A stretch of 64,000 nucleotides of DNA, from sequence record PX104378.1; one strand, given 5' to 3'. Shown piece by piece: positions 1 to 64,000 of the stretch. Below the pieces are notes generated by a model that saw only the letters and a list, made by a program, of their open reading frames with translations, did no database searches and was not told the origin of the DNA. The stretch is from a phage. How positions within the stretch are numbered: position 1 is the first letter of the stretch; every line of letters starts with the position of its first letter. The translations under genes were made by a program, and so were the position numbers.

Positions 1-218
1 TTTTTGTTGACGCTGTTAATCAATTGGCCTTTCTTGATACTACGAAACGGTTTACCGAACAACACAAAGCAAAGCGCCTCGATCATGGTCGATTTACCAG
101 CACCGTTAACACCAGTGATTAGTGTCTTTTTGAATCCGTCTAGCTGAATCTCAACAGGTTCAGCACCTACGCTCATTATATTTTGATAGCGCAAGGTTTT
201 AAAATTTAACTTTGCCAT
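1..218 (-). CDS. 46: gp46 recombination endonuclease subunit (Rad50/SbcC-like ATPase), N-terminal ~72 codons; gene continues beyond left edge
   Basis: Minus-strand translation from ATG at 218 reads MAKLNFKTLRYQNIMSVGAEPVEIQLDGFKKTLITGVNGAGKSTMIEAL..., matching the T4 gp46 N-terminus including the Walker A motif. Confidence 0.85.
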   Translation of the reverse strand, partial: MAKLNFKTLRYQNIMSVGAEPVEIQLDGFKKTLITGVNGAGKSTMIEALCFVLFGKPFRSIKKGQLINSVNK

Positions 219-462
219 TAATCCACTCCGCAATCACACATTCCATAATATTAAATGCTAACACATCTTCATCAATGTTGTAAACACTTGCCGCCTTCAC
301 TTTAACTAATGTGTCTCTGCGATCTGGCAACATGATAACATAATCCAGTGTCGCCGGATCATATGTCATAAAGGGATCAATGTAAATCCCTTTATTCAAT
401 GCCAGATATTCGCGAAGACCTTCTATAACCCTGTGTCTAAGGTAGGTCATCGATAGAATCAT
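199..462 (-). CDS. hypothetical protein (87 aa)
   Basis: ORF tiling the minus-strand gene block; 3' end overlaps gp46 start; no recognisable motif. Confidence 0.45.
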   Translation of the reverse strand: MILSMTYLRHRVIEGLREYLALNKGIYIDPFMTYDPATLDYVIMLPDRRDTLVKVKAASVYNIDEDVLAFNIMECVIAEWINGKVKF

Positions 463-1055
463 TTTAGTTTATGTTCCTCTAAAAATTCTTCAATTTCACC
501 TTGCAGGTCTTCCGCTTGCTGTTCCAGAATATCGCGAAATTCACCTACAGTCAAGCGGTAATCACATTTCACCAGTCGATGCGGGAGAATATACCCTTTA
601 TACATTGTCTCTGACGCTTCCAGGAATACCCCGCTATGCATGACAGAGACCCAACCTGTTAGCGTCAATGGGGTATTCGGAAAATAATACTTGCTGGATT
701 GTTTCCACTGGACGAAAGCACCATATACAATCGGATTATATTCACCAACCACACTCTTAATAATGGATTCTACTTTGTCTTTTACAAAGTCGCCAATGCC
801 CATAGTCACCATCAACTCTTGTGGGTGAATCACTTTAAGGTAACGACGGTAGCCGTCATCATACCACAGCTTAACCACTGGCTGACCCCACATTTTAGCA
901 ATGCGCGCTTTCAGATAACCATAGATCGGATTCTTGTAATATGATTGTTTTAGTGTGTATGCGTGCACCAATTCAATAAAATATTCCACTGCTATCGAAT
1001 CAGGATCAGCCGCGACCATAGTCGTATTCATAATATGTTCCTCGTTCAATTTCAT
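459..1055 (-). CDS. hypothetical protein (198 aa)
   Basis: Long minus-strand ORF between genes 47 and 46; no recognisable motif. Confidence 0.5.
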   Translation of the reverse strand: MKLNEEHIMNTTMVAADPDSIAVEYFIELVHAYTLKQSYYKNPIYGYLKARIAKMWGQPVVKLWYDDGYRRYLKVIHPQELMVTMGIGDFVKDKVESIIKSVVGEYNPIVYGAFVQWKQSSKYYFPNTPLTLTGWVSVMHSGVFLEASETMYKGYILPHRLVKCDYRLTVGEFRDILEQQAEDLQGEIEEFLEEHKLK

Positions 1056-1323
1056 ATTGTTTCAGGTCTTCTAAAAGTTCATCCACTGCTTGTTTCAGCA
1101 CATGACGTAGCGTAAAATAATAGCTTTCATCAAATTCTATTTCCGCGCGAGGAATAGAGCGAAACTTACACTTAACGGTAGTATCAGTGAGTCGCTTTTC
1201 GACCATCATCCGAACTTCTTCATGCTCTTTAGAATACCATACATCAACGGAGATCCCCTTGCGTCGAGCAAACATAGGCAATGCCGCATTAAATTCCATT
1301 ACCTTTTGTGCAAGTGTTTTCAT
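1006..1323 (-). CDS. hypothetical protein (105 aa; start uncertain)
   Basis: Minus-strand ORF; overlaps downstream ORF by 50 nt so true start may be internal. Confidence 0.4.
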   Translation of the reverse strand: MKTLAQKVMEFNAALPMFARRKGISVDVWYSKEHEEVRMMVEKRLTDTTVKCKFRSIPRAEIEFDESYYFTLRHVLKQAVDELLEDLKQYEIERGTYYEYDYGRG

Positions 1324-1583
1324 CGTACAGACTCCATAGATCCACGGGCAATTACATTCTGGGTAATATCAGCAACCTTACGGGATATGATGTTTGTTAG
1401 CCCCTCTTTGGTGATATTTTCACGATCAAATGGGATTTCGTCATGAGTCCATAAACCATAGTTAGACCGAAATGATAGCATATACTGACCATCTCGCACA
1501 ACCTCAAATACATGGATCTTAGTGAATTTCGATAAACCTTCGTTGATTTCTTTCAGTGCATTAGTAATCATAACAACCTCCAA
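1320..1583 (-). CDS. hypothetical protein (87 aa)
   Basis: Minus-strand ORF directly downstream of a PeSL-type promoter (1597-1625) and a GGAGG-like RBS. Confidence 0.5.
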   Translation of the reverse strand: MEVVMITNALKEINEGLSKFTKIHVFEVVRDGQYMLSFRSNYGLWTHDEIPFDRENITKEGLTNIISRKVADITQNVIARGSMESVR

Positions 1584-1596
1584 TCAATTTTTAGAG

Positions 1597-1625
1597 AGTA
1601 TAACGGGGATTTCTCCCCGCGTCAA
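1597..1625 (-). promoter_or_regulatory. PeSL-type early promoter (TTGACG-N17-TATACT), spacer forms hairpin
   Basis: Minus strand reads TTGACGCGGGGAGAAATCCCCGTTATACT; spacer GGGGAGAAATCCCC is palindromic. Confidence 0.6.
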
Positions 1626-2660
1626 CTAACTTTTTGCGCTATTTACTTCGGCTAAAAGTTCATCAGAAATACGCTTGACCGCCGCAAGTTCATCCGGTTC
1701 TAGGTTTTGTTCTTCCAGATATTCGTAAACCATTTGAATAGTGCTTTTAACCTCAATAACACCAGTTTCCTGTGATGCGCTACTCTCCAGCTTATGGACC
1801 ACTTTTAGCTTGTGTACAACGGCCTCTAACGCGCTTTCTAACTTAGTTAACCCATTATCAGCGACCGTTGCGATAAGACGCACACTAAGCCCCTTATAGC
1901 GTTCTACATCGATTTTATCATCTGACGGGTAAGTGATACGCACATGATAAGTTTTGTCATTCTGGATAAACTCTTTTTTGTGTGTATCGGTATCGAATAC
2001 CCAAAAACCACGCGGATCGTTTTCGTCACCAGCCGTTAGTGTGTATGGTGTACCGATATACGTTACGTTACCGCCATCGCTGATAGTATGAAAGTGACCA
2101 GAAAACACTTCACGATATTTCTTGAGGAAGTCCGCGCTATAACCTTCGGATTTTAGCCCTTTATAGAAATAGTAACCAGACAATTCCCAATGGCCTACAC
2201 AATATTCGCTGAATGAGTTTTGAATAAACTCTAAAATCTCTGATTTATTGTCATCACAAAACCACGGGAACAGATCAAATGATACACCATCAAAGGTGAC
2301 TGTTTCCGGTTTATCAATAACCTTAATGCAATCATACTGGCTTAACACTTCACGCGGTGCGTTAGGCTGGATCTTGTTTCGTTTAAACATATCATGATTC
2401 CCGACCGTGGTATAACAAGTAATACCAGCCTCTTCCAGTAGCGGGATAATTTTCGTTCTATTAAAACGCATAGTTGCATGTGTGATTGCTTTTCGGCAAT
2501 CAAACCAGTCCCCTGTCTGAATCCATGCCTTAATATTATGTTTTTTTGAATAATCGACTGCCTTTTTAATAGTATCAAGAATATACTCATGTATCCACGG
2601 ATCATCGTTGCCGATACCAGTATGCAGATCACCTAAAAGCAAAATTTTCATATTATACAT
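1626..2660 (-). CDS. 47: gp47 recombination endonuclease subunit (Mre11/SbcD-like phosphoesterase)
   Basis: Translation (KILLLGDLHTG..GDWFD..GNHD..GHFH..GDENDPRGFW) aligns along its length with remembered T4 gp47; AGGAGA RBS upstream of ATG. Confidence 0.9.
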   Translation of the reverse strand: MYNMKILLLGDLHTGIGNDDPWIHEYILDTIKKAVDYSKKHNIKAWIQTGDWFDCRKAITHATMRFNRTKIIPLLEEAGITCYTTVGNHDMFKRNKIQPNAPREVLSQYDCIKVIDKPETVTFDGVSFDLFPWFCDDNKSEILEFIQNSFSEYCVGHWELSGYYFYKGLKSEGYSADFLKKYREVFSGHFHTISDGGNVTYIGTPYTLTAGDENDPRGFWVFDTDTHKKEFIQNDKTYHVRITYPSDDKIDVERYKGLSVRLIATVADNGLTKLESALEAVVHKLKVVHKLESSASQETGVIEVKSTIQMVYEYLEEQNLEPDELAAVKRISDELLAEVNSAKS

Positions 2661-2666
2661 AATCTC

Positions 2667-3221
2667 CTAAAAATTTTTAACACCATATTCACCAAAATAA
2701 AGATCAACCGCTTTGTCATAAGCTCTAGCCGCATCTTCTTCGTTGACATAATACCCAAGAGATATTAGTTTATCATTATTTCGTATTCTTGCAACCCATT
2801 TCTTCGTATGTTTATGCCAGCTAACTCCTTTATACTTGCTTGCTTTATTCTTGTACTTTCCAACGTTACAAGCATTTTTCTTTGCGTCGGACTCTCTAAG
2901 ATTGCGCGGTGCGTTGTTTAAAGGATTTCGGTCTATATGATCTATAATTTCTGGTTGTGTTCCATGCTCAAGAAACCATACAACACGATGTACATATGGC
3001 TTTAAAACCCTCCCATTATCCATAACGATTGCAATTTGGAGATGATCCTGACTTTTAAAAGTTTTTACTTTATCTCCTGCCTTATAAAACTTTCCTTCGT
3101 AATTCTTTCCTCCGGCTCGGCTATTCTTTAAATGATAAAGAATACCCTCATCGTCATGTCTATATCTTTCTCTTATAATTCGTTGCGTTTCTTCATCCCA
3201 CAATTTGGAACGTCTACTCAT
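2667..3221 (-). CDS. HNH homing endonuclease with C-terminal AP2-type DNA-binding domain
   Basis: HNH motif HIDRNPLNNAPRNLRE and AP2-like segment YKGVSWHKHTKKWVARIR..LGYY..EEDAARAYDKA; GAGAGGAAGA RBS. Confidence 0.75.
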   Translation of the reverse strand: MSRRSKLWDEETQRIIRERYRHDDEGILYHLKNSRAGGKNYEGKFYKAGDKVKTFKSQDHLQIAIVMDNGRVLKPYVHRVVWFLEHGTQPEIIDHIDRNPLNNAPRNLRESDAKKNACNVGKYKNKASKYKGVSWHKHTKKWVARIRNNDKLISLGYYVNEEDAARAYDKAVDLYFGEYGVKNF

Positions 3222-3312
3222 AGTCTCTTCCTCTCTTCGTTTTCGATGCTCTCACTATATCACAGAAAAATAAAAAGGGAAACCCCTTTCAGAGTCTCCC
3301 TTATAAAAGCCA

Positions 3313-3600
3313 TTACAGCATACTTAATACCGTTTGCCGTGTACTAACCCACATAGCAGAAAGCAGTTCTGGCGTGTGTGGCTGTTTGTAGATATCACGC
3401 AATTTTCCGATAGCGTAGATATACGCATCACGGTTATCATCGATGATAGCTTGTTCAGCCCACCGCTTAAGGCGTGCAATCTCTCGCGAGTTCTTACGCA
3501 AGATCTTTTCCGCTTTCTTAGCGGCTTTCGCCTCTAGTTCTGCTTGTACTTTGTCTACTTCATTCACTACAATCTTGTCATGTTGTTCATCGTAAGTCAT
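3313..3600 (-). CDS. hypothetical protein (95 aa)
   Basis: Minus-strand ORF, tiles with neighbours. Confidence 0.45.
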   Translation of the reverse strand: MTYDEQHDKIVVNEVDKVQAELEAKAAKKAEKILRKNSREIARLKRWAEQAIIDDNRDAYIYAIGKLRDIYKQPHTPELLSAMWVSTRQTVLSML

Positions 3601-3601
3601 A

Positions 3602-3835
3602 TTATTTTCCTTCTGGGATATAGTCGATGATTAAAGAAAACTCATCTTCTGATACATTATAGCTATGTGAGATTGTACCCGTCAAGACCTCAAGATCCGG
3701 TGATTTGATATTGCACGGATCGATAATCACCGGAACGCCGCAATCTCTCAAAAATAATTTGGCGAAATACGGCACAAGGTCAGTTTCAAACTCTGCTTCT
3801 TCCAGCAAACGGGAAATGTTAATTTTCAATCTCAT
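3602..3835 (-). CDS. hypothetical protein (77 aa)
   Basis: Minus-strand ORF immediately downstream of gp55, small overlap. Confidence 0.45.
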
Positions 3836-4352
3836 AAAATTGGTCCAGGCTAGGCAATTCCTCGGTCAATACATCTTCAACCTTTGGCGCTTTCGGTTTA
3901 TTGACCGATTCCTCGTAGTTGTTGATCTTATCGTAAATGTCCTGTATGAATGCCTCATCAGCAATCTGGCACATATCAGCGTCGCGTTCGTCATATACAT
4001 GATGCACAAAATATTTGTATTTTGCGGCTGTCGCTGTTCTCTCTTTTTTAATGCGCTGTACAAAAGCATTAAAGCACGCTTGCGTGATGTAAGCATGAGG
4101 ATTTTTATACTTTGTCTCGTCAAAATTAATCAAACCCTTGACCGCCGCTTCGATTCCATCGTCGATCATTTCTTCGCGCCATGTTTGACTATAGCCAGAA
4201 AAGTTAAAACGCCGTGATAGATTTTTAGAGATTTGCATAATTGCTAGGCCGATTTGGTTGCTCATAGGCACTTGTCGACCTTCGGCTGCAATTCGTTGTT
4301 TCCAACGACAAATTTCTTCGTAAAGCTCTTTATTGTTTACATAATCAGACAC
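3819..4352 (-). CDS. 55: gp55 sigma factor for late transcription
   Basis: YVNNKEL...[54 protein letters not shown] matches T4 gp55 almost residue for residue; apparent GTG start after GAGGGTG RBS. Confidence 0.9.
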
Positions 4353-4392
4353 TTCGCACCCTCGCTATTATTTAGGAAATAACCCTTTCGGG

Positions 4393-5862
4393 CTATTCCC
4401 CATTGCCATTATACTTTCTTTGCTTAGTTATCCACACTCTAACCATCTCTACTGATTCACCGTCAGACGGATCAAGAGTTTTTCCTTTTTTCTTCATGCG
4501 GTACTTAAATCCGTTAAATCTTGCATTCTCTTGCTCGTTAAAGTCGAACATCTTTTTAAATGATTTTCGCCCTTTACGCTCACCACATTCTAGCGGAATC
4601 ATTCGGTCTGTTATTACATTGGCATTAGGTAGAAACGTTTTTAGATAATCTACCAACGCCCAATCAGGAACATATAGATTAACATTCTCCTTGCTCTCGT
4701 TGTCTCTCAGGTTACAACGCAAACATAATTGAAATGCTGGTTCCAGATAATCAGACACATGACGCGCTTTCAAAAACTCATTTGTCGGGAGATCACAACT
4801 ATTAGCAAGACCTTTTAAAATATCAATCTCCCATCGTTGAGGGTTAAAGCTGAACATCACCGCAACATTTTTATGATGAATGTAAGAGTTAAGACCATAA
4901 GACCCGTAAGGTATCCGCTCACCAATACCATTTGTACACGCTTCACGGTCCCGATTCACGGTATAAATGAAGTCATCACCACATTCATTTTTAACCATAT
5001 CAACAAGACGTTCAAAGGTATTGTTTGTTTCTGACTGGTGACGCGACCAGCGTTCGGAGTCCGTCATAAGGATGATATTAACTCTATCTGTATTTTTATA
5101 CTCTTTGAAATATAGTCTGGATTCTAGCGCACTCGGAACAAAATCGCAATTTGCATAGTATCGTAGATACTTCCCGCTATATGTATCAAAGAGATTTGCA
5201 CATGCTATCGTAACCTTTTTAAAGTCTCCCCACGTACCGTGTTTGTTATCGTTCAAGAAAACAATTTTCGACCCATTCTTCCGGTGTCCTTCGTTATGTT
5301 TTACCATAACGTTGATTTTCTTCTCTAATAACGCCTCATAAAGCCCTCTAAGAGAAGAATCGATCATATCAGTACCATCCTTTGCACTTTCTATCTTTTC
5401 TTTGATAGCGGCCTTCTCAGAGTCTTTTAGAACTAGGTTCTGTAGGCATTCCGATTCGTCGGCGATTGGTTCGCAATGCTTCGTGATAAGTTCAAGATTA
5501 GACTTAAACGGATACTCATTAAATTCAACCAGTTGAGGAACTTCATCAATGTAAAGAGCATATTCACTAAACATTTTTGAACGCTCCATATTAGATAACG
5601 CTGTATGTGTGATGAATATCACATCAGCACCATCTTTAACTGATTGCATTATCGACGCTTGCACTGTCTTAAGGCTTCTTAGTCTGGTGCTATCAATCAA
5701 GACAGCACGACCGCCCATTCTTTTAAACTTATTGTAAGATTGTTCACTTAAAACACGAGATGGCGAAGCAATAACCGCTTTTTCTTTTGTCTCTAGGACG
5801 TGGGAAAGTATAGCATCAGTTTTCCCCGCCGCTGGCAATGCGATTAATGTTTCAATCTTCAT
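4393..5862 (-). CDS. putative P-loop NTPase (489 aa), function unknown
   Basis: N-terminal Walker A-like ALPAAGKTDA and Walker B-like YIDEVPQ; occupies the position where T4 has a-gt, to which it shows no similarity. Confidence 0.6.
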   Translation of the reverse strand: MKIETLIALPAAGKTDAILSHVLETKEKAVIASPSRVLSEQSYNKFKRMGGRAVLIDSTRLRSLKTVQASIMQSVKDGADVIFITHTALSNMERSKMFSEYALYIDEVPQLVEFNEYPFKSNLELITKHCEPIADESECLQNLVLKDSEKAAIKEKIESAKDGTDMIDSSLRGLYEALLEKKINVMVKHNEGHRKNGSKIVFLNDNKHGTWGDFKKVTIACANLFDTYSGKYLRYYANCDFVPSALESRLYFKEYKNTDRVNIILMTDSERWSRHQSETNNTFERLVDMVKNECGDDFIYTVNRDREACTNGIGERIPYGSYGLNSYIHHKNVAVMFSFNPQRWEIDILKGLANSCDLPTNEFLKARHVSDYLEPAFQLCLRCNLRDNESKENVNLYVPDWALVDYLKTFLPNANVITDRMIPLECGERKGRKSFKKMFDFNEQENARFNGFKYRMKKKGKTLDPSDGESVEMVRVWITKQRKYNGNGE

Positions 5863-6149
5863 TAGAAACCCTTACGTCGTGCTTTCTGGCATTTCTTGAT
5901 CATTTTATCAGAAATTTCGCGCTTAGGTGCAATCTCTTTCACACCGAAAGCACTAATGCCAAATTCAGAGAGAATATATTCAACCAACAATTCACGCACA
6001 CGCGCTTTACCGATATTCACGCCGTTATTTTTCAGATATGTCTGGCCTTCGACTTGCATCAGATCTAAATCCGCGTCGGTAATATTGATTTCTTCCATGC
6101 GCCCAAATCGAGAATAAACCATGTGTGCGATTGCATTGTGTACTAACAT
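5862..6149 (-). CDS. hypothetical protein (96 aa)
   Basis: Start moved to internal ATG at 6149 preceded by GAGGAATATATT RBS. Confidence 0.45.
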   Translation of the reverse strand: MLVHNAIAHMVYSRFGRMEEINITDADLDLMQVEGQTYLKNNGVNIGKARVRELLVEYILSEFGISAFGVKEIAPKREISDKMIKKCQKARRKGF

Positions 6150-6170
6150 AATATATTCCTCACTCAAGAA

Positions 6171-6329
6171 TTACTTAATGATACTGACTTTACCAGATCC
6201 GTGACAATGAGCGCAACACCCATCACCACGCAATCCTGTTCCGTTACAGTGTTTACACTTCTTCAACGGTAAAGTCATTATAGCAAATAAAGCAATAATG
6301 AACACCGAAACTAAATTCTCAATAATCAT
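6171..6329 (-). CDS. small hydrophobic protein with CxxC..CxxC zinc-ribbon tail (52 aa)
   Basis: Not in ORF track (<60 aa); translation MIIENLVSVFIIALFAIMTLPLKKCKHCNGTGLRGDGCCAHCHGSGKVSIIK; fills a gap between two genes. Confidence 0.3.
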   Translation of the reverse strand: MIIENLVSVFIIALFAIMTLPLKKCKHCNGTGLRGDGCCAHCHGSGKVSIIK

Positions 6330-6588
6330 AAATCGCCCTCAGTTCTTTATAGCCTCCAATGTGCTCGTTGTCAATGAATATCTGGGGGTATACAAACCGG
6401 AGGCTCTTTGAGTTTAGCCTCCCCGCCAGTTCTTCAATCATATCACGGTCGGGAATAATGTCAACCCCGACCTGCTTGAATACTGGTTTAAGTGTATACG
6501 GAATACCCAGATCATCCAGTAGCTTCATTGCACTAATACAACCATAACAATGATAAGCCTCTTTCGGTATACCGTATATCTCGATCAT
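6319..6588 (-). CDS. glutaredoxin-like protein (NrdH-like)
   Basis: N-terminal CYGC redox motif, ~89 aa, C-terminal GGY..L motif typical of glutaredoxin fold. Confidence 0.7.
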   Translation of the reverse strand: MIEIYGIPKEAYHCYGCISAMKLLDDLGIPYTLKPVFKQVGVDIIPDRDMIEELAGRLNSKSLRFVYPQIFIDNEHIGGYKELRAIYDY

Positions 6589-7082
6589 TTCTCAGCCTTT
6601 AATCTTTCTAGTTCTTCTTCCAGTTCCTTGATCCGTTGGTCACGTTCAAAGTCACGCTGTAACTTAGTGGCGAATACTCGTTTAAACTGATTGTAATCAT
6701 CGATTTTAAACACTTCTTCTTCGCCATAGCGACGCACAGAAACTTCGTAGTTGTTGAAAAATTGTTCCAACATTGCATCAGTAGTCAGTTCTGACGACAC
6801 CACTTTAAAATAACGTTCTTCTGATTGCAAAAACCAGTTGTGCGCGTATTCCCGTACATCATCAACATCTCGACAGGTGTATGTTTTTCCATCAATTTCA
6901 ATCGCAGAAACATATTCGATATCTGACGCAATTTTTTCAAAAGCGATAACTTTAAATGTACGGTCACCGATAAAGTCTGCTATTGCATCATTTGCAACAC
7001 TGGTTGCAAAGGCTTTCCGCGCTCGCTCGTTTTTCCACTGATAGGTCATACCAACAACAAACATATTACCATCAACAAACAT
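6585..7082 (-). CDS. hypothetical protein, paralog family A
   Basis: Contains VGMTYQWKNERARKAF and FKV..DG..YT domain shared with ORFs at 7084, 7930, 8402, 13320, 14555, 15136; charged coiled-coil C-terminus; start at ATG 7082 after GAGG RBS. Confidence 0.55.
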   Translation of the reverse strand: MFVDGNMFVVGMTYQWKNERARKAFATSVANDAIADFIGDRTFKVIAFEKIASDIEYVSAIEIDGKTYTCRDVDDVREYAHNWFLQSEERYFKVVSSELTTDAMLEQFFNNYEVSVRRYGEEEVFKIDDYNQFKRVFATKLQRDFERDQRIKELEEELERLKAEK

Positions 7083-7089
7083 ATTACCA
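7054..7089. repeat. tandem direct repeat 2 x 17 bp (CAACAAACATATTACCA) with 1-nt spacer
   Basis: Read directly; 18-nt period keeps frame and duplicates the start-codon context of ORF 6585-7082 (NMFVDG / NMFVVG). Confidence 0.7.
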
Positions 7090-7917
7090 ACCTCGCTCTT
7101 TACCAATCAAAAATTCAACTTCACGACGTTTAATGTCTTCTTGAAGGTCTTTAATCTTCTGGCGATCTTGCATGATTTCATCCATCTTGTCAAGTGCCGC
7201 AATGAAATCATCGAAACGTTCAAAGGTTTTACCTTCATTTGCTTCGCCAAATTTAACCATTGTCAGGCCATAACGACTACTAAAAAGACGCTTCAACTGT
7301 CCAACGACCTTAGAATCATCGTTCACCTTTTCTTCTGGTTCTTTCACGGTTTCAACTTCACGAAAATATTTTCGTTCAAGCCCAACAAACCACACAGCAT
7401 CAACATCATCATCAACACCCGCCGAATGAGGATTAAATGTTCCACAAACATTATCATTATTGATGTCGATCATAGTAACGAAACCAACAGAATCAACGGA
7501 AGATACCGTAAAAGTCTCATCTCCTATCCAATCAGCAATTTTACGGTTGATATTAGAACAGTGAGAAAACGTCACTTTTGCGTTTACATCCTTCCAAATA
7601 TAAGTTTTACCAACTTCCCATTTAGGAGGAACTTCTTCAACTTCACGAAAGAATTTTATATCAAATGGACTAAACAAATATGTTGACGTCCAAATGTCTT
7701 TTCCTGTAGCCGTTTTCGCCGTATGATAAACACCGTCTAGCTCTATTACATTAATCCAACCATCACCTTCGTTCTCGATGATGGTAAATGGCTTGTCACC
7801 AATAGCTGCACTGATATCGCTGTTAAGTGGAGAAAGAACACCTTCTCCGTTAGTAATAAACTCAGTTTTAGCGTTTTCATCTTTCCAAGTGTAAGTTTTA
7901 CCAATTTCCCATTTCAT
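7084..7917 (-). CDS. hypothetical protein, paralog family A (two repeat domains)
   Basis: MKWEIGKTYTWKD at N-terminus and second internal copy PPKWEVGKTYIWKD. Confidence 0.6.
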   Translation of the reverse strand: MKWEIGKTYTWKDENAKTEFITNGEGVLSPLNSDISAAIGDKPFTIIENEGDGWINVIELDGVYHTAKTATGKDIWTSTYLFSPFDIKFFREVEEVPPKWEVGKTYIWKDVNAKVTFSHCSNINRKIADWIGDETFTVSSVDSVGFVTMIDINNDNVCGTFNPHSAGVDDDVDAVWFVGLERKYFREVETVKEPEEKVNDDSKVVGQLKRLFSSRYGLTMVKFGEANEGKTFERFDDFIAALDKMDEIMQDRQKIKDLQEDIKRREVEFLIGKERGW

Positions 7918-7929
7918 AATATATTCCCC

Positions 7930-8397
7930 TTAACCGATTTTATCAAGTTCGTTTAATGCTTTCTCAGCTTCCTGTATAGCTTGCACTCTTTCCGGCATTT
8001 TGTCAAGAAAATCTTTCAACTCTTCAAAACTGGAGATATGACGCAAGGCGTTAGCACCGATAGCCGCATGTGATTTGCATTCAAAGCGGATTTTATAATT
8101 ATCCATCGCCAACTTGAGAAGATCAATTAATTTAGATTCTTCTGGAATAATAATTTCTTCAAATCTGCTACGGTCATGATCCAGAAACCAACAATATAGA
8201 CCTACATCGGTTGAACTCATATAAGTTCCATCATGAAGATAAACAGACCGCACGTATCCTTTTTTCGCATCAACCGACGCAACTTTAAACGGTAATCTCA
8301 GATATTTCAAATAATCAACATCATACCATTTTAAAAAATGGTCTGCATCTTTTACATCTTTCCAGGCATAGGTCTTACCAACTTCCCATTTCAACAT
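7930..8397 (-). CDS. hypothetical protein, paralog family A
   Basis: N-terminal MLKWEVGKTYAWKD..FKVASVD domain. Confidence 0.6.
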   Translation of the reverse strand: MLKWEVGKTYAWKDVKDADHFLKWYDVDYLKYLRLPFKVASVDAKKGYVRSVYLHDGTYMSSTDVGLYCWFLDHDRSRFEEIIIPEESKLIDLLKLAMDNYKIRFECKSHAAIGANALRHISSFEELKDFLDKMPERVQAIQEAEKALNELDKIG

Positions 8398-8401
8398 AAT
8401 A

Positions 8402-8947
8402 TCACCTTTCGTTTTTGATACGTGATTCTAATTGGATCATACGGTCGCGCGTTTGTTTGTATTCTCGGATAGCACCGATCCGGCTAGGCATACCATCCAG
8501 TACGCTCTTAATACCTTCTAGGGTAGTGATTTTAGCAATGCTATTATGTAACCCCATCTTATCGATCAACTGAATGTCGTAGGCTTCCATAAGCAGACCC
8601 AGACGTTCTAATGTTAAATCCGGTTCTTGTTCTTTATCTTCTTCCTTTTCTTCCGGTTCTGGGATTTCTTTGTCAATAGTAGCTTCGGTAAAGAAACGAC
8701 GCTCACCAGCCCAAAACCACACACCGTAACAGTTAATAGGGGATTCTTTTAAAGTCATGGAGTCGAAATCACTACCAATAATAGTAATTTCTCTAACATC
8801 ACCATCGTCATCAATGTCTTCTACCTTAAACGGGCGACCAGCCAACAAGTCCACAATACATCCGTTAATACCCGACGAAAATTTAGTCAGTTCAGCTTTC
8901 GACGCTTCGCATTTAATATTGTAGATTTTACCTACTTCCCATTCCAT
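8402..8947 (-). CDS. hypothetical protein, paralog family A
   Basis: N-terminal MEWEVGKIYNIK..RPFKVEDIDDDG domain; start at ATG 8947 after GAGGTGATTATT RBS. Confidence 0.6.
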   Translation of the reverse strand: MEWEVGKIYNIKCEASKAELTKFSSGINGCIVDLLAGRPFKVEDIDDDGDVREITIIGSDFDSMTLKESPINCYGVWFWAGERRFFTEATIDKEIPEPEEKEEDKEQEPDLTLERLGLLMEAYDIQLIDKMGLHNSIAKITTLEGIKSVLDGMPSRIGAIREYKQTRDRMIQLESRIKNER

Positions 8948-8957
8948 AATAATCACC

Positions 8958-9461
8958 TCAAATAATTTTCACTGGAATACTATTAACAATCTTGTATTGT
9001 ACTTGATTGTCAGACCCCCGCCACGGCTTCTTCGTTGGCATATCTTTAATATAACGCCCATCGATGAACATGTCAACCGATTCTACAATTTTTCTTTGCT
9101 CATCATTCAATTGGTCAAGGGTATAACCAGACCATAGCCAAATATCTTTATTTGGCATCCATGATTTTACTTCATCGATGATCCGCTGTACACCCTTTAA
9201 ATTGCGTTTATACAATGGATCGCCACCTAAGAATGTTAGCCCCTGAATAAAATCAGGTCTAAGCAGATCCAGAATCAACCCCATTGTATCATCGGTGAAT
9301 GGTTCCCCGTTCTTAGGATTGAGTAGGCTAGCATTAAAGCAACCATCACATGCGTGTGAACATCCGGTAACGTAAAGGGAGACTCTCACTCCCTCACCGT
9401 TAACCATATCACAATCTTTAATATCGGCATAGCGTAGTTTGCCGTATGTATCAGAACTCAT
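8958..9461 (-). CDS. nrdG: anaerobic ribonucleotide reductase activating protein NrdG (radical SAM)
   Basis: CxxxCxxC cluster motif CSHACDGCFN, ~167 aa, adjacent to nrdD as in T4. Confidence 0.9.
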   Translation of the reverse strand: MSSDTYGKLRYADIKDCDMVNGEGVRVSLYVTGCSHACDGCFNASLLNPKNGEPFTDDTMGLILDLLRPDFIQGLTFLGGDPLYKRNLKGVQRIIDEVKSWMPNKDIWLWSGYTLDQLNDEQRKIVESVDMFIDGRYIKDMPTKKPWRGSDNQVQYKIVNSIPVKII

Positions 9462-9603
9462 ATTCAATTACCCCGAACTCGTTTACAATCTGCGCTTTAT
9501 AGTAACCACCGCGAGATGCCAATAGATAAGCTGGGCTTAGGTATTCGTATTCACGGATTTCTACTTGTGCGTTTTCAGTTTCCCAAATCAGTAAAGTCCA
9601 CAT
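9451..9603 (-). CDS. small hypothetical protein (50 aa)
   Basis: ATG at 9603 immediately after PeSL leader/RBS GGAGAATCAAAT; the longer track ORF would contain the promoter. Confidence 0.3.
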   Translation of the reverse strand: MWTLLIWETENAQVEIREYEYLSPAYLLASRGGYYKAQIVNEFGVIEYEF

Positions 9604-9645
9604 ATTTGATTCTCCTGTAAAGTTGTATCTCGTCTTGATGAATAT

Positions 9646-9674
9646 AGTATAGGGGATCTCGCGATCCCCGTCAA
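9646..9674 (-). promoter_or_regulatory. PeSL-type early promoter (TTGACG-N17-TATACT) with hairpin spacer
   Basis: Minus strand TTGACGGGGATCGCGAGATCCCCTATACT followed by leader and GGAGAATCAAAT RBS. Confidence 0.6.
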
Positions 9675-9678
9675 GCAT

Positions 9679-10206
9679 TTATTTTAAATTTTTTCGAATG
9701 TATTCAGACCATTCCTTCCCTGTCAGTTCGGTCCCATTCTGGAAACTGAAATATTCATACGGCATCGAGTCAAGATAAAACAGGATCATACATCGCGCCA
9801 TATAATACCAATCACGATTAAAGTAAACTACGTTATCACCAGTACCATCAGCACCTTTATCATAACCATCGCGGGTACGGGCGACCCATTGAATGGTATC
9901 ATTTTTCTCACGGATAGTAACAGGTTCCCAATATCCAGCACATCCAGCATGACCACACGAACAAGTAAGGAAATATTGACCTTTTGCTTTGTTGTCATCC
10001 CATTCACGATGAATTGGTTTGATTTCGTGAAACATTGCCAAACAATCATGATTATGCAACACTGGCTTACCATCAATCAATGCATGGAATGTATACAAAC
10101 GACCCGTAGACAAATAGCTATCCTCACGCTCAACCAGTTCAATAGCAATCTTTTTAGCTCGTTCTTTGTGTCGTTGTGCTTTACGCTTACGGTTTAATGA
10201 TTTCAT
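9679..10206 (-). CDS. hypothetical protein (175 aa)
   Basis: Start at ATG 10206 after GAGGTGAAT RBS; Cys/His-rich segment CSCGHAGCAGYW. Confidence 0.5.
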   Translation of the reverse strand: MKSLNRKRKAQRHKERAKKIAIELVEREDSYLSTGRLYTFHALIDGKPVLHNHDCLAMFHEIKPIHREWDDNKAKGQYFLTCSCGHAGCAGYWEPVTIREKNDTIQWVARTRDGYDKGADGTGDNVVYFNRDWYYMARCMILFYLDSMPYEYFSFQNGTELTGKEWSEYIRKNLK

Positions 10207-10223
10207 ATTCACCTCACACATTA

Positions 10224-10763
10224 TCAAAGGTCGCGATATAGTACATTATGAAAATGAGAACTTGCATTACCAATATTGTAGATAATAAATTCTTCATCCG
10301 GCGCTTGCGCTACAAATTGAGTATGAGCAACCGCCACAACCTTAAAAATACGATCCGTGATCTTGTGTTTAATTTCTGCCCCTACTTCCATAGGAACATA
10401 TTCATTTGTTTCTGTTTCAGTCGCAAAACAGCCATCTTCTTCATAAGCACGAACAAATCGGTCGCACTCAGTACGCTTAACAAATTCAAGAGTATACAAT
10501 TCTCGTGAATTGTCGGTATAGACCAATACAGAATTATTATGATAGCGAATCACATACAGGTTATTATCATCGTCAATTACGCAAAAGCTACGGATTCCTT
10601 CGCCTATACTCCAGCAGATATTAACCACGGTTCCTCTAATAAAAAAACTTTCCTTTAAATTAAAACTAGTCAATGTGCTAGCGTGCATTTTAACAACAAC
10701 ACCATCGCCAATTTCCAGTTTACGAAGTTTAACTTCTTTGCTCAGTACACAAAACATCATCAT
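10224..10763 (-). CDS. hypothetical protein (179 aa)
   Basis: ORF directly downstream of PeSL promoter 10793-10820 and GAGAGGACAAC RBS. Confidence 0.5.
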   Translation of the reverse strand: MMMFCVLSKEVKLRKLEIGDGVVVKMHASTLTSFNLKESFFIRGTVVNICWSIGEGIRSFCVIDDDNNLYVIRYHNNSVLVYTDNSRELYTLEFVKRTECDRFVRAYEEDGCFATETETNEYVPMEVGAEIKHKITDRIFKVVAVAHTQFVAQAPDEEFIIYNIGNASSHFHNVLYRDL

Positions 10764-10792
10764 GTTGTCCTCTCGTTGTTTTCGATGTGAGC

Positions 10793-10820
10793 ATTATACA
10801 TTAGCCAATCATGTTGTCAA
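10793..10820 (-). promoter_or_regulatory. PeSL-type early promoter (TTGACA-N16-TATAAT)
   Basis: Consensus hexamers on minus strand; conserved leader GCTCACATCGAAAACAACGAGAGGA before ATG 10763. Confidence 0.7.
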
Positions 10821-10835
10821 CACCCCAAAACGAAA

Positions 10836-10858
10836 AAGCCGACCCTTTCGGATCGGCT
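10836..10858 (-). terminator. intrinsic terminator after nrdD (part of PeSL)
   Basis: Hairpin AGCCGATCCGAAAGGGTCGGCT followed by T-run on minus strand. Confidence 0.6.
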
Positions 10859-10863
10859 GAAAA

Positions 10864-12726
10864 TTACATATGCTTAACGCGGTTTACCATCTCAGAGTGT
10901 TTCCCGTGGTTAAATGGACGCAGATCAACAGATCCAAGATATCCACTAACGCGACGGATAACATTCATTTTTTCCAGATTATCATTACCGCAATCAGGAC
11001 AAACAAAACCAAACTCGGTCGCTCTCATTTCCTTAGTAGATCCGCATACATGACACACATCAGAAGGGGTATTAACACCGAAGTAGTGCAATTTATCCAT
11101 TGCATAGTCTACTACAGTTTCAAGACCTTTCAGGTTGTTTTTCATGTCTGGGAACTCAACATAAGAGATCATGCCACCGGACGCCAGCCAGTGATAATCT
11201 TTCTCAAAGTCGATTTTCTCAAATGGAGTGACTTTCCGGTCTACGTCAAGGTGGAATGAGTTGGTGTACCAGTCTTTATCGGTAGCACCCTTAACAATAC
11301 CAAATTGCTCTCGGTCCAGTCGATTAAATCGATAGCAAAGGCTCTCGGCTGGCGTACCGTAAAGACTAAACCCAAGTCCGGTTTCGTCCTTCCATTTTTC
11401 AGTATAATGACGCAAGATCTTAAGAATATGTTTACCGTATCGCTGCGCATCTTCCGAATCAAACGGATGAACACCAAACAGGACGCTCAATACCTCATGT
11501 AAACCAATATATCCAAGAGAGATACTAGCGCGACCATCTTTCAACACTTCCAAAATTTCATCGTTTTGATGAATACGGAAAAATGCACCTTCTGTATACA
11601 GCACCGGAGCAACATTGGCTTTAGCCCCTTTTAAAGCGTCTACGCGACTCATGAGCGCATCAAAGCAAATAGGCATACGATTGGCTAGCTCTTGTTCGAA
11701 TAGCTCAATTCTGCGCATTACAGACGCTTTACCAGCACGACGCGCGGCAATAAGGGCAATACGCGGAAGATTCAGAGTCACAACACCTAAGTTATTACGT
11801 CCGTCTAATACTTCTTCGCCTTTCTCATTATGCCAAACACCCAGGAAGCTACGACAACCCATCGGGCTAACCGGAACACTAGATCCAGTGATACTACGGT
11901 TATTCTTCGCAGAGATATAATCAGGGTAAAGACGCTTACTAGAACATTCCAATGCAAGTTGCTTAATGTCGTAGTTCGGATCTTCCGGTTTAAGGTTTAA
12001 TCCTTCTTCTAAGAACATCACCAGCTTAGGAAACACCGGAGTGATACCATCTTTACCTAAACCTTTAGTTCGAACGTTCAGGATCGCTTTCTGAATCAGT
12101 TTTTCTTCCCAGCTAGTACCCATACCAAAGGTTAAAGTCACAAAAGGCGTTTGACCATTGGTAGAGAACAAAGTGTTGATCTCATATTCCAACGCCTGAT
12201 ATCCGTCTAACGTTTCTTTTTCTGTCTTCTCTTGTGCATAGAGAGTATCAGCTTTGATTCCGTAGGTTTCGGCATCAGCAAGGTGTTTATGATATGTTTT
12301 CTCAACGTATGGCGCTAAAACCTGATCAATGTTTGCTATGGTAGTTCCGCCATATTGATGACTTGCCACCTGTGCGATAATTTGAGCGGTTACAGCACAT
12401 GCAACACCGATTGATTTCGGACTTTCGATTTGTGCACTACCCAATTTAAAACCATTCTCTAACATGTCTTTGAGATTAACAAGACAGCAGTTAGTAAACG
12501 GCATAGCGGGTGCATAATCCATATCATGATAATGAATATCACCGTCTACATGCGCTTTATAGATGTGCTCAGGTAACACGGTTTTAGCAATCTGTTTAGA
12601 CACAGCGCCAGCAATCAGATCTCGACGTGTCGGGAATGTTCGCGCGTCTTTGTTCGCGTTCTCTTTGCTTACTTCGTTTTCTTTACCCGTTGCGATCTCT
12701 GTAATGTCTTTGATTAGTTTTTCCAT
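10864..12726 (-). CDS. nrdD: anaerobic ribonucleoside-triphosphate reductase NrdD (class III)
   Basis: 620 aa; C-terminal zinc ribbon CHVCGS..CPDCG and glycyl-radical motif RVSGYLGSVD; uninterrupted ORF. Confidence 0.95.
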   Translation of the reverse strand: MEKLIKDITEIATGKENEVSKENANKDARTFPTRRDLIAGAVSKQIAKTVLPEHIYKAHVDGDIHYHDMDYAPAMPFTNCCLVNLKDMLENGFKLGSAQIESPKSIGVACAVTAQIIAQVASHQYGGTTIANIDQVLAPYVEKTYHKHLADAETYGIKADTLYAQEKTEKETLDGYQALEYEINTLFSTNGQTPFVTLTFGMGTSWEEKLIQKAILNVRTKGLGKDGITPVFPKLVMFLEEGLNLKPEDPNYDIKQLALECSSKRLYPDYISAKNNRSITGSSVPVSPMGCRSFLGVWHNEKGEEVLDGRNNLGVVTLNLPRIALIAARRAGKASVMRRIELFEQELANRMPICFDALMSRVDALKGAKANVAPVLYTEGAFFRIHQNDEILEVLKDGRASISLGYIGLHEVLSVLFGVHPFDSEDAQRYGKHILKILRHYTEKWKDETGLGFSLYGTPAESLCYRFNRLDREQFGIVKGATDKDWYTNSFHLDVDRKVTPFEKIDFEKDYHWLASGGMISYVEFPDMKNNLKGLETVVDYAMDKLHYFGVNTPSDVCHVCGSTKEMRATEFGFVCPDCGNDNLEKMNVIRRVSGYLGSVDLRPFNHGKHSEMVNRVKHM

Positions 12727-12744
12727 TGTATCACCTATGAAAAA

Positions 12745-12760
12745 GCGGGATTTCTCCCGC
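12745..12760 (-). terminator. intrinsic terminator-like hairpin upstream of nrdD
   Basis: GCGGGAGAAATCCCGC followed by T5 on minus strand, after ORF 12771-13265. Confidence 0.5.
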
Positions 12761-12770
12761 TCGTTGATAG

Positions 12771-13265
12771 TTATTTTACCAGTTCTGCTAATTCTTTTTC
12801 CGCCGCTTCCAGTTCAGCTTTCAGTTGTTTAATCTCTTGTCGCTTCTTATTAGCGGCTTCCTGCTTACTATTTCGGATAACCTGATCTAGATATGAATCC
12901 CACTCATGAATATTTTTGATAATGTAACCGTCAACGTTCAGAACTTTAATATTAAGAACTTCTTCCAGCTTACTTAAAGAACGTTGTGTTTCGGGGAAGA
13001 AATAGTCATATTCACCTCGGTCAAACCAGTAGCGTATGCCAGCTTTATCTAAACGACGATGCAATTCATCAAAATCTCTACCATCTTCGACGATGAGTTT
13101 GTCTACATCGCCATTACAGTTAACAGAGACTTTGAATCTAATATTATCAACCCCACCAAAAACATCAATAAGGATAGTTCCTATCGTGTTATCCGCGCTT
13201 CCAGTATCCATAAAAGATTCTAGTTTTTCTTGATTAGTAACGTACCAAACATCTTGTTTCCACAT
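12771..13265 (-). CDS. hypothetical protein (164 aa) with coiled-coil C-terminus
   Basis: ORF downstream of PeSL promoter 13296-13323; C-terminal KQLKAELEAAEKELAELVK. Confidence 0.5.
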   Translation of the reverse strand: MWKQDVWYVTNQEKLESFMDTGSADNTIGTILIDVFGGVDNIRFKVSVNCNGDVDKLIVEDGRDFDELHRRLDKAGIRYWFDRGEYDYFFPETQRSLSKLEEVLNIKVLNVDGYIIKNIHEWDSYLDQVIRNSKQEAANKKRQEIKQLKAELEAAEKELAELVK

Positions 13266-13295
13266 AATATAATCCTCTCGTTGTTAAGTGGGAGT

Positions 13296-13323
13296 ATTAT
13301 AGCATACTCCCTTCGCATGTCAA
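13296..13323 (-). promoter_or_regulatory. PeSL-type early promoter (TTGACA-N16-TATAAT), hairpin spanning spacer/-10
   Basis: Minus strand TTGACATGCGAAGGGAGTATGCTATAATACTCCC. Confidence 0.65.
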
Positions 13324-14498
13324 GCACTAACTTTTTTCTTTACTGCTTTCACCTTCTGGCGAATTGCTCGAATCTCTTCGATCTCTTTTTCAGTCTCTTT
13401 AACAATTTCTTTGCGATTCTGAATATCTGTATCGAGATTATCATCAAGTTTAGGCAGCATGTCAATCAAGAACTTTTTAAAGTCTTTCAGGTTTCTGATA
13501 ACAGCACCTTCACCCATTACCGCCACCCCTACACCATCCGGCAGATCGCCAAACAGTTTAACCAGTTCAGACAGATGATCATGATCTTCTAGTGCTTCTT
13601 CCGGTTCAGATGGCAGTTCAACAAAGTTATAACGTTCATCATTGCTGATCAGGTGATACCAGCAAAGCCCGAATGATTTCGGTGTATATTCTACACCATC
13701 AATTTCAACCGAGTCAACACTTCCATAATCATCTACTTTAGTTACCTTAAATCCTTGTCCCAGCTTTTGAACAATTTCAACAACATGACTTGATACAGTT
13801 TCAGCGGTAAACCAATATGGCAAATTATGCTGATTTGGCTTGTAGCGTTCACCTACTTTAAATCTCTGACCAGCCGCTTGCATAGCATGAAATTGTTGTT
13901 TCGTGATTTCCGCGAAGTATTCAAATTCGCCACCATCAAACACACAAGCCCATTGTTCACAAAAACGATCTGCCTTAACAGTTTCACCTTTCGCGGTGAT
14001 CATGGTAGCCGACCCGTGAAATTCTTCTTCAACTAAAAAGCCATATTCGACAAAATCAACAAGTTTCATGGCTTCTTTGTGCTCTGGATCATGCTCTCCC
14101 CAGAATCGCTTAAATTCTTGCAAACCTTCCGGGGTAAACGAATAGCACTTACCTTTTTCAAAGTAAGTAGGCATTGCATCGTCTTTCTTGTTCATCGCTT
14201 CGTATGCCTCTTTTGAGATGCGTTTAAAGTATTTGCGCTCATTGTGCATAATCATAGTAGCCCAATAATCCACAATATCATTAGCGGAATAAACTACATC
14301 TCCAGCTTCAATAGTAATAACATGACCGTGGTCATCTTTTTCTAATACTTTAAAGCCCTTTTCTACGATTCCAGCAACCCGAATATGACCACGGCGCGAA
14401 GCATCGGTCAGAATAATTGAATAGCGAGAAAAGTCTAGAAACTCATCTTTACCGCCTTCACGGAATGCATAGTAATGCCCTTCAAAGAATTTAGCCAT
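13320..14498 (-). CDS. hypothetical protein, paralog family A (about three repeat domains, 392 aa)
   Basis: Repeated GFKVLEKDDHG.. / GFKVTKVDDYGSVDSVEIDGVEYT and ERKYFKRISKEAYEAM segments. Confidence 0.6.
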   Translation of the reverse strand: MAKFFEGHYYAFREGGKDEFLDFSRYSIILTDASRRGHIRVAGIVEKGFKVLEKDDHGHVITIEAGDVVYSANDIVDYWATMIMHNERKYFKRISKEAYEAMNKKDDAMPTYFEKGKCYSFTPEGLQEFKRFWGEHDPEHKEAMKLVDFVEYGFLVEEEFHGSATMITAKGETVKADRFCEQWACVFDGGEFEYFAEITKQQFHAMQAAGQRFKVGERYKPNQHNLPYWFTAETVSSHVVEIVQKLGQGFKVTKVDDYGSVDSVEIDGVEYTPKSFGLCWYHLISNDERYNFVELPSEPEEALEDHDHLSELVKLFGDLPDGVGVAVMGEGAVIRNLKDFKKFLIDMLPKLDDNLDTDIQNRKEIVKETEKEIEEIRAIRQKVKAVKKKVSA

Positions 14499-14529
14499 AA
14501 TATAATCCTCTCGTTGTTTAGATGGGAGT

Positions 14530-14558
14530 ATCTTACTACTCCCGTTTCATCATGTCAA
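14530..14558 (-). promoter_or_regulatory. PeSL-type early promoter (TTGACA-N17-TAAGAT)
   Basis: Same GGGAGTA..TACTCCC hairpin module as at 13296 and 15440. Confidence 0.6.
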
Positions 14559-15121
14559 GCGTTAAATGACTTTTTAATCTCTTTCAGTTCTTCCACTTTC
14601 TCGGCGCTGAATTTAGCGTAGGTATCATGTCGAATAATTTCACTTTCAAGAAAGGTTTCCAGTCGAGATCTATTTTCAATAAGGAACTCTTTCAGGTCTT
14701 CCGCGTTCTTGACAAAGATTTTATTGTCGGTAATGTCATCTTCAATCGCAAAGGAGATAGAGCGAACTTTACCAAACAAGTTAATCAGATCTTCCAGAGA
14801 TTCTTCTTTCTTAACTGGTTTCATTTCTTCAAACTGCTTTTTAGTGATGCGTTTAAAGTATTTGCGCTCGTTTGCAGCAATCAGAACAGATGCACCTTCA
14901 TACCCATGAGTTTCTACCAGATACACACGCCCCATCGCATCAACAGTGAGAACTTTAAAGCCGTTACAAAGCACGTCATACAAGAACTTATTATGTTGCG
15001 GACATCGTTTGATAAATTCTGCGGCTGTTTCTGCACTACGGAAAGTATAGTAACGACCTCGTTCAAAAACAGCATCATTTGAAGACTTAGCCGGATACAA
15101 TTTATACGTTTTCTGTACCAT
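14555..15121 (-). CDS. hypothetical protein, paralog family A
   Basis: NGFKVLTVDAMGRV..ERKYFKRITKKQFEEM; start at ATG 15121 after GAGGATTATATT RBS (alternative ATG 15139). Confidence 0.55.
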   Translation of the reverse strand: MVQKTYKLYPAKSSNDAVFERGRYYTFRSAETAAEFIKRCPQHNKFLYDVLCNGFKVLTVDAMGRVYLVETHGYEGASVLIAANERKYFKRITKKQFEEMKPVKKEESLEDLINLFGKVRSISFAIEDDITDNKIFVKNAEDLKEFLIENRSRLETFLESEIIRHDTYAKFSAEKVEELKEIKKSFNA

Positions 15122-15135
15122 AATATAATCCTCTA

Positions 15136-15408
15136 TCATTTCACTAATTGAACAGCACGGAACAGAATGCGCTCACACGGAAGCAGCATAAATTCCCAAC
15201 GCGGATCAAAGTCTTTAGCGGTGTATGTTTTCCCATCAACCGAGATTTCACTTACATAACCAACAGGTGACACTTTAAGAACAGTAAACCCATTCTTGAT
15301 GACTTCGTAGGTATCTTTCACCCCTTCGTATTCATCATCTAAGAAGTCTTTATGTGCTTGCTCAGATTTAAAAACATAGGCCACACCGGATTTAAACATC
15401 TTACGCAT
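15136..15408 (-). CDS. hypothetical protein, paralog family A (single domain)
   Basis: FKSEQAHKDF..NGFTVLKVSPVGYVSEISVDGKTYTAKDF; start at ATG 15408 after GGAGAATCAACA leader. Confidence 0.5.
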   Translation of the reverse strand: MRKMFKSGVAYVFKSEQAHKDFLDDEYEGVKDTYEVIKNGFTVLKVSPVGYVSEISVDGKTYTAKDFDPRWEFMLLPCERILFRAVQLVK

Positions 15409-15439
15409 TGTTGATTCTCCTTCTTGATTAGATGGGAGT

Positions 15440-15468
15440 ATTTTACTACTCCCATTTCTTATTGTCAA
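15440..15468 (-). promoter_or_regulatory. PeSL-type early promoter (TTGACA-N17-TAAAAT)
   Basis: Minus strand TTGACAATAAGAAATGGGAGTAGTAAAATACTCCC then GGAGAATCAACA RBS. Confidence 0.6.
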
Positions 15469-15471
15469 CTA

Positions 15472-15945
15472 CTATCTTAATCTTTGTATAAATTGTTTCT
15501 TATACTTCTTCGTGATCTCTTCTCTTGTATCAGCGTCGCAGTAATCGAAACATTCCGCGTCCATAATAGCAACCATCTCCGCGCGTGTCAAGCGTGAAAA
15601 TCGTTTTACTTTATCAACAGCATACTGAGGATGTAAATGATTGTTGGTGTAGTCTCCTTTGATGTAATTAACATAGTTTGTAGCCCAAACAACGAAATCA
15701 GCACCTAAAGCACCAACACCAAACCGTTTAAAGTCTCCGGTCAACGATCCTTCTAGGCGGTTGCAACACGAATGAAGCAATCCCCTTACGCGGCCTTGCC
15801 CTTTACCATCTAGATCGTGGTCGTGGTCAAGATGGTTTTTGCTCATATCCTCAAAAAGTGGCAATTGACAAAGGGGGCAAATGCCCCCCTGTTTTTCGAA
15901 TAGTTCTTGTTTGTACTCTTTAGCACTCTTAGCAGTCAGTAACAT
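15472..15945 (-). CDS. 49: gp49 endonuclease VII (Holliday junction resolvase)
   Basis: MLLTAKS..CPLCQ..HLDHDHDLDG..GRVRGLLHSCCN matches T4 EndoVII including zinc-binding cysteines; 157 aa as in T4. Confidence 0.85.
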   Translation of the reverse strand: MLLTAKSAKEYKQELFEKQGGICPLCQLPLFEDMSKNHLDHDHDLDGKGQGRVRGLLHSCCNRLEGSLTGDFKRFGVGALGADFVVWATNYVNYIKGDYTNNHLHPQYAVDKVKRFSRLTRAEMVAIMDAECFDYCDADTREEITKKYKKQFIQRLR

Positions 15946-15969
15946 AAATTCACCCTCCAAAGAAGGTAT

Positions 15970-16251
15970 TTAACCATTAATCTTGTTTTTGACTACAAAG
16001 GATCGGAACTCATCAAAGCCACCAATATAATCACCATTATAGAAAATCTGCGGCATGGTGGCAATAACTTCTACCCCTGCGCGATCCTGAATGTCGGCAA
16101 TGATAGAATCAATCTTTACCGGACGACCGTTTTCGTCTACACCATCATTAACCGGAATGTAGATGTAAGGGATCTTACGCGATTCACAAAGGCGCTTTGC
16201 ATTCTGGCAATACTTACAGTTGTAACCTTCAAAACCAAAAATTTCTACCAT
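15970..16251 (-). CDS. nrdC: glutaredoxin/thioredoxin NrdC-like
   Basis: CKYCQNAKRL..MPQIF.NGDYIGGFDEFR resembles T4 NrdC (CVYCDNAKRL..MPQVF..GGFDQL). Confidence 0.75.
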   Translation of the reverse strand: MVEIFGFEGYNCKYCQNAKRLCESRKIPYIYIPVNDGVDENGRPVKIDSIIADIQDRAGVEVIATMPQIFYNGDYIGGFDEFRSFVVKNKING

Positions 16252-16259
16252 GTTATACC

Positions 16260-17072
16260 TCAATCTACGTTAGTTACATAAACTTCTTGCGTATCAGAAG
16301 ACTTACCACCTGAACGATCTAGGCAATAGGTCTTATTCAACAGGACGCAGTTTAAATCATTCCGCTTGATAAAGTCAAGGAGATGATCATTTACCTTTCC
16401 CTTATGATGTGTGACATTACTGATACCAAACTGAAAACCACGCGCCATAATAGATTCTACCCACTGATAGAATTTAATCTCTTCCTCGTCACTCCAAAAC
16501 TTATTATATTCCGCAGAAGTGATAAGGTATGGAGGGTCCAAATAAACGAAATCACCCGGCAAGATCTCGATCTCGTCATATCGTCCAGAAGTAAAATTGA
16601 TTCGACCGTCTTTGTTTTCTTCCTTAAAATTCAGGACACGCTCTACCGCGTTTTCGTTAAAAGTCCGGCGACCAAAATTAGCATTAAATTCGCCCTTCCG
16701 GTTATGGCGGTTAATGTTGCTAAAACTATGTTGAATCAACACAAACAGAGATAGCGGATCTGGATTCTCGTTATACTTCTTGCGGAATGCCATGTAAGCA
16801 TCTTTATCATCACGAGACAAACCATTTTCGGCAATAATCCGCTTGATCGTAGAAACCGGATCAGGACACTCGTCAATCGCTTTGTACGCTTCAATTAAGC
16901 GGTGATCATAGTCATTAGCCAGCACATCCCCTTCGACGTACAGAGACACGCTCAAGCCGCCACAAAAGGCATCAACAAAGCGGTTATAGTGCTTAGGGAA
17001 ATACTTACTAACACCCGGCAATAACTTTTCCTTATTGCCAGTATAGGGAATTAAACCTAATGCTTTCTTCAT
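16260..17072 (-). CDS. dam: DNA adenine methyltransferase Dam
   Basis: YTGNK..FVDAFCGGLSV..DFVYLDPPYLITSAEYNKFWSDEEE matches T4 Dam motifs (FxGxG and DPPY). Confidence 0.9.
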   Translation of the reverse strand: MKKALGLIPYTGNKEKLLPGVSKYFPKHYNRFVDAFCGGLSVSLYVEGDVLANDYDHRLIEAYKAIDECPDPVSTIKRIIAENGLSRDDKDAYMAFRKKYNENPDPLSLFVLIQHSFSNINRHNRKGEFNANFGRRTFNENAVERVLNFKEENKDGRINFTSGRYDEIEILPGDFVYLDPPYLITSAEYNKFWSDEEEIKFYQWVESIMARGFQFGISNVTHHKGKVNDHLLDFIKRNDLNCVLLNKTYCLDRSGGKSSDTQEVYVTNVD

Positions 17073-17503
17073 TATCCCTTCCTCAAATAAGTTCGCTCAA
17101 TCTCTACCAGTTCGAAAAATTCTTGCCAGTCGCAAGGAAAATTGCAGTTTCCAAAATGATCCTCTTTGTAAAGTTCTTTACCGGATGACAGCTTAATATC
17201 TGTTACGCTGTAGTATCCGCAACAATCGCAATCACCCTCTGTATATTCTGTTTTGGTAGGAATATCCATCATTGCCAGATACAAAGGTACATCGTCTTGC
17301 TCAAAGTTCATGTAACCTTCATGGTCGAATGAAACAAAGTTATCATCGCCACCGAAAGGGATATAATGGTCATAATCGGTTACAGGTTGACCGTGTAATT
17401 CCCATTCTACAATTTTAACATTACCGCTAAACTTGATACCCATAATTTCAACAAGAAAATGAGTATCGTCAATGTAAATCTTACTAGGAGTTGGATAAAC
17501 CAT
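17072..17503 (-). CDS. hypothetical protein (143 aa), Cys-rich
   Basis: ATG after GAGGATTATATAATG RBS; CDCCGYY and CNFPC segments. Confidence 0.5.
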   Translation of the reverse strand: MVYPTPSKIYIDDTHFLVEIMGIKFSGNVKIVEWELHGQPVTDYDHYIPFGGDDNFVSFDHEGYMNFEQDDVPLYLAMMDIPTKTEYTEGDCDCCGYYSVTDIKLSSGKELYKEDHFGNCNFPCDWQEFFELVEIERTYLRKG

Positions 17504-17513
17504 TATATAATCC

Positions 17514-17807
17514 TCATATCTCAGAGAATAGAATCTCTGTTAGCTTCACTGACTGCTCTCTGAATGTTAGCGTATACTCGAAAGGAAAGTCAACACCTAA
17601 TTTCAGAAGAGAATAGCCTACCGCCTCTTTATGCTTATCGGTTAGGGCGATCCTAACCAATTCCCGTTGAATCTCTTTAGGCGGTGAATGGATAGTAACA
17701 CGGGTATCGTGTAATGTCCAGTCACCATTACGAATCAAGATTAACGGTTTATCGTCATTAAAGATCACCGACCCCTTTCCGGTCGGTGAGTGTTTTATAC
17801 TAATCAT
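17514..17807 (-). CDS. hypothetical protein (97 aa)
   Basis: Minus-strand ORF, ATG at 17807. Confidence 0.45.
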   Translation of the reverse strand: MISIKHSPTGKGSVIFNDDKPLILIRNGDWTLHDTRVTIHSPPKEIQRELVRIALTDKHKEAVGYSLLKLGVDFPFEYTLTFREQSVKLTEILFSEI

Positions 17808-18021
17808 CAAATTCTAAGAAATATTCTGGAACGATATAACCGTTAAAGTCATTGCACTTATAAAAATGTGGTGCATTTAATGCTGGATGAGCATTAGTAA
17901 AGAGTTTACCCTCTAGAAACAGAATGTAATTAATAGGTCTAATACCGACAGAATCAGGATCTAAACCTTTTTCTTTCAGTTCAGCCAGCGTTAAAACTCG
18001 TCCAGATCGTAACTTAGCCAT
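17800..18021 (-). CDS. hypothetical protein (73 aa)
   Basis: Minus-strand ORF, tiles with neighbours. Confidence 0.45.
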   Translation of the reverse strand: MAKLRSGRVLTLAELKEKGLDPDSVGIRPINYILFLEGKLFTNAHPALNAPHFYKCNDFNGYIVPEYFLEFDD

Positions 18022-18307
18022 GATTTACCCCCAATTCATCAAGATTATGTCGCAGCATTTCAGAGTATTTTTCTACTTCCTTGATCTTAGTGTGGATCTC
18101 CACGATCTCATCTTCACTATCAGAAAGTTTAATGGCAATTGCTAGCGTGCTTTTACCAGCTTTCATAGTCTCTTTCCGTTCAACCAATAGATCCGCGTGT
18201 TTCAGTAGCAGTTCTTCACGTCGAACATAAGCGACGGTCAAAGCCTCATCAGCGATTTCTAAAGCATTTTCAGCAACACCAACAACCATTTTACGAGTAG
18301 ACAGCAT
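18014..18307 (-). CDS. hypothetical protein (97 aa)
   Basis: ATG after GAGGTGAATTT RBS. Confidence 0.5.
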   Translation of the reverse strand: MLSTRKMVVGVAENALEIADEALTVAYVRREELLLKHADLLVERKETMKAGKSTLAIAIKLSDSEDEIVEIHTKIKEVEKYSEMLRHNLDELGVNHG

Positions 18308-18321
18308 AAATTCACCTCACA

Positions 18322-18630
18322 TTATTTCACGTTAACGCCGTCATCAATCCAGCCGACGCTATTTTGTTTAACAGTTTTACCATAGGATGCATACTTAATC
18401 AAGCATGGTTTAACATCATTATCAAATCTTCCTAAACGTACTCCCAAATCAGGAATATCCATGTATGCGGCTTTATATCCCCATGTGCCGTATTCAGAAT
18501 CAATCTCAACCGGACGGCCTTTAAAAGCATACACTACACCGTGACGGTCAACGATAACATAGCGATAGCCAGCCGGAAGATACACAGTTTCGCCGTAAAC
18601 TTTAACTGGAGTAGCAGAAGAGATAAACAT
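18322..18630 (-). CDS. hypothetical protein (102 aa)
   Basis: ATG at 18630 followed upstream by GAGGATTATATT RBS and PeSL promoter 18665-18693. Confidence 0.5.
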   Translation of the reverse strand: MFISSATPVKVYGETVYLPAGYRYVIVDRHGVVYAFKGRPVEIDSEYGTWGYKAAYMDIPDLGVRLGRFDNDVKPCLIKYASYGKTVKQNSVGWIDDGVNVK

Positions 18631-18664
18631 AATATAATCCTCACATCGTTCATTTGATGCGGTC

Positions 18665-18693
18665 ATTATATGATAACCGCATTTTCATGTCAA
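18665..18693 (-). promoter_or_regulatory. PeSL-type early promoter (TTGACA-N17-TATAAT)
   Basis: Minus strand TTGACATGAAAATGCGGTTATCATATAAT with GCGGTTATCA..TGACCGC hairpin. Confidence 0.65.
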
Positions 18694-18699
18694 CAGTTT

Positions 18700-19008
18700 T
18701 TAAAAATCTTCTTCCGGTTTATATCGACCGTCATCGACTGGTTTTGGACTGAATCCGGTATGTTTGCGCGGCTTCGCTTCCGGTTTCCCCGCGATCGATA
18801 GTCCAAGCCATTTAAGAAGTTTGTATGAGTAAGCGATGGTCACAACTACCCACGTTAAAGGCCATACAATAGAACAAATGGCATATGCTCCGGTATCGAC
18901 CTCTTTGGTGTCCTTATCGAATCTGGCATACAAGCAAATTATAAGATAGGTGATCATTGCACCAGTAGGCCAGATATAAAGAACATTAACAATATCTTGT
19001 GTTGTCAC
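18700..19008 (-). CDS. hypothetical membrane protein (102 aa), GTG start
   Basis: Strong AAGGAGG RBS 5 nt upstream of in-frame GTG at 19008; hydrophobic segments. Confidence 0.5.
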   Translation of the reverse strand: MTTQDIVNVLYIWPTGAMITYLIICLYARFDKDTKEVDTGAYAICSIVWPLTWVVVTIAYSYKLLKWLGLSIAGKPEAKPRKHTGFSPKPVDDGRYKPEEDF

Positions 19009-19018
19009 GTTATCCTCC

Positions 19019-19297
19019 TTACATGTCTTGCAGTGCATAAAAGCATTTTTCTTCGTAGTCATAGAAAATGTCAAAGTATGCTTTTTCTACATACTCGCCA
19101 TTGATCCAAGCGGCAGTAACAATCAGAGTGGTCCAGTTAGATCCGCTCTCAACCGTAAAGGTTTTAATACCCAGCTTCGCTGCTAAGTCGAACGCAAACC
19201 GGACGCAACCACGGCAGGAAGTGATATTGGAAGTTTTGATTTTGATGCCACCGCGAGTTTTAGAAATTTCTACTTTAGCGAAAGACAGGTTGCTCAT
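19019..19297 (-). CDS. hypothetical protein (92 aa)
   Basis: ATG after PeSL leader GGAGAATCAAA; promoter 19340-19368 upstream. Confidence 0.5.
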   Translation of the reverse strand: MSNLSFAKVEISKTRGGIKIKTSNITSCRGCVRFAFDLAAKLGIKTFTVESGSNWTTLIVTAAWINGEYVEKAYFDIFYDYEEKCFYALQDM

Positions 19298-19339
19298 TTT
19301 GATTCTCCTTAAGAAAGTGTGTTTCGTTTTGATGTGTGT

Positions 19340-19368
19340 AGTATAGGGGATACGTGATCCCCTGTCAA
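19340..19368 (-). promoter_or_regulatory. PeSL-type early promoter (TTGACA-N17-TATACT) with hairpin spacer
   Basis: Spacer GGGGATCACGTATCCCC palindromic; conserved leader ACATCAAAACGAAACACAC. Confidence 0.65.
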
Positions 19369-19376
19369 CAACTTTT

Positions 19377-19640
19377 TTATGATTTTAGTGAATTAACTAC
19401 TACATCAAAATGATGTACAGAGCACACCTTACGAAACACGTATTCATCATGTTTAGGAATCTCCCCTAACCTCTCTATTTCGCTCGCTAACACGATAAAC
19501 CGTTTATCCGGTACATTTACCTTATATGCTTCAACAACGCACGGAAAACGCGTTTTAGCGAGTTCGGGATAGTTTTCTGACTCCATCAGGACAATGAATA
19601 CTCTGTTACATTGATTGTAGAATCCTGTTTTTGATTTCAT
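19377..19640 (-). CDS. hypothetical protein (start uncertain)
   Basis: Track ORF overlaps upstream gene by 100 nt; internal ATG at 19640 chosen. Confidence 0.35.
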   Translation of the reverse strand: MKSKTGFYNQCNRVFIVLMESENYPELAKTRFPCVVEAYKVNVPDKRFIVLASEIERLGEIPKHDEYVFRKVCSVHHFDVVVNSLKS

Positions 19641-19944
19641 TAAGTTTTCTTCTCTGTGCAATTCGTGCAATCTTCCTTTCATGATTTCGTTGGTTCTTGT
19701 CTTCACAGTTTACCCATTCAACAAGATCTTTACCTAACTCGAAAGCCCATTCTCGGTCTTGCTTTACGTTTTGTAGGTATGGACTTTCCGACACTCTACG
19801 AAGTGATGTTGTCGTAACAAGAATGATCCCAGGAATGGTCGGATGTTCCTTTCCATATACAATAGGACGCGAGTCACTATCAATACCCTGTAAGAAAGTG
19901 TATCCTGAATCACTTAGAATCATATACATTTTCATTTCACACAT
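19606..19944 (-). CDS. hypothetical protein (112 aa)
   Basis: ATG at 19944 after GAGGAAGCTGTG RBS. Confidence 0.45.
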   Translation of the reverse strand: MCEMKMYMILSDSGYTFLQGIDSDSRPIVYGKEHPTIPGIILVTTTSLRRVSESPYLQNVKQDREWAFELGKDLVEWVNCEDKNQRNHERKIARIAQRRKLNEIKNRILQSM

Positions 19945-20201
19945 CACAGCTTCCTCAACCAGTTATTAAAGCGAGCAAACCATGATGCTTTTCGTGCTTC
20001 TTTTACTTTATGTGCACGAAAACCACTGAAACACCATTCATAATCATCACCGAAACATGATTCAACAGGAACACCCGCATTTCGTAGTTCTCTGGTCTTT
20101 ATCATGAATCCTTGACATAAGGGGCGACCTTCAACAATGATAGGAAGTTTAACTTTTTCCATGAAAGTATACCCAGCACGGTCAATAATTTCAATCTTCA
20201 T
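19944..20201 (-). CDS. hypothetical protein, paralog family B (MKIEIID..VKLPIIVEG)
   Basis: Shares N-terminal ~55 aa with ORFs 20220-20417 and 22543-22764; RBS GAGGATTATATT. Confidence 0.55.
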   Translation of the reverse strand: MKIEIIDRAGYTFMEKVKLPIIVEGRPLCQGFMIKTRELRNAGVPVESCFGDDYEWCFSGFRAHKVKEARKASWFARFNNWLRKL

Positions 20202-20219
20202 AATATAATCCTCAATTAG

Positions 20220-20417
20220 TTATACTGCCCATGCTTCATTTGCACGAAAACACCATTCATACTCAGGAAAATAACCTTTAATTGGTACGCCAGCTTTTTG
20301 TAGTTCCTGCGTTTCTACAAGATAATCAAGCCCATATCGACGACCTTCCACAATAATAGGAAGTTTAACGCCATTCATGAAAGAAAATCCACCATCATCA
20401 ATAATTTCAATTTTCAT
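20220..20417 (-). CDS. hypothetical protein, paralog family B
   Basis: MKIEIIDDGGFSFMNGVKLPIIVEGR..AGVP, tandem with 19944-20201. Confidence 0.5.
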   Translation of the reverse strand: MKIEIIDDGGFSFMNGVKLPIIVEGRRYGLDYLVETQELQKAGVPIKGYFPEYEWCFRANEAWAV

Positions 20418-20661
20418 TTACATTATCTCCATAGATCTTTCCATCAATATCAATTTCACCAGCGCGAACATCTAGGATAAGATGTGGTAGGTGAATGCAG
20501 TTTTCCCAACCTACTCGCTTCATTTCTGCTACAGTAACGTAAGCCCATCCGTTCGCTGTAATAAAGTCTACTTCAACCTTGAGAGGAAAGCAAGACTTTT
20601 CTATGTCTTCGAATCCGACAATGTGTTTTGTTGTTGAATATGGAATATATCCGGTGATCAT
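20407..20661 (-). CDS. hypothetical protein (84 aa)
   Basis: ATG after AAGGAGATCACAAA RBS. Confidence 0.5.
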   Translation of the reverse strand: MITGYIPYSTTKHIVGFEDIEKSCFPLKVEVDFITANGWAYVTVAEMKRVGWENCIHLPHLILDVRAGEIDIDGKIYGDNVNEN

Positions 20662-21092
20662 TTTGTGATCTCCTTATACTCAACACGCCATAAACGGGTC
20701 GCCCATGATAAACGCTCATAACGCTGGCAGAAATCAGACCATAGATATTGTGTACCGTCTTGCATAGTTGAAATATGCGTTTTCTCTCCTACTTTCACGA
20801 ATGAAGTATTCGATTTTGTGATCTCGACCGGAGTATATCCGAAAGCTGGTTCCAAGTCAACATCTGAACTAAATGCCAATTTAACAGAATTTGTTTTTTT
20901 GACCGCTGTCCGGTTTCCTTCTGGGTATAGCACAGCAGGTTTAGCGCCTAAGCGGATAAACTCAGTGTTTTTAATGAACAGAATATCATGATAACCGTCA
21001 TATTCCGACACTTCCATAGTAACAGGAAAATCGACATGTTCTAAACCTGGTAGATCTCGCATATCATGAAATGTAGCCATCAACTTTTTCAT
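20658..21092 (-). CDS. hypothetical protein (144 aa)
   Basis: Start at ATG 21092 after GAGGAATACAAG RBS. Confidence 0.45.
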   Translation of the reverse strand: MKKLMATFHDMRDLPGLEHVDFPVTMEVSEYDGYHDILFIKNTEFIRLGAKPAVLYPEGNRTAVKKTNSVKLAFSSDVDLEPAFGYTPVEITKSNTSFVKVGEKTHISTMQDGTQYLWSDFCQRYERLSWATRLWRVEYKEITK

Positions 21093-21102
21093 CTTGTATT
21101 CC

Positions 21103-21300
21103 TCACTCTTCTGTTTCATTTCTTTTATATGGTACTATAACAGGATTAATACAGCAAGCACCAATTACGTTATGAGCACCACAATTTAAGCATTTATAGT
21201 CATGGAACTTATTAAGGAATCGACCAAACTCATAACCGACTAGCGCCGCATGTACTTGAGTCTCGATCTCATCCATATCAGCCAATGTTTTAACCTTCAT
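21103..21300 (-). CDS. small Cys-rich protein (65 aa)
   Basis: CLNCGAHNVIGACC zinc-binding-like cluster; start at ATG 21300 after GAGGATTATACT RBS. Confidence 0.4.
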   Translation of the reverse strand: MKVKTLADMDEIETQVHAALVGYEFGRFLNKFHDYKCLNCGAHNVIGACCINPVIVPYKRNETEE

Positions 21301-21310
21301 AGTATAATCC

Positions 21311-21601
21311 TCAAATGGTAGTTTTGCGAAGATGGTCATTACATGCTTTTAATGCATCAGTCGCGGTGTCATAGCGAGTATTATCATAGCACCAGTAACC
21401 ATCTGTCAACTGATAAATCAATCCATCCCTTTTAGCTTCGATGAAAGATAACTCTTTGAAAGTTTCTACTTTCTTTGCTGATACTCCACGGTCACGGCGC
21501 TTATAGAGTTTAGCTAAAATGCGTTCAGCTTGTTCCTCTTTATCACCAGACAGATCCCAAATAATGTTGCGGATATGTTTGATTAATTGTTCAGTGGTCA
21601 T
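21311..21601 (-). CDS. hypothetical protein (96 aa)
   Basis: ATG after PeSL leader GGAGAATCAAAG; promoter 21631-21658. Confidence 0.5.
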   Translation of the reverse strand: MTTEQLIKHIRNIIWDLSGDKEEQAERILAKLYKRRDRGVSAKKVETFKELSFIEAKRDGLIYQLTDGYWCYDNTRYDTATDALKACNDHLRKTTI

Positions 21602-21630
21602 CTTTGATTCTCCTTAGTTGGTATGTGTGC

Positions 21631-21658
21631 ATTATAGCACTATGATTTTCATTGTCAA
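21631..21658 (-). promoter_or_regulatory. PeSL-type early promoter (TTGACA-N16-TATAAT)
   Basis: Consensus hexamers; leader and GGAGAATCAAAG RBS before ATG 21601. Confidence 0.7.
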
Positions 21659-21675
21659 CAACTAAAAACAAAAAA

Positions 21676-21695
21676 GGCTATCCAGAAGGATAGCC
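21676..21695 (-). terminator. intrinsic terminator after the gp38-like gene
   Basis: Perfect 8-bp stem GGCTATCC/GGATAGCC with 4-nt loop followed by T-rich run on minus strand. Confidence 0.7.
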
Positions 21696-21702
21696 CATAA
21701 AA

Positions 21703-22488
21703 TTACACGCGAGCACCGTAGATCGTGCCTACTTTATCCCAGCGTGGAGCATTACCAGTAACAGCCTTACCAGCCGCACCACCAGAGTGAACAGTTCCTC
21801 CAGTACCACCTTGAATATATGAAGATTTGCCAGCAGATCCCAAATCTCCACCATTTCCTCCATAGTGAACCCCAGAAACAGTGCCTTTACCTGGGGCAGA
21901 AATTGTACCAGCAGATGCTGCCGCTGCGCCGCCTCCTGCCTTACCAGCCGCACCAAATGGACGGCCTCCGCCGCCGCCAAATATCATATCCATTTGAGGG
22001 AAAGGATGGTATCTAGCACCAGCACCGCCACCACCACCACCACCAATAATACCATTATTGTTTATTCTTAAACGAGTTCCAATTCCGTTATTTATTGCAT
22101 TTCCTCCTGCTCCGCCAGCAGAGTTACTTCCGCCATTTCCTCCCCGACCTAATACATGAACACCAGAGTTAATAATGAGTGTTACATATTCGTTTGTTAG
22201 TGAGCTAGGGAAATCAAGACAAGGAACGCCAGTAGAATGGGAAACAATATTACCGGTGATAGTAATTACTACCGGAGTAGATCCTTGTGCTTTCATCCAG
22301 TTAATAAGAGTGTCTTTATTGTAAGAGTTACTAGCGCCAATGCTATAATGAATCTCTTTAGAACGTCCGACCATCGCTGACATATACGCCGGACGACCTA
22401 AGCGTACAGCTTGCATTGCGGCGCTCATCCACCGTTGACCAGTCTCAGCAACAGCCGATGATCCGACCCAACCTGCTTTAATTGCCAT
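21703..22488 (-). CDS. gp38-like glycine-rich receptor-binding adhesin homolog (T2/S16 type)
   Basis: N-terminus MAIKAGWVGSSAVAETGQRWMSAAMQAVRLG resembles the gp38 attachment domain; C-terminal half has glycine-rich motifs GRGGNGGSNS, GGGGGGGAG, GGGGGRPFGAAG, GGNGG separated by short variable segments; ends ..WDKVGTIYGARV. Confidence 0.7.
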   Translation of the reverse strand: MAIKAGWVGSSAVAETGQRWMSAAMQAVRLGRPAYMSAMVGRSKEIHYSIGASNSYNKDTLINWMKAQGSTPVVITITGNIVSHSTGVPCLDFPSSLTNEYVTLIINSGVHVLGRGGNGGSNSAGGAGGNAINNGIGTRLRINNNGIIGGGGGGGAGARYHPFPQMDMIFGGGGGRPFGAAGKAGGGAAAASAGTISAPGKGTVSGVHYGGNGGDLGSAGKSSYIQGGTGGTVHSGGAAGKAVTGNAPRWDKVGTIYGARV

Positions 22489-22542
22489 AAAGTTTCCTCA
22501 CAAGAAAAGCCCCATTTAAGGGGCATTGATTAATAATATTAC

Positions 22543-22764
22543 TTAGATGACCTCTGCTTCACCATTCAGGAAGAAAGACCATGTTTTGTTAGGACAGCGA
22601 AGCGCCCATGATTCAGCAGTTTTAACACCAGCTTCGAACAATTGACGGCTGGTTACTTTAGCCATACCATCTTCGATGGCAACGTTTTCAATAATCATCG
22701 GGTACTTAGCGCCACGCATGAAACCGAAGCCAGCGGAAGATTTGATAATTTTAACAGTTGCCAT
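22543..22764 (-). CDS. hypothetical protein, paralog family B
   Basis: MATVKIIKSSAGFGFMRGAKYPMIIEN..EAGV parallels MKIEIID..VKLPIIVEG..AGVP; PeSL promoter 22806-22834 upstream. Confidence 0.5.
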   Translation of the reverse strand: MATVKIIKSSAGFGFMRGAKYPMIIENVAIEDGMAKVTSRQLFEAGVKTAESWALRCPNKTWSFFLNGEAEVI

Positions 22765-22805
22765 TTTTGATTCTCCTAGAAAGTGTATCTCGTTTCGATG
22801 TGTGT

Positions 22806-22834
22806 ATTATGCAATAACACCGGATCACTGTCAA
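22806..22834 (-). promoter_or_regulatory. PeSL-type early promoter (TTGACA-N17-CATAAT)
   Basis: Conserved leader ACACATCGAAACGAGATACAC and GGAGAATCAAAA RBS. Confidence 0.6.
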
Positions 22835-22852
22835 CACTTTCTAAGAAAAATT

Positions 22853-23137
22853 TTAAATTAATCGAATATAGCCCAGAATTTCAGCACCTTTAGCCAGTCC
22901 TAAAACTTCCCATTCAAGGTCGCCGTAGTCATAATTTGCAACCATCAACTGACCATTTTTCATGCAGCAATCATGAGAGAAAATTTGCCCCGCATAAACT
23001 ACGATAGTAATAAACTTTCCTGATTCTGGCGGTGTGGAAGACAAAGCGACCATATGACCATTCAGCTTAGTCACCAGTGATGGAACAATAAAATTCGGGC
23101 TTACCTGAATACCGTTAAATTCGTTTGTGTCTTTCAT
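22853..23137 (-). CDS. hypothetical protein (94 aa)
   Basis: Minus-strand ORF, tiles with neighbours. Confidence 0.45.
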   Translation of the reverse strand: MKDTNEFNGIQVSPNFIVPSLVTKLNGHMVALSSTPPESGKFITIVVYAGQIFSHDCCMKNGQLMVANYDYGDLEWEVLGLAKGAEILGYIRLI

Positions 23138-23484
23138 GCCATACCCCTTAAAACACTAATAGCATAATCATGCTGGTTATTCATAATATCAATTGCATTG
23201 TGATAACGAGCTAAACCATCAAGGATAAATTCTTGTTTATCCTGTTTTAGCTTAGTATCACGCGCAGCCATAAGAGCATCAAGAACAGGTCCAAAGTGAT
23301 TATCTAATTCATCTTCGGTCGCAATGTTTCCTATGGCCTCATCGATCCGTGATTCCAATGCTTGTTTTTCGTTGACCACTTGCTGGGTATATTCCAGAAC
23401 ATCAAGAATATCGCGGGTAACATCTCCGTGATAAGGTATTCCCGCATGAAGGTGATCAATTAGTCTTTGAATGTCAATGTTCAA
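23134..23484 (-). CDS. hypothetical protein (116 aa), TTG start
   Basis: Strong AGGAGGG RBS 6 nt upstream of in-frame TTG; no ATG available. Confidence 0.45.
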   Translation of the reverse strand: MNIDIQRLIDHLHAGIPYHGDVTRDILDVLEYTQQVVNEKQALESRIDEAIGNIATEDELDNHFGPVLDALMAARDTKLKQDKQEFILDGLARYHNAIDIMNNQHDYAISVLRGMA

Positions 23485-23819
23485 TTGTAACCCTCCTCTG
23501 AAAGTACATCCCAGATCGTTGCGTCAAGATGCATTAAATTCCACATAATAGAATCATAACTACCTAAGCCAGAAGTAAAAATTACATCACACTGGCGATA
23601 GGTCTTATGAAAATCGGTGGCTGTCTCTGCATCAATAGGCATATCGTCACCGGAAAGCACCAGACATTTAAGAATCATAACTCTGTTAGCCGTTGGCGCT
23701 TGCTTAGTCTTTTCAGCATATTTTTCGATGATCCGTTTTGCCTTTTCTTCTTTGATACGTCCAGACCAAATCCGGTTTCGGTATTGATTCATAATAATTT
23801 CAATCACATCATTTTGCAT
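23481..23819 (-). CDS. hypothetical protein (112 aa)
   Basis: Minus-strand ORF, tiles with neighbours. Confidence 0.45.
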   Translation of the reverse strand: MQNDVIEIIMNQYRNRIWSGRIKEEKAKRIIEKYAEKTKQAPTANRVMILKCLVLSGDDMPIDAETATDFHKTYRQCDVIFTSGLGSYDSIMWNLMHLDATIWDVLSEEGYN

Positions 23820-24018
23820 TCTTCACGGTCTCCATAATTGTTTTGTAAGCCAGTTTAAGATGATCACCGAAAAACTTTGCAGTGTTACCCTTCGGATCGC
23901 GAAGCATGGTTTCTACGATCTCATCGGCAGTAACAATTTCTCCTTTCTTTGCTGCATGTCCTACCATATACTTCAAAGTTTCTTCGGAAGCAAGTGCTGC
24001 GGCTACTGGATTAATCAT
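23809..24018 (-). CDS. hypothetical protein (69 aa)
   Basis: ATG after PeSL leader GGAGAATCAAA; promoter 24048-24076. Confidence 0.5.
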   Translation of the reverse strand: MINPVAAALASEETLKYMVGHAAKKGEIVTADEIVETMLRDPKGNTAKFFGDHLKLAYKTIMETVKNAK

Positions 24019-24047
24019 TTTGATTCTCCTTTGTTGTCGATGTGTGC

Positions 24048-24076
24048 ATTATGCTATACCCTATTCCGGTTGTCAA
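24048..24076 (-). promoter_or_regulatory. PeSL-type early promoter (TTGACA-N17-CATAAT)
   Basis: Terminator hairpin immediately upstream, leader and RBS downstream. Confidence 0.6.
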
Positions 24077-24093
24077 CACCTAAAAACGAAAAA

Positions 24094-24113
24094 AGCCACC
24101 CTTTCGGATGGCT
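24094..24113 (-). terminator. intrinsic terminator after the 715-aa gene
   Basis: Hairpin AGCCATCCGAAAGGGTGGCT followed by T6 on minus strand. Confidence 0.65.
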
Positions 24114-24125
24114 TTTGATTATATT

Positions 24126-26273
24126 TTATTCACGTCCATTTGTATAGTAGTGTTTGAATCGCCCATAGCCAGTTTCAATAGACATATCCTTCTGGCGGAC
24201 AATCGCCCAATAACCATTACACGAATCTTGAAGATACAAATCCTTACCTTTTAGGAACTCATTAAAGATAGTGATTTGCCAGTCATAGTAGACAGAATCT
24301 TCAAGTTTATCCATCCAACCATGCGGATCTTCCATCAATTCGACAAGCTCATCAATTACCCAATACGGACACGGACTAAATCGGCCTTTGCTAAACTCGT
24401 TAAACATAGTAACAATTTTAACTTCCGGTCTAGGTTCATCCGGTCGCACAGGACGTTTATTAACTACAACCTGAACATATTTTGTATACCCGACAATCTC
24501 GCCAGGATCTAGTTCATCGTTGCTGTTTTTATCAGCAAATGCAACAAATCGATAAACACCAGCATCCTCTAGCGTAACGTTTGCTTTACGGTAAATCGGA
24601 CTTCTTGAGTCCTCCATGTCCATTTTAACACCGTTTTTACTAAACTCATAAGTCGGAACATATGAGGCTGGCGGTTTTAGCATGGTTGCTTCTAGCGTTA
24701 GGGTATCACCTTCCGTAACCTGTACCGGATGAGGACCGTCAAACTCCATATTCGGCACTACTTCAACATGATAGGTCGAACGACCAGCAATATCAAAATC
24801 AGTATGTGCACTAAATGGATCTTTACTAGGACTATCACGATATTCATGCGCCCAGATGCCGTTATGGTCTCGGTCCGCAGAGTCGGTGATCTTATATTCC
24901 TTAGTACCTAGCGGAAGTTCCGTTACTTTAACGTCGTTTTTGGTGATAACCAAAGTTCGCGTTTGTTCGGGATCATCGCTAGCTGGCGGTTCAGGATCTA
25001 TGATCTTGAGAACAATCGGTTCACCCACTTCAATATTACGATAATCATACTCTTTATCATAAATATCAAGCATACGACGATCATAAAATAATGGGCGACC
25101 GTTAGGAATCACCTGTTCACCCGCTGGATTGGCAGGAGCAACCAACAATTGAAGCGCAACGCTGTTATCATATTGCAATCCAGATAGCGTTATCCGGTCA
25201 TAACCCTCATCGCCATATTTTTTACTTTGTAGTTTCTTACCGCCAAGCATCCACGTAAAGTAAACATTGTTAGTAAGCATACCATAATGACGATTCCATG
25301 AGCTATCGGCTTGCATCACTGGCATATCAAGGTTTACTGTAGACCCAGAAGGATAACGAAAATCAATAGCACTAAAATCACGGCTAAAAAATTCGTTTTC
25401 TTTTACGTTAACCGTGAATTGATGACGTTGCCCGTCAATATATTCAGTTCCAGCACCAGGTCCATTAACAACCTTATACGCACGAACAAAAGCAACATAA
25501 ACTCCGGCATCTGACGGTTGAGCATGTTTAGTTACATACAAAGTCTTATCTTTAGACTCATAAACCAAACTACCATCATTGCGCTCTAGTCGATATCGGA
25601 CAATAGTATATTCCGCCTGATTTGGTGCATCATCCTCTACGGTAAAATAAGCAGGTGCATATTTTTGTACGTTGAATACTTCCTTATTTTCAGTGATGTT
25701 TGCATAGAAAGGATATACAAATTTAACCTCACCATGTTCATCACTCAATTCCATTTTATATGTACCGGAAAATTCAGGCCAAGCGAATTTTGCAATTTTA
25801 AATTCACGATGGTCTAACCCCAGATCACCATCAACGGAATCAACCAAACCATCATTATAATAAAGGTCAACCGAAATATTAGGCTGGATATGACTACGAA
25901 AAACAATCTTTGCCTTGATTTCATCACCAATATTAAAAGACGTCGGCGGGTATACATGTTCCACATATGGATTATCAAAAAGTTCAAAGGTGAAGTTTTC
26001 CGTGCCGATATCTACGGATTCGCCAGAAAGATTTTCATCATCTTGAGCAAAACCACGAACATTAACAGACCAACCTGTTTTATCTTCCTCTTTAACAGAT
26101 TTTAGCGGAAAGGATGGACCATCTGTCATTGTGATCAACTTATCATTCTTTTTCCACAAATAACCTTTTCGTCTTTTCTCTGGGTCTTCCGACTCAGCAA
26201 CAATAGAACATTCAAAAGTATGAGGAAGCCAAATTTGTGAGTTAATTGTAGTGTTTTTAATTTCTGCTGGCAT
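24126..26273 (-). CDS. large hypothetical protein (~715 aa) with Ig-like repeat signatures
   Basis: Recurrent D-x-G-x-Y motifs (SDAGVYVAFVRAYKV, EDAGVYRFVAFADK) typical of Ig-like beta-sandwich domains; start at ATG 26273 after AGGGGGA RBS; no signal peptide. Confidence 0.6.
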   Translation of the reverse strand: MPAEIKNTTINSQIWLPHTFECSIVAESEDPEKRRKGYLWKKNDKLITMTDGPSFPLKSVKEEDKTGWSVNVRGFAQDDENLSGESVDIGTENFTFELFDNPYVEHVYPPTSFNIGDEIKAKIVFRSHIQPNISVDLYYNDGLVDSVDGDLGLDHREFKIAKFAWPEFSGTYKMELSDEHGEVKFVYPFYANITENKEVFNVQKYAPAYFTVEDDAPNQAEYTIVRYRLERNDGSLVYESKDKTLYVTKHAQPSDAGVYVAFVRAYKVVNGPGAGTEYIDGQRHQFTVNVKENEFFSRDFSAIDFRYPSGSTVNLDMPVMQADSSWNRHYGMLTNNVYFTWMLGGKKLQSKKYGDEGYDRITLSGLQYDNSVALQLLVAPANPAGEQVIPNGRPLFYDRRMLDIYDKEYDYRNIEVGEPIVLKIIDPEPPASDDPEQTRTLVITKNDVKVTELPLGTKEYKITDSADRDHNGIWAHEYRDSPSKDPFSAHTDFDIAGRSTYHVEVVPNMEFDGPHPVQVTEGDTLTLEATMLKPPASYVPTYEFSKNGVKMDMEDSRSPIYRKANVTLEDAGVYRFVAFADKNSNDELDPGEIVGYTKYVQVVVNKRPVRPDEPRPEVKIVTMFNEFSKGRFSPCPYWVIDELVELMEDPHGWMDKLEDSVYYDWQITIFNEFLKGKDLYLQDSCNGYWAIVRQKDMSIETGYGRFKHYYTNGRE

Positions 26274-26293
26274 GTATCCCCCTGTGACTGACA

Positions 26294-26692
26294 TTAAGCC
26301 AGTCGAGTGAGTTTATAAATTGTTTTAAAGCATAGAACTTTTATATCGTCTAAAACGCTCTGTAACGAGCTATCAACATCATTATAAATCTCACTAGCCA
26401 TTTGCGTTAACTCTTGCAAATAGGCAATTTCGCTAATCTCCTTGCGGACGACCAACGTTGGCTGATAACGACCAGTGATCCCAATATTGGTTTCAGTGAA
26501 ATTATCAACCAATTCTTGCATTTCAAGATAGAACTCTTCGAGAGCCTTATGTTTTGCATAAGATCCCGGACCAGTTACCCCAAAATGCGCAGAATGCATA
26601 TAAGTAACACTCATCAGACATTCACCGATAAAGCGGTCAACTTTATTAGCTTTCCCCTCTTCGGACGTCTTTCGAAAATCACTGAATTTCAT
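26294..26692 (-). CDS. hypothetical protein (132 aa)
   Basis: Start at ATG 26692 after GGAGAATCGAGAAC RBS. Confidence 0.4.
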   Translation of the reverse strand: MKFSDFRKTSEEGKANKVDRFIGECLMSVTYMHSAHFGVTGPGSYAKHKALEEFYLEMQELVDNFTETNIGITGRYQPTLVVRKEISEIAYLQELTQMASEIYNDVDSSLQSVLDDIKVLCFKTIYKLTRLA

Positions 26693-34771: not shown

Positions 34772-35024
34772 AGAATGAAATTTTCACAGACACAATTTTA
34801 CCATAAGTGAAGAATGAATATACATTATCGAGATATTCAACGTCACCTACAATCACATCAAACTGCGGATCAGCAACCGCCGCAACATATTCTACCAGTT
34901 CATCAAGAGAATGCAACTTAATTTCATCAATTCGGCTGTATTTGGTTGCATCTTTGATTTTAAAACCACGTTGTTTCAGCTTATCAATTAGAATTTCACG
35001 CGGAGTTTCAAACAGTTTGCTCAT
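34704..35024 (-). CDS. hypothetical protein (106 aa)
   Basis: ATG after GAGGATTATATT RBS. Confidence 0.5.
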   Translation of the reverse strand: MSKLFETPREILIDKLKQRGFKIKDATKYSRIDEIKLHSLDELVEYVAAVADPQFDVIVGDVEYLDNVYSFFTYGKIVSVKISFCENVEVLASEPEKPTDNGPTAA

Positions 35025-35045
35025 AATATAATCCTCACATTAAAT

Positions 35046-35246
35046 CTAAAATTTGTTAACGACGAATTGCATAATTAGACTAATCACAAACATTGCAAAC
35101 CAAGTATAAATGCAACAGATAAAAGCTACATACAATTCAATCTGGTCAGAGAATACACCGGGTAAAAGCATTAGCAAAATAACAACAGTAAAGACGCTAG
35201 CGATACCCGCAACAAAACCAATATCATTTTTACTAATCGTCATCAA
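35046..35246 (-). CDS. small hydrophobic protein (66 aa)
   Basis: TM segments. Confidence 0.4.
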   Translation of the reverse strand: MMTISKNDIGFVAGIASVFTVVILLMLLPGVFSDQIELYVAFICCIYTWFAMFVISLIMQFVVNKF

Positions 35247-35452
35247 GTCACCGTTTTGTAAAGAAACACAATAAAATCCAAGACAAGAAAGACAGTGTAA
35301 ATGATCATCGTCAAGACAGTAAACACTGTCAAATTTTCATCGTTAGTTAATTCATAGTCGCCCATCCATACAATCACAAGATATAGCATTGAAAGAATGG
35401 AAGCACCTACGAAGTTAAAAAACATATTCTTGAGCGTCATATTAACAACCAT
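35243..35452 (-). CDS. small hydrophobic protein (69 aa)
   Basis: TM segments. Confidence 0.4.
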   Translation of the reverse strand: MVVNMTLKNMFFNFVGASILSMLYLVIVWMGDYELTNDENLTVFTVLTMIIYTVFLVLDFIVFLYKTVT

Positions 35453-35624
35453 CGCGGCTTAAGTCAACAGCAATTGCATACAGCATAATGAATATGCTAG
35501 CAGATCCGAGAATCAATGCACCCTCACATTTTGAAACTCGCTCATCAAAATGTAACATTATCCATCCGAGGATGTTAAAGGCGCAGACCGCGCCTATGTT
35601 CTCTAACCAATTAATCTTTTTCAT
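35442..35624 (-). CDS. small hydrophobic protein (60 aa)
   Basis: TM segments. Confidence 0.4.
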   Translation of the reverse strand: MKKINWLENIGAVCAFNILGWIMLHFDERVSKCEGALILGSASIFIMLYAIAVDLSRDGC

Positions 35625-35632
35625 AATATACC

Positions 35633-35959
35633 TTAGAAAGAAACAGTTTTCAAGAAATCCAGATTTTTAGTACCGAAAACAGAAAAGTAGTGTTTTCCTT
35701 TTTCGGTTTTAGAGAAAGCGATTGTCTTCTCTACATGGTGACGGAAGCCAGACAGACGATCACCCAGGTCAAGGCGGCAAGCGTAAGTAGTGCCGTTTTC
35801 GAAAGTAACCTCGATTTGAGTTTTGTCATATTCGCTTTCATAGGCTTTTGCTGCCGCGTCCTGTGCTTTACGCTCGAAGTCTTCGAAGTGGAATACTTCG
35901 TTTGCGTTAGCGAATACAGAAGATTCAGAGAAGATAACTTTAACAGATACTGGTTTCAT
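35633..35959 (-). CDS. hypothetical protein (108 aa)
   Basis: ATG after PeSL leader GGAGTATCAAA; promoter 36002-36030. Confidence 0.55.
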   Translation of the reverse strand: MKPVSVKVIFSESSVFANANEVFHFEDFERKAQDAAAKAYESEYDKTQIEVTFENGTTYACRLDLGDRLSGFRHHVEKTIAFSKTEKGKHYFSVFGTKNLDFLKTVSF

Positions 35960-36001
35960 TTTGATACTCCTTAGTAGTTCGTGTTTCGTTTCGATGGGTG
36001 T

Positions 36002-36030
36002 ATTATGCTATACACCCTCTCGCGTGTCAA
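36002..36030 (-). promoter_or_regulatory. PeSL-type early promoter (TTGACA-N17-CATAAT)
   Basis: Leader ACACCCATCGAAACGAAACAC identical to copies at 36980 and 38966. Confidence 0.65.
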
Positions 36031-36039
36031 CAACTTTTT

Positions 36040-36228
36040 TTAGTCTTTTTTCATAATTTCTAGAGCAGTTTCTACAGCACCTTTCCAACCTTCCCACATA
36101 ATGGACATAGTAAGGAAGTTAAAGCACCCGCAGGAATCAACCTTTTTAGAGATAAACCATTCTACAAACGCTTCGCTCATACCATGCTCTTTAGCGGATT
36201 CGCGTAATTGTTCAATTTGGTCTTCCAT
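36040..36228 (-). CDS. hypothetical protein (62 aa)
   Basis: ATG after GAGGTGATACT RBS. Confidence 0.45.
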   Translation of the reverse strand: MEDQIEQLRESAKEHGMSEAFVEWFISKKVDSCGCFNFLTMSIMWEGWKGAVETALEIMKKD

Positions 36229-36250
36229 AGTATCACCTCAACACTTAACG

Positions 36251-36445
36251 TTATTCAAACTCAAACGGTCTATTCAACCTATTGTAAAAGTACATATAAC
36301 AAGCAAAATTATGCTTTGGCTGTACCGTATCAGATAGACACGCTTTTACAGCCTCGCGGTCCGATGGGTCTACACCCTCAGCTTTAAGTAATGCTAAAAT
36401 CTGGTTATAGCGTACTCTTAGTTGTACTAATGGTTTATCCCCCAT
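36251..36445 (-). CDS. hypothetical protein (64 aa)
   Basis: Minus-strand ORF, tiles with neighbours. Confidence 0.45.
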   Translation of the reverse strand: MGDKPLVQLRVRYNQILALLKAEGVDPSDREAVKACLSDTVQPKHNFACYMYFYNRLNRPFEFE

Positions 36446-36454
36446 ATTACCCCC

Positions 36455-36682
36455 TTATAGTTGATCAGCAATGTATGCGGTGCATTTGCGGAGTTTAGCC
36501 ATAGCACCACCTTTCATGTCGCTTGCGCCTACAATGTTCATGATCTCTAAGCGATCAGCCGGATTCAGTCTAGTAGCCCAGATCTGGTTAGCCAGTTCCA
36601 TTTTACCCATCTGCGGTTCCATCTCAAACATTTCACGCTCAAAGTCGATAATTTCTTTTGCTGCGTCTTTAAAGTTAATCAT
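36455..36682 (-). CDS. hypothetical protein (75 aa)
   Basis: ATG after PeSL leader; promoter 36712-36740. Confidence 0.5.
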   Translation of the reverse strand: MINFKDAAKEIIDFEREMFEMEPQMGKMELANQIWATRLNPADRLEIMNIVGASDMKGGAMAKLRKCTAYIADQL

Positions 36683-36711
36683 TTTGATTCTCCTGTTCAG
36701 TTGATGGTTGT

Positions 36712-36740
36712 ATTGTAGGGGAGTTATCCTCCCCTGTCAA
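36712..36740 (-). promoter_or_regulatory. PeSL-type early promoter (TTGACA-N17-TACAAT) with hairpin spacer
   Basis: Spacer GGGGAGGATAACTCCCC palindromic. Confidence 0.6.
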
Positions 36741-36748
36741 CACTTTTA

Positions 36749-36934
36749 TCAGAAATATGCAATATAGTTTGCCAGTCCTACAGAGTCATCATTCGGCATT
36801 GCTTTTACTGCCAGTTCAAACCCTGCTTCAACTTTCTGTTTAGCGGATTCTTCGTTATAACCCCAGATTACCAGAATAGCTACTACGTTTTCTTTGCTTA
36901 CTGCTTTCAGTGCTTTAGTGATGCGACGTGCCAT
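36749..36934 (-). CDS. hypothetical protein (61 aa)
   Basis: ATG after PeSL leader GGAGAATCAAATT; promoter 36980-37008. Confidence 0.5.
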   Translation of the reverse strand: MARRITKALKAVSKENVVAILVIWGYNEESAKQKVEAGFELAVKAMPNDDSVGLANYIAYF

Positions 36935-36979
36935 AATTTGATTCTCCGTTTAAGAAAGTGTGTTTCGTTTCGATGGGTG

Positions 36980-37008
36980 TATTATGCTATAGGCCGGATC
37001 TGGTGTCA
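36980..37008 (-). promoter_or_regulatory. PeSL-type early promoter (TTGACA-N17-CATAAT)
   Basis: Leader ACACCCATCGAAACGAAACACAC and GGAGAATCAAATT RBS. Confidence 0.65.
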
Positions 37009-37042
37009 ACAACTTTTTTAAAAAAATTTTAGGCAATAAAAA

Positions 37043-37062
37043 AGCCACTCCGAAGAGTGGCT
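37043..37062 (-). terminator. intrinsic terminator
   Basis: Perfect 8-bp stem AGCCACTC/GAGTGGCT, loop CGAA (TTCG on minus), followed by T6 on minus strand. Confidence 0.7.
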
Positions 37063-37210
37063 TATAGGGAAGGTAGCGAATCTTCCTTGTCTCCAACCTG
37101 CTAGCGGCCTAGCAAGTGAATGCTTTAGCGTACCGGATAGCCCACATACGCTGTAATAAATGCGGCTAGGTGACGTCCAAATCATTCTAACCGCGCTGTC
37201 TTTAGTTCAC
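37063..37210 (-). ncRNA. candidate small non-coding RNA or structured leader (~150 nt), speculative
   Basis: ORF-free stretch bounded by a late-promoter match (37214-37221) and intrinsic terminator (37043-37062); contains internal inverted repeats; not a canonical tRNA. Confidence 0.25.
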
Positions 37211-37212
37211 TA

Positions 37213-37431
37213 TTATTTATATCGCTTTCTCTCGCGACGTTTTTGATCTTCTTCCTTGATAGAGTTAAATGCATCAAAAAGACACATGACACTAATAATA
37301 AACATAACCGTATTTTCTACGATATCCCACGGCTTCGCATCAGTACAGATCCCCCAAACGGTAAGAAATGCAAATAAGGCAGAAGAGATCACAAGAATGA
37401 TACTTGCTAAGATATAAAAAGTCATTTTCAT
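37213..37431 (-). CDS. small hydrophobic protein (72 aa)
   Basis: TM segment plus basic tail. Confidence 0.4.
   Translation of the reverse strand: MKMTFYILASIILVISSALFAFLTVWGICTDAKPWDIVENTVMFIISVMCLFDAFNSIKEEDQKRRERKRYK
37214..37221 (-). promoter_or_regulatory. T4-type late promoter TATAAATA (minus strand)
   Basis: Exact TATAAATA on minus strand overlapping the stop codon of ORF 37213-37431. Confidence 0.45.
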
Positions 37432-37622
37432 GGTTTTACCTCAATTCTTCGATATTCATCACACATCCACGCAGTAAGCAAGAATCCCAACACATAAGCA
37501 ACAAAATACGTTAATGCTTCTTCTGGTTCGGTGCTATGCGCCATCATCAGACCAGCGAGAAAGGTCTTAACAATTACATTTAAAATAATTAGCCACGCAA
37601 ATAATTTCATCGTTTGCCCCAT
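37428..37622 (-). CDS. small hydrophobic protein (64 aa)
   Basis: TM segments. Confidence 0.4.
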   Translation of the reverse strand: MGQTMKLFAWLIILNVIVKTFLAGLMMAHSTEPEEALTYFVAYVLGFLLTAWMCDEYRRIEVKP

Positions 37623-37846
37623 TTCGGTCGAGTCTTTTCAAACTTATACATTCCGTAACAATCTCGAATCATCCACGTAACAAAAGCACCAGTCAACGCA
37701 GACAATACACAGAAGAAGTAAAACGGTCCGGTTGCATTATCAACATGAGCAAGCCAGGTAAAGAAAACACATGCTAAGAATGTAAAGAACATCATAAAGC
37801 ACAAGAAAGCGAAATATTTTATACTACTCATAGCGCCACCATACAA
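37607..37846 (-). CDS. small hydrophobic protein (79 aa)
   Basis: TM segments. Confidence 0.4.
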   Translation of the reverse strand: MYGGAMSSIKYFAFLCFMMFFTFLACVFFTWLAHVDNATGPFYFFCVLSALTGAFVTWMIRDCYGMYKFEKTRPKWGKR

Positions 37847-37924
37847 AAGATCATAAGAAAACCCAACGCAATAAGAATTGCATCAAATTTAGTGAACTCA
37901 GGTCCACCTATCAACATCATTCGT

Positions 37925-38167
37925 TCATAGCGTACAAAGCCATTTAAAAGCACCACATAAAGCGAGCAGAATACTAGGTATAAACGAGATCAAAACAAGT
38001 TTGCAAAAATCATCTAAGGAAACACCGGAATAGCTACCTACTGTAACAACACCGATCATCAGACACAGAAAGAAAACAAATGCAATCATAAACAAAGTAT
38101 TGCTAAACAGTTTAATGATCATTAGACACCCCACGACGATCAATTTCAAAAACTTTTTTATCATCAA
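37925..38167 (-). CDS. small hydrophobic protein (start uncertain)
   Basis: TM segments; overlaps upstream ORF. Confidence 0.35.
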   Translation of the reverse strand: MMIKKFLKLIVVGCLMIIKLFSNTLFMIAFVFFLCLMIGVVTVGSYSGVSLDDFCKLVLISFIPSILLALCGAFKWLCTL

Positions 38168-38315
38168 CGAAGCATGTCACAACTGCCTCGTTGACTTCCG
38201 CAAATTGTTGTGTTACCCACTTAAGGTCAGAGCGAAACAATGTTCTATTAATAACAAATGTTTTACCGCTCTTATCCTTACCCATAAATTTTGCTTTAAC
38301 CATATCAAATTCCAT
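38112..38315 (-). CDS. hypothetical protein (67 aa)
   Basis: ATG after AAGGTGATAAT RBS. Confidence 0.4.
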   Translation of the reverse strand: MEFDMVKAKFMGKDKSGKTFVINRTLFRSDLKWVTQQFAEVNEAVVTCFVDDKKVFEIDRRGVSNDH

Positions 38316-38324
38316 ATTATCACC

Positions 38325-38483
38325 TTATTTGCTAATCGCTAAACCCAATCCGAAGAGAGCACCCGATGCTACAGTATACCCGAAAGTTTCAAAGGCAGTA
38401 AAGATATCTAAGCCACCAGCTAACAGAGTTGCAGTAAACAGAGTACCAGCTACGAACATAAAAGTTTTACCGATAAATTTCAT
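38325..38483 (-). CDS. small hydrophobic protein (52 aa)
   Basis: Not in ORF track; MKFIGKTFMFVAGTLFTATLLAGGLDIFTAFETFGYTVASGALFGLGLAISK; ATG directly after PeSL leader GGAGAATCAAA; promoter 38516-38544. Confidence 0.4.
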   Translation of the reverse strand: MKFIGKTFMFVAGTLFTATLLAGGLDIFTAFETFGYTVASGALFGLGLAISK

Positions 38484-38515
38484 TTTGATTCTCCTTTCGT
38501 TTGTTTGTGGGGGGT

Positions 38516-38544
38516 ATCTTACTACCCCCGTTTCATGTTGTCAA
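38516..38544 (-). promoter_or_regulatory. PeSL-type early promoter (TTGACA-N17-TAAGAT) with hairpin
   Basis: GGGGGTAGTAAGATACCCCCC hairpin; GGAGAATCAAA RBS before ATG 38483. Confidence 0.6.
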
Positions 38545-38550
38545 CTATTT

Positions 38551-38928
38551 TTAAGAATATTTTACTTCGTCTACAATGTCTTTCATGACATTGATTTCCA
38601 TTCCGGTCAGAACACGTTGGAACATGTGCTGCACATACGCTTTCAGGTATTCATTTGATGGCTTGCTATCGAAAGTCTTTTTAGTGTAGTAGTCATCACC
38701 GAAAGCTACTGTAATTACATTTTCGTCGTCGTTCCAAGCGATATAAGCAAATTTGCCGTTATCCCAGAAGCGAGCACTAATTGCTACTTTTGTTGAATCG
38801 AATCCTACTTCGCTGTGAGATTCAAGAACTACTTGCGTGCCAGTTTCTTTATGAATGTAGTAGCGGGATACTAAGTCAAAGTTACGGGTGTAGTGACATT
38901 CGAATTTATCTTTAAACATCATCATCAT
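38551..38928 (-). CDS. hypothetical protein (125 aa)
   Basis: Start at ATG 38928 after PeSL leader; promoter 38966-38994. Confidence 0.5.
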   Translation of the reverse strand: MMMMFKDKFECHYTRNFDLVSRYYIHKETGTQVVLESHSEVGFDSTKVAISARFWDNGKFAYIAWNDDENVITVAFGDDYYTKKTFDSKPSNEYLKAYVQHMFQRVLTGMEINVMKDIVDEVKYS

Positions 38929-38965
38929 TTTGATTCTCCTAAGTGTGTTTCGTTTCGATATGTGC

Positions 38966-38994
38966 ATTATGCTATAGTCGTTTATGGTTGTCAA
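38966..38994 (-). promoter_or_regulatory. PeSL-type early promoter (TTGACA-N17-CATAAT)
   Basis: Leader ACATATCGAAACGAAACACAC and GGAGAATCAAA RBS before ATG 38928. Confidence 0.65.
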
Positions 38995-39011
38995 CACCTA
39001 AAAACAAAAAA

Positions 39012-39030
39012 CCCCGAAAAATTTTCGGGG
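39012..39030 (-). terminator. intrinsic terminator after gene 57B
   Basis: Hairpin CCCCGAAAATTTTTCGGGG followed by T-run on minus strand. Confidence 0.65.
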
Positions 39031-39037
39031 TATAAAA

Positions 39038-39508
39038 TTACAGTTTGGTCGTCCACTCCAGGTCTAGATCTTCGACATACTCATGAGATCGGACAATCTC
39101 TAAATCGAACTCTAGGTCAGTGCCAAATTTACGCGCACCAACATCATAAGAAAGCGTGATATGCGGTACATATTCAGGATAATCCCACGTCGCACCTAAA
39201 GCAGTGCCGATATCGTGTCTGAATTGCATGTAGTCGCTTTCAAATGCCAGCACAAGCGCATTAGTACCGGATTGAGTTTCAAACACTTTCAGATGACACA
39301 GAGAGCCTAAAAACTTTTCACCCTCTTCCGGGATAAACGGAACATAGACACGAGAATATAAGATAGTGCTATGCAGTTTATCACGAGGAACGGCATTAGG
39401 CAGATCGTAGAACTCCTGCAATTTTTCAATGCGGTCTAGTGTATCCTCAGTGAATTTAACCGCCGCATATGTACCTTTAACGGATTCTCGAAACGGGGTC
39501 ATAATCAA
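39038..39508 (-). CDS. 57B: gp57B-like protein, 2H phosphoesterase superfamily
   Basis: Two H-x-T/S-x motifs (HSTILYS, HITLSYD) ~90 aa apart; position immediately downstream of 57A as in T4. Confidence 0.7.
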   Translation of the reverse strand: MIMTPFRESVKGTYAAVKFTEDTLDRIEKLQEFYDLPNAVPRDKLHSTILYSRVYVPFIPEEGEKFLGSLCHLKVFETQSGTNALVLAFESDYMQFRHDIGTALGATWDYPEYVPHITLSYDVGARKFGTDLEFDLEIVRSHEYVEDLDLEWTTKL

Positions 39509-39771
39509 GCCTCCGTGATCAGTTCTACTTCCTCTTTAGCGTCTTCCGCTGCTTCGTCTTTAGGGAGAAGTGCTTTTACTTCTTCGACGATAGCATCAAG
39601 GGAAACAGTGCCATTTTCATCTGGCTGAATACCCAGAATGCGTACCAGTTCCATCAATACACGCTCACGATCTTTCAGTTGGCCTTCTAAGAATGCGGCT
39701 TTTTCTTGAGTGTCAAACAGACGTACTTTCAGGACATTAATCATTTGTTCATGCTGATTGGACATATTCAC
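39505..39771 (-). CDS. 57A: gp57A chaperone for tail-fibre assembly
   Basis: 88 aa; LKVRLFDTQEKAAFLEGQLKDRERVLMELVRILGIQPDENG parallels T4 gp57A; adjacent to gene 1. Confidence 0.8.
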   Translation of the reverse strand: MNMSNQHEQMINVLKVRLFDTQEKAAFLEGQLKDRERVLMELVRILGIQPDENGTVSLDAIVEEVKALLPKDEAAEDAKEEVELITEA

Positions 39772-39797
39772 ATCTCCTACTTGTTGATAACTTTTTA

Positions 39798-40454
39798 TTA
39801 AATGTTCGCGAGAATCGCGCTTTCAAATTCTTCTAATGTACCATTATTTATGATAATGGTTTCACCGTCAATAGGCAAAATTCCTTTTTCGGTGGAGTGA
39901 GTCGATACAATACCAGTATCACGCTGAATATGCAACACCTTAGCACCCATAGCACGCATGAGAGCAATTTCAATAGGCTGACGCACATCAACCACTACAA
40001 AATACCCTTCTTCATTTTTGCGCTTCATAAACTCATTCACGAAGAGATTACACCAATAAAGCGGATTGATCAAGTTAACCATTATATCAGTACCGAGAGT
40101 GGTTAACATGAGACGAATAGACCAGACGTTATTATGTTTTTCGCCGATCTCATTAACGACCTTGTAAATCTCAGCCAGACGATCACAAGTAAAGGAACTA
40201 CCGCCATACTTCGAATCTAACATAAGCAGACACTGAATAAACCACTTATGCGCGGTATAGGTATCAATACCTAGATCGGCTTCTCTGTCACGCCCTAACC
40301 CGTCAAAGTCAAGATAAGTCAGTCCTAATTCCGGTTGACATTCGCATAAGATTTCTTTGATCGGTGCTGCCAGTTGATAACTATGTCCATCAATGATTAA
40401 CGCGGCAGTGTCTTTTCCTACTCGCTTTTTACCACAAAGTGCAATCAATTTCAT
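39798..40454 (-). CDS. 1: gp1 deoxynucleoside monophosphate kinase
   Basis: MKLIALCGKKRVGKDT P-loop and overall similarity to T4 gp1; T4 synteny 57A-1-3-2-4. Confidence 0.9.
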   Translation of the reverse strand: MKLIALCGKKRVGKDTAALIIDGHSYQLAAPIKEILCECQPELGLTYLDFDGLGRDREADLGIDTYTAHKWFIQCLLMLDSKYGGSSFTCDRLAEIYKVVNEIGEKHNNVWSIRLMLTTLGTDIMVNLINPLYWCNLFVNEFMKRKNEEGYFVVVDVRQPIEIALMRAMGAKVLHIQRDTGIVSTHSTEKGILPIDGETIIINNGTLEEFESAILANI

Positions 40455-40469
40455 TATATAAGCCTCTTA

Positions 40470-41060
40470 TTACTTTCTAAAAGCAGGGTGCATAGCTTTA
40501 ATACCTTCCACCCGCTGACGATCCGCCGCCTGAATTGCAGGGCGAGGAACGATCAGTTGACCATCACGTTCAATGCTCATTGTTTTAAATGGAAGAATTG
40601 CAGTACATACCAGAGATTCATGCATATCATCGGTGTATGTTAACTCAAGTTCCCCCAATTGTGAACACCAACAACCATAAAAGTTAAAGGTGCATACAAT
40701 GTTACGGCGTTCATTGTCCATCATGTGAACTTGAACGGCTTCCGGCATTGAATCCTTCCACGCAGTGGAGTTACCGTTATTGTAGTCTACTATAGAAAGC
40801 ATCCATGTGTAAAGGTTTAGATAGCTTTCCAAATGCTCATCGACAATAAACCGGACTACCAACGGGTCAAACTCTACATGACTAGACGGATAATCAGCGA
40901 CCGCCAAACCATATTGACCAGCAACTTGCTTAGTCGGTGGAATGGTTATAGCAGGAAGTGTAACACCTTGAGCATTTAAAGTAAAGCCTTTTGTTAGTTG
41001 TCCATCTGGAATATTGATCTGCCAGTTGCTAGGGTTAGCATAGTTAAAGAGATTAGACAT
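40470..41060 (-). CDS. 3: gp3-like tail completion / sheath stabiliser protein
   Basis: Assigned mainly by position between genes 1 and 2 and size (196 aa); sequence similarity not verified from memory. Confidence 0.6.
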   Translation of the reverse strand: MSNLFNYANPSNWQINIPDGQLTKGFTLNAQGVTLPAITIPPTKQVAGQYGLAVADYPSSHVEFDPLVVRFIVDEHLESYLNLYTWMLSIVDYNNGNSTAWKDSMPEAVQVHMMDNERRNIVCTFNFYGCWCSQLGELELTYTDDMHESLVCTAILPFKTMSIERDGQLIVPRPAIQAADRQRVEGIKAMHPAFRK

Positions 41061-41249
41061 TACTGATTCCTCAAATGAAAATATTTATTAACAATTGTCG
41101 CTTTGCGACGTGCCGTAGGCACTGACTACTTTTTAACCGAAACAAATTTTTATTATTCTAAAGATCTTTCTTCGTTTTGGTTATGTTTTAACCAATAACT
41201 ATATTTTTATACAGTAATAAATAAAACGGGTACTATACGAGGACTTCTT

Positions 41250-41504
41250 ATGACAGAAGACATTTTGTTAAAACTCTATGATCGTTTGGACAACGAATTG
41301 GCAACATTGCGGGGTGAAGTTCTCTATTTGTCTAAATGCAATACAGATCTGCTTAAGCAGATTGCAGAAAGGGATGACCAAATAAAATCCCTTTCAGGTG
41401 CATTACGTGATCGCGACAAGGCATTAGAGATTTTACAGCGTGTTACCAATAAGGAAGAATTAAAAGACTTCTTGCATGGTTATGCTCATGCTATCGATCT
41501 ATAA
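41250..41504 (+). CDS. hypothetical coiled-coil protein (84 aa)
   Basis: Plus-strand ORF with GAGGA RBS inside the minus-strand block, followed by a bidirectional terminator. Confidence 0.5.
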   Translation: MTEDILLKLYDRLDNELATLRGEVLYLSKCNTDLLKQIAERDDQIKSLSGALRDRDKALEILQRVTNKEELKDFLHGYAHAIDL

Positions 41505-41511
41505 TAAAAAA

Positions 41512-41530
41512 AGCCCGTCATTGACGGGCT
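41512..41530. terminator. bidirectional intrinsic terminator between plus-strand ORF 41250-41504 and gp2
   Basis: Hairpin AGCCCGTCA/TGACGGGCT flanked by A-run on one side and T-rich on the other. Confidence 0.65.
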
Positions 41531-41535
41531 TAATC

Positions 41536-42357
41536 TTATGCATCCTTCCAAACTTTCCTTGCGTCGTATTTCTTGCCTTTTGACATAAACTGATATGTAG
41601 GCATATAGATAATATTGCTCCAGTCTTTCGGGCTAATCTCAACAAGTTTTGTTTTAATGTGTCCTGGTAGATATGCTTTGATCATGTGGTCACTTCCACG
41701 CATACCTTTTACATCGCTCCATTTGATTTTTAAGCGTGTTTTATTGCTCAAGGTAGGAGTAGATGCATATTGCTTTAAAAGTGCTTCTAGAAACTGCTGA
41801 CGGGCTTTAGGCGTTACATAGTGTAAGTTAAGACCCAGCATTGCAGTATTACCCGCCTTTGTCTTAGAATCACCCAGACAAATGATCAGCGGGAAAACAT
41901 CCCAATATGGCAAAGTGTCTTTATACTTCGCATCATACATAAAGGTATAGATTCGCCCTACTTGCGGTTTTACAATCTGGTGTCCCTTTATTCCCGCTTT
42001 TATTGTTTTAGTAAACCACTCCTGTGATTTTTCTTTAGGACGACTCTTTGATACAGCACGCATAGACGCACGAAAATCATTAATCATCATCATTGCGCGT
42101 TGCTGCTTATTGAGACCCTTTGCACCTTTCCCTTTTAGTTTTTCAACTTCTATAGCTGTTTTAATTTCGCTGGCATAACGAGACATACTTTTAGTGAAAG
42201 TCGCATAGGCTATTCCCTTAGAATCTGCAAATGCTTTAGCTGTCATGCCTTTGGCTTTTGCTTTCGCAAATTCTACACCCAATTCGACCCACTGTTTAGA
42301 CTTTCGTTTTTGGGGAGACGGCTTTTCGTCTTCTGTGATTATTTCAAATACGCTCAT
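41536..42357 (-). CDS. 2: gp2 DNA end protector protein
   Basis: 273 aa vs T4 274 aa; synteny 3-2-4; similarity recalled for the central YDAKYKDTLPYWD-like region. Confidence 0.85.
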   Translation of the reverse strand: MSVFEIITEDEKPSPQKRKSKQWVELGVEFAKAKAKGMTAKAFADSKGIAYATFTKSMSRYASEIKTAIEVEKLKGKGAKGLNKQQRAMMMINDFRASMRAVSKSRPKEKSQEWFTKTIKAGIKGHQIVKPQVGRIYTFMYDAKYKDTLPYWDVFPLIICLGDSKTKAGNTAMLGLNLHYVTPKARQQFLEALLKQYASTPTLSNKTRLKIKWSDVKGMRGSDHMIKAYLPGHIKTKLVEISPKDWSNIIYMPTYQFMSKGKKYDARKVWKDA

Positions 42358-42368
42358 AATATTATCCT

Positions 42369-42842
42369 CTATTTGTTAAGCCCTTTAAAGCCAAATACTT
42401 TCTTTAATGCATGTTCGGTTATGATCTTAAACTCCATGTTATGCTTTTGGCACAATTTCACGGCAGCTAACCATTTTTCAGTATTTTTTGTGTACGTCCA
42501 TACTTCATGCATATACCGTTGCTTTGTCTTCGCGGTCATTCTTTTTGGCTTTTCTGGTGGTCTTGTCTCTTTAGCTGGTTTAACTTCCCATAAATGCTCC
42601 TTACCATCATCAAACTTAACGTAAAAATCCATAAAGTATCTGTGTCTTTTTCCGTCTGTTGATGACTCATAAGGAATTACTACGGTCTCTGATCCCCATT
42701 TTGCAACTCTAGGATTGCGGTCTAAAAATTTCATTATATGTAATTCCCAACTTGACCTGTAGACGATTTTTTTCAGGTCGCCTTTATACTTCTCCGGGTT
42801 TTCAGGTCTATATTTACCCTTATATGTGTTGCAATTACCCAT
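42369..42842 (-). CDS. 4: gp4 head completion protein
   Basis: KYKGDLKKIVYRSSWE..VVIPYESS..RHRYFMDFYVKF..LWEVKPAKETRPPEKPKRMT parallels T4 gp4. Confidence 0.85.
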   Translation of the reverse strand: MGNCNTYKGKYRPENPEKYKGDLKKIVYRSSWELHIMKFLDRNPRVAKWGSETVVIPYESSTDGKRHRYFMDFYVKFDDGKEHLWEVKPAKETRPPEKPKRMTAKTKQRYMHEVWTYTKNTEKWLAAVKLCQKHNMEFKIITEHALKKVFGFKGLNK

Positions 42843-43537
42843 TATACCACCTTCTTCTTGCAGTTGTCACCATGCCATCTAACATAATTTCCCTGATTGG
42901 CTGTTTTTCCACAATGAGGACAGGTGAAATACGGACGAGACTTTGACAATTCACTATATTTTTGTTTCATTTCTGGCGTGTTATGAATACGTTTCCATTT
43001 CTCTACGTTTTCTTGTGACAACTTTCTACCCTTACCCGCTTTAGAGATGTTGTCTCTCCATTCTTGTGTAATTTCTCTTGACGCAATATTTCTTTTATGT
43101 TCTTCTGTAAACACTCTACCTTTTAATGAAGCAGATAATTTCTGTCGATGTTCCTCAGATAATTTAATTCCTTTTCTCTTTCCTTTAGTTGCTTCTGATA
43201 TTCTGCGTCTAGTCTCTTCGGATCTTTTTCTTCCTGTATGAAATTTTCTTGAAGTCTCGACCGCAAGTTTTCTTACCCACTCAAATTGTTTATTGTTATA
43301 GTTGGTAGACCCCATCAATATTTTCGCCGCATGTACAATTCCGTGATGTGTTGGATGCATTTTTGCTAAAAGTTGATGAGCAACAAAATGTTCAGACCCC
43401 GTTAATTCAACTATATTTTCTGGACTATCATCGCCTCCCATACAACGAGGAATAATATGATGTTTTTCTTTATATCCGTCAAGCGTTCTATGCTTTGCGC
43501 GTTCAATTAATCGATCATAATGTTTTTGATAGTCCAT
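42842..43537 (-). CDS. HNH homing endonuclease (HNH + NUMOD-like repeats + C-terminal zinc finger)
   Basis: HNH signature EKHHIIPRCMGGDDSPENIVELTGSEH, basic repeat region, CPHCG..C tail; stop overlaps gp4 start (TAATG). Confidence 0.8.
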   Translation of the reverse strand: MDYQKHYDRLIERAKHRTLDGYKEKHHIIPRCMGGDDSPENIVELTGSEHFVAHQLLAKMHPTHHGIVHAAKILMGSTNYNNKQFEWVRKLAVETSRKFHTGRKRSEETRRRISEATKGKRKGIKLSEEHRQKLSASLKGRVFTEEHKRNIASREITQEWRDNISKAGKGRKLSQENVEKWKRIHNTPEMKQKYSELSKSRPYFTCPHCGKTANQGNYVRWHGDNCKKKVV

Positions 43538-43552
43538 TTTAGCACCCTTTAT

Positions 43553-43560
43553 TATAAATA
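43553..43560 (+). promoter_or_regulatory. T4-type late promoter TATAAATA for gene 53
   Basis: Exact TATAAATA 32 nt upstream of gp53 ATG at the start of the plus-strand late block. Confidence 0.7.
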
Positions 43561-43592
43561 CATAATACTATTTATCAATTGAGGGTGCTAAA

Positions 43593-44147
43593 ATGCTCTT
43601 TTCTTTCTTCCCTGCCATTGAATACAACGGCAAGATGATTACTGACATTGTGCGCAATTACCGCGCATATTTCAACGCAATAATTTCTGATTATAACATA
43701 CAAACATATTACATTCAAGGTAGTCCACGACCGGAACAAGTTGCATATGAAGTATACGGAAACCAGCAACTTTATTGGATCTTGCTGATGCTTAATGACG
43801 TATACGACCCGTTCCATGACTGGATCACCGATCAAGAGACAGCATATGAGTCAGCCGAACAGCGATATGCAAATGTAGGAGGAAATCAAGTATTATACCA
43901 CGTTGATATTGACGGAAACAAGTATTGGAATCTTACCGAATATCCGAAAGGATCAAGCAATTGGTATGATAAAGGAGATATTCATCATCGTCATTTGCAG
44001 TTTCATGGTGCATTATCGGCAGTAGACACTCTGGAAGATGCGATTCTCCGCAATGAGGAACGACGCAAGATCAAGATCATAGATCCTACACAAATTAAAC
44101 AATTTATTAACGCATTCATTCGAGAAATGGAAAAGGCTGATGTGTAA
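43593..44147 (+). CDS. 53: gp53 baseplate wedge protein
   Basis: MLFSFFPAIEY..YYIQGSPRPEQVAYEVYGNQQLYWILLMLNDVYDP parallels T4 gp53; TATAAATA late promoter 32 nt upstream. Confidence 0.9.
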   Translation: MLFSFFPAIEYNGKMITDIVRNYRAYFNAIISDYNIQTYYIQGSPRPEQVAYEVYGNQQLYWILLMLNDVYDPFHDWITDQETAYESAEQRYANVGGNQVLYHVDIDGNKYWNLTEYPKGSSNWYDKGDIHHRHLQFHGALSAVDTLEDAILRNEERRKIKIIDPTQIKQFINAFIREMEKADV

Positions 44148-44158
44148 GGTGATTAATT

Positions 44159-45958
44159 ATGCTAATGTTTAATAACTCCGTTAAATGGTTTACCGGAATT
44201 GTAGAAAACAGAGAAGACCCATTAATGTTAGGCCGAGTTCAGGTTAGGATTCATGGTATACATCCTTCGCTATCCGCACACGGTGACATTCAAGGTCTTC
44301 CAACCGAAGATCTATTATGGATTACGCCAGTGCAAGATATTACAAGCGCGGCGATCTCCGGTATAGGTCAAAGCCCTACTGGTATTGTTGAAGGTTCAAT
44401 GGTATTTGGTTTGGCTTTAGATGAACGTTATTTAAACTGCGTTATTCTGGGTACTATTGCCGGACAATATACAGAGAAACCACTCACTACAGAAGGTTTT
44501 TGCGACCCTTCTGGTGCATATCCTCGTTATATTGGTAATGATGTTAATATTCTTGCTCGTGGCGGTATTAACCCAGAAACCGGACAAACAACAAAACCTG
44601 ATAGTGTCTATATTCGAGATGAAAACACTGGGGTTGCAGTAAATCCAGACGACGAGCCATTAGACCAAATTCCGGTTGACGATAACCCAGAATACACAAT
44701 AGAAAAAATGCTGCGGGGCGATGAGGGATATCGCGAGAAATGGTATCTTGATTCAGAAGGATATCCGACAATAGGCATCGGGCATTTGATCATTTATAAG
44801 AAAACCAGTGATCTGGGTATTATCAATAATGAACTTTCTAAGCTGGTAGGGCGTGAAGTTACAAACGGAAGACTTACAGCCGAAGAAGTTAGTAAAGTAT
44901 TTGCTGACGATATAGAAAAGACTCGTCGTGATATGCGCAAACATCCACGAATTGCACCTGTCTATAATAAGTGTAATGCTTCTCGTCGTATGGCATTAGA
45001 AAATATGGCGTTTCAAATGGGTGTTGGTGGATTGGGTAAATTTAAGAATAGTCTTGCTGCAATGTTAGCGGAAGAATGGAAACAAGCCTATGATGGATTA
45101 CGTCAATCTGTATGGGCTAACCAAACTCCAGGACGTTCAAGCCGTGTATCTAAAATTATTTTAACTGGTAACTTAGAATCATATGGCGTAATTGCTCCAA
45201 AGAAAGAGGAATCAATTTCGGATGATCCGCGAGCACGTTTGAGAAATGCCCGTATTGCTGCCTATAAGACGCAGAGAGCAGAAGAAGACCCAGAAGCACC
45301 GTTTACCCCACAAGACACACGAATCATGTTTAAAGAGCCTAAGAGTTCGTATTCTGCAAGGTATCCTTATAACCATGTGTACGAGTCAGAGAGCGGTCAT
45401 ATTATCGAGATTGATGATACTCCTTCTCACGAACGTTATCACCGCAAACATCCTTCTGGTACATTTGAAGAAACCAGACCGGACGGAACGAGGGTAGAAA
45501 AGATTGAAGGTGATGACTATTTGATCGTTAAGCAAGGCCGCAAAGTCAACGTTAAAGGAAATCTGCAAGTTGTTGTTGAAGGTGACGCGCAAGTTTATTA
45601 TATGGGTAATGTAATGCAAACCGTTGATGGAAACGTTACTGAATTTGTTCGTGGTAATGTTAATCAGACCGTCGAGGGTACTGCAAATATGCATGTTGTC
45701 GGTGATGTTATCGCACAGCTTGACGCTAATTTGACGGCTAACGTCAAGGGTAATGCTGAATTAATGATCGAGGGTAACACTACCGAGACAATTAAAGGTA
45801 ACTATGATTTAACCGTTGAGGGTAATTTTAATATGACCGTCAATGGCACTAAATCAGATCAGGTTAATGGTGACTGGTCCCGTAATTGTGGTGCAAGCGT
45901 TAAAGATATTGCATCCGGTACAGTTAAAATTGATGGTAGCCGTATTGATCTTGGGTGA
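44159..45958 (+). CDS. 5: gp5 baseplate hub subunit / tail lysozyme
   Basis: N-terminal OB-fold region like T4 gp5, lysozyme signature LDSEGYPTIGIGHLI, C-terminal VxGxxxxxV beta-helix repeats. Confidence 0.95.
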   Translation: MLMFNNSVKWFTGIVENREDPLMLGRVQVRIHGIHPSLSAHGDIQGLPTEDLLWITPVQDITSAAISGIGQSPTGIVEGSMVFGLALDERYLNCVILGTIAGQYTEKPLTTEGFCDPSGAYPRYIGNDVNILARGGINPETGQTTKPDSVYIRDENTGVAVNPDDEPLDQIPVDDNPEYTIEKMLRGDEGYREKWYLDSEGYPTIGIGHLIIYKKTSDLGIINNELSKLVGREVTNGRLTAEEVSKVFADDIEKTRRDMRKHPRIAPVYNKCNASRRMALENMAFQMGVGGLGKFKNSLAAMLAEEWKQAYDGLRQSVWANQTPGRSSRVSKIILTGNLESYGVIAPKKEESISDDPRARLRNARIAAYKTQRAEEDPEAPFTPQDTRIMFKEPKSSYSARYPYNHVYESESGHIIEIDDTPSHERYHRKHPSGTFEETRPDGTRVEKIEGDDYLIVKQGRKVNVKGNLQVVVEGDAQVYYMGNVMQTVDGNVTEFVRGNVNQTVEGTANMHVVGDVIAQLDANLTANVKGNAELMIEGNTTETIKGNYDLTVEGNFNMTVNGTKSDQVNGDWSRNCGASVKDIASGTVKIDGSRIDLG

Positions 45959-45966
45959 GGTAACTA

Positions 45967-46533
45967 ATGGTTGAAATTCTTCCGATGAGTTCAAAATTGG
46001 AGGATATCAGCGAGCGAGAACTCTTTGAGGTGGTGTTCTCTTATAAAGCAACGCCACCTGATGCAAACACCACATACACGATTAAAGAGTTTAAGATCAG
46101 CGAGTATCGCCCTAATAAGGGCGTTACCGTTGAAGAAACTAAAATATCTGGTGAGTATCGGGATAGTTTTTCGCTTGGCGCGGATTCTCTTAAATATATA
46201 ACGAAAGATAGAATTAAAAAATCTGCCGGAAGTTTTGATGATTTACCAGATCCAACTACCGCAGATCTATATTATTTTAACGCTCCTACACGTCTACAGG
46301 AGGTTTATACTTATAAAGTAACCCTAACCTATATCCAATCTGTTTCAGAGTCTTCTGGGGGGTCTGGTGAAGGAAATAGTGGTGGTTCCAATAGCCGAGA
46401 GGGTGCTGGTGAAACTAATCCGCCTCCGGTAGTAACCGAGCACACAATAGAGAAAGTTTATACTCAAACCGTTTTTGGAAATTGGGATGTGTGGAGTAAA
46501 CAGTTAAGAGATTATGTACATAGGGGTGTTTAA
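45967..46533 (+). CDS. 5.1: gp5.1-like baseplate-associated protein
   Basis: Position between genes 5 and 5.4 as in T4; Gly/Ser-rich central linker. Confidence 0.55.
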
Positions 46534-46826
46534 TGGCTGGATTATCCTACGATAAAGCTAAAACTACAGGGCACGGAAACTACCCACCTACGGTAATTAA
46601 TGCAACTCAATCTAAGGTATTTGTTGAGGGTATCCCTGTATTAGTCGAAGGAGACCCAATTACACCACATACAAAAACAACAAAGCCTTATGATACACAC
46701 GGGGGAACTACGGTCGCCAGTACCCCGAAAGTATTTGTTACCGGAAAGAAAGCAATTCAAATGGCAGATCGTATTAGCTGTGGCGATACCGTCGCTATGG
46801 CATCACCGAAGGTATTCATAAAATGA
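46533..46826 (+). CDS. 5.4: gp5.4 PAAR-repeat spike tip protein
   Basis: 97 aa; [56 protein letters not shown] matches T4 gp5.4. Confidence 0.9.
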
Positions 46827-48727
46827 CAAAGCAAAAGATTACACAAATTCCTGATATTTTTAATGCTGCTACATTCGATGAAATTAAAAGCGCATTAACA
46901 GACTGGATGAGAAACCAGGAAGAATTTAAAGATTTTGATTTTAATGGTGCTGGTATTAACGTATTGATGGACTTGCTCGCATATAATACCCTTTATATTC
47001 AGCAATTCGCCAACGCCGCGCTATATGAATCTTTTATCAGAACGGCAATTAAGCGTAGTTCAGTTGTTCAAGCCGCGCAAGATTTAGGATATTTGCCAGC
47101 AAGTAAAACTAGTGCATCAACTACAATTATGTTGCATGTATCACATCCACGAAATCCGGCAAGTATTCGAATCCCACGAGGAACTAAATTTATTGCAAGT
47201 GTGGATCGCCAGACTTCTTACCCATTTGTGACTACAGAAGACGTTGTGAGCGTTTTAGGTTCAAATGGTTTATATACGCCTATGCTTAAAGTTGCGCAAG
47301 GTCGTATTGTTCGTACAGAAATGTTATTTGATCCGAAGAAACAAATTCTGATCCGCGATCCTGATATTGACCGCGCTCAGGTTAAGTTGTGGGTAGACGG
47401 TGCTGAATGGAAAGACTGGACACGAGAAAGTATTGTTAATGCAACTGGCGCTAGTAATATTTTCTATATGCGCGAAACCGTAGATGGACATACAGAAATC
47501 TTCTTTGGTGAAGGTGAATCAACTTTATCTGCTGCTGGCGGTGCACTGGAAGCAAATTATATTGGTGGACTTAAGCCGTCAACTGGTGCTAATATTGTTA
47601 TCGAATATATCAGCACTAAAGGCGCGGAAGCTAACGGTTCAGTCAATTTCACATACGCGGATACCCTTGCATCTATCTCTATTGTTAAAATTATTGAGAA
47701 TCCGACAAATGATCGTGATTATGTCGGTGCAGATGGTGGTGGTGATCCTGAATCAATCGAACGTATCCGTGAACTTGCTCCGGTAATGCGTGAATCTCAG
47801 CGTCGTTGTGTAACTGCTTCCGACTATGAGGCTTTTGTTTCCAGCCGATTTGGTAGTATTGTTCAGGCGGTACAGTGTTTCACCGATCGAGAAAAACCAG
47901 GTTATGCTTTTGTTGCTGTTAAGCCTAAATCTGGCTTGCGCTTGACAACTGTTCAAAAAGAAGATATGCGGGATTATCTGGCAAAATATAATCTTGCCCC
48001 TATCACACCGAGCATCATTGACCCTAACTATCTGTATATTAAACAGAATATTAAAGTATCCTATTCAATCAATGACTTATCAGAATCAGAGCAGTGGTTG
48101 CGCGGTGCGGTTATTGATCAGATTGATGCATATTATACCGACGAAGTGGAAATTTTTAACCAGACCTTTAGTAAGTCTAAAATGCTTGCGCGTATTGACA
48201 AAGCTGATGTATCTGTGATAGGTTCTAGTGCAGAAATCGAGATGGTGCGAGAGATCGACAACTTCTATAAAGCGCCTATGGCGGGAATCAAGTTTTTAAA
48301 CCAGTATAAGAGCGGAATCAAGTCTAGTTCATTCAACTTCGAAAAGGACGACAAGCAATATCCGATCCATTATGTAAGTACAGAAATGAACAAAGAATCC
48401 GGTTTGGCTAAATTGCTGGTTGGACCTTTCCCTGTTGGTTCTACAATCGCTTTACCGCACTATTCCGGCACTGATTTTGATAAAGAGATTATCGACGGTG
48501 CGGACCTATACTTTGAGGTTGGAGAGGTTCAGCATTATGAAGACCTTATTTCATGGGATCTGGGTAAACTGAATATCAATAGCGATCGCTTTACTGGTTC
48601 ATATATTGAGTTGACAGCTAAACCGATTGCTGATAACATTTTTACTAAAGACGGTTCTTTGATCGTGTTTGAAAACGATCTCCGTCCTCAGTACACAACT
48701 ATTAGTCTGGAGGCAATTGCTCAATGA
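46823..48727 (+). CDS. 6: gp6 baseplate wedge protein
   Basis: [30 protein letters not shown] and [18 protein letters not shown] match T4 gp6. Confidence 0.95.
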
Positions 48728-51700
48728 TTAAAGCGCCTAGTGTAACTAGCTTGACAATAGAAAAATTGTCTGCTAATCAGGCGTATATCACATGGGATGA
48801 CGTAGGCGAAAACTTCTTTTATTTTGTGGAGTTAGCCGAAACCAGAACAAGAGACGGGGAGATCATCCCCGTCGATGAGTTAAGCTGGGTAAACCTGGGA
48901 TATACTGCCGATCAAAACTGGTTTGAGGACAAAAACCTTTTTCCAGAATATTATTACAAGTTTCGTGTAGCAGTAGCCGCAGAAGGATTTGAACAAAGTA
49001 AATGGATTGAAACAGAAGAGTTTCAGACATTTAAAACAAACGCATATAATTTTTCTATGATGCGAGAGTTCAACCTTGCAAACGAGTTTATAAAGGAAAA
49101 ATTTACATACGATAATAGAGAGTATGTAAAGTTTAATACCGACCTGATTCAAGCATCATTGATGAAGGAAGATTTTGTCTTTAGTCCTGAATATGCAAAC
49201 ATGACAAATATCTCAAACTACATTGTAGTTGATGAGAACTTTCATGAAATACAGGACCACATAGAAAAAGTCTGTACGGACATAAACCGCACAATGTTAG
49301 CGGAAATGAACGGTGTTTTGTACCTTTTCGAACGGTTCCAGCCGATCGTCAAAGTATCAAACGATAAAGGTCAATCATGGAAAGCATACAAGGCTTTTAA
49401 TGATCGTATAGGCAATCCGGTTTCCCGTACATGCGTTTATCAGTCTAAAACCACTACTTACGTTTTAGGATATGACCGAATCTTTTACGGACGACAAGCT
49501 AGCGATACTCGATGGAGCGCGGACGATGTTCGATTTAGTGATGATACGATCACTTTTGCAAAGGTTGGTGACGAGAACGATTTAGGCTTTGATGTTGAGG
49601 TATTTGGCGTATTTTCCAGATTAACAGGCGACACCACAAAATACGCCGAAGCTATGGCATGTAGTGATGACTATTTGTGGGTTGGTGCTAAAGATGTTAT
49701 TCGCCGGATTCGCCTTAAGAATACTCCTGTTGATACCGTACAGGGTTCGCCTACGTTTGGAGAAAAAATATTCGATCCTGATGTTATCCGAGTAACAGGA
49801 AATGATAAAGCTGTCATTCAGAAAATGGATGTGATCGACGGTAAATTGCTTGTATTTGTTACGGGTGAAGTTAAACAGCGTTATCAAGATCCAACTAAAC
49901 CGGAAAACGTTGTTCCGTCAGATGATGCGGGTGTATACTTAATCGGGAGTGATGGTCTGTCTTTTCAGAGAGTATTTGGCAACACTCCGCAGGAAAGGGA
50001 ATATATTCAGCATGGGTTCAGTAATATGTCAACCAATGGTGATGAGGTGTTCATAAGCCATTATAATCATCACTTCGAAAGCATTTTACCTGATCCAGAA
50101 ACTGCCGCGAAATATGAATTGGGCGAAGCTGTAAAATATTCTCAAGAGCCAACTTATCTAACTGATAAGAAAATACATCAAACTACTTTCAGAGCAAGTT
50201 ATGATGATTTGCGTATTTGGGAGTTAGGACCGCAAGCGTATTATAATGAGGCTGATTATACATGGATGCGTCGAAACGGTGTCCGTGTGTGGATCACAAA
50301 TGATAATCGCCCGTTGGTTGTTTATCCAGAGGTTATCTATACTCAAGAAGTTGATACGTCTGGCATTCTTGACCAAAATAGGGTTAACCGAGAAGTTTAT
50401 GATAAAGGGACCGTGACCTGTTATCTTAACAATGTTAAATTTGAAGGATTCAAACAATATGCATCCGGTGTAATGTTCCATAAAAACACGGGAGAGATCA
50501 TAGGATTCTATCAATTTAATTATCGTGTTCGTGATCAGGTTGGTGTATATTGGAAACCTACAAATGTAGCATTTGTTGCTGAATTGCAAAATCAGGTTAG
50601 AGAGGTTCCCTGGGTTCCGGTTCACTACGATCGAGAGCAAGATCCAGATTTGCGACCTTTACTGAATAAGATGACACCGGATAGCTTTTTACTTGAGAAC
50701 GAAAATTTCAGAAAATTCTCTGAATATTATCTGCAATTCTTAAGTGATGGTTCAGGAACATATTATAATAAACTAAAAAATCTGATTAAAAACAAATATC
50801 CACGCGAGCAAGATGCATATGAGTATCTTTGGTCCGAGATGAACAAACGAAACATCTATGCAGATAAAAACAAGAGAGATGCGGTAGTAAGATTCTTTGA
50901 ATCCCGCAAATCAGATTTTTATTCCACTAAGGGCGTGGAGGCTTCTTATAAGTTCTTGTTTAAGTTACTTTATAATGAAGATGTGGAAATTGAGGTTGAA
51001 TCACAAGCCGGACTAGAGTATGATATTGTTGTTAGTTCAACGAACATTGACGAGGATATCGTAGGTCGCACGATTTATACTCCGACCGGACGGGCTAACG
51101 TGACGTATCTTGAAAGGGAATATGAAGGTGGTCGCCTACGCTGGCGAGTAACCATTCATAACCTGATCGGGCGGTTCGAAGAAGGACAAGTGATCAAATC
51201 AGAGAAAACAGCGTTTGAAGGGATGATCCTTGTTGGTGTACGTGGTAAAGAGTTGTTGAGTAGTTCAATCGACTATATCAACCGCTCACGAAGCCAATAC
51301 ACCATGAAGATTAAAAGTGCATTGCCAGTTTCGCGCTATGCAAATGATGTAATGCGATTCGTTCATCCTGTCGGCTTTGGGTTTATCGGTGTTACCCTGC
51401 TTACGATGTTCATTAACAGCGGGTTGAGCATGAAGCACACCGAGACTATAATTCAATCTCTGAAAAATTATAAGTTTGACAGCGGATTGCCTAGCGTGTA
51501 TCCTGATCGGGTGGCAGACCTTGACGTTGACGGAAACATTAAGAAAGACCCGCTTACCGGAAAAGCATTATATTTGACTTCACCTTTAATTGGTGATGAA
51601 TTTCCGGTTCCTCCTGAATATGATCAGGAGAACAGCGAATTGTTCCACGGACTTAAAGCAAGCGAACGAAGATTTGCAATGAGTCCACTGTTTGACCAGT

Positions 51701-51810
51701 CGGCGGTAACATTCTCTATGTTCCGTGAACTTGTAGATAAACGGTTGAAGGATAATATAGGGAATCCACGCGATCCGAAGAATCCGACACAGAGGAAAAT
51801 TAATGGCTAA
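48724..51810 (+). CDS. 7: gp7 baseplate wedge protein
   Basis: 1028 aa (T4 gp7 1032 aa), translationally coupled between gp6 and gp8. Confidence 0.9.
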   Translation: MIKAPSVTSLTIEKLSANQAYITWDDVGENFFYFVELAETRTRDGEIIPVDELSWVNLGYTADQNWFEDKNLFPEYYYKFRVAVAAEGFEQSKWIETEEFQTFKTNAYNFSMMREFNLANEFIKEKFTYDNREYVKFNTDLIQASLMKEDFVFSPEYANMTNISNYIVVDENFHEIQDHIEKVCTDINRTMLAEMNGVLYLFERFQPIVKVSNDKGQSWKAYKAFNDRIGNPVSRTCVYQSKTTTYVLGYDRIFYGRQASDTRWSADDVRFSDDTITFAKVGDENDLGFDVEVFGVFSRLTGDTTKYAEAMACSDDYLWVGAKDVIRRIRLKNTPVDTVQGSPTFGEKIFDPDVIRVTGNDKAVIQKMDVIDGKLLVFVTGEVKQRYQDPTKPENVVPSDDAGVYLIGSDGLSFQRVFGNTPQEREYIQHGFSNMSTNGDEVFISHYNHHFESILPDPETAAKYELGEAVKYSQEPTYLTDKKIHQTTFRASYDDLRIWELGPQAYYNEADYTWMRRNGVRVWITNDNRPLVVYPEVIYTQEVDTSGILDQNRVNREVYDKGTVTCYLNNVKFEGFKQYASGVMFHKNTGEIIGFYQFNYRVRDQVGVYWKPTNVAFVAELQNQVREVPWVPVHYDREQDPDLRPLLNKMTPDSFLLENENFRKFSEYYLQFLSDGSGTYYNKLKNLIKNKYPREQDAYEYLWSEMNKRNIYADKNKRDAVVRFFESRKSDFYSTKGVEASYKFLFKLLYNEDVEIEVESQAGLEYDIVVSSTNIDEDIVGRTIYTPTGRANVTYLEREYEGGRLRWRVTIHNLIGRFEEGQVIKSEKTAFEGMILVGVRGKELLSSSIDYINRSRSQYTMKIKSALPVSRYANDVMRFVHPVGFGFIGVTLLTMFINSGLSMKHTETIIQSLKNYKFDSGLPSVYPDRVADLDVDGNIKKDPLTGKALYLTSPLIGDEFPVPPEYDQENSELFHGLKASERRFAMSPLFDQSAVTFSMFRELVDKRLKDNIGNPRDPKNPTQRKING

Positions 51811-52798
51811 TGAAAATAGTGTGATCTATCGCTCAATCATTACTAGCAAATTCAGAACAGAAAAACTTATGAACTTCTATAATTCTGTAGGCGATGGAGC
51901 AAATCAAATTACAATTTATGGAACGTTTGGACGTTCGGAGCCGTGGTCAGAAAACGAAAAAGAGGTGGGCTTCGCCCCACCTTATCCGACCGATTCAACG
52001 GCTGGTGTTGTTGACATGTGGACCCATATGATGGGGGCGGTTAAGATTAACAAATCACTTCTTGATGCGGTTATCCCTCGTAAAGATTGGGGTGATACCG
52101 GACAGGATAACCCGCGCACATTCTTTATCAATGATATTGTTGTTGTTAACTCAGCACCATATAACCGAACTGATGTTGGTAGCGGCTGGATGATTTACCG
52201 TGTAACCGATGTTCCTGATCGCGGTTACTGCTCGATTTCAAGCATTGACGCTAAAGTAGAGTGTTTGAAGTTGGGCGGAAAGTGGACACCTACTCATGAA
52301 TCAATTGCGCCACCTGTAGGAAAGGGCGATTCTATTGATATGGGTGATGGATATCGTTGGGAATATCTGTACACAATTCCACCTGATGCGGCGATCAACC
52401 GTTGCACCAATGAACATATTGTTGTTCCCTTCCCAGATGAATTGAGACAAGATCCGGCGCGTTGGGGCTATGATAATGTGATCACCTGGTATAATGACTA
52501 TAATCTGCTTTATCGGCTGAAAGTAGTAACTTTGCGTTTTCAGGCTTATATGGACTCTGCGCAATTCCCAACTACCGCGTTAGTGGGTAATACTGGTTTC
52601 CGTCAGTTAAGCATTATCCTTAACCCATTGGAAAAGAAAGCACGCCCTAGCGATCCAGACGTTAAAGCGGTTAAAGATAAGTACCGACCGCAAGACTTAG
52701 AGCCACACTCAGGCGAAATGATCTACATGGAAAACCGACAACCTATCGTTCGGTCATTAGATCAAACAGAACTTGTTTCTGTATTGTTTGAGTTCTAA
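51803..52798 (+). CDS. 8: gp8 baseplate wedge protein
   Basis: SVIYRSIITSKFRTEKLMNFYNS..FGRSEPWSENEKEVGFAPPYPTDS..CTNEHIVVPFP matches T4 gp8. Confidence 0.95.
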   Translation: MANENSVIYRSIITSKFRTEKLMNFYNSVGDGANQITIYGTFGRSEPWSENEKEVGFAPPYPTDSTAGVVDMWTHMMGAVKINKSLLDAVIPRKDWGDTGQDNPRTFFINDIVVVNSAPYNRTDVGSGWMIYRVTDVPDRGYCSISSIDAKVECLKLGGKWTPTHESIAPPVGKGDSIDMGDGYRWEYLYTIPPDAAINRCTNEHIVVPFPDELRQDPARWGYDNVITWYNDYNLLYRLKVVTLRFQAYMDSAQFPTTALVGNTGFRQLSIILNPLEKKARPSDPDVKAVKDKYRPQDLEPHSGEMIYMENRQPIVRSLDQTELVSVLFEF

Positions 52799-52810
52799 GT
52801 GTATGATTTA

Positions 52811-52845
52811 AAAGCCAATTCGAGAGAGTTGGCTTTTTCTATTTT
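52811..52845 (+). terminator. intrinsic terminator after gp8
   Basis: Hairpin AAAGCCAA(ttcgagagag)TTGGCTTT followed by T-rich run. Confidence 0.65.
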
Positions 52846-52850
52846 GGGGG

Positions 52851-52878
52851 TTGACAATCTTGTCTGATAAGGTATAAT
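52851..52878 (+). promoter_or_regulatory. sigma70-type promoter (TTGACA-N16-TATAAT) driving inserted methyltransferase cassette
   Basis: Consensus -35 and -10 hexamers; downstream leader GCTCACATCTAAACAACGGAGGA nearly identical to the minus-strand PeSL leader at 10764-10792. Confidence 0.7.
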
Positions 52879-52907
52879 GCTCACATCTAAACAACGGAGG
52901 ATAAATT

Positions 52908-53165
52908 ATGGCACGTCGTAAATTTACAGATAATTGTGAAGCAATTCAGGTATCCCCTTGCGGTTGGGATGTGATCGCGAACGGTGAAAAGATCGGAGAG
53001 ATCATCGATCATACTCATTCATCACTAGCCGATTACACCGATGAACTATGGGAGGGTATTAATTGCGCTAACGTAACTAAACGATTCAAGACTATTGATG
53101 AAGCTATACATTTTGTGTATAATCCAACTTTCGGTATGTGGAGTAGTAGAAAATGGCACGCGTAA
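52908..53165 (+). CDS. hypothetical protein (85 aa), first gene of inserted cassette
   Basis: GGAGG RBS; starts ATGGCACG (MAR) like the two following genes; follows sigma70-type promoter. Confidence 0.6.
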   Translation: MARRKFTDNCEAIQVSPCGWDVIANGEKIGEIIDHTHSSLADYTDELWEGINCANVTKRFKTIDEAIHFVYNPTFGMWSSRKWHA

Positions 53166-53482
53166 ATATTAAACTGCATTACACAATGGGTAAACCAAAA
53201 CATCCAATGCATAAAGTGTTTTGGGGATTGCATCTTCAAGAAAAATGGCATGATAACTATTGGTTTTGTGACCATGATAAGAAGTGGCATTCTCAAGATG
53301 AAGTTAATGCGATGATGGAACAGGGTATCAAATTTAATTACTCTAATTATGACCATAACATTACTTGTATTCGAAAATTGAAACGGTTTATTCGAAAGAA
53401 TCCGCAATTTAAAAACTTTGTGTTCTTTATGTCTCATGTTTATTTGGGGCATAGCGTTACCGTCACTGCAAAGGTTAAATAA
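53153..53482 (+). CDS. hypothetical Trp/His-rich protein (109 aa), second gene of inserted cassette
   Basis: Overlaps upstream ORF by 13 nt; starts ATGGCACG. Confidence 0.6.
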   Translation: MARVNIKLHYTMGKPKHPMHKVFWGLHLQEKWHDNYWFCDHDKKWHSQDEVNAMMEQGIKFNYSNYDHNITCIRKLKRFIRKNPQFKNFVFFMSHVYLGHSVTVTAKVK

Positions 53483-54321
53483 TGGCACGACTTTCTAAAC
53501 AAGAACAAAAATTACACGACCGAGCAATGGAGTTGATTAATTCAGATCGTCCATTGACATATGAAGAAAAAGAATTTTGCTATAATAACTATCAGGGCGA
53601 TGGGCTAGGTGGTTCCGGTGCATTCTTTACCCCAGAAGGGCTTGCATGGGATTTTACCATCGATGCGCATTGCACAGGAAAAGTATTGGATCTTTGTGCT
53701 GGGATCGGTCGTTTATCTTTTTGTATGTTACATCGTTGTAAGCCAGAAAAGATCGTATGCGTCGAACTAAATTCAGAATTTGCACGTATAGGTAAACGAC
53801 TATTACCGGAAGCAGAATGGATCACCAGCGATGTATTCGAATTTGAGTCAAACGAAAAATTCGATGTTGTGATCAGCAATCCTCCTTTCGGGAAAATCAA
53901 TACAACCGACACAAAGGATGTATTTGAATATACTGGCGGTGAGTTTGAATTTAAGGTTATGACATTAGGCCAGAAGTTTGCCGATGTAGGTTATTTTATT
54001 GTTCCTGCTGGTTCCGCTGGTTTTGCCTATTCCGGTAGACCTTATTATGACGGGACCATGAAGTCTAATAAATATCTAAAATGGAGCAAACAAACTGGTT
54101 TGGTGACTTATGCCGGATGTGGGATCGATACATCAATCTATCGCGATGAATGGCATAGTACCAACGTTTTAACAGAAGTGGTTGAGGTTCGGTATTACGA
54201 GAAAGAAGCCGTAGAAGCGCCTAAATCGCGTCCTAACGAACAAATAGAAGAAAGTAAGGAGATTACCTTACCGAAACAGGAAAGCGAGTCTGGGACTCTC
54301 TCAGACTTGTTTGACATTTAA
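53482..54321 (+). CDS. SAM-dependent methyltransferase (motif I FxGxG + motif IV NPPF)
   Basis: VLDLCAGIGRLS (SAM-binding) followed ~55 aa later by VISNPPFG; start overlaps upstream stop (TAATG). Confidence 0.8.
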   Translation: MARLSKQEQKLHDRAMELINSDRPLTYEEKEFCYNNYQGDGLGGSGAFFTPEGLAWDFTIDAHCTGKVLDLCAGIGRLSFCMLHRCKPEKIVCVELNSEFARIGKRLLPEAEWITSDVFEFESNEKFDVVISNPPFGKINTTDTKDVFEYTGGEFEFKVMTLGQKFADVGYFIVPAGSAGFAYSGRPYYDGTMKSNKYLKWSKQTGLVTYAGCGIDTSIYRDEWHSTNVLTEVVEVRYYEKEAVEAPKSRPNEQIEESKEITLPKQESESGTLSDLFDI

Positions 54322-54325
54322 TTAT

Positions 54326-54352
54326 AAGCCGTCCTTGTGGGCGGCTTTTTTG
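54326..54352 (+). terminator. intrinsic terminator after methyltransferase cassette
   Basis: Hairpin AAGCCG(tccttgtggg)CGGCTT followed by T6. Confidence 0.6.
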
Positions 54353-54361
54353 TATGTATTT

Positions 54362-54369
54362 TATAAATA
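54362..54369 (+). promoter_or_regulatory. T4-type late promoter TATAAATA for gene 9
   Basis: Exact TATAAATA 28 nt upstream of gp9 ATG. Confidence 0.7.
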
Positions 54370-54396
54370 ATACATCATAACATGAGGAATTAAACA

Positions 54397-55251
54397 ATGG
54401 CACAAGTTCCAAAGAAAAGAATAGACACAGGTACGGTCGGCAATCCATCGACTGGCGATATTTTATATGATGGCGGTAATAAAATTAACGATAACTTTGA
54501 TTCAATATATGACGCATTTGCTGATCAGCGGTTTAAAGACGTAGACCACGGAGTGGGAAGAATGGTTATTCATGCAACCGGATACTATCAGAAGCATCCA
54601 CGTCAAAGCTACGCTGGTTCCGCTGTTGAGATTGGGAGTCTACACGATATCGATACAACTCAAGGCGCACTTATTGCTATTCTACCTAAAGCAAAGGTTG
54701 GCGAGGGTGTTGTATTCATAAATAGTAACGGTAGCCTTTCAACGACGACACCGCTCAATATTCGAACTCAAGCAGGTGATTCTATTAGCGGGTATTCCGG
54801 TGATGCTACAATAACACAACCATTTTCAAAAGTCACTGTTTGGTGTACTGCCGTTGAAGGTAGTCGCGTAACATGGCGATTGGGTATCGAAAGTATGTTT
54901 ACCGATACAACAACGCCATTAGATAAAACAGTTAACGTAACTGGAGTAGCAACAAACGTTGCTATTGCCGCAAAAACAGAATACGTTTCCATCAAATTAT
55001 TAACTACCGCTAGCAATACATCCGGTTCAAAAATGCGTTCAAGTGAAACGCTACTGATGATTGATTCTAAAGCCGGAAAAGTTTATGCGACGGAATATGC
55101 AGTTTTGCAGAAGACAGAAGATGAACTATACACGGTTCGTTATTTCATCGGTTCCGGCGATAAAGTATATGCAGAGTATAAGGCCACTGGCGAAAATATT
55201 CGTTTAGCAGTTAAAGCCGTAGACACTATTAAAATCGGGGTTGCTACATGA
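54397..55251 (+). CDS. 9: gp9 baseplate wedge tail-fibre connector
   Basis: PKKRIDTGTVGNPSTGDILYDGGNKINDNFDSIYDAF..HATGYYQKH matches T4 gp9; TATAAATA 28 nt upstream. Confidence 0.9.
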   Translation: MAQVPKKRIDTGTVGNPSTGDILYDGGNKINDNFDSIYDAFADQRFKDVDHGVGRMVIHATGYYQKHPRQSYAGSAVEIGSLHDIDTTQGALIAILPKAKVGEGVVFINSNGSLSTTTPLNIRTQAGDSISGYSGDATITQPFSKVTVWCTAVEGSRVTWRLGIESMFTDTTTPLDKTVNVTGVATNVAIAAKTEYVSIKLLTTASNTSGSKMRSSETLLMIDSKAGKVYATEYAVLQKTEDELYTVRYFIGSGDKVYAEYKATGENIRLAVKAVDTIKIGVAT

Positions 55252-57050
55252 AACAATTAATTAATATCGGTAACGTTGTTGATGACGGTACAGGTGATTA
55301 TCTAAGAAAAGGTGGTCAAAAGATTAATGACAACTTTTCTGAACTTTACACTAAGCTGGGGGATGGTGATATCCCTCATGCATCCGGCGCGTGGAAAACT
55401 CACACACAACCAGTATTAAAACCAAATTTTGGTGATGCATGGGCGATTAATACAACTAACAACGCTGTTTCTGTTGAATTGCCTAAAGGAAGCGCGAGTG
55501 ATTATAATAAAACAATTAAACTTCGTGATGTTTGGCGCTCATGGGCTGCACATAACGTAACATTGAAGCCAGCACAAGGTGATACCATTAAGGGATCTCC
55601 AATCGACCGTGAGTTGTATAAAGATTTCATGGATGTTGAATTGGTTTATTGTGCGCCTGGACGTTGGGAATATGTCGAGAATAAACGAGTAGATACTATC
55701 ACCACTTCCGATTTAAGCACAGTCGCTAAGGAAGTTTATATTGCAACCGAAGGACAAACAGACTTCCCCAATGTGTTTGGTTCCAATACTTACAATATTC
55801 GAAATGTTGAAGTGTATTATCGCGGTAACTTGCTTTATTATGGCAAGGATTTAACCGATGATTCTAACTATGGTTCAATCGGTGAAAACGGTGATATTGT
55901 TCCGCTGGACGGTAAAAGCATTAAATTACGCTTCCCTTGTTCGGCTGGTGATACCATTCAAATCATCACTTATATGGACGGTATCGCATCATTCCGGTCA
56001 AGCTATATTACTCATACAATCCGCGTTTATGAAACAGGAATGACCACTTTGGAATCCATCCCCGGTGAAGTTTGGGTTGGTGAACTAGCTAATAAGAAAG
56101 AATTTACTAATGCTGAATTAGGCGTAAGTAAGCGAGATCTTATTAATCCAAATTCATTTGAATTGCTGATTAACGGTACACAAATGATTAAAGCGGGTGA
56201 TGCGGATTTACCTTCCTTTATTTGTGAAGGTGCTGACGGTGAAACGGAAGAAACCTGCGTACTTGCTGGCGGTCAATGGGTGGAATCTGGGGAAGATTAT
56301 TCATTGATGTTCGACGAAAACAGCGTGGTGACTGGTATTAAATTATCTAAAGCACTAGATAACCGAGACACTATCACAATTCGCTGGTTTAATAATGATA
56401 TCGGAACATTAATGGAATGGGACGGTGTAGGCGGTATTAAAGAAAAAGCAGATAAAATCTATCTTAATAACGAAGATGAAGTTACTCTGACAAATCGAAT
56501 TGAATATACCGATTTCCAGAATCCAAGCCAAGCGACTAAACGCCCAATGGAAGATTATACAGGTCGTGTGATGGATATCTATTCCATATTCGATATTTTC
56601 TATCCTATAGGCACAATTTATGAAAATGCGCATAACCCAGCTAACCCAGCGACCTATATGGGATTTGGTACATGGGTACGTTATGCAGAAAAAGAATTTT
56701 TAGTTGGTTGGTCTTCTGACGCAAGCGATCAAAACTTCGCACTAAACAACAACGATCTTGATACACATGGTCAACCTACACACACCGCAGGTGGTAACGG
56801 TGGTGATGTTGCATACCAGATCAAGAAAAATATGATTCCTGAATTACAGAGCGACGATCGAGTTCTTGTAAAAGATGATAACGGAAATATTATTATCGGT
56901 GGTTGTCAGGTAGACCCTGATGCAGTAGGTCCAGCGTTTACCAAATATCGCGAAGATAATGTTAAAGTTAATCAGGGAAATACCGATCCATCAATGATTG
57001 GTATTCTTCCTCCATACAGAACTGTCTATCGTTGGCTAAGGGTAGGTTAA
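55248..57050 (+). CDS. 10: gp10 baseplate wedge protein
   Basis: 600 aa (T4 602), N-terminal GDYLRKGGQKINDNF parallels gp9/gp10 shared motif; synteny. Confidence 0.9.
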   Translation: MKQLINIGNVVDDGTGDYLRKGGQKINDNFSELYTKLGDGDIPHASGAWKTHTQPVLKPNFGDAWAINTTNNAVSVELPKGSASDYNKTIKLRDVWRSWAAHNVTLKPAQGDTIKGSPIDRELYKDFMDVELVYCAPGRWEYVENKRVDTITTSDLSTVAKEVYIATEGQTDFPNVFGSNTYNIRNVEVYYRGNLLYYGKDLTDDSNYGSIGENGDIVPLDGKSIKLRFPCSAGDTIQIITYMDGIASFRSSYITHTIRVYETGMTTLESIPGEVWVGELANKKEFTNAELGVSKRDLINPNSFELLINGTQMIKAGDADLPSFICEGADGETEETCVLAGGQWVESGEDYSLMFDENSVVTGIKLSKALDNRDTITIRWFNNDIGTLMEWDGVGGIKEKADKIYLNNEDEVTLTNRIEYTDFQNPSQATKRPMEDYTGRVMDIYSIFDIFYPIGTIYENAHNPANPATYMGFGTWVRYAEKEFLVGWSSDASDQNFALNNNDLDTHGQPTHTAGGNGGDVAYQIKKNMIPELQSDDRVLVKDDNGNIIIGGCQVDPDAVGPAFTKYREDNVKVNQGNTDPSMIGILPPYRTVYRWLRVG

Positions 57051-57051
57051 T

Positions 57052-57696
57052 ATGATTTCGAAAACACGTTCAAAAGCTAGTGTATTTTCCAGCGATGCGG
57101 CGTTTATTTCATACGATCCAGGATCGAAAGATCCTGTTATCGGTGGTTCTCGTCCTATCGGTGGTGTTAATGTCGATCAATCAAGAAAAGGTTCCTATGT
57201 AAGCAACGTTCAATCTGCAATTGATGACCTTTATTCGTTGTCAATGATCCGAATTGGTGACGTTTTAGTAACAACAAACTCAACTGCACCACAATCGGCA
57301 GGGCAAATTGAAACATTAACATTTGCAGGAAGTGTTAATAATCAACATAACCCAGAAGCAAAGAAAGTATTAATTGATGTTTTGGGTTATCCATTTATTG
57401 TTGACGTTGGGTCTTCCGGCGTTTCTCTATGTGAGAAAGTAACGGAAAAATTTACCGAACTAATGAATAAAAACATTATGTTCAAAGAAGTAAAAAGAAA
57501 AGGAAGTAGCAACGATCAACTAGAAATTCATTATATCGATTCTCTTGAACATCCACCAACCGATATTAACAAGTACGGAATTACAATCACAGGAAATGTT
57601 GATTCCCCTGCCCGTGTTGGTTATGGTTCATGGTCTCGCATGGGTACAGAAGAGAAATTTGGAACTACCCTATATTATTTCAAACGTATTGCATAA
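57052..57696 (+). CDS. 11: gp11 baseplate wedge / short tail fibre attachment protein
   Basis: 214 aa (T4 219), synteny between 10 and 12. Confidence 0.9.
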   Translation: MISKTRSKASVFSSDAAFISYDPGSKDPVIGGSRPIGGVNVDQSRKGSYVSNVQSAIDDLYSLSMIRIGDVLVTTNSTAPQSAGQIETLTFAGSVNNQHNPEAKKVLIDVLGYPFIVDVGSSGVSLCEKVTEKFTELMNKNIMFKEVKRKGSSNDQLEIHYIDSLEHPPTDINKYGITITGNVDSPARVGYGSWSRMGTEEKFGTTLYYFKRIA

Positions 57697-57707
57697 GGTG
57701 ATGTATA

Positions 57708-59108
57708 ATGGCAAACAATACTATTAACCATGTAAAAGACGATGCTCAATACGTCAAGTTTAACCCTGTAAATGATTGGCCTCAAAGCATTACCAACGTA
57801 CAAGCGGCTTTAGCCGCTATTAATGGATTTGCCGTAAATGGATTACCGGACGCTACGGAAGATACAGCCGGGATCGCTGCAATCGCAACTCAGGAAGAAG
57901 TAAACGACGGTACTGTAGACAATAAGATCGTGACACCAAAAACATTGGCGGTTAAAATGTCACGCCCAGATGCTACAAAAGAAGTAAAGGGTATCACCCG
58001 ATTTGCCACAATGGAAGAATCGCTGCAAGAGAGCAACGAGAACATGGCAATCGGTCCAGATACACTAAACCATTACTTCACCACTAAAAAGGCGTCAGAG
58101 AGCGTTCAGGGGACTATTAAGATATGTTCTCTTGAGGCAGCAAAGATTGGCAGTGATGACACAATGGCAGTAACACCGAAAAAGATGCACACTGCCATTG
58201 CACAGATTGTACCCGGATTAATTCCAGATCAAAACACAGCAACCGAAAGCGCACAGGGTTTAGTTCAGTTAGCAACCAATGCGCAAGTTTTGCAAGGCCA
58301 GATTCGAGAAGGTTTTGCAATTAGCCCTTATGCATTTGCAAATGCTCGCGCCAATGAGAATCAGGCGGGTACTGTTAAGATCGCCAGCCAGTCACAGATG
58401 AATGCTGGTTCAGATGATACTGTAGTTGTTTCTGCTAAGAAGTTTGCAAGCACTAAGGCAACAACGTCTCAATACGGTATTGTTAAACTACGAGACACCG
58501 TAGGAAGTGAGGCTAACGCTGCACTATCAGCAAATGCTAAGGTTCTTCCTAGCACTGGCGGTACGGTAAGCGGAAACGTCTATAAAGGTTCTAACTCAGA
58601 CGGCAACCAGTTTGTTACTAAAAATGAATTAGCGAGTCACGCAATGCCAATTGGTGGTATTATCCTTTCTGGATTCAATGCTGATCGCGGTGACTTCATG
58701 ATCTGTAATGGTCGTTCACTGAATAAAAATCAATATCCGCAATTATTTTCTGCGATTGGTTATACCTTTGGTGGTTCAGGTAACAATTTTAACCTTCCTG
58801 ATATGCGCGGTTTAGTTGCTCGTGGTTGCGATCATGGAAGAAACCTTGATCCAGGCCGTCGATTTGGTTCTTATCAAGAAGACGCAATGCAGAGAATTAC
58901 TGGTAAATTCCCTGTAGCTGACCGCTGGCGCGGTTGGTATGGTGGCGCATTTACTGCACAGCGCGGTCAATGGAGCACGAACTATAAAAACGGTGGGGGT
59001 GATGATTGGGGTTCTACTGTTAACTTTGACTCAGGAAGATCCGTAAGAACGGCTAACGAGACTCGCGTCAAGAGTCTGGCATTAAACTATATCATAAGGG
59101 TGCGCTAA
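57708..59108 (+). CDS. 12: gp12 short tail fibre
   Basis: YVKFNPVNDWPQSITNVQAALAAIN..NGLPDAT and C-terminal NLPDMRGLVARG..LALNYIIRV match T4 gp12. Confidence 0.9.
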   Translation: MANNTINHVKDDAQYVKFNPVNDWPQSITNVQAALAAINGFAVNGLPDATEDTAGIAAIATQEEVNDGTVDNKIVTPKTLAVKMSRPDATKEVKGITRFATMEESLQESNENMAIGPDTLNHYFTTKKASESVQGTIKICSLEAAKIGSDDTMAVTPKKMHTAIAQIVPGLIPDQNTATESAQGLVQLATNAQVLQGQIREGFAISPYAFANARANENQAGTVKIASQSQMNAGSDDTVVVSAKKFASTKATTSQYGIVKLRDTVGSEANAALSANAKVLPSTGGTVSGNVYKGSNSDGNQFVTKNELASHAMPIGGIILSGFNADRGDFMICNGRSLNKNQYPQLFSAIGYTFGGSGNNFNLPDMRGLVARGCDHGRNLDPGRRFGSYQEDAMQRITGKFPVADRWRGWYGGAFTAQRGQWSTNYKNGGGDDWGSTVNFDSGRSVRTANETRVKSLALNYIIRVR

Positions 59109-60877
59109 TGATTGAACAATTAAACATCCACGAGATCCCAAATGTTGACGGTGTACCAGGCGAAGGACAGCACCGTATTAATTGGATCAAGAATGGCGAA
59201 TGTTTAAGCGCAGCAACGACACAGACTGGCAATGACGGGACGCTTAACCGCGCCCCGGTTGCAATTCAAGAAAACGTTGCACGCGTAAACGAAAACGCAA
59301 AATCAACCGTCGCTAAAGTTAACGAGGTTGTAACGGCGGTTAACGATATTAAAACAACTTTAGGGGCAATTTCTGACGGAAGTATCATTGATGTGGTTAA
59401 CCAGACTGTCGCAAAAGTTGAATCCGTCGAAGAGAACTTAGGAGAAACAGCAAAAACTCTGCAAACAACGGTAGACGCTGTATCAGAACTTAACGTCAAG
59501 ATTGGTGATCGCCCCGCTGCCGATCCGAGCACAAGAACAATCTATGATGACATTTCTTTCATCAAACAAGAAATGGGTTCTTATCCTAACTTTAATATTA
59601 ATGGTTCGCCTGATGCGGGTAATTCCGGTTCCGGCATCAAATACCGAGTTATTCAGAATACCGCAGCATTAAACGACCACGGTCGCCGAATCGTTCAGCT
59701 TGAAAACGACTGGCAAGATTCTGACGTAGGCGAGTTAACAAAACAAGTTAACAAAATGCGCAGTGAGATCGGCGACACGTCTCTTGCAACACAAGAAAAT
59801 GTGTATGTTCGTCTCCGCACCAACGCAAGAAACATTGCTAACTTATCAAACGAAGTTCTAGAAGTCAAGAAAGCAATTTTGTTTGATTCAATCCCTGATA
59901 TCGGGACTAAAGTCACTACGCTGGGAACTAATTATGAACGTCTAAACAATGATGTTAATGGTGTAGATTCCGGTATTCGTCCTCGTCTTCTGGCTGTCGA
60001 GAATAAGATCGGAACGCCTCAATCGGCTGGAAGCATTGATTATCGATTAACCAACACAGAGCGAGAATTTTTAGATCTTAAACAGGTTGTTGGTGTAAGC
60101 GGTGCTGACGGTTTGCGCGGTGAAGTTGCTCGACTTTCCAATGAGATTGGTACTGACAGCGATCGACATACTCTAGCCGGACGTCTTAAAGTTGTAGAAA
60201 ACACTCAGGGTCGGTTAGAAGCAAGCGTACAGGACATGGAACAGCTTGTCGGTGATCGCGAATCAGGTTTGACCGCTGGCGTTATTAAACTATCAAGTGA
60301 TATCTATGGTGATGATGGTTCAGAAGATCCATTTACTAAGAAAGGCGTGATTAAAATCGTCAAAGAGCTACAAACATCTAACGGAAACAAAGTAGATGAT
60401 GTACCTGATGACGGTTTCCATTATCTGCGTAAGCGCGGAGAATGGGTGCAAGTTGCATATGCTGCTGGAGCATTTAAAAATACCGCAGATATTACGGTTG
60501 AACTTAACGAACAGGATGTTTATAAACCGATTCCGCTTAACGACATGGCGGCAGAAGTTAATGTGCGTCAAATGGTGAAAAGTGAATCTGTTGTTACCGT
60601 TCAGGACAAAGGTTTATTCCGTTGTGTATTCCGTTGCGCTGTACACGCTCAACATAATGCAACATTCATTGTTGCGATTTTCAAAAATGGACAGATGGTA
60701 TATGAAGCGAAAAATGGTCATTACGGCACAGACGAATTGATCAGCTATTCTACCAGTGCTTTCCTAAATATTGAAAAGGGCGACCAGATTAACATCCGTA
60801 TTAAAGGTGTTTCTCAGGAAGCAGTGGCACAACCAGCACAAATTAAAGAGTTCCTCTTTGGGATTTCTCCGGTATAA
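59108..60877 (+). CDS. wac: fibritin (wac) with additional C-terminal domain
   Basis: N-terminus IPNVDGVPGEGQHRINWIKNGE like T4 wac; coiled-coil body; foldon-like DDGFHYLRKRGEWVQV at ~res 435-450 followed by ~138 extra residues. Confidence 0.85.
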   Translation: MIEQLNIHEIPNVDGVPGEGQHRINWIKNGECLSAATTQTGNDGTLNRAPVAIQENVARVNENAKSTVAKVNEVVTAVNDIKTTLGAISDGSIIDVVNQTVAKVESVEENLGETAKTLQTTVDAVSELNVKIGDRPAADPSTRTIYDDISFIKQEMGSYPNFNINGSPDAGNSGSGIKYRVIQNTAALNDHGRRIVQLENDWQDSDVGELTKQVNKMRSEIGDTSLATQENVYVRLRTNARNIANLSNEVLEVKKAILFDSIPDIGTKVTTLGTNYERLNNDVNGVDSGIRPRLLAVENKIGTPQSAGSIDYRLTNTEREFLDLKQVVGVSGADGLRGEVARLSNEIGTDSDRHTLAGRLKVVENTQGRLEASVQDMEQLVGDRESGLTAGVIKLSSDIYGDDGSEDPFTKKGVIKIVKELQTSNGNKVDDVPDDGFHYLRKRGEWVQVAYAAGAFKNTADITVELNEQDVYKPIPLNDMAAEVNVRQMVKSESVVTVQDKGLFRCVFRCAVHAQHNATFIVAIFKNGQMVYEAKNGHYGTDELISYSTSAFLNIEKGDQINIRIKGVSQEAVAQPAQIKEFLFGISPV

Positions 60878-60883
60878 GAAATT

Positions 60884-60908
60884 AAAGGGGCGTTAAGCCC
60901 CTTTTTCG
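60884..60908 (+). terminator. intrinsic terminator after wac
   Basis: Hairpin AAAGGGGC(gttaa)GCCCCTTT followed by T-run. Confidence 0.65.
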
Positions 60909-60923
60909 TTTATAGGTGATATT

Positions 60924-61856
60924 ATGTCAGGATATGTAACCAATAACCCAAGAGAATTAAAAGACGCTATTCTGCGTCGTTTAGGCGCACCAGTAATTAA
61001 CGTAGAAGTAACAGAAGACCAGATTTACGATTGTATTCAGAGAGCACTAGAACTCTATGGGGAATATCATTTCGATGGTGTGAATAAAGGATATAAAGTA
61101 TTTCGTGTTAGTGCAGAGCAAGCGCAACATGGGGTATTTGATTTAAGCGATTCTGGAGTATTTGCAGTAACTAAAATAATTCGAACAAACGTAGGTAGCG
61201 CGGCTACGATGGATGGTACTGCCGTTTATCCGTGGTTTACCGACTTTCTGTTGGGTTTAGCGGGTGTAAATGGCGGTTTAGGATCTGGCTGTAGTAAATT
61301 TTATGGTCCAAATGCAATGGGCGGTGATCTAGGATATTTCGAACAGCTTATGAGCTATCGAGCCACTATGCAAAATATGCTCAATCCGCTGCCAGATTAT
61401 TGGTATAACAGCGCAAACGGACAACTTAAGATTACAGGAAACTTCCGAGAAGGTGATCTCATTGTTGTTGAATTATATGTTAAAAGCTATGTAGATGTTC
61501 CTGATATGATCGGCGCGGTTGCTGGCTATGCCCATGCAGGAGGATGTTCTACCGCTGGCGGGATTAGCGCCGTTTATGATAATCCAACTGCTGGTTTAAG
61601 CGGGATTGTTGCTGGCATGGGACCGATCAGTGAGAACAAGCAGGGCGCATATAATAACCGTTGGGTTAAAGACATGGCAACCGCTTTCACTAAGGAGGTG
61701 TGGGGGTCAATCATGGCTAAACATCAAGGTCTGCAATTACCCGGTGGTGTCACTGTTGATGGTATCCGAATCATTGAAGAAGCACGCGCCGACATTGAGA
61801 AATTGCGACAAGAACTAGAATTATTAGATCCTCCGTTCGGCATCCTCATGATTTGA
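60924..61856 (+). CDS. 13: gp13 neck protein
   Basis: Near-identical N-terminus to T4 gp13 ([42 protein letters not shown]) and C-terminus LDPPFGILM. Confidence 0.95.
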
Positions 61857-61892
61857 TTTATTGGGGGAGTATTCCCCCATTTGGAGTAACAT

Positions 61893-62633
61893 ATGTTTAA
61901 CACCACTCTTTTTGCTCGCCTTGAATCGCAAAAGGATTATGAGAATACACGACAAACAGAGATTCTCAATCCTTATGTGAACTTTCACAAATATACAAAT
62001 ACTCAGACGTTAGCCGACGTTATGGTCGCAGAAGCTATCCAGATGAGAGGTGTAGAATTATATTACATCCCTCGTGAATTTGTCAAGCCAGATATGATCT
62101 TTGGTGAAGATGTTCAAAGCAAATTCACTAAAGCATGGAAATTTGCGGCTTATATTAACTCGTTTGATGGTTATGAAGGTGCGGGTAATTTCTTCTCTAG
62201 TTTCGGGTATCAAGCTAATGATGAATTAACTTTTACGGTTAACCCCAACCTATTCAAGCATCAAGTAGATGATCAAGAGCCAAAATCAGGTGACTTGATT
62301 TATATTCCAATGAGTAATGATCTCTTTGAAATTAATTACGTCGAGCCATATCAGCCGTTTTTTCAGGCTGGAAAAAATGCCATGCGTAAAATTATTGCAG
62401 AGAAATTCGTGTATAGCGGCGAGGAATTGCGACCAGAATTACAGCGTAATGATGGAATTAATGTTGATGAGTTCGCAGATCTGGATCTTGCACCGATCAC
62501 TAATCTGGACGGGTTAACAGATATCAACTTAGATCAGTACAAAGAAGATAAGCAATTCAGAAGCGAAGGACAAGATTTTATTGATCCGTTTGATCCTATT
62601 AATGGCAAGGGTTCACCTTTCGCCGATTTTTGA
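61893..62633 (+). CDS. 14: gp14 neck protein
   Basis: [35 protein letters not shown] matches T4 gp14. Confidence 0.95.
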
Positions 62634-62659
62634 TAAATACTCATAAACAAGGGGGTCAA

Positions 62660-63493
62660 ATGTTCGGTTGGCACTATAATTCGTCAATTAGACGGTATAT
62701 TGTATTGCTGGGTAATTTATTCTCCGGTGTACAAATTAAAAGGGTGCGTAGTGACGGTGAGCGTTTTATTAAAGTTCCTATCACCTACGCAAAGAAAGAA
62801 AAATTCATGATGAGTCTGGACAAATATAACAATATCTCAAGTGAGGAAGACGTAGCAAAGGTAGAAACTATTTTACCGCGTATGTGTCTTTCTTTGATTG
62901 ATATGACATACGCCCAGAACTTTAAAACCAATATTGCAAATAAGACAGTACCAAAATATACGGCTGATGGAATCAGGAGTGTGACACAATATAACCCTGT
63001 ACCATATAAGTTTACTTTCGAGTTGGGGATTTATACACGTAACGAAGATGACATGTTTCAGATAATTGAACAGATTCTTCCTTACTTCCAGCCTCATTTT
63101 AACTGTAAGATTAAAGAACTACACGGTAATGATGTATGGATTGATCGAGATATTCAGGTCACAATTAGTTCTATTACTCCAGATGAACAGGTAGGCGAAG
63201 ATAAGTTTTCTCGTCGCCGTCTTGAGTGGACCATTATGTTCGAATTTATCGGGTTTATATATCCTCCAGCTACCGACGTTAAGGGGGAAATTAGAACGAT
63301 TTATCTTGATTTTCATGCTAATTCTCGCGAATTAAATCCTAGCGGTAATTTTGAATCAGTGGATCACGAGGTCGTTAAACGTGATGTTGAGCAAGAAGAA
63401 TGGGACGGAACTGTCAAAGAATCATATTCTAGTGATATTCCTGTACCAGTTGCACCAACTCCACCGGGTCCACGTATTGTAAGAGAATTTTAA
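62660..63493 (+). CDS. 15: gp15 tail sheath stabiliser / tail completion protein
   Basis: MFGWHYNSSIRRY..FIKVPITYAKKEKFMM..QIIEQILPYFQPHFN matches T4 gp15; start at ATG 62660 after AAGGGGG RBS. Confidence 0.9.
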   Translation: MFGWHYNSSIRRYIVLLGNLFSGVQIKRVRSDGERFIKVPITYAKKEKFMMSLDKYNNISSEEDVAKVETILPRMCLSLIDMTYAQNFKTNIANKTVPKYTADGIRSVTQYNPVPYKFTFELGIYTRNEDDMFQIIEQILPYFQPHFNCKIKELHGNDVWIDRDIQVTISSITPDEQVGEDKFSRRRLEWTIMFEFIGFIYPPATDVKGEIRTIYLDFHANSRELNPSGNFESVDHEVVKRDVEQEEWDGTVKESYSSDIPVPVAPTPPGPRIVREF

Positions 63494-63506
63494 GAGGTAA
63501 TTTATT

Positions 63507-64000
63507 ATGTCAGATCTAGGCTTAGATATGAAGCAATTAATGAATTTCGAAAGTCTAGGTCTTCCGGGGTCATTCGACGCGGAAGAAGATCGAGTGAGTT
63601 ATGATCCGCTCGTCTTGACTCCGGTCGAAAGCCATCCAGAAGATCGTAATATTGACTTACAACGAGATTATAATGAGGCACGCCAGAACATTCATTTTCA
63701 GAATCAGATGATGATGGACGCAGCAAAGATTTATCTTGAACTTGCAAAAAATAGTGAGTCTCCGAGGTTCCTACAAGCATTTAACGGCCTCATGCAGCAA
63801 ATGAGCAACAACAATAAAGAATTGCTGAATATCCATAAGGATATGAAGAAAATCACCGAGCAAGCTGGAGAGAAAAAGAAAGATAATACTCCAGCCGCAC
63901 CAGTTAATATCCAGAATGCGACCGTCTTTATGGGTTCTCCTAGTGATTTAATGGATGAAATCGAAGACGAGGAAGCGCGAGTTATTGAAGGTGAGACAGT
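63507..64000 (+). CDS. 16: gp16 terminase small subunit (partial, runs off right edge)
   Basis: NIQNATVFMGSPSDLMDEIEDEEA and HFQNQMMMDAAKIYLELAKNSESPR match T4 gp16; no stop before window end. Confidence 0.9.
   Translation, partial: MSDLGLDMKQLMNFESLGLPGSFDAEEDRVSYDPLVLTPVESHPEDRNIDLQRDYNEARQNIHFQNQMMMDAAKIYLELAKNSESPRFLQAFNGLMQQMSNNNKELLNIHKDMKKITEQAGEKKKDNTPAAPVNIQNATVFMGSPSDLMDEIEDEEARVIEGET

What the first reader, a model, noticed from the sequence alone, without database searches (positions are those of the whole stretch)
13320..15408. Second family A paralog array between nrdD and gene 49, each copy with its own hairpin promoter
Genes 13320-14498 (about three domain copies), 14555-15121 and 15136-15408 share GFKVLxVDxxGxV...DG and ERKYFKRI(S/T)K motifs with each other and with the array at 6585-8947. 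Each gene is preceded by a near-identical promoter module in which a GGGAGTA...TACTCCC hairpin spans the spacer/-10 region (13296-13323, 14530-14558, 15440-15468). That pattern suggests the whole gene-plus-promoter unit has been duplicated.
Basis: seen in the sequence. Interest (0 to 1): 0.6.

Follow-up and report, generated by a model that had tools for sequence, protein, structure and literature searches.

The report
GoF-like paralog array with PeSL promoters
This stretch of an RB49-like (Krischvirus) coliphage holds four neighbouring early genes of the already described T4 GoF/Frd.2 protein family, driven by three copies of an already described promoter-plus-hairpin cassette (PeSL) that is scattered over the whole genome, so it is a correctly seen example of known kinds.

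Summary
Together they carry six copies of one ~90-aa domain (B has three). The domain recurs five times in the array at 6585-8947. It is the N-terminal SH3/LSm-like domain of T4 GoF/Frd.2 (Kim et al. 2025).

The three GGGAGTA..TACTCCC hairpin promoters sit exactly where stated. They are PeSLs (Arbiol et al. 2010). They precede D, B and A. Gene C has no promoter of its own, and the 6585-8947 array has none inside it.

The reading "gene-plus-promoter unit duplicated" is not supported.
- The domains are only 15-38% identical in protein sequence.
- The promoter cores are 78-86% identical to each other, and equally similar to PeSLs in front of unrelated ORFans in this window and elsewhere in RB49.
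- Only the P1-P2 pair stands out, at 85% through a shared 5'UTR.

The PeSLs do act as recombination sites here. Phage KFS-EC has lost D and C and carries a chimeric PeSL3/PeSL2 junction.

Protein function is inferred only (RNA-related, or protein-binding). Verdict: a new member of known kinds, of modest interest.

The parts
15434..15468 (-). PeSL3. Early sigma70-type promoter with -35 TTGACA at 15468-15463 and -10 TAAAAT at 15445-15440. The hairpin GGGAGTA-gtaaaa-TACTCCC (15453-15434) spans the spacer and -10. It drives D and C.
   Evidence: conserved in position in 9 other Krischvirus genomes
15136..15408 (-). Gene D (RB49 p060 ortholog), 90 aa. A single GoF-like N-domain with no C-terminal domain.
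14555..15121 (-). Gene C (p059 ortholog), 188 aa. One GoF-like N-domain plus the C-terminal domain. It has no promoter of its own: a 14-nt gap after D, and the translation-start motif GAGGATTATATTATG.
14524..14558 (-). PeSL2. Promoter with -35 at 14558-14553 and -10 TAAGAT at 14535-14530. Hairpin at 14543-14524. The stop codon of C lies inside the -35 hexamer. It drives B.
13320..14498 (-). Gene B (frd.2/p058 ortholog), 392 aa. Three tandem GoF-like N-domains (aa ~1-105, 111-208, 211-298). Its C-terminal domain is a helix, a beta-hairpin and a long helix (aa ~303-392).
13290..13323 (-). PeSL1. Promoter with -35 at 13323-13318 and -10 TATAAT at 13301-13296. Hairpin GGGAGTA-tgctataa-TACTCCC at 13311-13290. 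The stop codon of B lies inside the -35 hexamer. It drives A.
12771..13265 (-). Gene A (p057 ortholog), 164 aa. A divergent GoF-like N-domain plus a conserved coiled-coil C-terminal domain. The N-domain coding part (about 12900-13262) is a swapped or hypervariable allele.
12740..12761 (-). Intrinsic terminator-like hairpin AGCGGGA-gaaa-TCCCGCT followed by TTTT. It lies between the stop of A and the nrdD start at 12726.
   Evidence: sequence; annotated as a terminator at the same place in GEC-3S
6585..8947 (-). The paralogous array H, G, F, E between nrdG and nrdH. It carries five GoF-like N-domains (F has two), all with the C-terminal domain, and has no internal PeSL.

Best explanation
The window comes from an RB49-like T4-type coliphage (genus Krischvirus). 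The region 12.77-15.47 kb (minus strand) is a four-gene early array. It encodes members of the GoF/Frd.2/MotB.1 family. Each protein has one to three N-terminal five-stranded SH3/LSm-like beta-barrel domains. All except D also have a small C-terminal domain made of a helix, a beta-hairpin and a long helix.

Shown:
- The family was multiplied by old tandem gene duplications and by domain duplications within genes. This gave 11 domain copies in 8 genes on both sides of nrdD/nrdG.
- The repeated promoter modules are PeSLs. A PeSL is a dispersed regulatory cassette of about 60 nt: a consensus sigma70 promoter, a stem-loop across the spacer and -10, and a conserved 5'UTR with Shine-Dalgarno sequence. 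About 50 copies per Krischvirus genome have been described, mostly in front of unrelated ORFans.
- The similarity of the three PeSLs therefore reflects membership of that cassette family, not co-duplication with the genes.
- The PeSLs serve as homologous recombination sites. Phage KFS-EC deleted the D-C cassette by an exchange between PeSL3 and PeSL2.

Inferred:
- Host RNA polymerase starts at P3, P2 and P1 right after infection and gives nested early transcripts D-C, B and A.
- The hairpin lies upstream of each promoter's own start site, so it is present only in read-through RNA from the upstream gene. There it would attenuate or stabilise the 3' end.
- A true terminator follows A.
- The proteins most likely modulate RNA fate, by analogy with T4 GoF(D25Y), which stabilises gene 41 mRNA. 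The wild-type function of the family is unknown.
For: Identity of the phage: 59 Krischvirus records match at 87-98%.

Protein family:
- The window-only N-domain HMM hits T4 GoF at 1e-10 and Frd.2 at 5e-6 over the full domain.
- With the T4 proteins held out, a broader HMM gives GoF 3e-16, Frd.2 1e-8 and MotB.1 3e-4.
- T4 GoF and Frd.2 fall in phrog_622, which B, C, D, E, F, G and H also hit.
- RefSeq names p058 and p059 goF-like.

Fold:
- The AF2 model of B (pLDDT 73) shows three repeats of beta-alpha-beta-beta-beta-beta.
- Its BFVD neighbours are uncharacterised T4-like phage proteins, including the ortholog of F.

PeSL:
- The definition and the promoter/terminator assays are in PMC2839356.
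- The anatomy is met here.
- The same subtype sits in front of unrelated genes in the window (38544, 30667) and in RB49 (131500, 131725, 132006, 158746, 159253).
- Stem pairing is kept through A-U, G-C and G-U variants.

Recombination:
- The KFS-EC junction is the PeSL3 5' half joined to the PeSL2 3' half, and B follows gene 49 directly.
- The D-C DNA is absent from KFS-EC and present once in each of the other 57 records.

Decoupling of gene copies from promoters.
Against: - No expression, transcript-end or binding data for this phage were available to me. Promoter activity and hairpin function are carried over from other PeSLs tested by Arbiol et al.
- The three hairpins lack a downstream U-run, so they are not canonical intrinsic terminators.
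- Wild-type GoF and MotB.1 had little effect in the only functional assay (PMC12152347), so the RNA role is weakly grounded.
- P1 and P2 are more alike than any other pair (85%), which leaves room for a local shared origin.
- RB49 positions 87.7-114 kb were not scanned for further family members.
Confidence: 0.8

Rival explanations
1. A cassette made of promoter, hairpin, 5'UTR and gene was tandemly duplicated as one unit. The promoter similarity is a relic of that event.
For: - P1 and P2 are 85% identical from -35 to ATG, and they share a nearly identical 5'UTR of about 25 nt.
- B and C both end GCT TGA inside the -35 hexamer.
- The exact GGGAGTA..TACTCCC stem is found only at these three sites in this 64-kb window.
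Against: - The coding copies are 15-38% identical, whereas the promoters are 71-86% identical.
- Promoters just as similar precede unrelated ORFans.
- C has no promoter.
- The five domain copies at 6585-8947, and the three inside B, were multiplied without promoters.
- The shared 5'UTR pieces also occur at unrelated genes: AACAACGAGAGGA at 10768, and GAGGATTATATTATG at 14 sites.
Confidence: 0.12
2. Local concerted evolution. The three PeSLs were acquired independently of the genes. They are kept alike by gene conversion or recombination between neighbouring copies, which gave them the shared GGGAGTA stem and made P2 a mosaic (5' half like P3, 3' half like P1).
For: - The mosaic pattern of P2.
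- A demonstrated P3 x P2 exchange in KFS-EC.
- Sharp mosaic boundaries at PeSL1 in gene A.
- Arbiol et al. propose PeSLs as recombination sites.
Against: - Each PeSL keeps its own private differences, unchanged in position, across 10 genomes. Homogenisation is therefore slow or old.
- The GGGAGTA stem also occurs far away in RB49.
Confidence: 0.3
3. A rival reading of function. The N-domains are protein-binding SH3-like adaptors that target host factors (host take-over or counter-defence), not RNA-binding LSm-like modules. The multiplicity and allelic turnover would then reflect an arms race.
For: - The closest solved fold is the SH3-like FeoA, not Hfq (PMC12152347).
- Wild-type GoF and MotB.1 have little effect on RNA.
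- The N-domain of A is replaced by alleles only 52-66% identical in DNA, while its C-terminal domain and flanks stay 96-100% identical.
- Domain number and chimeras vary among relatives.
Against: - GoF(D25Y) stabilises an mRNA.
- The second suppressor, G84R, falls on a column where 6 of 11 copies here carry K or R.
- The GoF pull-down recovered no dominant partner band besides GoF itself and its dimer.
Confidence: 0.35

Closest known systems
T4 GoF / Frd.2 / MotB.1 LSm-like fold family (Kim et al. 2025, PMC12152347)
   Same: - Significant sequence similarity of the N-domain.
- A five-stranded beta-barrel, with FeoA as a PDB neighbour.
- The architecture N-domain, acidic linker, small C-terminal domain.
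- Early genes of T4-type phages that are non-essential in T4.
   Different: - T4 has three dispersed single-domain genes. Here there are 8 clustered genes with 11 domains in the window, plus Dc2 in RB49.
- These include a three-domain protein, a two-domain protein and a protein with the domain only.
- The C-terminal domain is extended by a long helix.
- RB49 has none of these genes at the T4 goF, motB.1 or frd.2 positions.
- The paper does not mention Krischvirus, arrays or tandem domains.
PeSL (promoter-early stem-loop) cassettes of RB49/phi1 (Arbiol et al. 2010, PMC2839356; Comeau et al. 2014, PMC4122927)
   Same: - Consensus sigma70 promoter with a stem-loop between or over the -35 and -10 boxes.
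- Stop codon of the upstream gene at the 5' edge, and Shine-Dalgarno sequence plus start codon at the 3' edge.
- Location in a hyperplastic region.
- Deletion of the flanked cassette by PeSL x PeSL recombination, leaving a chimeric PeSL.
   Different: Nothing essential. These three copies are not discussed individually in the paper text. The KFS-EC deletion of D-C is a further natural example, with its crossover inside the hairpin rather than in the AT-rich part.
Rho-independent (intrinsic) terminators
   Same: A GC-rich stem-loop placed 10-20 nt after the stop codon of the upstream gene.
   Different: No U-run follows the three PeSL hairpins. Only the hairpin after gene A (12740-12761) has one.

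Membership tests
GoF/Frd.2/MotB.1 LSm-like fold family | N-terminal domain homologous in sequence to T4 GoF/Frd.2 | tested here: met
   - Window-only HMM: GoF 1e-10, Frd.2 5e-6.
- Held-out broader HMM: GoF 3e-16, Frd.2 1e-8, MotB.1 3e-4, gene A 3e-6.
- Shared phrog_622.
GoF/Frd.2/MotB.1 LSm-like fold family | Bent five-stranded antiparallel beta-sheet (SH3/LSm-like) N-domain | tested here: met
   - The AF2 model of B has three repeats of beta1-helix-beta2-beta3-beta4-beta5, at pLDDT 73.
- Confidence is moderate.
- In the model of A the fourth strand is replaced by a helix.
GoF/Frd.2/MotB.1 LSm-like fold family | N-domain joined by a linker to a separate C-terminal domain | tested here: met
   - Met for A, B, C, E, F, G and H.
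- Not met for D, which is the domain alone.
- T4 GoF aligns to phrog_5347 across both parts.
GoF/Frd.2/MotB.1 LSm-like fold family | Early expression and a post-transcriptional effect on mRNA | not testable with these tools
   Only the presence of sigma70-type promoters upstream. No transcript or binding data.
PeSL | Sigma70 consensus -35 and -10 with 16-18 nt spacing | tested here: met
   TTGACA with TATAAT, TAAGAT or TAAAAT: 10-12 of 12 positions
PeSL | Stable stem-loop within or overlapping the promoter | tested here: met
   - A stem of 7-9 bp spans the spacer and -10, at -11.9 to -14.5 kcal/mol.
- 100% of cells are paired in 10 subtype members, with one compensatory pair.
PeSL | Intergenic in a hyperplastic region, bounded by the upstream stop codon and the downstream Shine-Dalgarno sequence and ATG | tested here: met
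   Sequence. The stops of B and C lie inside the -35 hexamer. The gene 49 stop is 3 nt before the -35 of P3.
PeSL | Acts as a site of homologous exchange that deletes or inserts the flanked genes | tested here: met
   The KFS-EC chimeric PeSL3/PeSL2 junction with loss of D-C
PeSL | Promoter and attenuator activity in vivo | not testable with these tools
   Shown for other PeSLs by Arbiol et al., not for these copies
Intrinsic terminator | Hairpin followed directly by a U-run | tested here: not met
   - The PeSL hairpins are followed by ATCTAA or ACTTAA on the transcribed strand. None is listed on the minus strand.
- The feature is met only by 12740-12761 (GEC-3S annotation).

The most novel reading that the evidence does not exclude
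The two Krischvirus arrays may be a diversifying, cassette-exchanging family. In it the SH3/LSm-like N-domain would be a swappable specificity module. The signs are the allelic replacement in A, the chimera of H and F, and the variable domain number. PeSLs and the conserved C-terminal domain would serve as the recombination scaffolds. This implies an arms-race role, such as targeting variable host RNA-decay or defence factors. The multi-domain B protein would then be a natural 'gain-of-function' form. This is hinted by the basic residue at the GoF G84R position, which B domain 1 and five other copies carry.
Probability: 0.15. Interest if true: 0.55.

Novelty: new member of a known kind. Interest (0 to 1): 0.3.

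Why it matters
It ties two separately published ideas to one concrete locus: the GoF-type early protein family and PeSL-mediated modular shuffling.
- The family that T4 carries as three scattered genes is expanded in Krischvirus to at least nine genes, including a three-domain protein.
- A natural isolate shows the predicted PeSL x PeSL deletion of two of these genes.

This offers material for asking what GoF-type proteins do: natural multi-domain and basic-residue variants, and a natural D-C deletion strain. It does not reveal a new kind of system.

Tried and rejected
- Pfam and NCBIfam gave only sub-threshold noise. Rfam gave nothing in 6-16.5 kb.
- The PeSL hairpins as intrinsic terminators: rejected, no U-run.
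- A neighbour-joining tree of the 14 domains was unresolved. Only B1+B2+C1 (56%) and F1+F2 (74%) had any support, so it cannot order the duplications.
- Small HMMs could not link the C-terminal domains of the two arrays. The link rests on the alignment and on phrog_5347.
- Weak HMM hits at 38551-38997 and 34707-35021 were rejected as family members, because they belong to other PHROGs.
- The Foldseek search with the model of A was weak.
- The idea that the GoF D25Y position is aromatic in several copies depends on an ambiguous gap placement, so it was dropped.
- The exact stem GGGAGTA looked private to this locus in the window, but it is not private genome-wide in RB49.
- Several fetched loci did not reach the script sandbox, so cross-genome PeSL comparisons were done with DNA alignment instead.
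Full report
SOURCE. The 2.8 kb around the finding matches 59 phage records, all Krischvirus (RB49, phi1, JSE, JK32 and others), at 87-98% identity and in the same gene order. All genes here run on the minus strand. In RB49 the ORFs are p057 to p060, lying between nrdD and gene 49. RefSeq already names p058 (frd.2) and p059 "goF mRNA metabolism modulator".

OBSERVATION: CODING REPEATS.
- I call the ORFs D (15136-15408, 90 aa), C (14555-15121, 188 aa) and B (13320-14498, 392 aa).
- An alignment of the ~90-aa segments shows one shared domain. Its hallmarks are (W/F)ExGxxY at the start, FKV..D..G.V in the middle and ER(K/R)(Y/F)F at the end.
- Cross-validation excludes chance. An HMM built only from the 6585-8947 array finds B (3e-12), D (1e-8) and C (6e-8) as the top non-training hits among 785 six-frame ORFs. 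The reverse HMM finds F, E, H and G (1e-10 to 3e-4).
- B holds three copies of the domain.
- The motifs are confined to these ORFs. The full ERKYFKRI(S/T)K string is present only in B domain 1 and in C.
- A is a divergent member. A held-out profile gives E 3e-6 over the whole domain. hhalign gives 87-94% probability. Its model is only partly similar, and its structural neighbours overlap weakly with those of B.
- The window therefore holds 8 genes with 11 domain copies: D1, C1, B1-3 and A1, plus H1, G1, F1-2 and E1.
- All except D also share a C-terminal part made of a helix, a beta-hairpin and a long helix.

OBSERVATION: PROMOTER MODULES.
- The GGGAGTA..TACTCCC hairpins are at 13290-13311, 14524-14543 and 15434-15453: 3 matches against 0 expected. 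They fold at -11.9 to -14.5 kcal/mol. Each covers the spacer and the -10 box.
- The promoters precede D, B and A. C starts 14 nt after the stop of D with no promoter, so D and C form one unit.
- The 6585-8947 array has no internal promoter module at all.
- A hairpin with a U-run at 12740-12761 ends the array just before nrdD (annotated as a terminator in GEC-3S).

WHAT THE PROTEINS ARE.
- The window's own domain HMM hits T4 GoF (1e-10) and Frd.2 (5e-6) end to end. With the T4 proteins held out, a broader profile gives 3e-16, 1e-8 and 3e-4 (the last for MotB.1).
- T4 GoF and Frd.2 belong to phrog_622, which seven of the eight window proteins also hit.
- Kim et al. 2025 (PMC12152347) defined this family as proteins whose N-terminal half is a five-stranded LSm-like (SH3-like) barrel, joined by a linker to a variable C-terminal domain. 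FeoA is its closest solved neighbour. The wild-type function is unknown. GoF(D25Y) stabilises gene 41 mRNA.
- The AF2 model of B (pLDDT 73) shows three beta-alpha-beta4 repeats and the C-terminal helix-hairpin-helix.
- The family is small. Only 69 cluster representatives out of 1.84 billion reach E 1e-3, and they carry one to three domains.
- Three-domain proteins like B are nearly confined to Krischvirus-like phages.
- In RB49 the only further member found is Dc2, directly upstream of gene 41. Nothing was found in 114-164 kb. Positions 87.7-114 kb were not scanned.

WHAT THE PROMOTER MODULES ARE.
- They fit the PeSLs of Arbiol et al. 2010 (PMC2839356). That paper describes about 50 cassettes per RB49/phi1 genome. 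Each has a sigma70 promoter with a stem-loop between or over the boxes, an upstream stop codon and a downstream Shine-Dalgarno sequence and ATG. They are concentrated in hyperplastic regions. Promoter and attenuator activity, and a role as recombination sites, were shown experimentally for other copies.
- The same subtype has 9 nt, a 7-bp stem GGG(A/G)GTA, the loop GTAAxA and then TAC(T/C)CCC. It precedes unrelated genes at window 38544 and 30667 and at RB49 131500, 131725, 132006, 158746 and 159253.
- Stem pairing is kept through A-U (6 sequences), G-C (3) and G-U (1) at one pair, and 100% of cells are paired.

TEST OF THE UNIT-DUPLICATION IDEA.
- Core identity is 86% for P2-P3 and 78% for P1-P2 and P1-P3. 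P2 is also 86% identical to three PeSLs of unrelated genes, and P3 is 86% identical to RB49 159253.
- Over the full -35-to-ATG span only P1-P2 (85%) exceeds the background (at most 79%). The cause is a shared 5'UTR. Parts of that UTR also occur elsewhere: GAGGATTATATTATG at 14 sites and AACAACGAGAGGA at 10768.
- The coding copies are 15-38% identical and their tree is unresolved.
- Copies in the other array and inside B were multiplied without promoters.
- Gene multiplication and promoter similarity are therefore decoupled.

RECOMBINATION AT THE PeSLs.
- Across ten genomes each PeSL is stable in position and keeps its own private differences. P2 looks like P3 in its 5' half and like P1 in its 3' half.
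- Phage KFS-EC lacks D and C. There B follows gene 49 directly. The single PeSL left is the PeSL3 sequence up to GGGAGTAGTAA, followed by PeSL2 sequence.
- The D-C DNA is nowhere in KFS-EC, and it occurs once, at the same place, in the other 57 records. This is the deletion product predicted by the PeSL model.
- The N-domain coding part of A (about 12900-13262) is only 52-66% identical to RB49 and ELT4. The identity jumps to 96-100% at PeSL1 and at the C-terminal domain.

MECHANISM.
- Shown: family membership, the fold type at moderate confidence, the PeSL anatomy, and the PeSL x PeSL deletion.
- Inferred: early transcription from P3, P2 and P1.
- Inferred: the hairpins act only on read-through RNA, because each lies upstream of its own promoter's start site.
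- Inferred: an RNA-related role of the proteins. A protein-binding adaptor role is a live alternative.

VERDICT. The finding is a sound observation with one wrong gene-to-promoter assignment and one missed gene. Its evolutionary reading is mostly not supported. Both components are already described kinds. The clustered, multi-domain expansion and the KFS-EC deletion are new examples, not new biology.

Noticed in passing
L005 (KFS-EC, MH560358) 3301-3363; corresponds to window 14499-15468: KFS-EC lacks genes D and C. Its single PeSL upstream of B is a chimera: the PeSL3 5' half joined to the PeSL2 3' half. The D-C DNA is absent from the rest of that genome.
   Followed up: yes
window 12900-13262: The N-domain coding part of gene A is only 52-66% identical in DNA to RB49 and ELT4. 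PeSL1, the C-terminal domain of A and the flanks are 96-100% identical. Database orthologs fall into at least two allele classes (88-99% and about 61-63% aa identity) with near-identical C-terminal halves.
   Followed up: partly
window 14844-15044: The N-domain of gene C is 74-84% identical to RB49 but 100% identical to ELT4, while neighbouring segments are 92-100% identical. This is a second mosaic patch inside a domain.
   Followed up: no
window 7084-8947 (genes F, G, H) and proteins P0009, P0010, P0014, P0056: Many database orthologs of F carry one N-domain instead of two. P0056 fuses the N-terminal part of an H-type domain to the end of F domain 2 and the C-terminal domain of F. Paralogous domains therefore recombine, and domain number varies.
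   Followed up: partly
L012 11993-12628 (RB49 Dc2, p021; outside the window): Dc2 is a GoF-like protein (HMM E 2e-7; ECD7 Dc2 is among the Foldseek hits of B). It lies directly upstream of gene 41, whose mRNA is the one stabilised by T4 GoF(D25Y).
   Followed up: partly
window, 14 sites on the minus strand (e.g. 13263, 14496, 15119, 18628, 20199, 35022): The translation-start motif GAGGATTATATTATG recurs 14 times (up to 2 mismatches; 0.2 expected), always on the minus strand in front of genes of various families.
   Followed up: partly
window 12740-12761: A hairpin with a U-run sits 10 nt after the stop of A and 13 nt before the nrdD start codon. nrdD translation signals therefore lie just beyond a terminator.
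   Followed up: no
window 13318-13323 and 14553-14558: The stop codons of B and C (GCT TGA) are embedded in the -35 hexamer TTGACA of the next PeSL.
   Followed up: yes
ER[KR][YF]F column of the domain alignment (e.g. B aa 87-91, C aa 85-89): The second T4 goF suppressor, G84R, falls on a column where 6 of the 11 window domains naturally carry K or R. The D25 column could not be aligned reliably.
   Followed up: partly
window 14555-15408 compared with 7084-7917: D (90 aa, domain only) plus C (188 aa) add up to 278 aa. This is the same layout and size as the two-domain protein F (277 aa), as if one were a split or fused form of the other.
   Followed up: no
L012 and L013/L014 (RB49 1-50 kb and 114-164 kb): RB49 has no goF, motB.1 or frd.2 homolog at the T4 positions (next to 39, motB and frd). 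All detected family members are the two nrd-flanking arrays and Dc2.
   Followed up: partly
proteins P0065 (5094 aa), P0091, P0101, P0116: Very large proteins match a ~30-aa stretch of the domain profile many times (up to 14 stretches). This is probably an unrelated repeat that resembles FKV..D..G.V.
   Followed up: no

Follow-up and report, generated by a model that had tools for sequence, protein, structure and literature searches.

Promoter-early stem-loop (PeSL) elements have been described together with the modular shuffling of the hyperplastic regions of the phages RB49 and phi1 (PMC2839356; Comeau et al. 2014, PMC4122927), and in these phages the cassettes were shown experimentally to be strong promoters and terminators (Arbiol et al. 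2010, PMC2839356). Here, we analyzed a phage DNA stretch of 64,000 nucleotides (PX104378.1, in the following the window), which belongs to a Brandy49/RB49-like Krischvirus (nucleotide identity: Brandy, 96.7%; RB49, about 96%) and thereby comes from the genus of these phages and contains a region of this kind. Five conserved cassettes of the type GTTGACA-N17-TATAAT-CACACATC...AGGAGAATCAAAATG, accompanied by stem-loops, are distributed across 18.6–24.1 kb, matching the promoters of the described systems. The array of small open reading frames (ORFs) at this locus and the adjacent gp38 are not mentioned in either paper (PMC2839356; PMC4122927). In contrast to the described exchange between PeSL elements, the commonest rearrangement found here, the loss of one gene copy, is an intragenic homologous recombination between paralogs.

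Based on a gene map read from the annotations of RB49 and GEC-3S, the array is located in the hyperplastic early region, with dam on one side and tk/rI on the other. The elements of the locus are as follows:

22806..22834, minus strand: sigma-70-type promoter of copy C (TTGACA-17-CATAAT) with a conserved PeSL-type leader and an AGGAG Shine-Dalgarno sequence
22543..22764, minus strand: copy C, 73 aa, orthologous to RB49ORF080c and better conserved than any other family member (phrog_7345, E=3e-34)
22509..22524, minus strand: terminator-like stem-loop after C, GCCCC-TTAAAT-GGGGC followed by a T-run
21703..22488, minus strand: gp38 tail-fibre adhesin, not a family member, flanked by C and the following early promoter
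21675..21696, minus strand: terminator-like stem-loop after gp38
21631..21658, minus strand: operon promoter with perfect sigma-70 consensus (TTGACA-16-TATAAT, TG extended), heading the eight-gene operon 078c-071c
20658..21092, minus strand: 076c (ortholog of RB49ORF076c), 144 aa, whose N-terminal ~50 aa are a diverged family domain (DFPVTMEV...FIKNTEFIRLGAKPA)
20407..20661, minus strand: 075c (ortholog of RB49ORF075c), 84 aa, CFPLKVEV...VTVAEMKRVG, the weakest of the four additional members
20220..20417, minus strand: copy B, 65 aa, RB49ORF074c, which overlaps the end of 075c at its start
19944..20201, minus strand: copy A, 85 aa, RB49ORF073c, in which a basic C-terminal helix (KEARKASWFARFNNWLRKL) follows the core domain
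20125..20201 (5' 77 nt of A) versus 20341-20417 (5' 77 nt of B), minus strand: repeat D1, 81% identical
19606..19944, minus strand: 072c (ortholog of RB49ORF072c), 112 aa, a diverged member extended at the C-terminus (YMILSDSGYTFLQG...PIV...VTTTSLRR...EWAF)
19377..19640, minus strand: 071c (ortholog of RB49ORF071c), 87 aa, a diverged member (RFPCVVEA...IVLASEIERLG...DEYVF), with which the operon ends
19340..19368, minus strand: PeSL-type promoter preceding 070c, its -35 and -10 hexamers enclosing a GGGGAT..ATCCCC stem-loop, at the downstream end of the array's unit

Because the four genes next to A and B are family members as well (see below), a single sigma-70-driven early operon holds six copies in a row, arranged head-to-tail as 076c-075c-B-A-072c-071c, with A and B in tandem at a distance of 18 nt. 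Copy C, directly followed by a stem-loop, constitutes a separate promoter-gene-terminator unit with only one gene. No strong stem-loop was found between or next to the hexamers of the C promoter in the window, and a further clear stem-loop is located at 24116-24091. The consensus sigma-70 promoters of the early type upstream of these genes agree with an earlier note, made from the letters alone, which had called the proteins early; judged by promoter sequence, expression would occur early in infection.

The same note had proposed three small paralogs in this part of the phage, and all three ORFs are indeed present at exactly the coordinates it gave, each on the minus strand. As claimed there, A and B are closely related (35/66 identical positions, 53%, E=3e-23), and C is a more divergent copy, with 37% identity to A over 41 aa (E=1e-6) and 32% identity to B over 63 aa (E=4e-6). 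Identities of 32–37% among short proteins could in principle reflect mere similarity in composition, as could the 13–26% identity of the four neighbouring genes to the profile consensus. However, composition-preserving shuffling resulted in z scores of 34 (A-B), 7.9 (A-C) and 8.6 (B-C), and since 0/2000 shuffles scored as high as the observed pairs, identity lies above the composition background, the point on which the note had let its claim depend. Furthermore, A (positions 1-66, E=1.1e-38), B (1.3e-35) and C (3.1e-34) match the independent 66-position profile phrog_7345 from end to end and are therefore members of this family. A, B and C are thus confirmed as true paralogs.

The count of three proved incomplete. 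With a membership motif of h-FP-h-x-VE ... V-x-x-x-E-L-x-R-x-G (... W-x-F ... EVI), as captured in profile A4, a scan of the 355 ORFs in the window that reach 55 aa or more placed exactly the adjacent genes at the top (seven genes scoring 181, 123, 91, 42, 35, 34 and 29; next best 21). In hmmsearch with this profile, A, B and C were found at E-values between 1e-19 and 4e-27, followed by 072c (4.6e-5), 071c (6.3e-5), 076c (2.3e-4) and 075c (2.3e-3), values already corrected for the 1301 ORFs searched; the next ORF reached 0.65. Profile alignment with hhalign gave probabilities of 94% for 072c (P=1e-7), 88–90% for 071c, 83% for 076c (P=8e-6) and 71% for 075c (P=4e-5), compared to 0.2–2% for negative controls. 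Reciprocally, an HMM built from the four extra genes alone retrieved distant family proteins, with members in all top 40 positions and no decoy. For 071c, structural support is available: the C model matches the BFVD model of its ortholog A0A6B9SQ26 in Foldseek (prob 0.98, TM 0.62/0.55), while the UniProt entries of 072c, 075c and 076c were absent among the best 50 matches of this search. The extra 72-aa ORF of G2494 and ORF081c were also considered and rejected as members. Consequently, RB49ORF076c, 075c, 072c and 071c are diverged members, bringing the locus to seven copies that arose by tandem duplication and subsequent divergence. PHROGs splits 071c, 072c, 075c and 076c into the families 17411, 16316, 15979 and 16117, whereas the profile, reciprocal-HMM and fold evidence joins them to the phrog_7345 superfamily; the membership of 075c is weakly supported. 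Altogether, a chance resemblance has a negligible probability, and for A, B, C, 071c and 072c it is already refuted.

The shared domain of ~65–75 aa models as a small soluble beta-barrel of five to six predicted strands. The AF2 model of C, obtained from a deeper alignment (pLDDT 89.2, pTM 0.77), resembles the orthologs of B and A (TM 0.74–0.87); a short additional helix is predicted behind strand 3, along with a long loop at the N-terminus. For A, a shallow alignment yielded a poor model (pLDDT 68, with a helix at 68-84), whose Foldseek matches were meaningless. The best PDB matches of the C model are SH3 domains, but these are weak (E 0.8–4, TM 0.45–0.55, rmsd 4–5 Å) and come without sequence relationship; even the best of them (E=0.81, prob 0.41, TM 0.45/0.53) is not significant, and the family should not be labelled an SH3 domain. 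A role as DNA mimic was rejected: net charge swings from acidic to basic across the family, so that there is no shared DNA-mimic signature.

To place the domain in a wider context, we extended the family with profile A4 to 38 clusters at 50% identity from 1.8 billion proteins. The domain is found across many phages and lambdoid prophages, in every case under a hypothetical annotation, and its relatives in BFVD and GenBank are likewise hypothetical. It matches phrog_7345 and, more weakly, phrog_13367 and phrog_15322, all families of unknown function. Neither the single proteins nor the family profile found a relative in Pfam, NCBIfam or the PDB sequences, and a literature search with the RB49 ORF names returned no paper. 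Distant members are located in early or accessory regions of siphophages, podophages and lambdoid prophages, away from tail genes. For example, in Morganella and Providencia prophages they lie in the lambdoid ea/nin region between recT/yqaJ/ssb and int, beside NinX-like genes; one member resides, like a moron gene, in a small-gene island between the terminase and portal genes, and phage Moon carries one in its gene 32-frd region. The lambdoid and moron-type relatives share with the Krischvirus copies that they are early, small, variable and, by position, non-essential, but their genomes hold one or two copies compared to seven here, and they have no known function either. Multi-copy genomes and tandem two-domain fusions are also found elsewhere. 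The extensions fused to the distant relatives P0072, P0060 and P0048 contained no known domain, and the genomic surroundings of distant relatives, apart from pointing to an early accessory region, gave no hint at function.

Within Krischvirus, the copies differ strongly in their conservation. C is present in 58/58 records and 94–99% identical among them, whether gp38 is present or not, with dN of ~0.01 versus dS of 0.02–0.19; for B, dN is ~0 versus a dS of ~0.2. Both are under strong purifying selection (dN/dS ~0–0.1), and these low dN values, together with the Shine-Dalgarno sequences preceding the genes, show that they are real genes. A, in contrast, is hypervariable: its alleles are 55–68% identical, compared to 88–99% for the neighbours, with dN of 0.19–0.31 versus dS of 0.33–0.61. 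The motifs KLPIIV, ELRKAGV, DDYEWCF and ARFNNWLR are nevertheless fixed across alleles. Diversifying selection could account for the high dN/dS of A, but relaxed constraint or gene conversion between A and B would fit equally well. In two phages A is disrupted, by a nonsense codon in kvi and by an ATG>ATA change in phiS.

The array is still being reshaped by homologous recombination, allele reassortment and short-homology deletion. B is absent from 29/59 Krischvirus records, and the surviving gene always combines the upstream context and first codons of B with an A-type body. B was thus lost, independently on at least four occasions, by unequal crossover with A inside the 5' codons that both share, and repeat D1 is the substrate of this crossover. 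A and B alleles (A1/A2/A3, B1/B2) are freely reassorted, and two in-frame deletion chimeras end within family members at microhomologies of 7–9 nt in the coding sequence. Along with the variable presence of gp38, these events bear out the earlier suggestion of a recombination-prone locus. A recombination of C with A or B that would remove gp38 was considered and rejected, as a metagenomic deletion with its start in C has its other end at a 7-nt microhomology in 075c, and not in A or B; no recombinant between C and A or B was seen.

The gene between the copies, noted earlier as gp38-like, is a genuine gp38 adhesin, with hits to Pfam GP38 (E=3e-70) and Gp38_N (E=4e-18) at 237 and 65.5 bits, above the gathering cut-off of 25 each (PF05268/PF21721). 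It is carried by 44 of ~59 Krischvirus records, and its presence varies between close relatives: kvi, MIZ5, G2494 and UPWr_E1 lack it at this position. At one end the indel begins at the C stop codon, and at the other it reaches the -35 box of the following promoter, which places its boundaries in PeSL-type promoter/terminator sequence and not in the paralogs, so that an explanation of gp38 mobility by the flanking copies is not supported. The gp38 gene is an unrelated cassette, inserted or deleted at a PeSL element just downstream of C. In being differentially present with junctions in PeSL sequence it conforms to the described systems; C, found in every record, and B, which varies with an intragenic junction, do not.

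The position around an adhesin gene might still indicate that the copies, chiefly C, are partners of gp38 in an accessory function for assembly or host range, and C lies directly upstream of gp38 both here and in 44 Krischvirus records. Against such a partnership, C is 97% identical in phages that have neither gp38 here nor an RB49-type gp38 5' end genome-wide, has its own early-type promoter, and is separated from gp38 by a terminator; the distant relatives, moreover, keep away from tail genes. No T4-type late promoter (TATAAATA) for gp38 was found within 4 kb. This scarcely credible reading is largely refuted, and as C remains constant with or without gp38, the indel ends in PeSL sequence and recombinants of C with A or B are missing, the adjacency of C and gp38 looks incidental. 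What, then, could the array do? One explanation is that its proteins are small nucleic-acid-binding regulators, whose Sm/SH3-like barrel would act on phage or host RNA or DNA in an early-to-middle switch. The only PDB resemblance is indeed to SH3-type small barrels, the C-terminal helix of A is strongly basic (+4.8), and C, 071c and 072c are mildly basic. These structural matches are, however, insignificant (E ~1), the majority of the family is acidic (median pI 4.8), conservation falls on hydrophobic and turn residues and not on basic surface positions, and single copies are dispensable, leaving a regulatory role improbable.

Alternatively, the genes could be functionless passengers tolerated by the hyperplastic region, with their paralogy a by-product of recombination that was not selected. 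The loss of B in half of the genomes, the pseudogenised A of kvi and phiS and the known turnover of ORFans in this region (PMC2839356) would fit this idea, but it is very unlikely given the strong purifying selection on B and C, the universal presence of C, the in-frame nature of both deletion chimeras and the conservation of the domain across very distant phages at 20–30% identity with the predicted fold intact. We favour, if tentatively and with somewhat less than even weight, a role of the copies as early, dispensable proteins that bind host proteins. The array proteins would be produced early as accessory factors, each dispensable alone, as indicated by the missing B and the disrupted A; a conserved barrel scaffold with variable loops, suggested by the divergence of A alleles relative to their neighbours around fixed motifs, may bind host or host-defence proteins, and separate paralogs or alleles might cover separate targets or host variants. 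In a more specific and unlikely version, the array would be a diversifying binder scaffold, in which hypervariable loops on a mini-barrel neutralise variable host defence or surface-stress proteins. If true, this would reveal a widespread counter-defence or host-takeover family that had gone unrecognised, whose paralog arrays and tandem fusions would act as hetero-oligomers. Our confidence in the structural and evolutionary description of the array is high; the whole explanation, description and function of dispensable early binders taken together, we regard as slightly favoured.

Overall, the locus represents ordinary phage plasticity combined with a moderately interesting uncharacterised family; regional plasticity and ORFan paralogy are already well known, and nothing is overturned. 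It is, nonetheless, a clean natural case of T4-type phages reworking their accessory gene pool, with three processes inside 5 kb: unequal crossover between paralogs, in-frame deletions at microhomologies, and the PeSL-bounded gain and loss of the host-range gene gp38. In addition, the analysis defines a widespread, uncharacterised small-barrel domain that is modelled with confidence, one member being hypervariable and two strongly conserved, and it provides a short list of candidates for screening RB49-like therapy phages for host takeover and anti-defence.

The earlier note had picked out three small paralogous ORFs, here called copies A, B and C, on either side of an adhesin-like gene. They lie in an early minus-strand block bounded by dam and tk/rI, in a region 96.7% identical to phage Brandy(49) and ~96% identical to RB49, which places the phage in the genus Krischvirus. 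The block is arranged as follows (068c to 084c are short names for RB49ORF orthologs).

22834-22806, minus strand: promoter of C, heading a one-gene unit
22543-22764, minus strand: copy C, 73 aa, ortholog of RB49ORF080c
22524-22509, minus strand: terminator of C, ending the one-gene unit
22488-21703, minus strand: gp38, after the C unit
21696-21675, minus strand: second terminator, at the gp38 end
21658-21631, minus strand: perfect-consensus promoter upstream of 078c-077c-076c-075c-B-A-072c-071c
20220-20417, minus strand: copy B, 65 aa, ortholog of RB49ORF074c
19944-20201, minus strand: copy A, 85 aa, ortholog of RB49ORF073c

The paralogy of the three ORFs was confirmed. BLASTP aligned A with B (E=3e-23, 53% identity across 66 residues), A with C (E=1e-6, 37% across 41 residues) and B with C (E=4e-6, 32% across 63 residues), and all three match phrog_7345, a PHROG of unknown function, over the full length of its profile (E<=3e-34). 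Composition-preserving shuffles never reached the real local-alignment scores (0/2000; z=34 for A-B, 7.9 for A-C and 8.6 for B-C), so the identity lies above the composition background.

The count of three, however, proved too low. A sequence pattern in the neighbouring genes, 'FP-x-x-VE ... E-h-x-R-x-G', prompted a search for further members with four tests. In hhalign, a family profile built from 34 diverse members (A4) was run against each of the 355 window ORFs of 55 aa or longer. A, B and C came out on top (scores 181, 123 and 91), followed by exactly four adjacent genes, with the best unrelated ORF at 21.0. A HMMER run of this profile over 1301 six-frame ORFs recovered the same four genes, the next ORF having E=0.65.

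Scores of the four added genes with the family profile
072c: hhalign 42.1, probability 94%; HMMER E=4.6e-5
071c: hhalign 35.0, probability 88-90%; HMMER E=6.3e-5
076c N-terminus: hhalign 34.4, probability 83%; HMMER E=2.3e-4
075c: hhalign 28.7, probability 71%; HMMER E=2.3e-3

Two negative controls, an extra 72-aa ORF of phage G2494 and 081c, scored 0.2-2%. A reciprocal HMM made from an unguided alignment of only the four added genes picked up distant family proteins of other phages, down to E=5e-8; its best 40 matches were all family members (40/40), with none of the ~1300 decoy ORFs among them. Finally, Foldseek matched the model of C to BFVD entry A0A6B9SQ26, the 071c ortholog of phage Ec_Makalu_003 (probability 0.98, TM 0.62/0.55). 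Taken together, the four tests show that 076c-075c-B-A-072c-071c is a run of six diverged head-to-tail copies, to which C adds a seventh; among the added members, 075c is the least certain. Unlike this joint family, PHROGs places 071c, 072c, 075c and 076c in separate families.

Besides that, RB49 ORF076c as annotated (119 aa, start MEVSEYDG; L002 4360-4719) lacks the first ~25 residues found in the window and in GEC-3S, and with them part of the family-like N-terminal motif. The extra 72-aa ORF lies between 077c and 076c in G2494 (L016 2596-2814), Makalu_003 (L023 174-392) and phiS (L022 19-237). Its C-terminus SYELLSWAIDVWKIEYEVITE is similar to that of 076c, QRYERLSWATRLWRVEYKEITK (phrog_10407), as if the C-terminal domain of 076c had been partly duplicated; with its control-level score it falls outside the barrel family.

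When 1.8 billion representative proteins were searched exhaustively with HMMER (E<=1e-3), the family grew to 38 clusters, mostly of 65-78 aa, with the consensus MKVKLLNDGGY..M..VkFPvvVEg....V.gSELiRaGa....YeW.F...eCEVIee. Natural tandem two-domain fusions occur (P0030, P0031, P0033, P0036, P0039), and the A-type C-terminal helix 'F.RFNhFLkgL' is present also in the distant proteins P0038 and P0040. In Morganella and Providencia lambdoid prophages, relatives adjoin NinX-like genes between recT/yqaJ/ssb and int; one relative is housed in an island of small genes flanked by terminase and portal genes, another adjoins a primase-polymerase gene, and the T4-like phage Moon carries relatives in its gene 32-frd region. 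Others come from Proteus, Klebsiella, Iodobacter, Pantoea, Pseudomonas, Aeromonas, Vibrio and T1-like phages. Genomes with two copies are known outside Krischvirus, and all relatives are annotated as 'hypothetical'. The AlphaFold2 model of C, based on a diverse alignment, is confident (pLDDT 89.2, pTM 0.77), with strands at 2-6, 23-31, 34-38, 61-66 and 70-72 and short helices at 39-44 and 52-56. Structure search of the PDB surfaced SH3 domains alone, at non-significant level (E>=0.8, TM 0.45-0.55), all BFVD matches were uncharacterised phage proteins, and sequence searches of Pfam, NCBIfam and PDB returned no relative of the family.

Hyperplastic regions of RB49-like phages hold many ORFans together with promoter-early/stem-loop (PeSL) cassettes, whose strong promoters and terminators have been shown experimentally and for which a role in modular shuffling was proposed (PMC2839356; PMC4122927). 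The dam-tk/rI early block is one such region. It carries five PeSL-type cassettes, upstream of 068c, 070c, 078c, C and 084c, with the common consensus GTTGACA-N17-TATAAT-(G)CACACATC...AGGAGAATCAAAATG. The promoter-to-start leaders of 070c and C (19289-19344 and 22757-22810) are direct repeats, 86-88% identical and ~3.47 kb apart (D2, D8), which bracket C, gp38 and the entire paralog operon. Exchange between the two PeSL cassettes would excise all of these; none of the genomes examined showed such a whole-block deletion.

The gene between the copies, earlier called adhesin-like, is a true gp38 (Pfam GP38, 3e-70; Gp38_N, 4e-18). Four phages, kvi, MIZ5, G2494 and UPWr_E1 (L013, L014, L016 and L017), lack the entire cassette (window 21625-22542) at this locus; there, a classic PeSL (TTGACA-cggggagaaatccccg-TATAAT) comes immediately after the C stop codon and precedes 078c. 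In the window a terminator-gp38-terminator unit is placed between the C stop and the 078c -35 box. Thus, the indel ends in regulatory sequence, outside the paralogs. The RB49-type gp38 5' end occurs in 44 Krischvirus records, with no whole-genome blastn match in about 15/59. As C is equally conserved with and without gp38, their adjacency is best read as incidental.

The window gp38 is 99% identical to that of Brandy49 and closer to T2/T6-like Tequatrovirus gp38 (89-91% aa; 84-89% nt over the 3' 675 nt) than to that of RB49 or GEC-3S (78-83% aa), which indicates exchange of its receptor-binding part between genera. Within the RB49-like set, Brandy49 reportedly has the gp38 that diverges most and also the widest host range (PMC9569957). 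This late structural gene sits in an early region between two intrinsic terminators (22489-22542 and surroundings), and no T4-type late promoter (TATAAATA) was found for it within about 4 kb. Another cassette-type polymorphism is the presence or absence of a 722-aa Hoc-like Ig-domain ORF (24126-26294, minus strand; phrog_1149, E=1.5e-9) between the 084c PeSL and rI.-1, where RB49 and GEC-3S have an intergenic gap alone; a 714-aa version turned up on two metagenomic contigs.

The suspicion that the locus is recombination-prone was borne out. In a tblastn search with A, 30 of 59 Krischvirus records matched at two places (A and B) and 29 at one. Every two-copy genome has an A start ATGAAG after '...gaggattatatt' and a B start ATGAAA overlapping the 075c end. 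All single-copy genomes examined (kvi, JSE, ECD7, SSG23, G2494, UPWr_E1, Makalu_001 and one metagenomic genome) join the B upstream context and ATGAAA to an A-type body, which places the crossover within the common ATTGAAATTATT (in one case ~45 nt further in). The substrate is a 77-nt 5' repeat, 81% identical. The allele combinations (B1/A1, B1/A2, B2/A1, B2/A2 and ?/A3) imply at least four independent unequal B x A crossovers. Alleles are also reassorted, with A1+B1, A2+B1, A1+B2 and A2'+B2 all present. Furthermore, two in-frame chimeras, C::075c (junction GCTGGTG, gp38-076c deleted) and 084c::B (junction GAT(C/T)ATCTT, 083c-075c deleted including C and gp38), arose at 7-9 nt microhomologies; each is found in two assemblies and keeps translational coupling to the next gene (fusion genes L003 6001-6183; L005 6001-6261 / L006 3435-3695). 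Paralog- and microhomology-mediated rearrangement thus recurs here, and the copies are individually dispensable.

Comparison with nine related loci gave the following selection figures.

Amino acid identity and substitution rates of A, B and C
C: 97-100% identity to relatives; dN about 0.01; dS 0.02-0.19
B, true orthologs: 98-100%; dN 0-0.01; dS about 0.2
B2 allele (MIZ5): 80%; dN 0.10; dS 0.44
A (A1 vs A2/A3): 55-68%; dN 0.19-0.31; dS 0.33-0.61

B and C are under purifying selection, whereas A is hypervariable, with at least three allelic classes; the B2 allele occurs in MIZ5, phiS and Makalu003. In the same genomes, the immediate neighbours of A, 072c and 075c, are 88-99% identical. Differences between A1 and A2 concentrate in predicted loops 7-16, 26-31 and 45-51 and the last strands, while KLPIIV, ELRKAGV, DDYEWCF and ARFNNWLR are fixed. 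In some lineages A is undergoing pseudogenisation: kvi has a premature stop at codon 48 (L013 2259-2402 region) and phiS an ATG>ATA start (L022 about 683-958).

The locus thus holds a seven-copy small-barrel array behind early-type promoters, and we consider this structural and evolutionary description as a whole highly probable. With 0/2000 shuffles at the observed scores, chance similarity is hardly credible, and a role as gp38 accessory, suggested by the position of C beside that gene, is very improbable given the equal conservation of C in its absence. The copies could be functionless passengers, and loss of single copies and decay of A sit beside purifying selection on B and C; we regard this as quite improbable. 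A nucleic-acid-binding regulator, with non-significant SH3 resemblance, is somewhat less remote but still unlikely. Our tentative preference is that the family proteins may act early and in the cytoplasm as accessory factors that bind host or host-defence proteins; loops on a conserved barrel scaffold would set binding specificity.

That RB49-type hyperplastic regions are plastic and hold paralogous ORFans was already known, as was the common PHROG of A, B and C. New are the extension to seven copies, a confident fold with no relative of solved structure, the difference between B and C, which are conserved, and hypervariable A, and a recurrent B x A crossover whose site has been mapped. If the proteins act as such binders, duplication and allele shuffling may broaden or retune the binder repertoire of these phages.

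Follow-up and report, generated by a model that had tools for sequence, protein, structure and literature searches.

The structural prototype of the gp38 adhesins is that of Salmonella phage S16 (6F45 chain D), in which gene 38 (g38) lies directly after gene 37 (g37). The usual order g37-g38-t is also that of the Mosigvirus phages AV115 and AV114 and of the Tequatrovirus phages T-01 and REP4. Displacement of g38 in RB49-like phages of E. coli has been described since 2002 (Desplats 2002, as cited by Trojet 2011). In the 2025 Npj Viruses paper the gp38 of Krischvirus FL37 and FL38 is reported not to be near the holin (PMC12032242), and a bioRxiv preprint of 2026 has published the displaced g38, at ~55 kb from gene 37.

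From the literature, gp38 is a host-range determinant. In spontaneous host-range mutants of RB49 the only changes were gp38 E230K or E230K+Y231S (Golomidova 2022, PMC9569957). The same study took the protein to be the adhesin on the long tail fibres of RB49, Cognac49, Whisky49 and Brandy49, assigned to it the OmpA/O-antigen specificity of RB49, and held gp38 differences to account for host range among RB49-like phages.

A further system of relevance here is that of the promoter/stem-loop cassettes (PeSLs) of RB49 and phi1 (Arbiol 2010, PMC2839356), in which, as at the present locus, a consensus sigma-70 promoter is combined with an intergenic stem-loop in a hyperplastic region, and in which genes at the cassette are present or absent between close relatives. 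That paper makes no mention of g38, gp38 or an adhesin in connection with PeSLs.

The stretch of DNA analysed here (64 kb; "the window") is that of an RB49-like Krischvirus whose nearest relative is Enterobacteria phage Brandy (Brandy49, MZ504876). DNA identity of the region is 96–97% to Brandy49 and 91–96% to many other RB49-like Krischvirus. Brandy49 and RB49 [AY343333] have g38 at the same displaced locus as the window and share with it the flanking ORFs, the hairpin, the terminator and the promoter (Table 1). The typical synteny, in which the gene lies directly downstream of g37, is not found; as in the relatives, g38 is between nrdC (~15970–16251) and tk (~27049–27645), both placed by synteny with the annotated GEC-3S genome. 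The position between these two genes, the small ORFs on either side (73 aa upstream and 96 aa downstream by the present analysis), the strong terminator downstream and the want of a gene 37 upstream had all been reported in a preliminary description of this DNA, and each of these points was upheld. Its implied novelty was not, displacement having been published already (Trojet 2011, Npj Viruses 2025, bioRxiv 2026). The displaced g38 is thus a correct observation, already documented, and the useful increments of the present analysis include two apparently exclusive g38 positions, with base-level junctions, a probable recent import from T6-like phages and a predicted receptor.

Table 1. Features of the g38 locus, in the order in which they lie on the minus strand (window coordinates)
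Feature	Position	Strand	Remarks
Sigma-70-type early promoter, TTGACA-17-CATAAT	22806–22834	minus	11/12 matches; nearest promoter upstream of g38
73-aa ORF directly upstream of g38 (phrog_7345, function unknown)	22543–22764	minus	Co-oriented with g38
GC hairpin, GCCCC-TTAAAT-GGGGC, then TTTTCTTG	22509–22524	minus	-10.0 kcal/mol; between 73-aa ORF and g38
Shine-Dalgarno sequence, GAGGAA	22494–22499	minus	5 nt before ATG; invariant in Brandy49, RB49, GEC-3S
g38 ORF	21703–22488	minus	ATG start; 261 aa
Predicted gp37-attachment domain, Krischvirus-specific type, codons 1–40	22369–22488	minus	PF21721; 97.5% to RB49, 62% to T-01/REP4 and AV115
Predicted receptor-recognition core, codons ~110–240	21769–22161	minus	Glycine-rich motifs and hypervariable segments; recombinant patch of Tequatrovirus/Mosigvirus type
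Strong intrinsic terminator 3' of g38	21675–21696	minus	9-bp stem, -15.0 kcal/mol; T-run to ~21661; annotated in GEC-3S
Perfect sigma-70 promoter, TTGACA-16-TGnTATAAT	21631–21658	minus	12/12 matches; extended -10
96-aa ORF directly downstream of g38 (phrog_14129, function unknown)	21311–21601	minus	ORF list, family match

Identity and domain structure of gp38

The ORF product was found as first described, with its N-terminus and glycine-rich motifs all present. Gp38_N (PF21721) was matched by residues 1–40 over the whole profile (positions 1–40 of 40, E=4.3e-18) and GP38 (PF05268) by residues 45–261, again over its full length (positions 1–218 of 218, E=2.8e-70). These two adhesin families were the only ones returned by the Pfam scan at E≤1, and a T4-type gp38 assembly chaperone was rejected on this ground. 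The protein also matched PHROG 2056 [tail fiber protein; host specificity] with E=1.8e-99, and was collinear with the solved chain of S16 gp38 [6F45_D] over residues 1–259 (E=2.8e-50, 45% identity). These matches bear out the earlier reading of the product as a gp38 adhesin whose N-terminus attaches to gp37 and whose C-terminal half is rich in glycine, and not as unrelated low-complexity sequence.

The glycine-rich motifs (GRMs) are GRGGNGG (residues 114–120), GGAGG (125–129), GGGGGGGAG (149–157), GGGGG(RPF) (171–175) and GGNGG (210–214), and glycine makes up 34% of residues 116–261. They match column by column in the gp38s of S16, the T-even phages and Krischvirus, and variability is found mostly between them. 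Since the motifs are conserved and variation is concentrated in the segments that separate them, the glycine-rich likeness is one of homology, not of low complexity. Like the window protein, S16 gp38 has kept the N-terminal attachment domain and all of the glycine-rich motifs; the two differ in their hypervariable loops and in the position of their genes. Given the full-length identity to the solved S16 chain, gp38 is predicted to adopt a polyglycine-II sandwich fold; a single-sequence AlphaFold2 model of the window protein had a mean pLDDT of 31.8.

Taking the profile matches together with the gene neighbourhoods described below, we consider it very probable that this gene is the g38 of RB49-like Krischvirus, that is, a displaced gene for a full-length long-tail-fibre adhesin of the T2/T6/S16 type and the sole gp38 of the lineage. 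The protein would be a monomeric adhesin which forms the cap at the end of the long tail fibre and recognises an outer-membrane receptor of the host. Its N-terminal ~40–100 residues would dock on the trimeric gp37 tip, after self-cleavage of the C-terminal chaperone domain of gp37, and its glycine-rich C-terminal domain would present hypervariable receptor-binding loops. In this lineage the gene lies ~55 kb from gene 37 (bioRxiv 2026), in a hyperplastic stretch of early genes with nrdC on one side and tk on the other, as a compact unit (hairpin, Shine-Dalgarno sequence, g38, terminator) inserted directly ahead of a PeSL-type sigma-70 promoter. Though displaced, it still shares the common T-even adhesin pool, its core being exchanged and its Krischvirus attachment domain kept.

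Labels for the same gene differ between records. It is a "hypothetical protein" in Brandy, "tail fiber protein; host specificity" in RefSeq, and "distal long tail fiber assembly catalyst", a legacy misnomer, in the records of RB49 [g38, AAL15128], JSE and GEC-3S. Annotation pipelines and receptor predictors which seek gp38 beside gene 37 will miss a g38 displaced in this way.

Mosaic receptor core and predicted receptor

Along its length the protein changes its closest relatives twice. Residues 1–100 are 97–98% identical to RB49, and the first 40 of them only 62% identical to T-even-type gp38s. Over residues 101–240 identity falls to 60% with RB49 and 71% with GEC-3S, and is 97.1% with Tequatrovirus vB_Eco_T-01 and Mosigvirus AV115 and 93.6% with REP4. 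The last 21 residues (241–261) are again 100% identical to RB49, as against 86–90% to T-01, AV115 and REP4. The same pattern is seen in the DNA, where nt 301–720 of g38 are 45–77% identical to RB49 and 82–97% to T-01/REP4. On both sides of this patch identity to RB49 is 93–100% (97% after it), and in the flanks outside g38 identity to T-01/REP4 is 25–47%. The crossovers lie at codons ~109–113, just before GRGGNGG, and within GGAAGKAVTGNAP; both places fit the model of Trojet 2011, in which recombination of gp38 is mediated by GRMs. To judge from these alignments, the core (residues ~110–240) is swapped in from a gp38 of the Tequatrovirus/Mosigvirus type by recombination at GRMs. Retention of the Krischvirus attachment domain would be expected if that domain must fit the tip of Krischvirus gp37. 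AV115/AV114 and T-01/REP4 resemble the window phage in the core (93.6–97.1% over residues 101–240) and differ from it in the N-terminal 40 residues and in the position of the gene.

The core is 97.1% identical to the Tsx-dependent AV115 and 60–71% to RB49/GEC-3S. RB49 and GEC-3S differ from the window in having another receptor core and in their use of OmpA/O-antigen; Brandy49 does not use OmpA. The gp38 of Brandy49 [QZI93396] is 99.2% identical to that of the window, and 100% over residues 101–261. Brandy49 infects an ompA deletion strain as well as LPS/O-antigen mutants, and its receptor was reported as unidentified (PMC9569957). AV114 and AV115 have been found by experiment to need Tsx (PMC10844046). 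Because residues 101–240 are 97% identical to Tsx-dependent AV115, Tsx is the predicted receptor of the window phage gp38. Our confidence in this prediction is moderate only, since single HVS substitutions can switch the receptor, as in the example of RB68 (bioRxiv 2026). The match of the Brandy49-type core nevertheless offers a testable receptor for a broad-host-range phage of therapeutic type.

Copy number and the two positions of g38 in Krischvirus

Neither gene 37 nor a second gp38-like sequence was found in the 64-kb window, and in tblastn with the window gp38 there was one place per Krischvirus record among the matches listed. In GEC-3S the fibre operon runs g34-g35-g36-g37; after it come a 79-aa ORF and t, the holin gene. 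A search for g37-ORF79-t found 44 records at ≥80% coverage, KMB43 and FL04 among them carrying an insertion; in 42 records, including Brandy49, RB49, phi1, JSE, FL37 and FL38, the three are contiguous with no gp38 between. The 79-aa ORF is not a remnant of gp38, to which it has no similarity, and matches only phrog_402. Nor is the 107-aa ORF that follows g37 in KFS-EC, which likewise lacks similarity to gp38 and matches no family. The gp37 of GEC-3S ends in a Peptidase_S74 intramolecular chaperone (residues 814–873, E=9.8e-12), and in its C-terminal part it aligns with gp37 of S16 as solved in complex with gp38 [6F45_A, E=1.6e-4]. With this chaperone and this match, these phages have a fibre of the type that needs a gp38 cap, and the displaced gene is the sole candidate for it.

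Might the displaced gene be a second, auxiliary receptor-binding module, which provides another specificity beside a conventional g37-adjacent gp38? The gene 37 of the window genome lies outside the window, so that the lack of a g37-adjacent gp38 in this phage is judged from its relatives, Brandy49 among them, and KMB43 and MIZ4 do carry gp38 beside gene 37. The genomes with a g37-adjacent g38, however, have an empty nrdC-tk site, and those with a filled site have g37-ORF79-holin contiguous, save KFS-EC with its unrelated 107-aa ORF. No Krischvirus record has two gp38 places among the matches listed, and Brandy49 has the displaced copy only. We therefore regard an auxiliary module as highly improbable. 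A gp38 beside gene 37, which the preliminary description had asked about, is absent from complete relatives of the same arrangement, where the 79-aa ORF and the holin come next after g37.

Within Krischvirus, g38 occupies one of two positions. The nrdC-tk locus is filled in 44 records, a number equal to the 42 with g37-ORF79-t contiguous plus two KFS-EC records. In nine Krischvirus genomes (KMB43, UPWr_E1, LF73P4, FL20, MIZ4, MIZ5, G2494, G37-3 and phiS), among the matches listed, both flanks are kept and ~650–1,400 bp of the query span are missing; the gap is ~880 bp in five of the nine. KMB43 and MIZ4 have a 260-aa gp38 between g37 and the 79-aa ORF, and adjacent coordinates in kvi, phiS and Skers indicate that gp38 is beside g37 there too. 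These counts fit two mutually exclusive positions of g38 in the genus. A positional polymorphism was partly noted in the 2025 literature.

At the empty site of KMB43 and MIZ4 the stop codon (TAA) of the 73-aa ORF is followed by TTG-TTGACA-CGGGGAGAAATCCCCG-TATAAT and the leader ACCAACTAAGGAGAATCAAA, which together make up a PeSL whose stem-loop lies within the spacer of the promoter. The junction falls exactly between the 73-aa ORF stop and TTGTTGACA, and the arrangement TTGTTGACA...TATAAT...ACCAACTAAGGAGAATCAAA leader is common to this PeSL and to the window promoter downstream of g38. The empty-site PeSL is not a simple recombinant of the stem-loops that flank g38: their stems are GCCCC..GGGGC and GGGCTATCC.., as against CGGGGA..TCCCCG. 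Since the stems differ, the junction by itself does not show which way the event at the nrdC-tk site went.

In KMB43 the g37-adjacent g38 and no less than 770 nt of the 3' end of g37 are 94–95% identical in DNA to APTC-EC-2A and Yersinia phage PYps15T, both of Tequatrovirus size, and this g37-3'/g38 segment is 90% identical to T6. Similarity to RB49/KFS-EC resumes only ~10 nt past the g38 stop, and its first ~25 nt are the last codons of an RB49-type g37 (...CTTAAAAAGAATTAA), left behind g38 in KMB43 and MIZ4 as a remnant that does not code. The T6-like identity of the segment and the RB49-type remnant behind it indicate that the g37-adjacent gp38 of KMB43/MIZ4-type Krischvirus was probably acquired secondarily, from T6-like phages, and that in Krischvirus the older state would be that of the displaced copy.

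Transcription signals and expression

All of the genes around g38 are on the minus strand, and the signals of the locus are nearly invariant across Brandy49, RB49 and GEC-3S, and all of them carry annotations in GEC-3S. The early promoter upstream of the 73-aa ORF is conserved in four genomes and is an annotated promoter in GEC-3S. The hairpin between this ORF and g38 resembles an attenuator or terminator; its stem is invariant in the four genomes, and GEC-3S annotates a terminator here. Downstream, the terminator and the perfect sigma-70 promoter form a PeSL-type cassette which drives the 96-aa ORF. The adhesin gene has a stem-loop on either side, in a region of sigma-70 (early) promoters, and may be insulated by them.

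A late promoter was sought with TATAAATA, exact and with one mismatch, and with the relaxed TMTAARTA; nothing credible was found 5' of g38. The nearest (T/A)ATAAATA on the same strand is at 27015–27022, 4.5 kb off, between tk and rI, and corresponds to Pl:48756 of RB49 (Nolan 2006). A terminator (24116–24091) and the hairpin at 22524–22509 lie between it and g38. The sequence TCTAAGTA at 22540–22547 was dismissed as a late promoter, as it has two mismatches and shares bases with the 73-aa ORF stop codon. The late genes of GEC-3S do have the late motif, at -36 for g34 and -41 for g36. No late promoter was predicted for RB49 g38 by Nolan 2006, and RB49 is without MotA and without a middle mode (PMC1524935). 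The most economical reading is that g38 would be transcribed from the early-type promoter (22834–22806) through a leaky hairpin, by long late read-through, or by both.

This setting invites two other interpretations of the gene. One is that the product has the adhesin fold but acts early and outside the virion, for example in superinfection exclusion or receptor masking; the strand is that of the early genes, small early ORFs surround g38, the nearest promoter is of the sigma-70 type and a late promoter was not found. Against this, the host-range mutations of RB49 map to g38 (PMC9569957), the gp37-attachment domain is intact and lineage-specific, and recombination has traded the receptor core with true fibre adhesins of T-even phages. 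Moreover a gp37 with a self-cleaving chaperone would otherwise have no adhesin. Such a role is accordingly very unlikely. The other is that g38 serves as an unexpressed reservoir for recombination, or is in decay, behind the terminator-like hairpin which immediately precedes it. The ORF, however, is intact and has a strong Shine-Dalgarno sequence at optimal spacing; the leader, hairpin and terminator are conserved in four genomes; and the gene is the sole gp38 in 44 records, with functional genetics available in RB49. We give this possibility hardly any credence. Of the readings offered in the preliminary description it is therefore the "relocated" adhesin that stands, while the second module, the reservoir and the non-virion role do not, given the single copy and the RB49 mutants.

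For the displaced adhesin gene the hairpin may have a regulatory meaning. A GC hairpin just before the Shine-Dalgarno sequence of g38 is found in each arrangement examined (T-01, KMB43/MIZ4 and the window), and may be an attenuator that keeps gp38 below the level of gp37, which would fit one gp38 per gp37 trimer. It is conceivable, though we think it rather unlikely, that the adhesin is made independently of gene 37, from early transcripts subject to attenuation or from read-through transcripts, and that hairpin, g38 and terminator form a mobile PeSL-bounded cassette, possibly a mini-circle. If true, a cassette which can be lost, regained and moved would explain the two alternative g38 positions within one genus. 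Unlike the PeSLs of RB49 and phi1, the hairpin on the upstream side of g38 has no promoter that could be recognised.

Two smaller observations concern the region ahead of g38. A 15-nt stretch of its leader (22532–22546) is identical to part of the g37 leader of GEC-3S (L002:15954–15968), and a search for other copies of this g38/g37 leader motif found none. The 73-aa ORF has two paralogs elsewhere in the window.

The g38 leader and late-promoter motifs

The leader of the displaced gp38 adhesin gene (g38), CTAAGTAATATTATT, matches the leader of the long-tail-fibre gene g37 in phage GEC-3S, CTAAATAATATTATT, which is preceded by a terminator. No further exact copy of this match was found in the window or in the GEC-3S fibre region (L002). 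The two genes could have a leader or a promoter-like element in common; alternatively, the match could be a trace of the origin of the hairpin-g38-terminator cassette. The GEC-3S g37 leader reads TCTAAATA, which differs from the late-promoter consensus by one mismatch. Upstream of g38, the sole minus-strand late-promoter match within 4.5 kb is the exact TATAAATA between tk and rI.

Features of the window and of related Krischvirus genomes (L001, GEC-3S nrdC-tk region; L002, L009, L010 and L011, fibre regions)
Feature	Location	Strand	Remark
g38 leader	window 22532-22546	(-)	CTAAGTAATATTATT
g37 leader, GEC-3S	L002:15954-15968	(+)	CTAAATAATATTATT
TATAAATA	window 27015-27022	(-)	predicted RB49 late promoter Pl:48756
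73-aa ORF	window 22543-22764	(-)	directly upstream of g38; phrog_7345, function unknown
Paralog of 73-aa ORF	window 19944-20201	(-)	
Paralog of 73-aa ORF	window 20220-20417	(-)	
722-aa ORF	window 24126-26294	(-)	weak Ig/Hoc-like head-decoration similarity
Strong terminator	window 24116-24091	(-)	follows 722-aa ORF
Sigma-70 promoter	window 24076-24048	(-)	follows 722-aa ORF and terminator
79-aa ORF, GEC-3S	L002:18807-19046		where g38 normally lies
79-aa ORF, KMB43/MIZ4	L009:2755-2994; L010:2556-2795		downstream of g38
107-aa ORF, KFS-EC	L011:2071-2394		after g37
Putative HNH homing endonuclease gene, GEC-3S	L001:1034-1857		between nrdC and dam

The fibre tip in related genomes

The 79-aa ORF has a hydrophobic N-terminus, and its only match is to phrog_402 (function unknown). 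It was considered as a gp38 remnant and rejected, since it bears no similarity to gp38. Because KMB43 and MIZ4 keep this ORF downstream of g38, it is a separate conserved gene lying before the holin gene. KFS-EC displays a third fibre-tip arrangement within the genus: the 3' end of its g37 is divergent while still specifying Peptidase_S74, the 107-aa ORF which follows has no match in Pfam or PHROG, and g38 is kept at the nrdC-tk locus.

Annotation of the adhesin gene

The gene is labelled inconsistently in the public records of Brandy (MZ504876) and of RB49, JSE and GEC-3S (AY343333, EU863408 and HE978309), as "hypothetical protein," "distal long tail fiber assembly catalyst," "tail assembly protein," "tail fiber protein" or "receptor-recognizing protein." Keyword searches for receptor-binding proteins would overlook it.

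Neighbouring genes and differences from GEC-3S

The 73-aa ORF belongs to a small paralog family in the window; it matches the two other copies with E=1e-5 to 3e-5, and these share 53% identity with each other. The Ig/Hoc-like resemblance of the 722-aa ORF involves phrog_1149 (E=1.5e-9), its score against Pfam Ig_3 falling under the cut-off. GEC-3S has 76 bp at this site, by comparison with which the window carries an insertion of approximately 2 kb, as does Brandy, its closest relative. Unlike GEC-3S, the window lacks the putative HNH homing endonuclease gene, and its nrdC-dam interval is 94 bp (16262-16356) versus approximately 820 bp.

Follow-up and report, generated by a model that had tools for sequence, protein, structure and literature searches.

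A probable accessory Hoc paralogue with six Ig-like domains, encoded downstream of rI in an RB49-like Krischvirus phage

The closest described relatives of the protein analysed here are the Hoc (highly immunogenic outer capsid) head decoration proteins of phages T4 and RB49, which are virion components bound at gp23* hexamer centres on expanded heads and in which the capsid anchor is conserved most and the tip least. [quoted passage not shown] 2023). Residues Y293, H295, R300, W309 and W310 have been described as conserved Hoc capsid contacts, and the loop E355-S-R-N-G359 of T4 Hoc is highly conserved, with R357 salt-bridged to D313. The pI values of published Hocs range from 4.23 to 5.16. Larger and multiple Hoc-type proteins have also been catalogued: Serratia phage Muldoon has a Hoc of 1174 aa with 10 Ig domains plus a second Hoc of 314 aa, Enterobacter phage PG7 has two Hoc-like genes, and in PG7 and CC31p007 the Hoc anchor is joined to a GDSL lipase (Fokine et al. 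2023).

The window, i.e. the whole 64,000-nucleotide stretch of DNA that was analysed (sequence record PX104378.1), originates from a Krischvirus (RB49-like) phage and contains an uninterrupted minus-strand ORF at 24126..26294, which is 722 aa long when counted from the first ATG. A first-pass annotation, made from the sequence alone, had assigned this whole interval to a protein of about 715 aa; the ORF is real and the length of 715 aa stands, whereas the CDS begins at 26273 and position 26294 marks an upstream in-frame ATG. The second ATG (26273) is the start in all homologues and in the annotated orthologues of Brandy (QZI93402) and G2248 (QBO62239), and it is preceded by the Shine-Dalgarno sequence GGGGGA, while the ATG at 26294, which overlaps the stop codon of rI.-1 (TAATG), is probably unused. 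In every public record the 2.1-kb gene is labelled "hypothetical". It now gains a probable function: the gene is likely to encode an accessory, highly diverged Hoc paralogue with six Ig domains on a Hoc-type anchor, which would form an accessory virion fibre. The features of the locus are, in order of transcription:

27015..27022, minus strand: predicted T4-type late promoter box TATAAATA upstream of rI, a perfect match located 33 nt before the rI ATG
26679..26981, minus strand: rI (antiholin), first gene of the unit, identified by Pfam Antiholin on orthologues
26294..26692, minus strand: rI.-1 (DUF5856), second gene of the unit, overlapping the rI stop and ending 20 nt before the hoc-like start
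24126..26273, minus strand: CDS of the 715-aa Hoc-type protein, stop codon included
24091..24116, minus strand: intrinsic terminator AAAAGCCATCC-GAAA-GGGTGGCTTTT with a T-run and an 11-bp stem, closing the transcription unit
24048..24076, minus strand: sigma-70-type early promoter TTGACA-N17-CATAAT (11/12 match), serving the downstream genes

The 715-aa protein is acidic, with a pI of 4.87 for the whole sequence and 4.80 for the C-terminal domain (CTD), and has neither a signal peptide nor a membrane segment. The missing signal peptide had been pointed out before, and on inspection of the sequence the N-terminus indeed showed no hydrophobic signal-like stretch. The domains are, from the N-terminus:

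25974..26273, minus strand: Ig-like domain 1 (aa 1-100), distal tip and most variable part; AF2 pLDDT ~90
25689..25973, minus strand: Ig-like domain 2 (aa 101-195); AF2 pLDDT ~85-94, multi-Ig matches in Foldseek
25398..25688, minus strand: Ig-like domain 3 (aa 196-292), with SDAGVY; AF2, Foldseek
25059..25397, minus strand: Ig-like domain 4 (aa 293-405), with the degenerate motif YDNSVA; AF2, lower model confidence
24756..25058, minus strand: Ig-like domain 5 (aa 406-506); AF2, Foldseek
24456..24755, minus strand: Ig-like domain 6 (aa 507-606), with EDAGVY; Pfam Ig_3, PHROG Hoc-like and tail Ig profiles
24129..24413, minus strand: Hoc-type capsid-binding domain by homology (aa 621-715), where conservation is highest

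The Ig-like, multi-domain character noted in the first-pass annotation was borne out by the domain prediction proposed there, which returned Ig folds by both AF2 and Foldseek. The AF2 model of the protein (mean pLDDT 75) consisted of about six tandem beta-sandwich domains, and its best Foldseek matches in the PDB were the six-Ig ectodomains of contactin, neurofascin and sidekick (E~1e-18); on the basis of these two results, the multi-Ig observation stands. The Foldseek matches in BFVD included an 846-aa protein, which is probably the 846-aa Hoc-like paralogue. In the Pfam search of the protein, only the sixth domain was recovered, as a sub-threshold Ig_3 match (E=1.4e-4, residues 521-585 of the 722-aa ORF), and nothing was found for the other five Ig domains or the CTD. 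The repeated D-x-G-x-Y motifs reported earlier are present as SDAGVY (aa 254-259) and EDAGVY (aa 569-574, both in 715-aa numbering), and these two are the only exact copies, the other four domains having degenerate versions. Ig-like domain 1, with a mean identity of 63% and 18% invariant columns among the homologues, was weakly similar to 9ncf_S and, at E=6e-5, to one of the Ig domains in the 846-aa Hoc-like paralogue.

The final ~95 residues had been overlooked in the first-pass annotation. They contain PYWVIDEL, a GW tryptophan, and the loop QDSCNGYW, the counterpart of Q354-ESRNG-Y360 in T4 Hoc. Matches to Hoc were marginal in a single-sequence phmmer search against the PDB (T4 Hoc, E=0.02) and unconvincing in pairwise BLASTP against RB49 Hoc (E=0.016), and were thus too weak, so that profile methods were needed. 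Against PHROG 1149 ("Hoc-like head decoration"), the CTD alone gave an E-value of 1.2e-6, and Ig-like domain 6 together with the CTD an E-value of 1.5e-9, the match covering the end of the profile; in the HMM alignment, the CTD was placed on residues 302-361 of T4 Hoc (5vf3_Z). When the family CTD was aligned by hhalign to 12 diverse Hoc CTDs, the probability was 96.3% (P=1.7e-9, 69 ungapped columns), whereas the reversed and 30 shuffled controls reached a probability of at most 1.9% (P>=0.026). The Hoc CTD set was gathered by tblastn, since a word-indexed search with the RB49 Hoc CTD gave only two proteins.

In the first AF2 model, built with a family-only alignment, the CTD had a pLDDT of 27-63; its helices and C-terminal strands followed one another as in the later model, with the two N-terminal strands unresolved. 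Because of this low confidence, the CTD was re-modelled alone with a mixed alignment, which resulted in the topology b-b-H-H-H-b-b(-b) with a core pLDDT of 80-86. The top Foldseek match of this model in the PDB was 8t1x_X, the T4 Hoc C-domain on the gp23* capsomer (probability 0.99, TM 0.53), which was the only credible match, the next ones having probabilities <0.15; its E-value was weak (0.043), and as Hocs were included in the alignment, the fold match is not independent of the sequence evidence. On the basis of the profile alignments and the modelled fold, the final ~95 residues are a diverged homologue of the Hoc capsid-binding domain, which would place the 715-aa protein in the class of virion decoration proteins.

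With a mean identity of 87% and 60% invariant columns, the CTD retains T4 Hoc positions W310, D313, Q354, S356, N358, G359 and Y360, and it has the substitutions W309 to Tyr and E355 to Asp. In 715-aa numbering, W638 is the equivalent of W310. The loop reads D-S-C-N-G here and D-S-K-N-G in P0016, so that S, N, G and D313 are kept and the exchange of E for D is conservative, while the position of R357 is occupied by Cys throughout the 16 close homologues and by Lys in P0016. Two of the five conserved Hoc contacts are kept or conservatively replaced (W310, and W309 as Tyr), and no equivalent of Y293/H295 (the "VHP" motif) or of R300 was found in the aligned CTD (KIVTMFNEFSKGR). With the VHP motif, R300 and R357 missing, binding to the canonical site is not assured. 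The CTD moreover ends in an extra strand, IETGYGRFKHY, which most Hocs do not have.

These differences could be read to mean that the protein descends from Hoc with an anchor re-targeted away from the centre of the gp23* hexamer, towards a subset of capsomers, the gp24 vertices, the neck or tail, or another Hoc-type fibre, in coexistence with canonical Hoc. The replacement of conserved capsid contacts in a domain that is otherwise extremely conserved suggests a specific, constrained partner. Canonical hoc persists in the phages that carry the gene, as does a second Hoc-like gene whose anchor is orthodox, so that competition would be selected against; the rare C-terminal strand points the same way. 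Nevertheless, re-targeting is possible but unlikely, as the core of the contact loop (Q354, S356, N358, G359, Y360) is retained together with W310 and D313, and no data indicate an alternative partner. In addition, RB49 Hoc has been published to bind T4 capsids at only ~22% full-length identity, which implies that the site tolerates divergence.

The gene is located directly downstream of rI and rI.-1, and the gene layout upheld its earlier placement between the gp38-like gene (21703..22488, minus strand) and tk (27050..27646, minus strand). A late promoter further upstream had been proposed as something to look for, and a perfect TATAAATA box was found before rI. This box is conserved in RB49, G2248, Brandy, L015 and L018, being retained in relatives down to ~50% protein identity, and it falls in the predicted late promoter Pl:48756 of RB49 (Nolan et al. 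2006). A hairpin spans 26991-27030 and might mask the Shine-Dalgarno sequence of rI. Across the window the TATAAATA box is not enriched (4 found, 6.8 expected). Just upstream of the gene itself, the search for a dedicated late promoter returned degenerate boxes only, TATAAACT (26317..26310) and TATAAAAG (26345..26338). Between the late box (27022..27015) and position 24116, one weak intragenic match was the only terminator-like site. Judged from these sequence signals, the unit of rI, rI.-1 and the hoc-like gene probably starts late at the TATAAATA box.

The terminator that had been assigned to the gene was confirmed as an 11-bp stem with a T-run at 24116..24091, and terminators of different sequence occupy the equivalent place in the divergent relatives L015 and L018 and in G2248. 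Together with the promoter at 24076..24048, it forms a cassette of the PeSL type, defined by a stem-loop terminator directly ahead of an AT-rich segment and then a consensus sigma-70 promoter, the whole recurring within the genome (Arbiol et al. 2010, PMC2839356); partial copies are located in the window at 38955-39011, 10813-10853 and 21652-21675. A tail-fibre or adhesin role was rejected, as gp38 lies downstream at a distance of ~1.6 kb, separated by five small ORFs and at least one terminator/early-promoter cassette, and the CTD is by homology a capsid anchor.

The first-pass annotation had considered an Ig-like protein on the early strand unexpected. This claim did not hold, given the Hoc-type anchor and the late box upstream of rI; as this box heads the unit and the canonical hoc of RB49 is also on the minus strand, the strand is here no guide to timing. 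Nor is the protein a known conserved T4-type early enzyme, an identity that had also been considered. It might instead be a non-virion early Ig protein that acts inside the infected cell or at its surface, e.g. to exclude superinfecting phages or to modify the host surface, with its Hoc-like C-terminus as a relic or devoted to another interaction. Early read-through from tk is possible because the tk-rI gap has no terminator to separate the upstream early genes; the hyperplastic region is rich in early promoters and PeSL cassettes, and CC31p007 and PG7 have Hoc-anchor domains encoded in early regions. Those fusions were, however, read as capsid-displayed by Fokine et al., and a conserved, predicted late promoter heads the unit here. 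Conservation is strongest in the Hoc-type anchor, and without a signal peptide or membrane segment the Ig array would have no route to the cell surface; an early cellular function is therefore very unlikely. A defence or superinfection-exclusion role was likewise set aside, the protein having no signal or membrane segment and its anchor homology accounting for it.

Orthologues of the accessory Hoc candidate were identified in SSG23, SFHK24 and Brandy (~98.6%) and in G2248 (78%), and in total 16 intact full-length homologues shared 58-97% identity. An exhaustive profile search of 1.84 billion representatives returned two clusters and one remnant and no further distant full-length relatives, the remaining matches being generic Ig-repeat. 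About 90% of the sequenced krischviruses with a match have remnants only, including RB49 and Phi1, which have lost the gene through independent microhomology deletions. The protein is thus dispensable, being deleted from most sequenced krischviruses. The same losses might suggest a decaying or functionless ORF, open by chance in a few genomes. Among the intact homologues, however, dN/dS was 0.08-0.14, indicating purifying selection, with synonymous divergence at or near saturation, and the domain-wise pattern of conservation, synteny, Shine-Dalgarno sequence and terminator are all kept. The reading as a decaying ORF is therefore extremely improbable, and the selection analysis already effectively refutes it. 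In the literature on SSG23, Brandy/Whisky/Cognac, G2248 and Phi1/RB49, there was no virion proteomics and no mention of the gene, and neither proteomics nor cryo-EM was found for phages carrying it.

From the architecture, anchor and locus together we infer capsid binding, the binding site, late timing and a ligand or function for the 715-aa protein along the following lines. The tandem array of six Ig-like domains would make up a fibre about twice the length of T4 Hoc, as estimated from the domain count, which the ~95-aa C-terminal alpha/beta domain would tether to mature, expanded heads, with the middle of gp23* hexamers as the most likely site. gp23 itself is not encoded in the window. The distal, variable Ig domains would face outward and may weakly bind glycans or other surface molecules; alternatively, the fibre could act as an acidic coat tuning the dispersion of virions. 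The unit would be transcribed from the TATAAATA late promoter through rI, rI.-1 and the hoc-like gene to the strong terminator, so that the protein would be available at head maturation.

Brandy has three Hoc-type genes, i.e. canonical hoc, the 846-aa Hoc-like gene and the 715-aa gene. A mosaic coat of up to three Hoc-type fibres (the 3-Ig Hoc, the 846-aa and the 6-Ig protein), in which the re-tooled anchor uses distinct sites or shares sites with canonical Hoc by regulated partition and the long fibres are host- or niche-adaptive, is a speculative extension that we consider distinctly unlikely. If true, candidate roles would be the unexplained capacity of Brandy49-type phages for O-antigen penetration and a broad host range, or mucosal retention, and this would also account for the retention of the genes in isolates from O-antigen-bearing or clinical hosts and for their loss in laboratory-type lineages.

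What is new here is very probably a divergent and so far unannotated Hoc-type member, the Hoc class itself being already known. Proteins with Hoc anchors accordingly probably extend beyond BLAST-based catalogues, of which the 650 homologues compiled by Fokine et al. 2023 are an example. The E. coli and Shigella phages SSG23, SFHK24, Brandy, G2248 and JK32 are of therapeutic type and may display three Ig fibres per head, with a bearing on models of phage adherence to mucus and glycans and on immunogenicity and pharmacokinetics in phage therapy. For Hoc-based display technology, a second orthogonal anchor would be useful. The presence of the intact gene and of two independent deletion types in near-isogenic phages constitutes a natural experiment on accessory Hoc fibres.

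Compared with known systems, the protein resembles T5 pb10 (PDB 5lxk), whose Ig-like domain is displayed from the centre of capsid hexamers, as those of the 715-aa protein would be, with a weak Ig-level match (E~0.7), but the anchor domain of pb10 is not homologous and the likeness is that of the generic Ig fold only. With T4 and RB49 Hoc it shares the string of N-terminal Ig-like domains on a C-terminal alpha/beta capsid-binding domain (PHROG 1149; 8t1x/5vf3), an acidic pI, a conserved anchor with variable Ig domains, the lack of a signal peptide, and dispensability. It differs in having six Ig domains instead of three (the N-terminal Ig structure of RB49 Hoc is presumably PDB 3SHS), in an anchor too diverged to be linked by BLAST (pairwise E=0.016), and in the loop DSCNG for ESRNG with no VHP motif and no R300. 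The gene is placed downstream of tk-rI-rI.-1, whereas hoc is usually located between gene 24 and inh/uvsW, as are the canonical hoc genes of RB49 and Brandy, a position that is typical but not defining; and it co-occurs with canonical hoc in the same genomes. The Hoc-like gene of 846 aa (L006:7698-10238), which adjoins hoc in Brandy and probably in G2248, and which is equalled in length by BFVD A0A482GB96, is a second long multi-Ig accessory Hoc of the same phages. It is likewise deleted in RB49, where the remnant RB49p168.2 corresponds to the last 39 aa (82% identity), but it has an orthodox anchor (VHPIPWRRTSF...ESRNGY; PHROG 1149, E=2.8e-52) and the canonical hoc locus. Precedents exist in Muldoon, PG7 and CC31p007: a phage can encode more than a single Hoc-anchor protein, Ig domains can be numerous, and the gene can sit apart from the late structural cluster, as CC31p007 does beside gene 39. 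Those Hocs came from BLAST searches with the C-domain of T4 Hoc, which would miss the 715-aa family, and the anchor is N-terminal in the lipase fusions of PG7 and CC31p007, whereas in the 715-aa protein it is C-terminal and accompanied by Ig domains only.

On the minus strand, an open reading frame extends between 26294 and 24126 and would encode 722 amino acids if counted from its first ATG (26294). This ATG lacks a ribosome-binding site and overlaps, as TAATG, with the stop of the preceding gene. A second ATG at 26273, 21 bases further in, is preceded by the Shine-Dalgarno sequence GGGGGA, and a start at this position ("MP...") is common to every annotated orthologue and to each of the 15 homologues from the database; thus, the true product is 715 amino acids long (CDS 24126..26273). 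The phage is an RB49-like Krischvirus (Straboviridae), and the closest proteins are those of Shigella phages SSG23 and SFHK24 and Enterobacteria phage Brandy (ca. 98.6% amino-acid identity), followed by G2248 (78%). In every record the gene is annotated as "hypothetical protein".

Pfam returned a single sub-threshold Ig_3 match, near the C-terminus. The AlphaFold2 model built from 16 family members (mean pLDDT 75; >85 across the first ca. 290 residues) showed about six beta-sandwich domains in series and then a small alpha/beta domain, and Foldseek against the PDB retrieved six-Ig ectodomains (contactin-1/2, neurofascin, sidekick; E-value ca. 1e-18, ca. 680 columns). These results bear out the multi-Ig protein proposed in the first-pass annotation. 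Both motifs quoted there are present, SDAGVY as the F-strand motif of domain 3 and EDAGVY as that of domain 6, and the motif is degenerate in the remaining Ig-like domains.

What had been overlooked was the C-terminus, identified as a Hoc capsid anchor. The PHROG 1149 profile ("Hoc-like head decoration") matched the last Ig domain plus C-terminus up to the profile end (E = 1.5e-9), and the last 110 residues alone, without the Ig domain, with E = 1.2e-6. In the family profile, residues 629-688 aligned with T4 Hoc 302-361 (PDB 5vf3_Z), sharing the positions C..WV.DE...W...YY...Q.S.NGY. Against 12 diverse Hoc C-domains gathered from the phage collection (T6, RB49, Brandy Hoc, the Brandy 846-aa protein, pKp20, Acj9, Aeromonas phage 31, Morttis, Margaery, CC31p007, Kp05F and P0045), hhalign gave a probability of 96.3% (P = 1.7e-9, 69 ungapped columns); the reversed query gave P = 0.14 and 30 column-shuffled queries P ≥ 0.026 with probabilities ≤ 1.9%. 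A second model, of the C-terminal domain alone and using the gene's family aligned with 30 Hoc-type proteins, raised the core pLDDT to 80-86 and had the topology b-b-H-H-H-b-b(-b); the Hoc C-domain is a four-stranded sheet under a three-helix bundle, without other PDB relatives (Fokine et al. 2023). Among 350,542 PDB chains the sole credible Foldseek match to this model was 8t1x_X, "T4 Hoc C-terminal domain bound to the gp23* capsomer" (prob 0.99, TM 0.53, 26% identity), the remaining matches each having a probability <0.15; this structural test is not independent of the sequence evidence, because Hocs were included in the alignment behind the model.

Published Hocs are acidic (pI about 4-5). 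Their E355-S-R-N-G359 loop, which sits at the centre of the capsomer, is highly conserved, and Y293, H295, R300, W309, W310, D313 and R357 are conserved residues (Fokine et al. 2023). The 715-aa protein has a pI of 4.87 (published Hocs, 4.23-5.16) and retains W310, D313, Q354, S356, N358, G359 and Y360, with conservative changes at W309 (Y) and E355 (D). However, all 16 close homologues have Cys at the R357 position, where P0016, the most distant family member, has Lys, and neither the VHP motif (Y293/H295) nor R300 has an equivalent. Pairwise BLASTP against RB49 Hoc gave only E = 0.016, which explains why the gene was never annotated as Hoc. By domain homology and architecture, the protein is a Hoc-family member with an unusually diverged anchor. 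Its C-domain would attach the protein to expanded heads, most likely in the centre of gp23* hexamers, and the six acidic Ig domains would extend outward as a fibre whose tip evolves fast, serving, as proposed for Hoc, in weak adherence to glycans or mucus or in control of virion dispersion. Chief among the alternatives, though in our view unlikely, is that the changed anchor targets another site, which would allow the fibre to sit alongside canonical Hoc without competing with it.

The first-pass annotation had considered a multi-Ig protein on the early strand unexpected. That argument fails, since the canonical hoc of RB49 is itself on the minus strand, and a conserved, perfect late-promoter box TATAAATA (27022..27015, minus strand, 33 nt upstream of the rI start) heads a unit of rI, rI.-1 and the hoc-like gene, tightly packed with overlaps or 20-nt gaps. 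Searching downstream from this box, no convincing terminator was found before 24116..24091, right behind the stop codon of the hoc-like gene. The RB49 counterpart of the box falls within Pl:48756, one of only 17 predicted RB49 late promoters (Nolan et al. 2006). The order tk, rI (antiholin), rI.-1 (DUF5856), hoc-like gene, terminator and new sigma-70 promoter persists in metagenomic relatives with protein identities of only 60% and about 50%, in which the TATAAATA box is kept and the terminator sequences differ. We infer that late expression is plausible and conserved. Early read-through from tk into the rI unit may occur; a non-virion early role of the protein is poorly supported and, given the Hoc anchor and the late box, quite improbable. 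The observation of a multi-Ig protein is confirmed, and its interpretation is partly supported: the Ig-like architecture holds, the reading as an unexpected early protein does not.

In the window, three boxes, the rI box among them, precede a Shine-Dalgarno sequence and ATG by 25-35 nt. The two others lie just where the GC skew flips sign (ca. 44 kb) and probably mark the start of late-gene blocks:
43553-43560, plus strand, perfect TATAAATA box 25-30 nt upstream of Shine-Dalgarno and ATG
54362-54369, plus strand, perfect TATAAATA box 25-30 nt upstream of Shine-Dalgarno and ATG
Downstream of a fourth box (37214, minus strand), no Shine-Dalgarno/ATG pair occurs at the usual spacing.

The rI box is held in the loop of a strong hairpin (26991-27030, minus strand; arms CCCCAGAUU...AAUCUGGGG, z = -5.1), the 3′ arm of which includes part of the rI Shine-Dalgarno. 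In the divergent relatives the arms differ yet still pair (CCCCCAA/TTGGGGG in L015, G-U pairs in L018). The layout resembles that of T4 genes e and soc, where the Shine-Dalgarno is masked in early read-through transcripts, and late transcripts begin inside the loop and are translated.

Behind the hoc-like gene, the terminator stem-loop and consensus sigma-70 promoter (24010-24125, minus strand) fit a PeSL cassette, a type of mobile regulatory element known from the hyperplastic regions of RB49 and Phi1. Brandy has a 76%-identical copy behind its gp38-like gene (L001:10598-10682), and partial copies occur in the window:
38955-39011, partial terminator/promoter cassette
10813-10853, partial terminator/promoter cassette
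21652-21675, partial terminator/promoter cassette

A profile search of 1.84 billion representative proteins found only two full-length clusters and one remnant, which confines the family to Krischvirus-like phages. The full gene was present in 6 of the 59 phage records with any match; the others hold a 36-codon N-terminal scrap in unannotated DNA, except Phi1, which has the last 68 codons, its annotated ORF084.1 being a piece of the old anchor domain. In Phi1 (L003:4985-5025) two GGAAGAYCC repeats were joined (window 26190-26182 and 24333-24325), and in RB49 (L002:5055-5175) the junctions are LITM/IVTM and GRF/GRF codon repeats; the losses were distinct microhomology-mediated deletions, so the gene is ancestral and was lost at least twice. 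Stop codons now lie within both remnants. Overall dN/dS is 0.08-0.14. Conservation peaks in the anchor (87% mean identity, 60% invariant columns), which also has the lowest dN, and is weakest in distal Ig1 (63% and 18%). That the gene itself is decaying is poorly supported and very hard to credit. The metagenomic P0017 (118 aa; E = 4e-31 to the family profile) joins the last ca. 62 residues of the anchor to unrelated N-terminal sequence and is another independent decay product of the hoc-like gene.

Brandy keeps the 715-aa gene, canonical hoc (408 aa) and, between hoc and inh, an adjoining 846-aa Hoc-like gene with an orthodox anchor (L006:7698-10238; PHROG 1149 E = 2.8e-52); some krischviruses thus encode three Hoc-type proteins. 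The 65-aa RB49p168.2 (L005:2195-2392) matches the last 39 residues of the 846-aa protein (82% identity), indicating that RB49 also deleted this gene and has shed both accessory Hoc-type genes. A tblastn search located the Hoc anchor at 1578 places in 1375 phage records, so it is fairly common for a phage to have a second copy. In several T4-like phages the anchor is N-terminal in other proteins or a stand-alone ORF of ca. 90 aa:
L009:3025-4560, CC31p007, Hoc anchor joined to a GDSL lipase; the gene is next to gene 39 in an early region
L008:1213-1716, Margaery, Hoc anchor in another setting
L010:1177-1452, Kp05F, Hoc anchor in another setting

Intriguingly, Brandy49, which carries the accessory Hoc genes, gets through O-antigen layers by an unexplained mechanism. 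The hoc-like gene is of use to annotators and offers a natural presence/absence system. It adds a new, unannotated and strongly diverged member to the known Hoc decoration class and does not represent a new kind of system. Pairs of Hoc-like genes in one phage and Hocs with up to 10 Ig domains are known (Fokine et al. 2023), and a Hoc anchor fused to a lipase has already been described (CC31p007).
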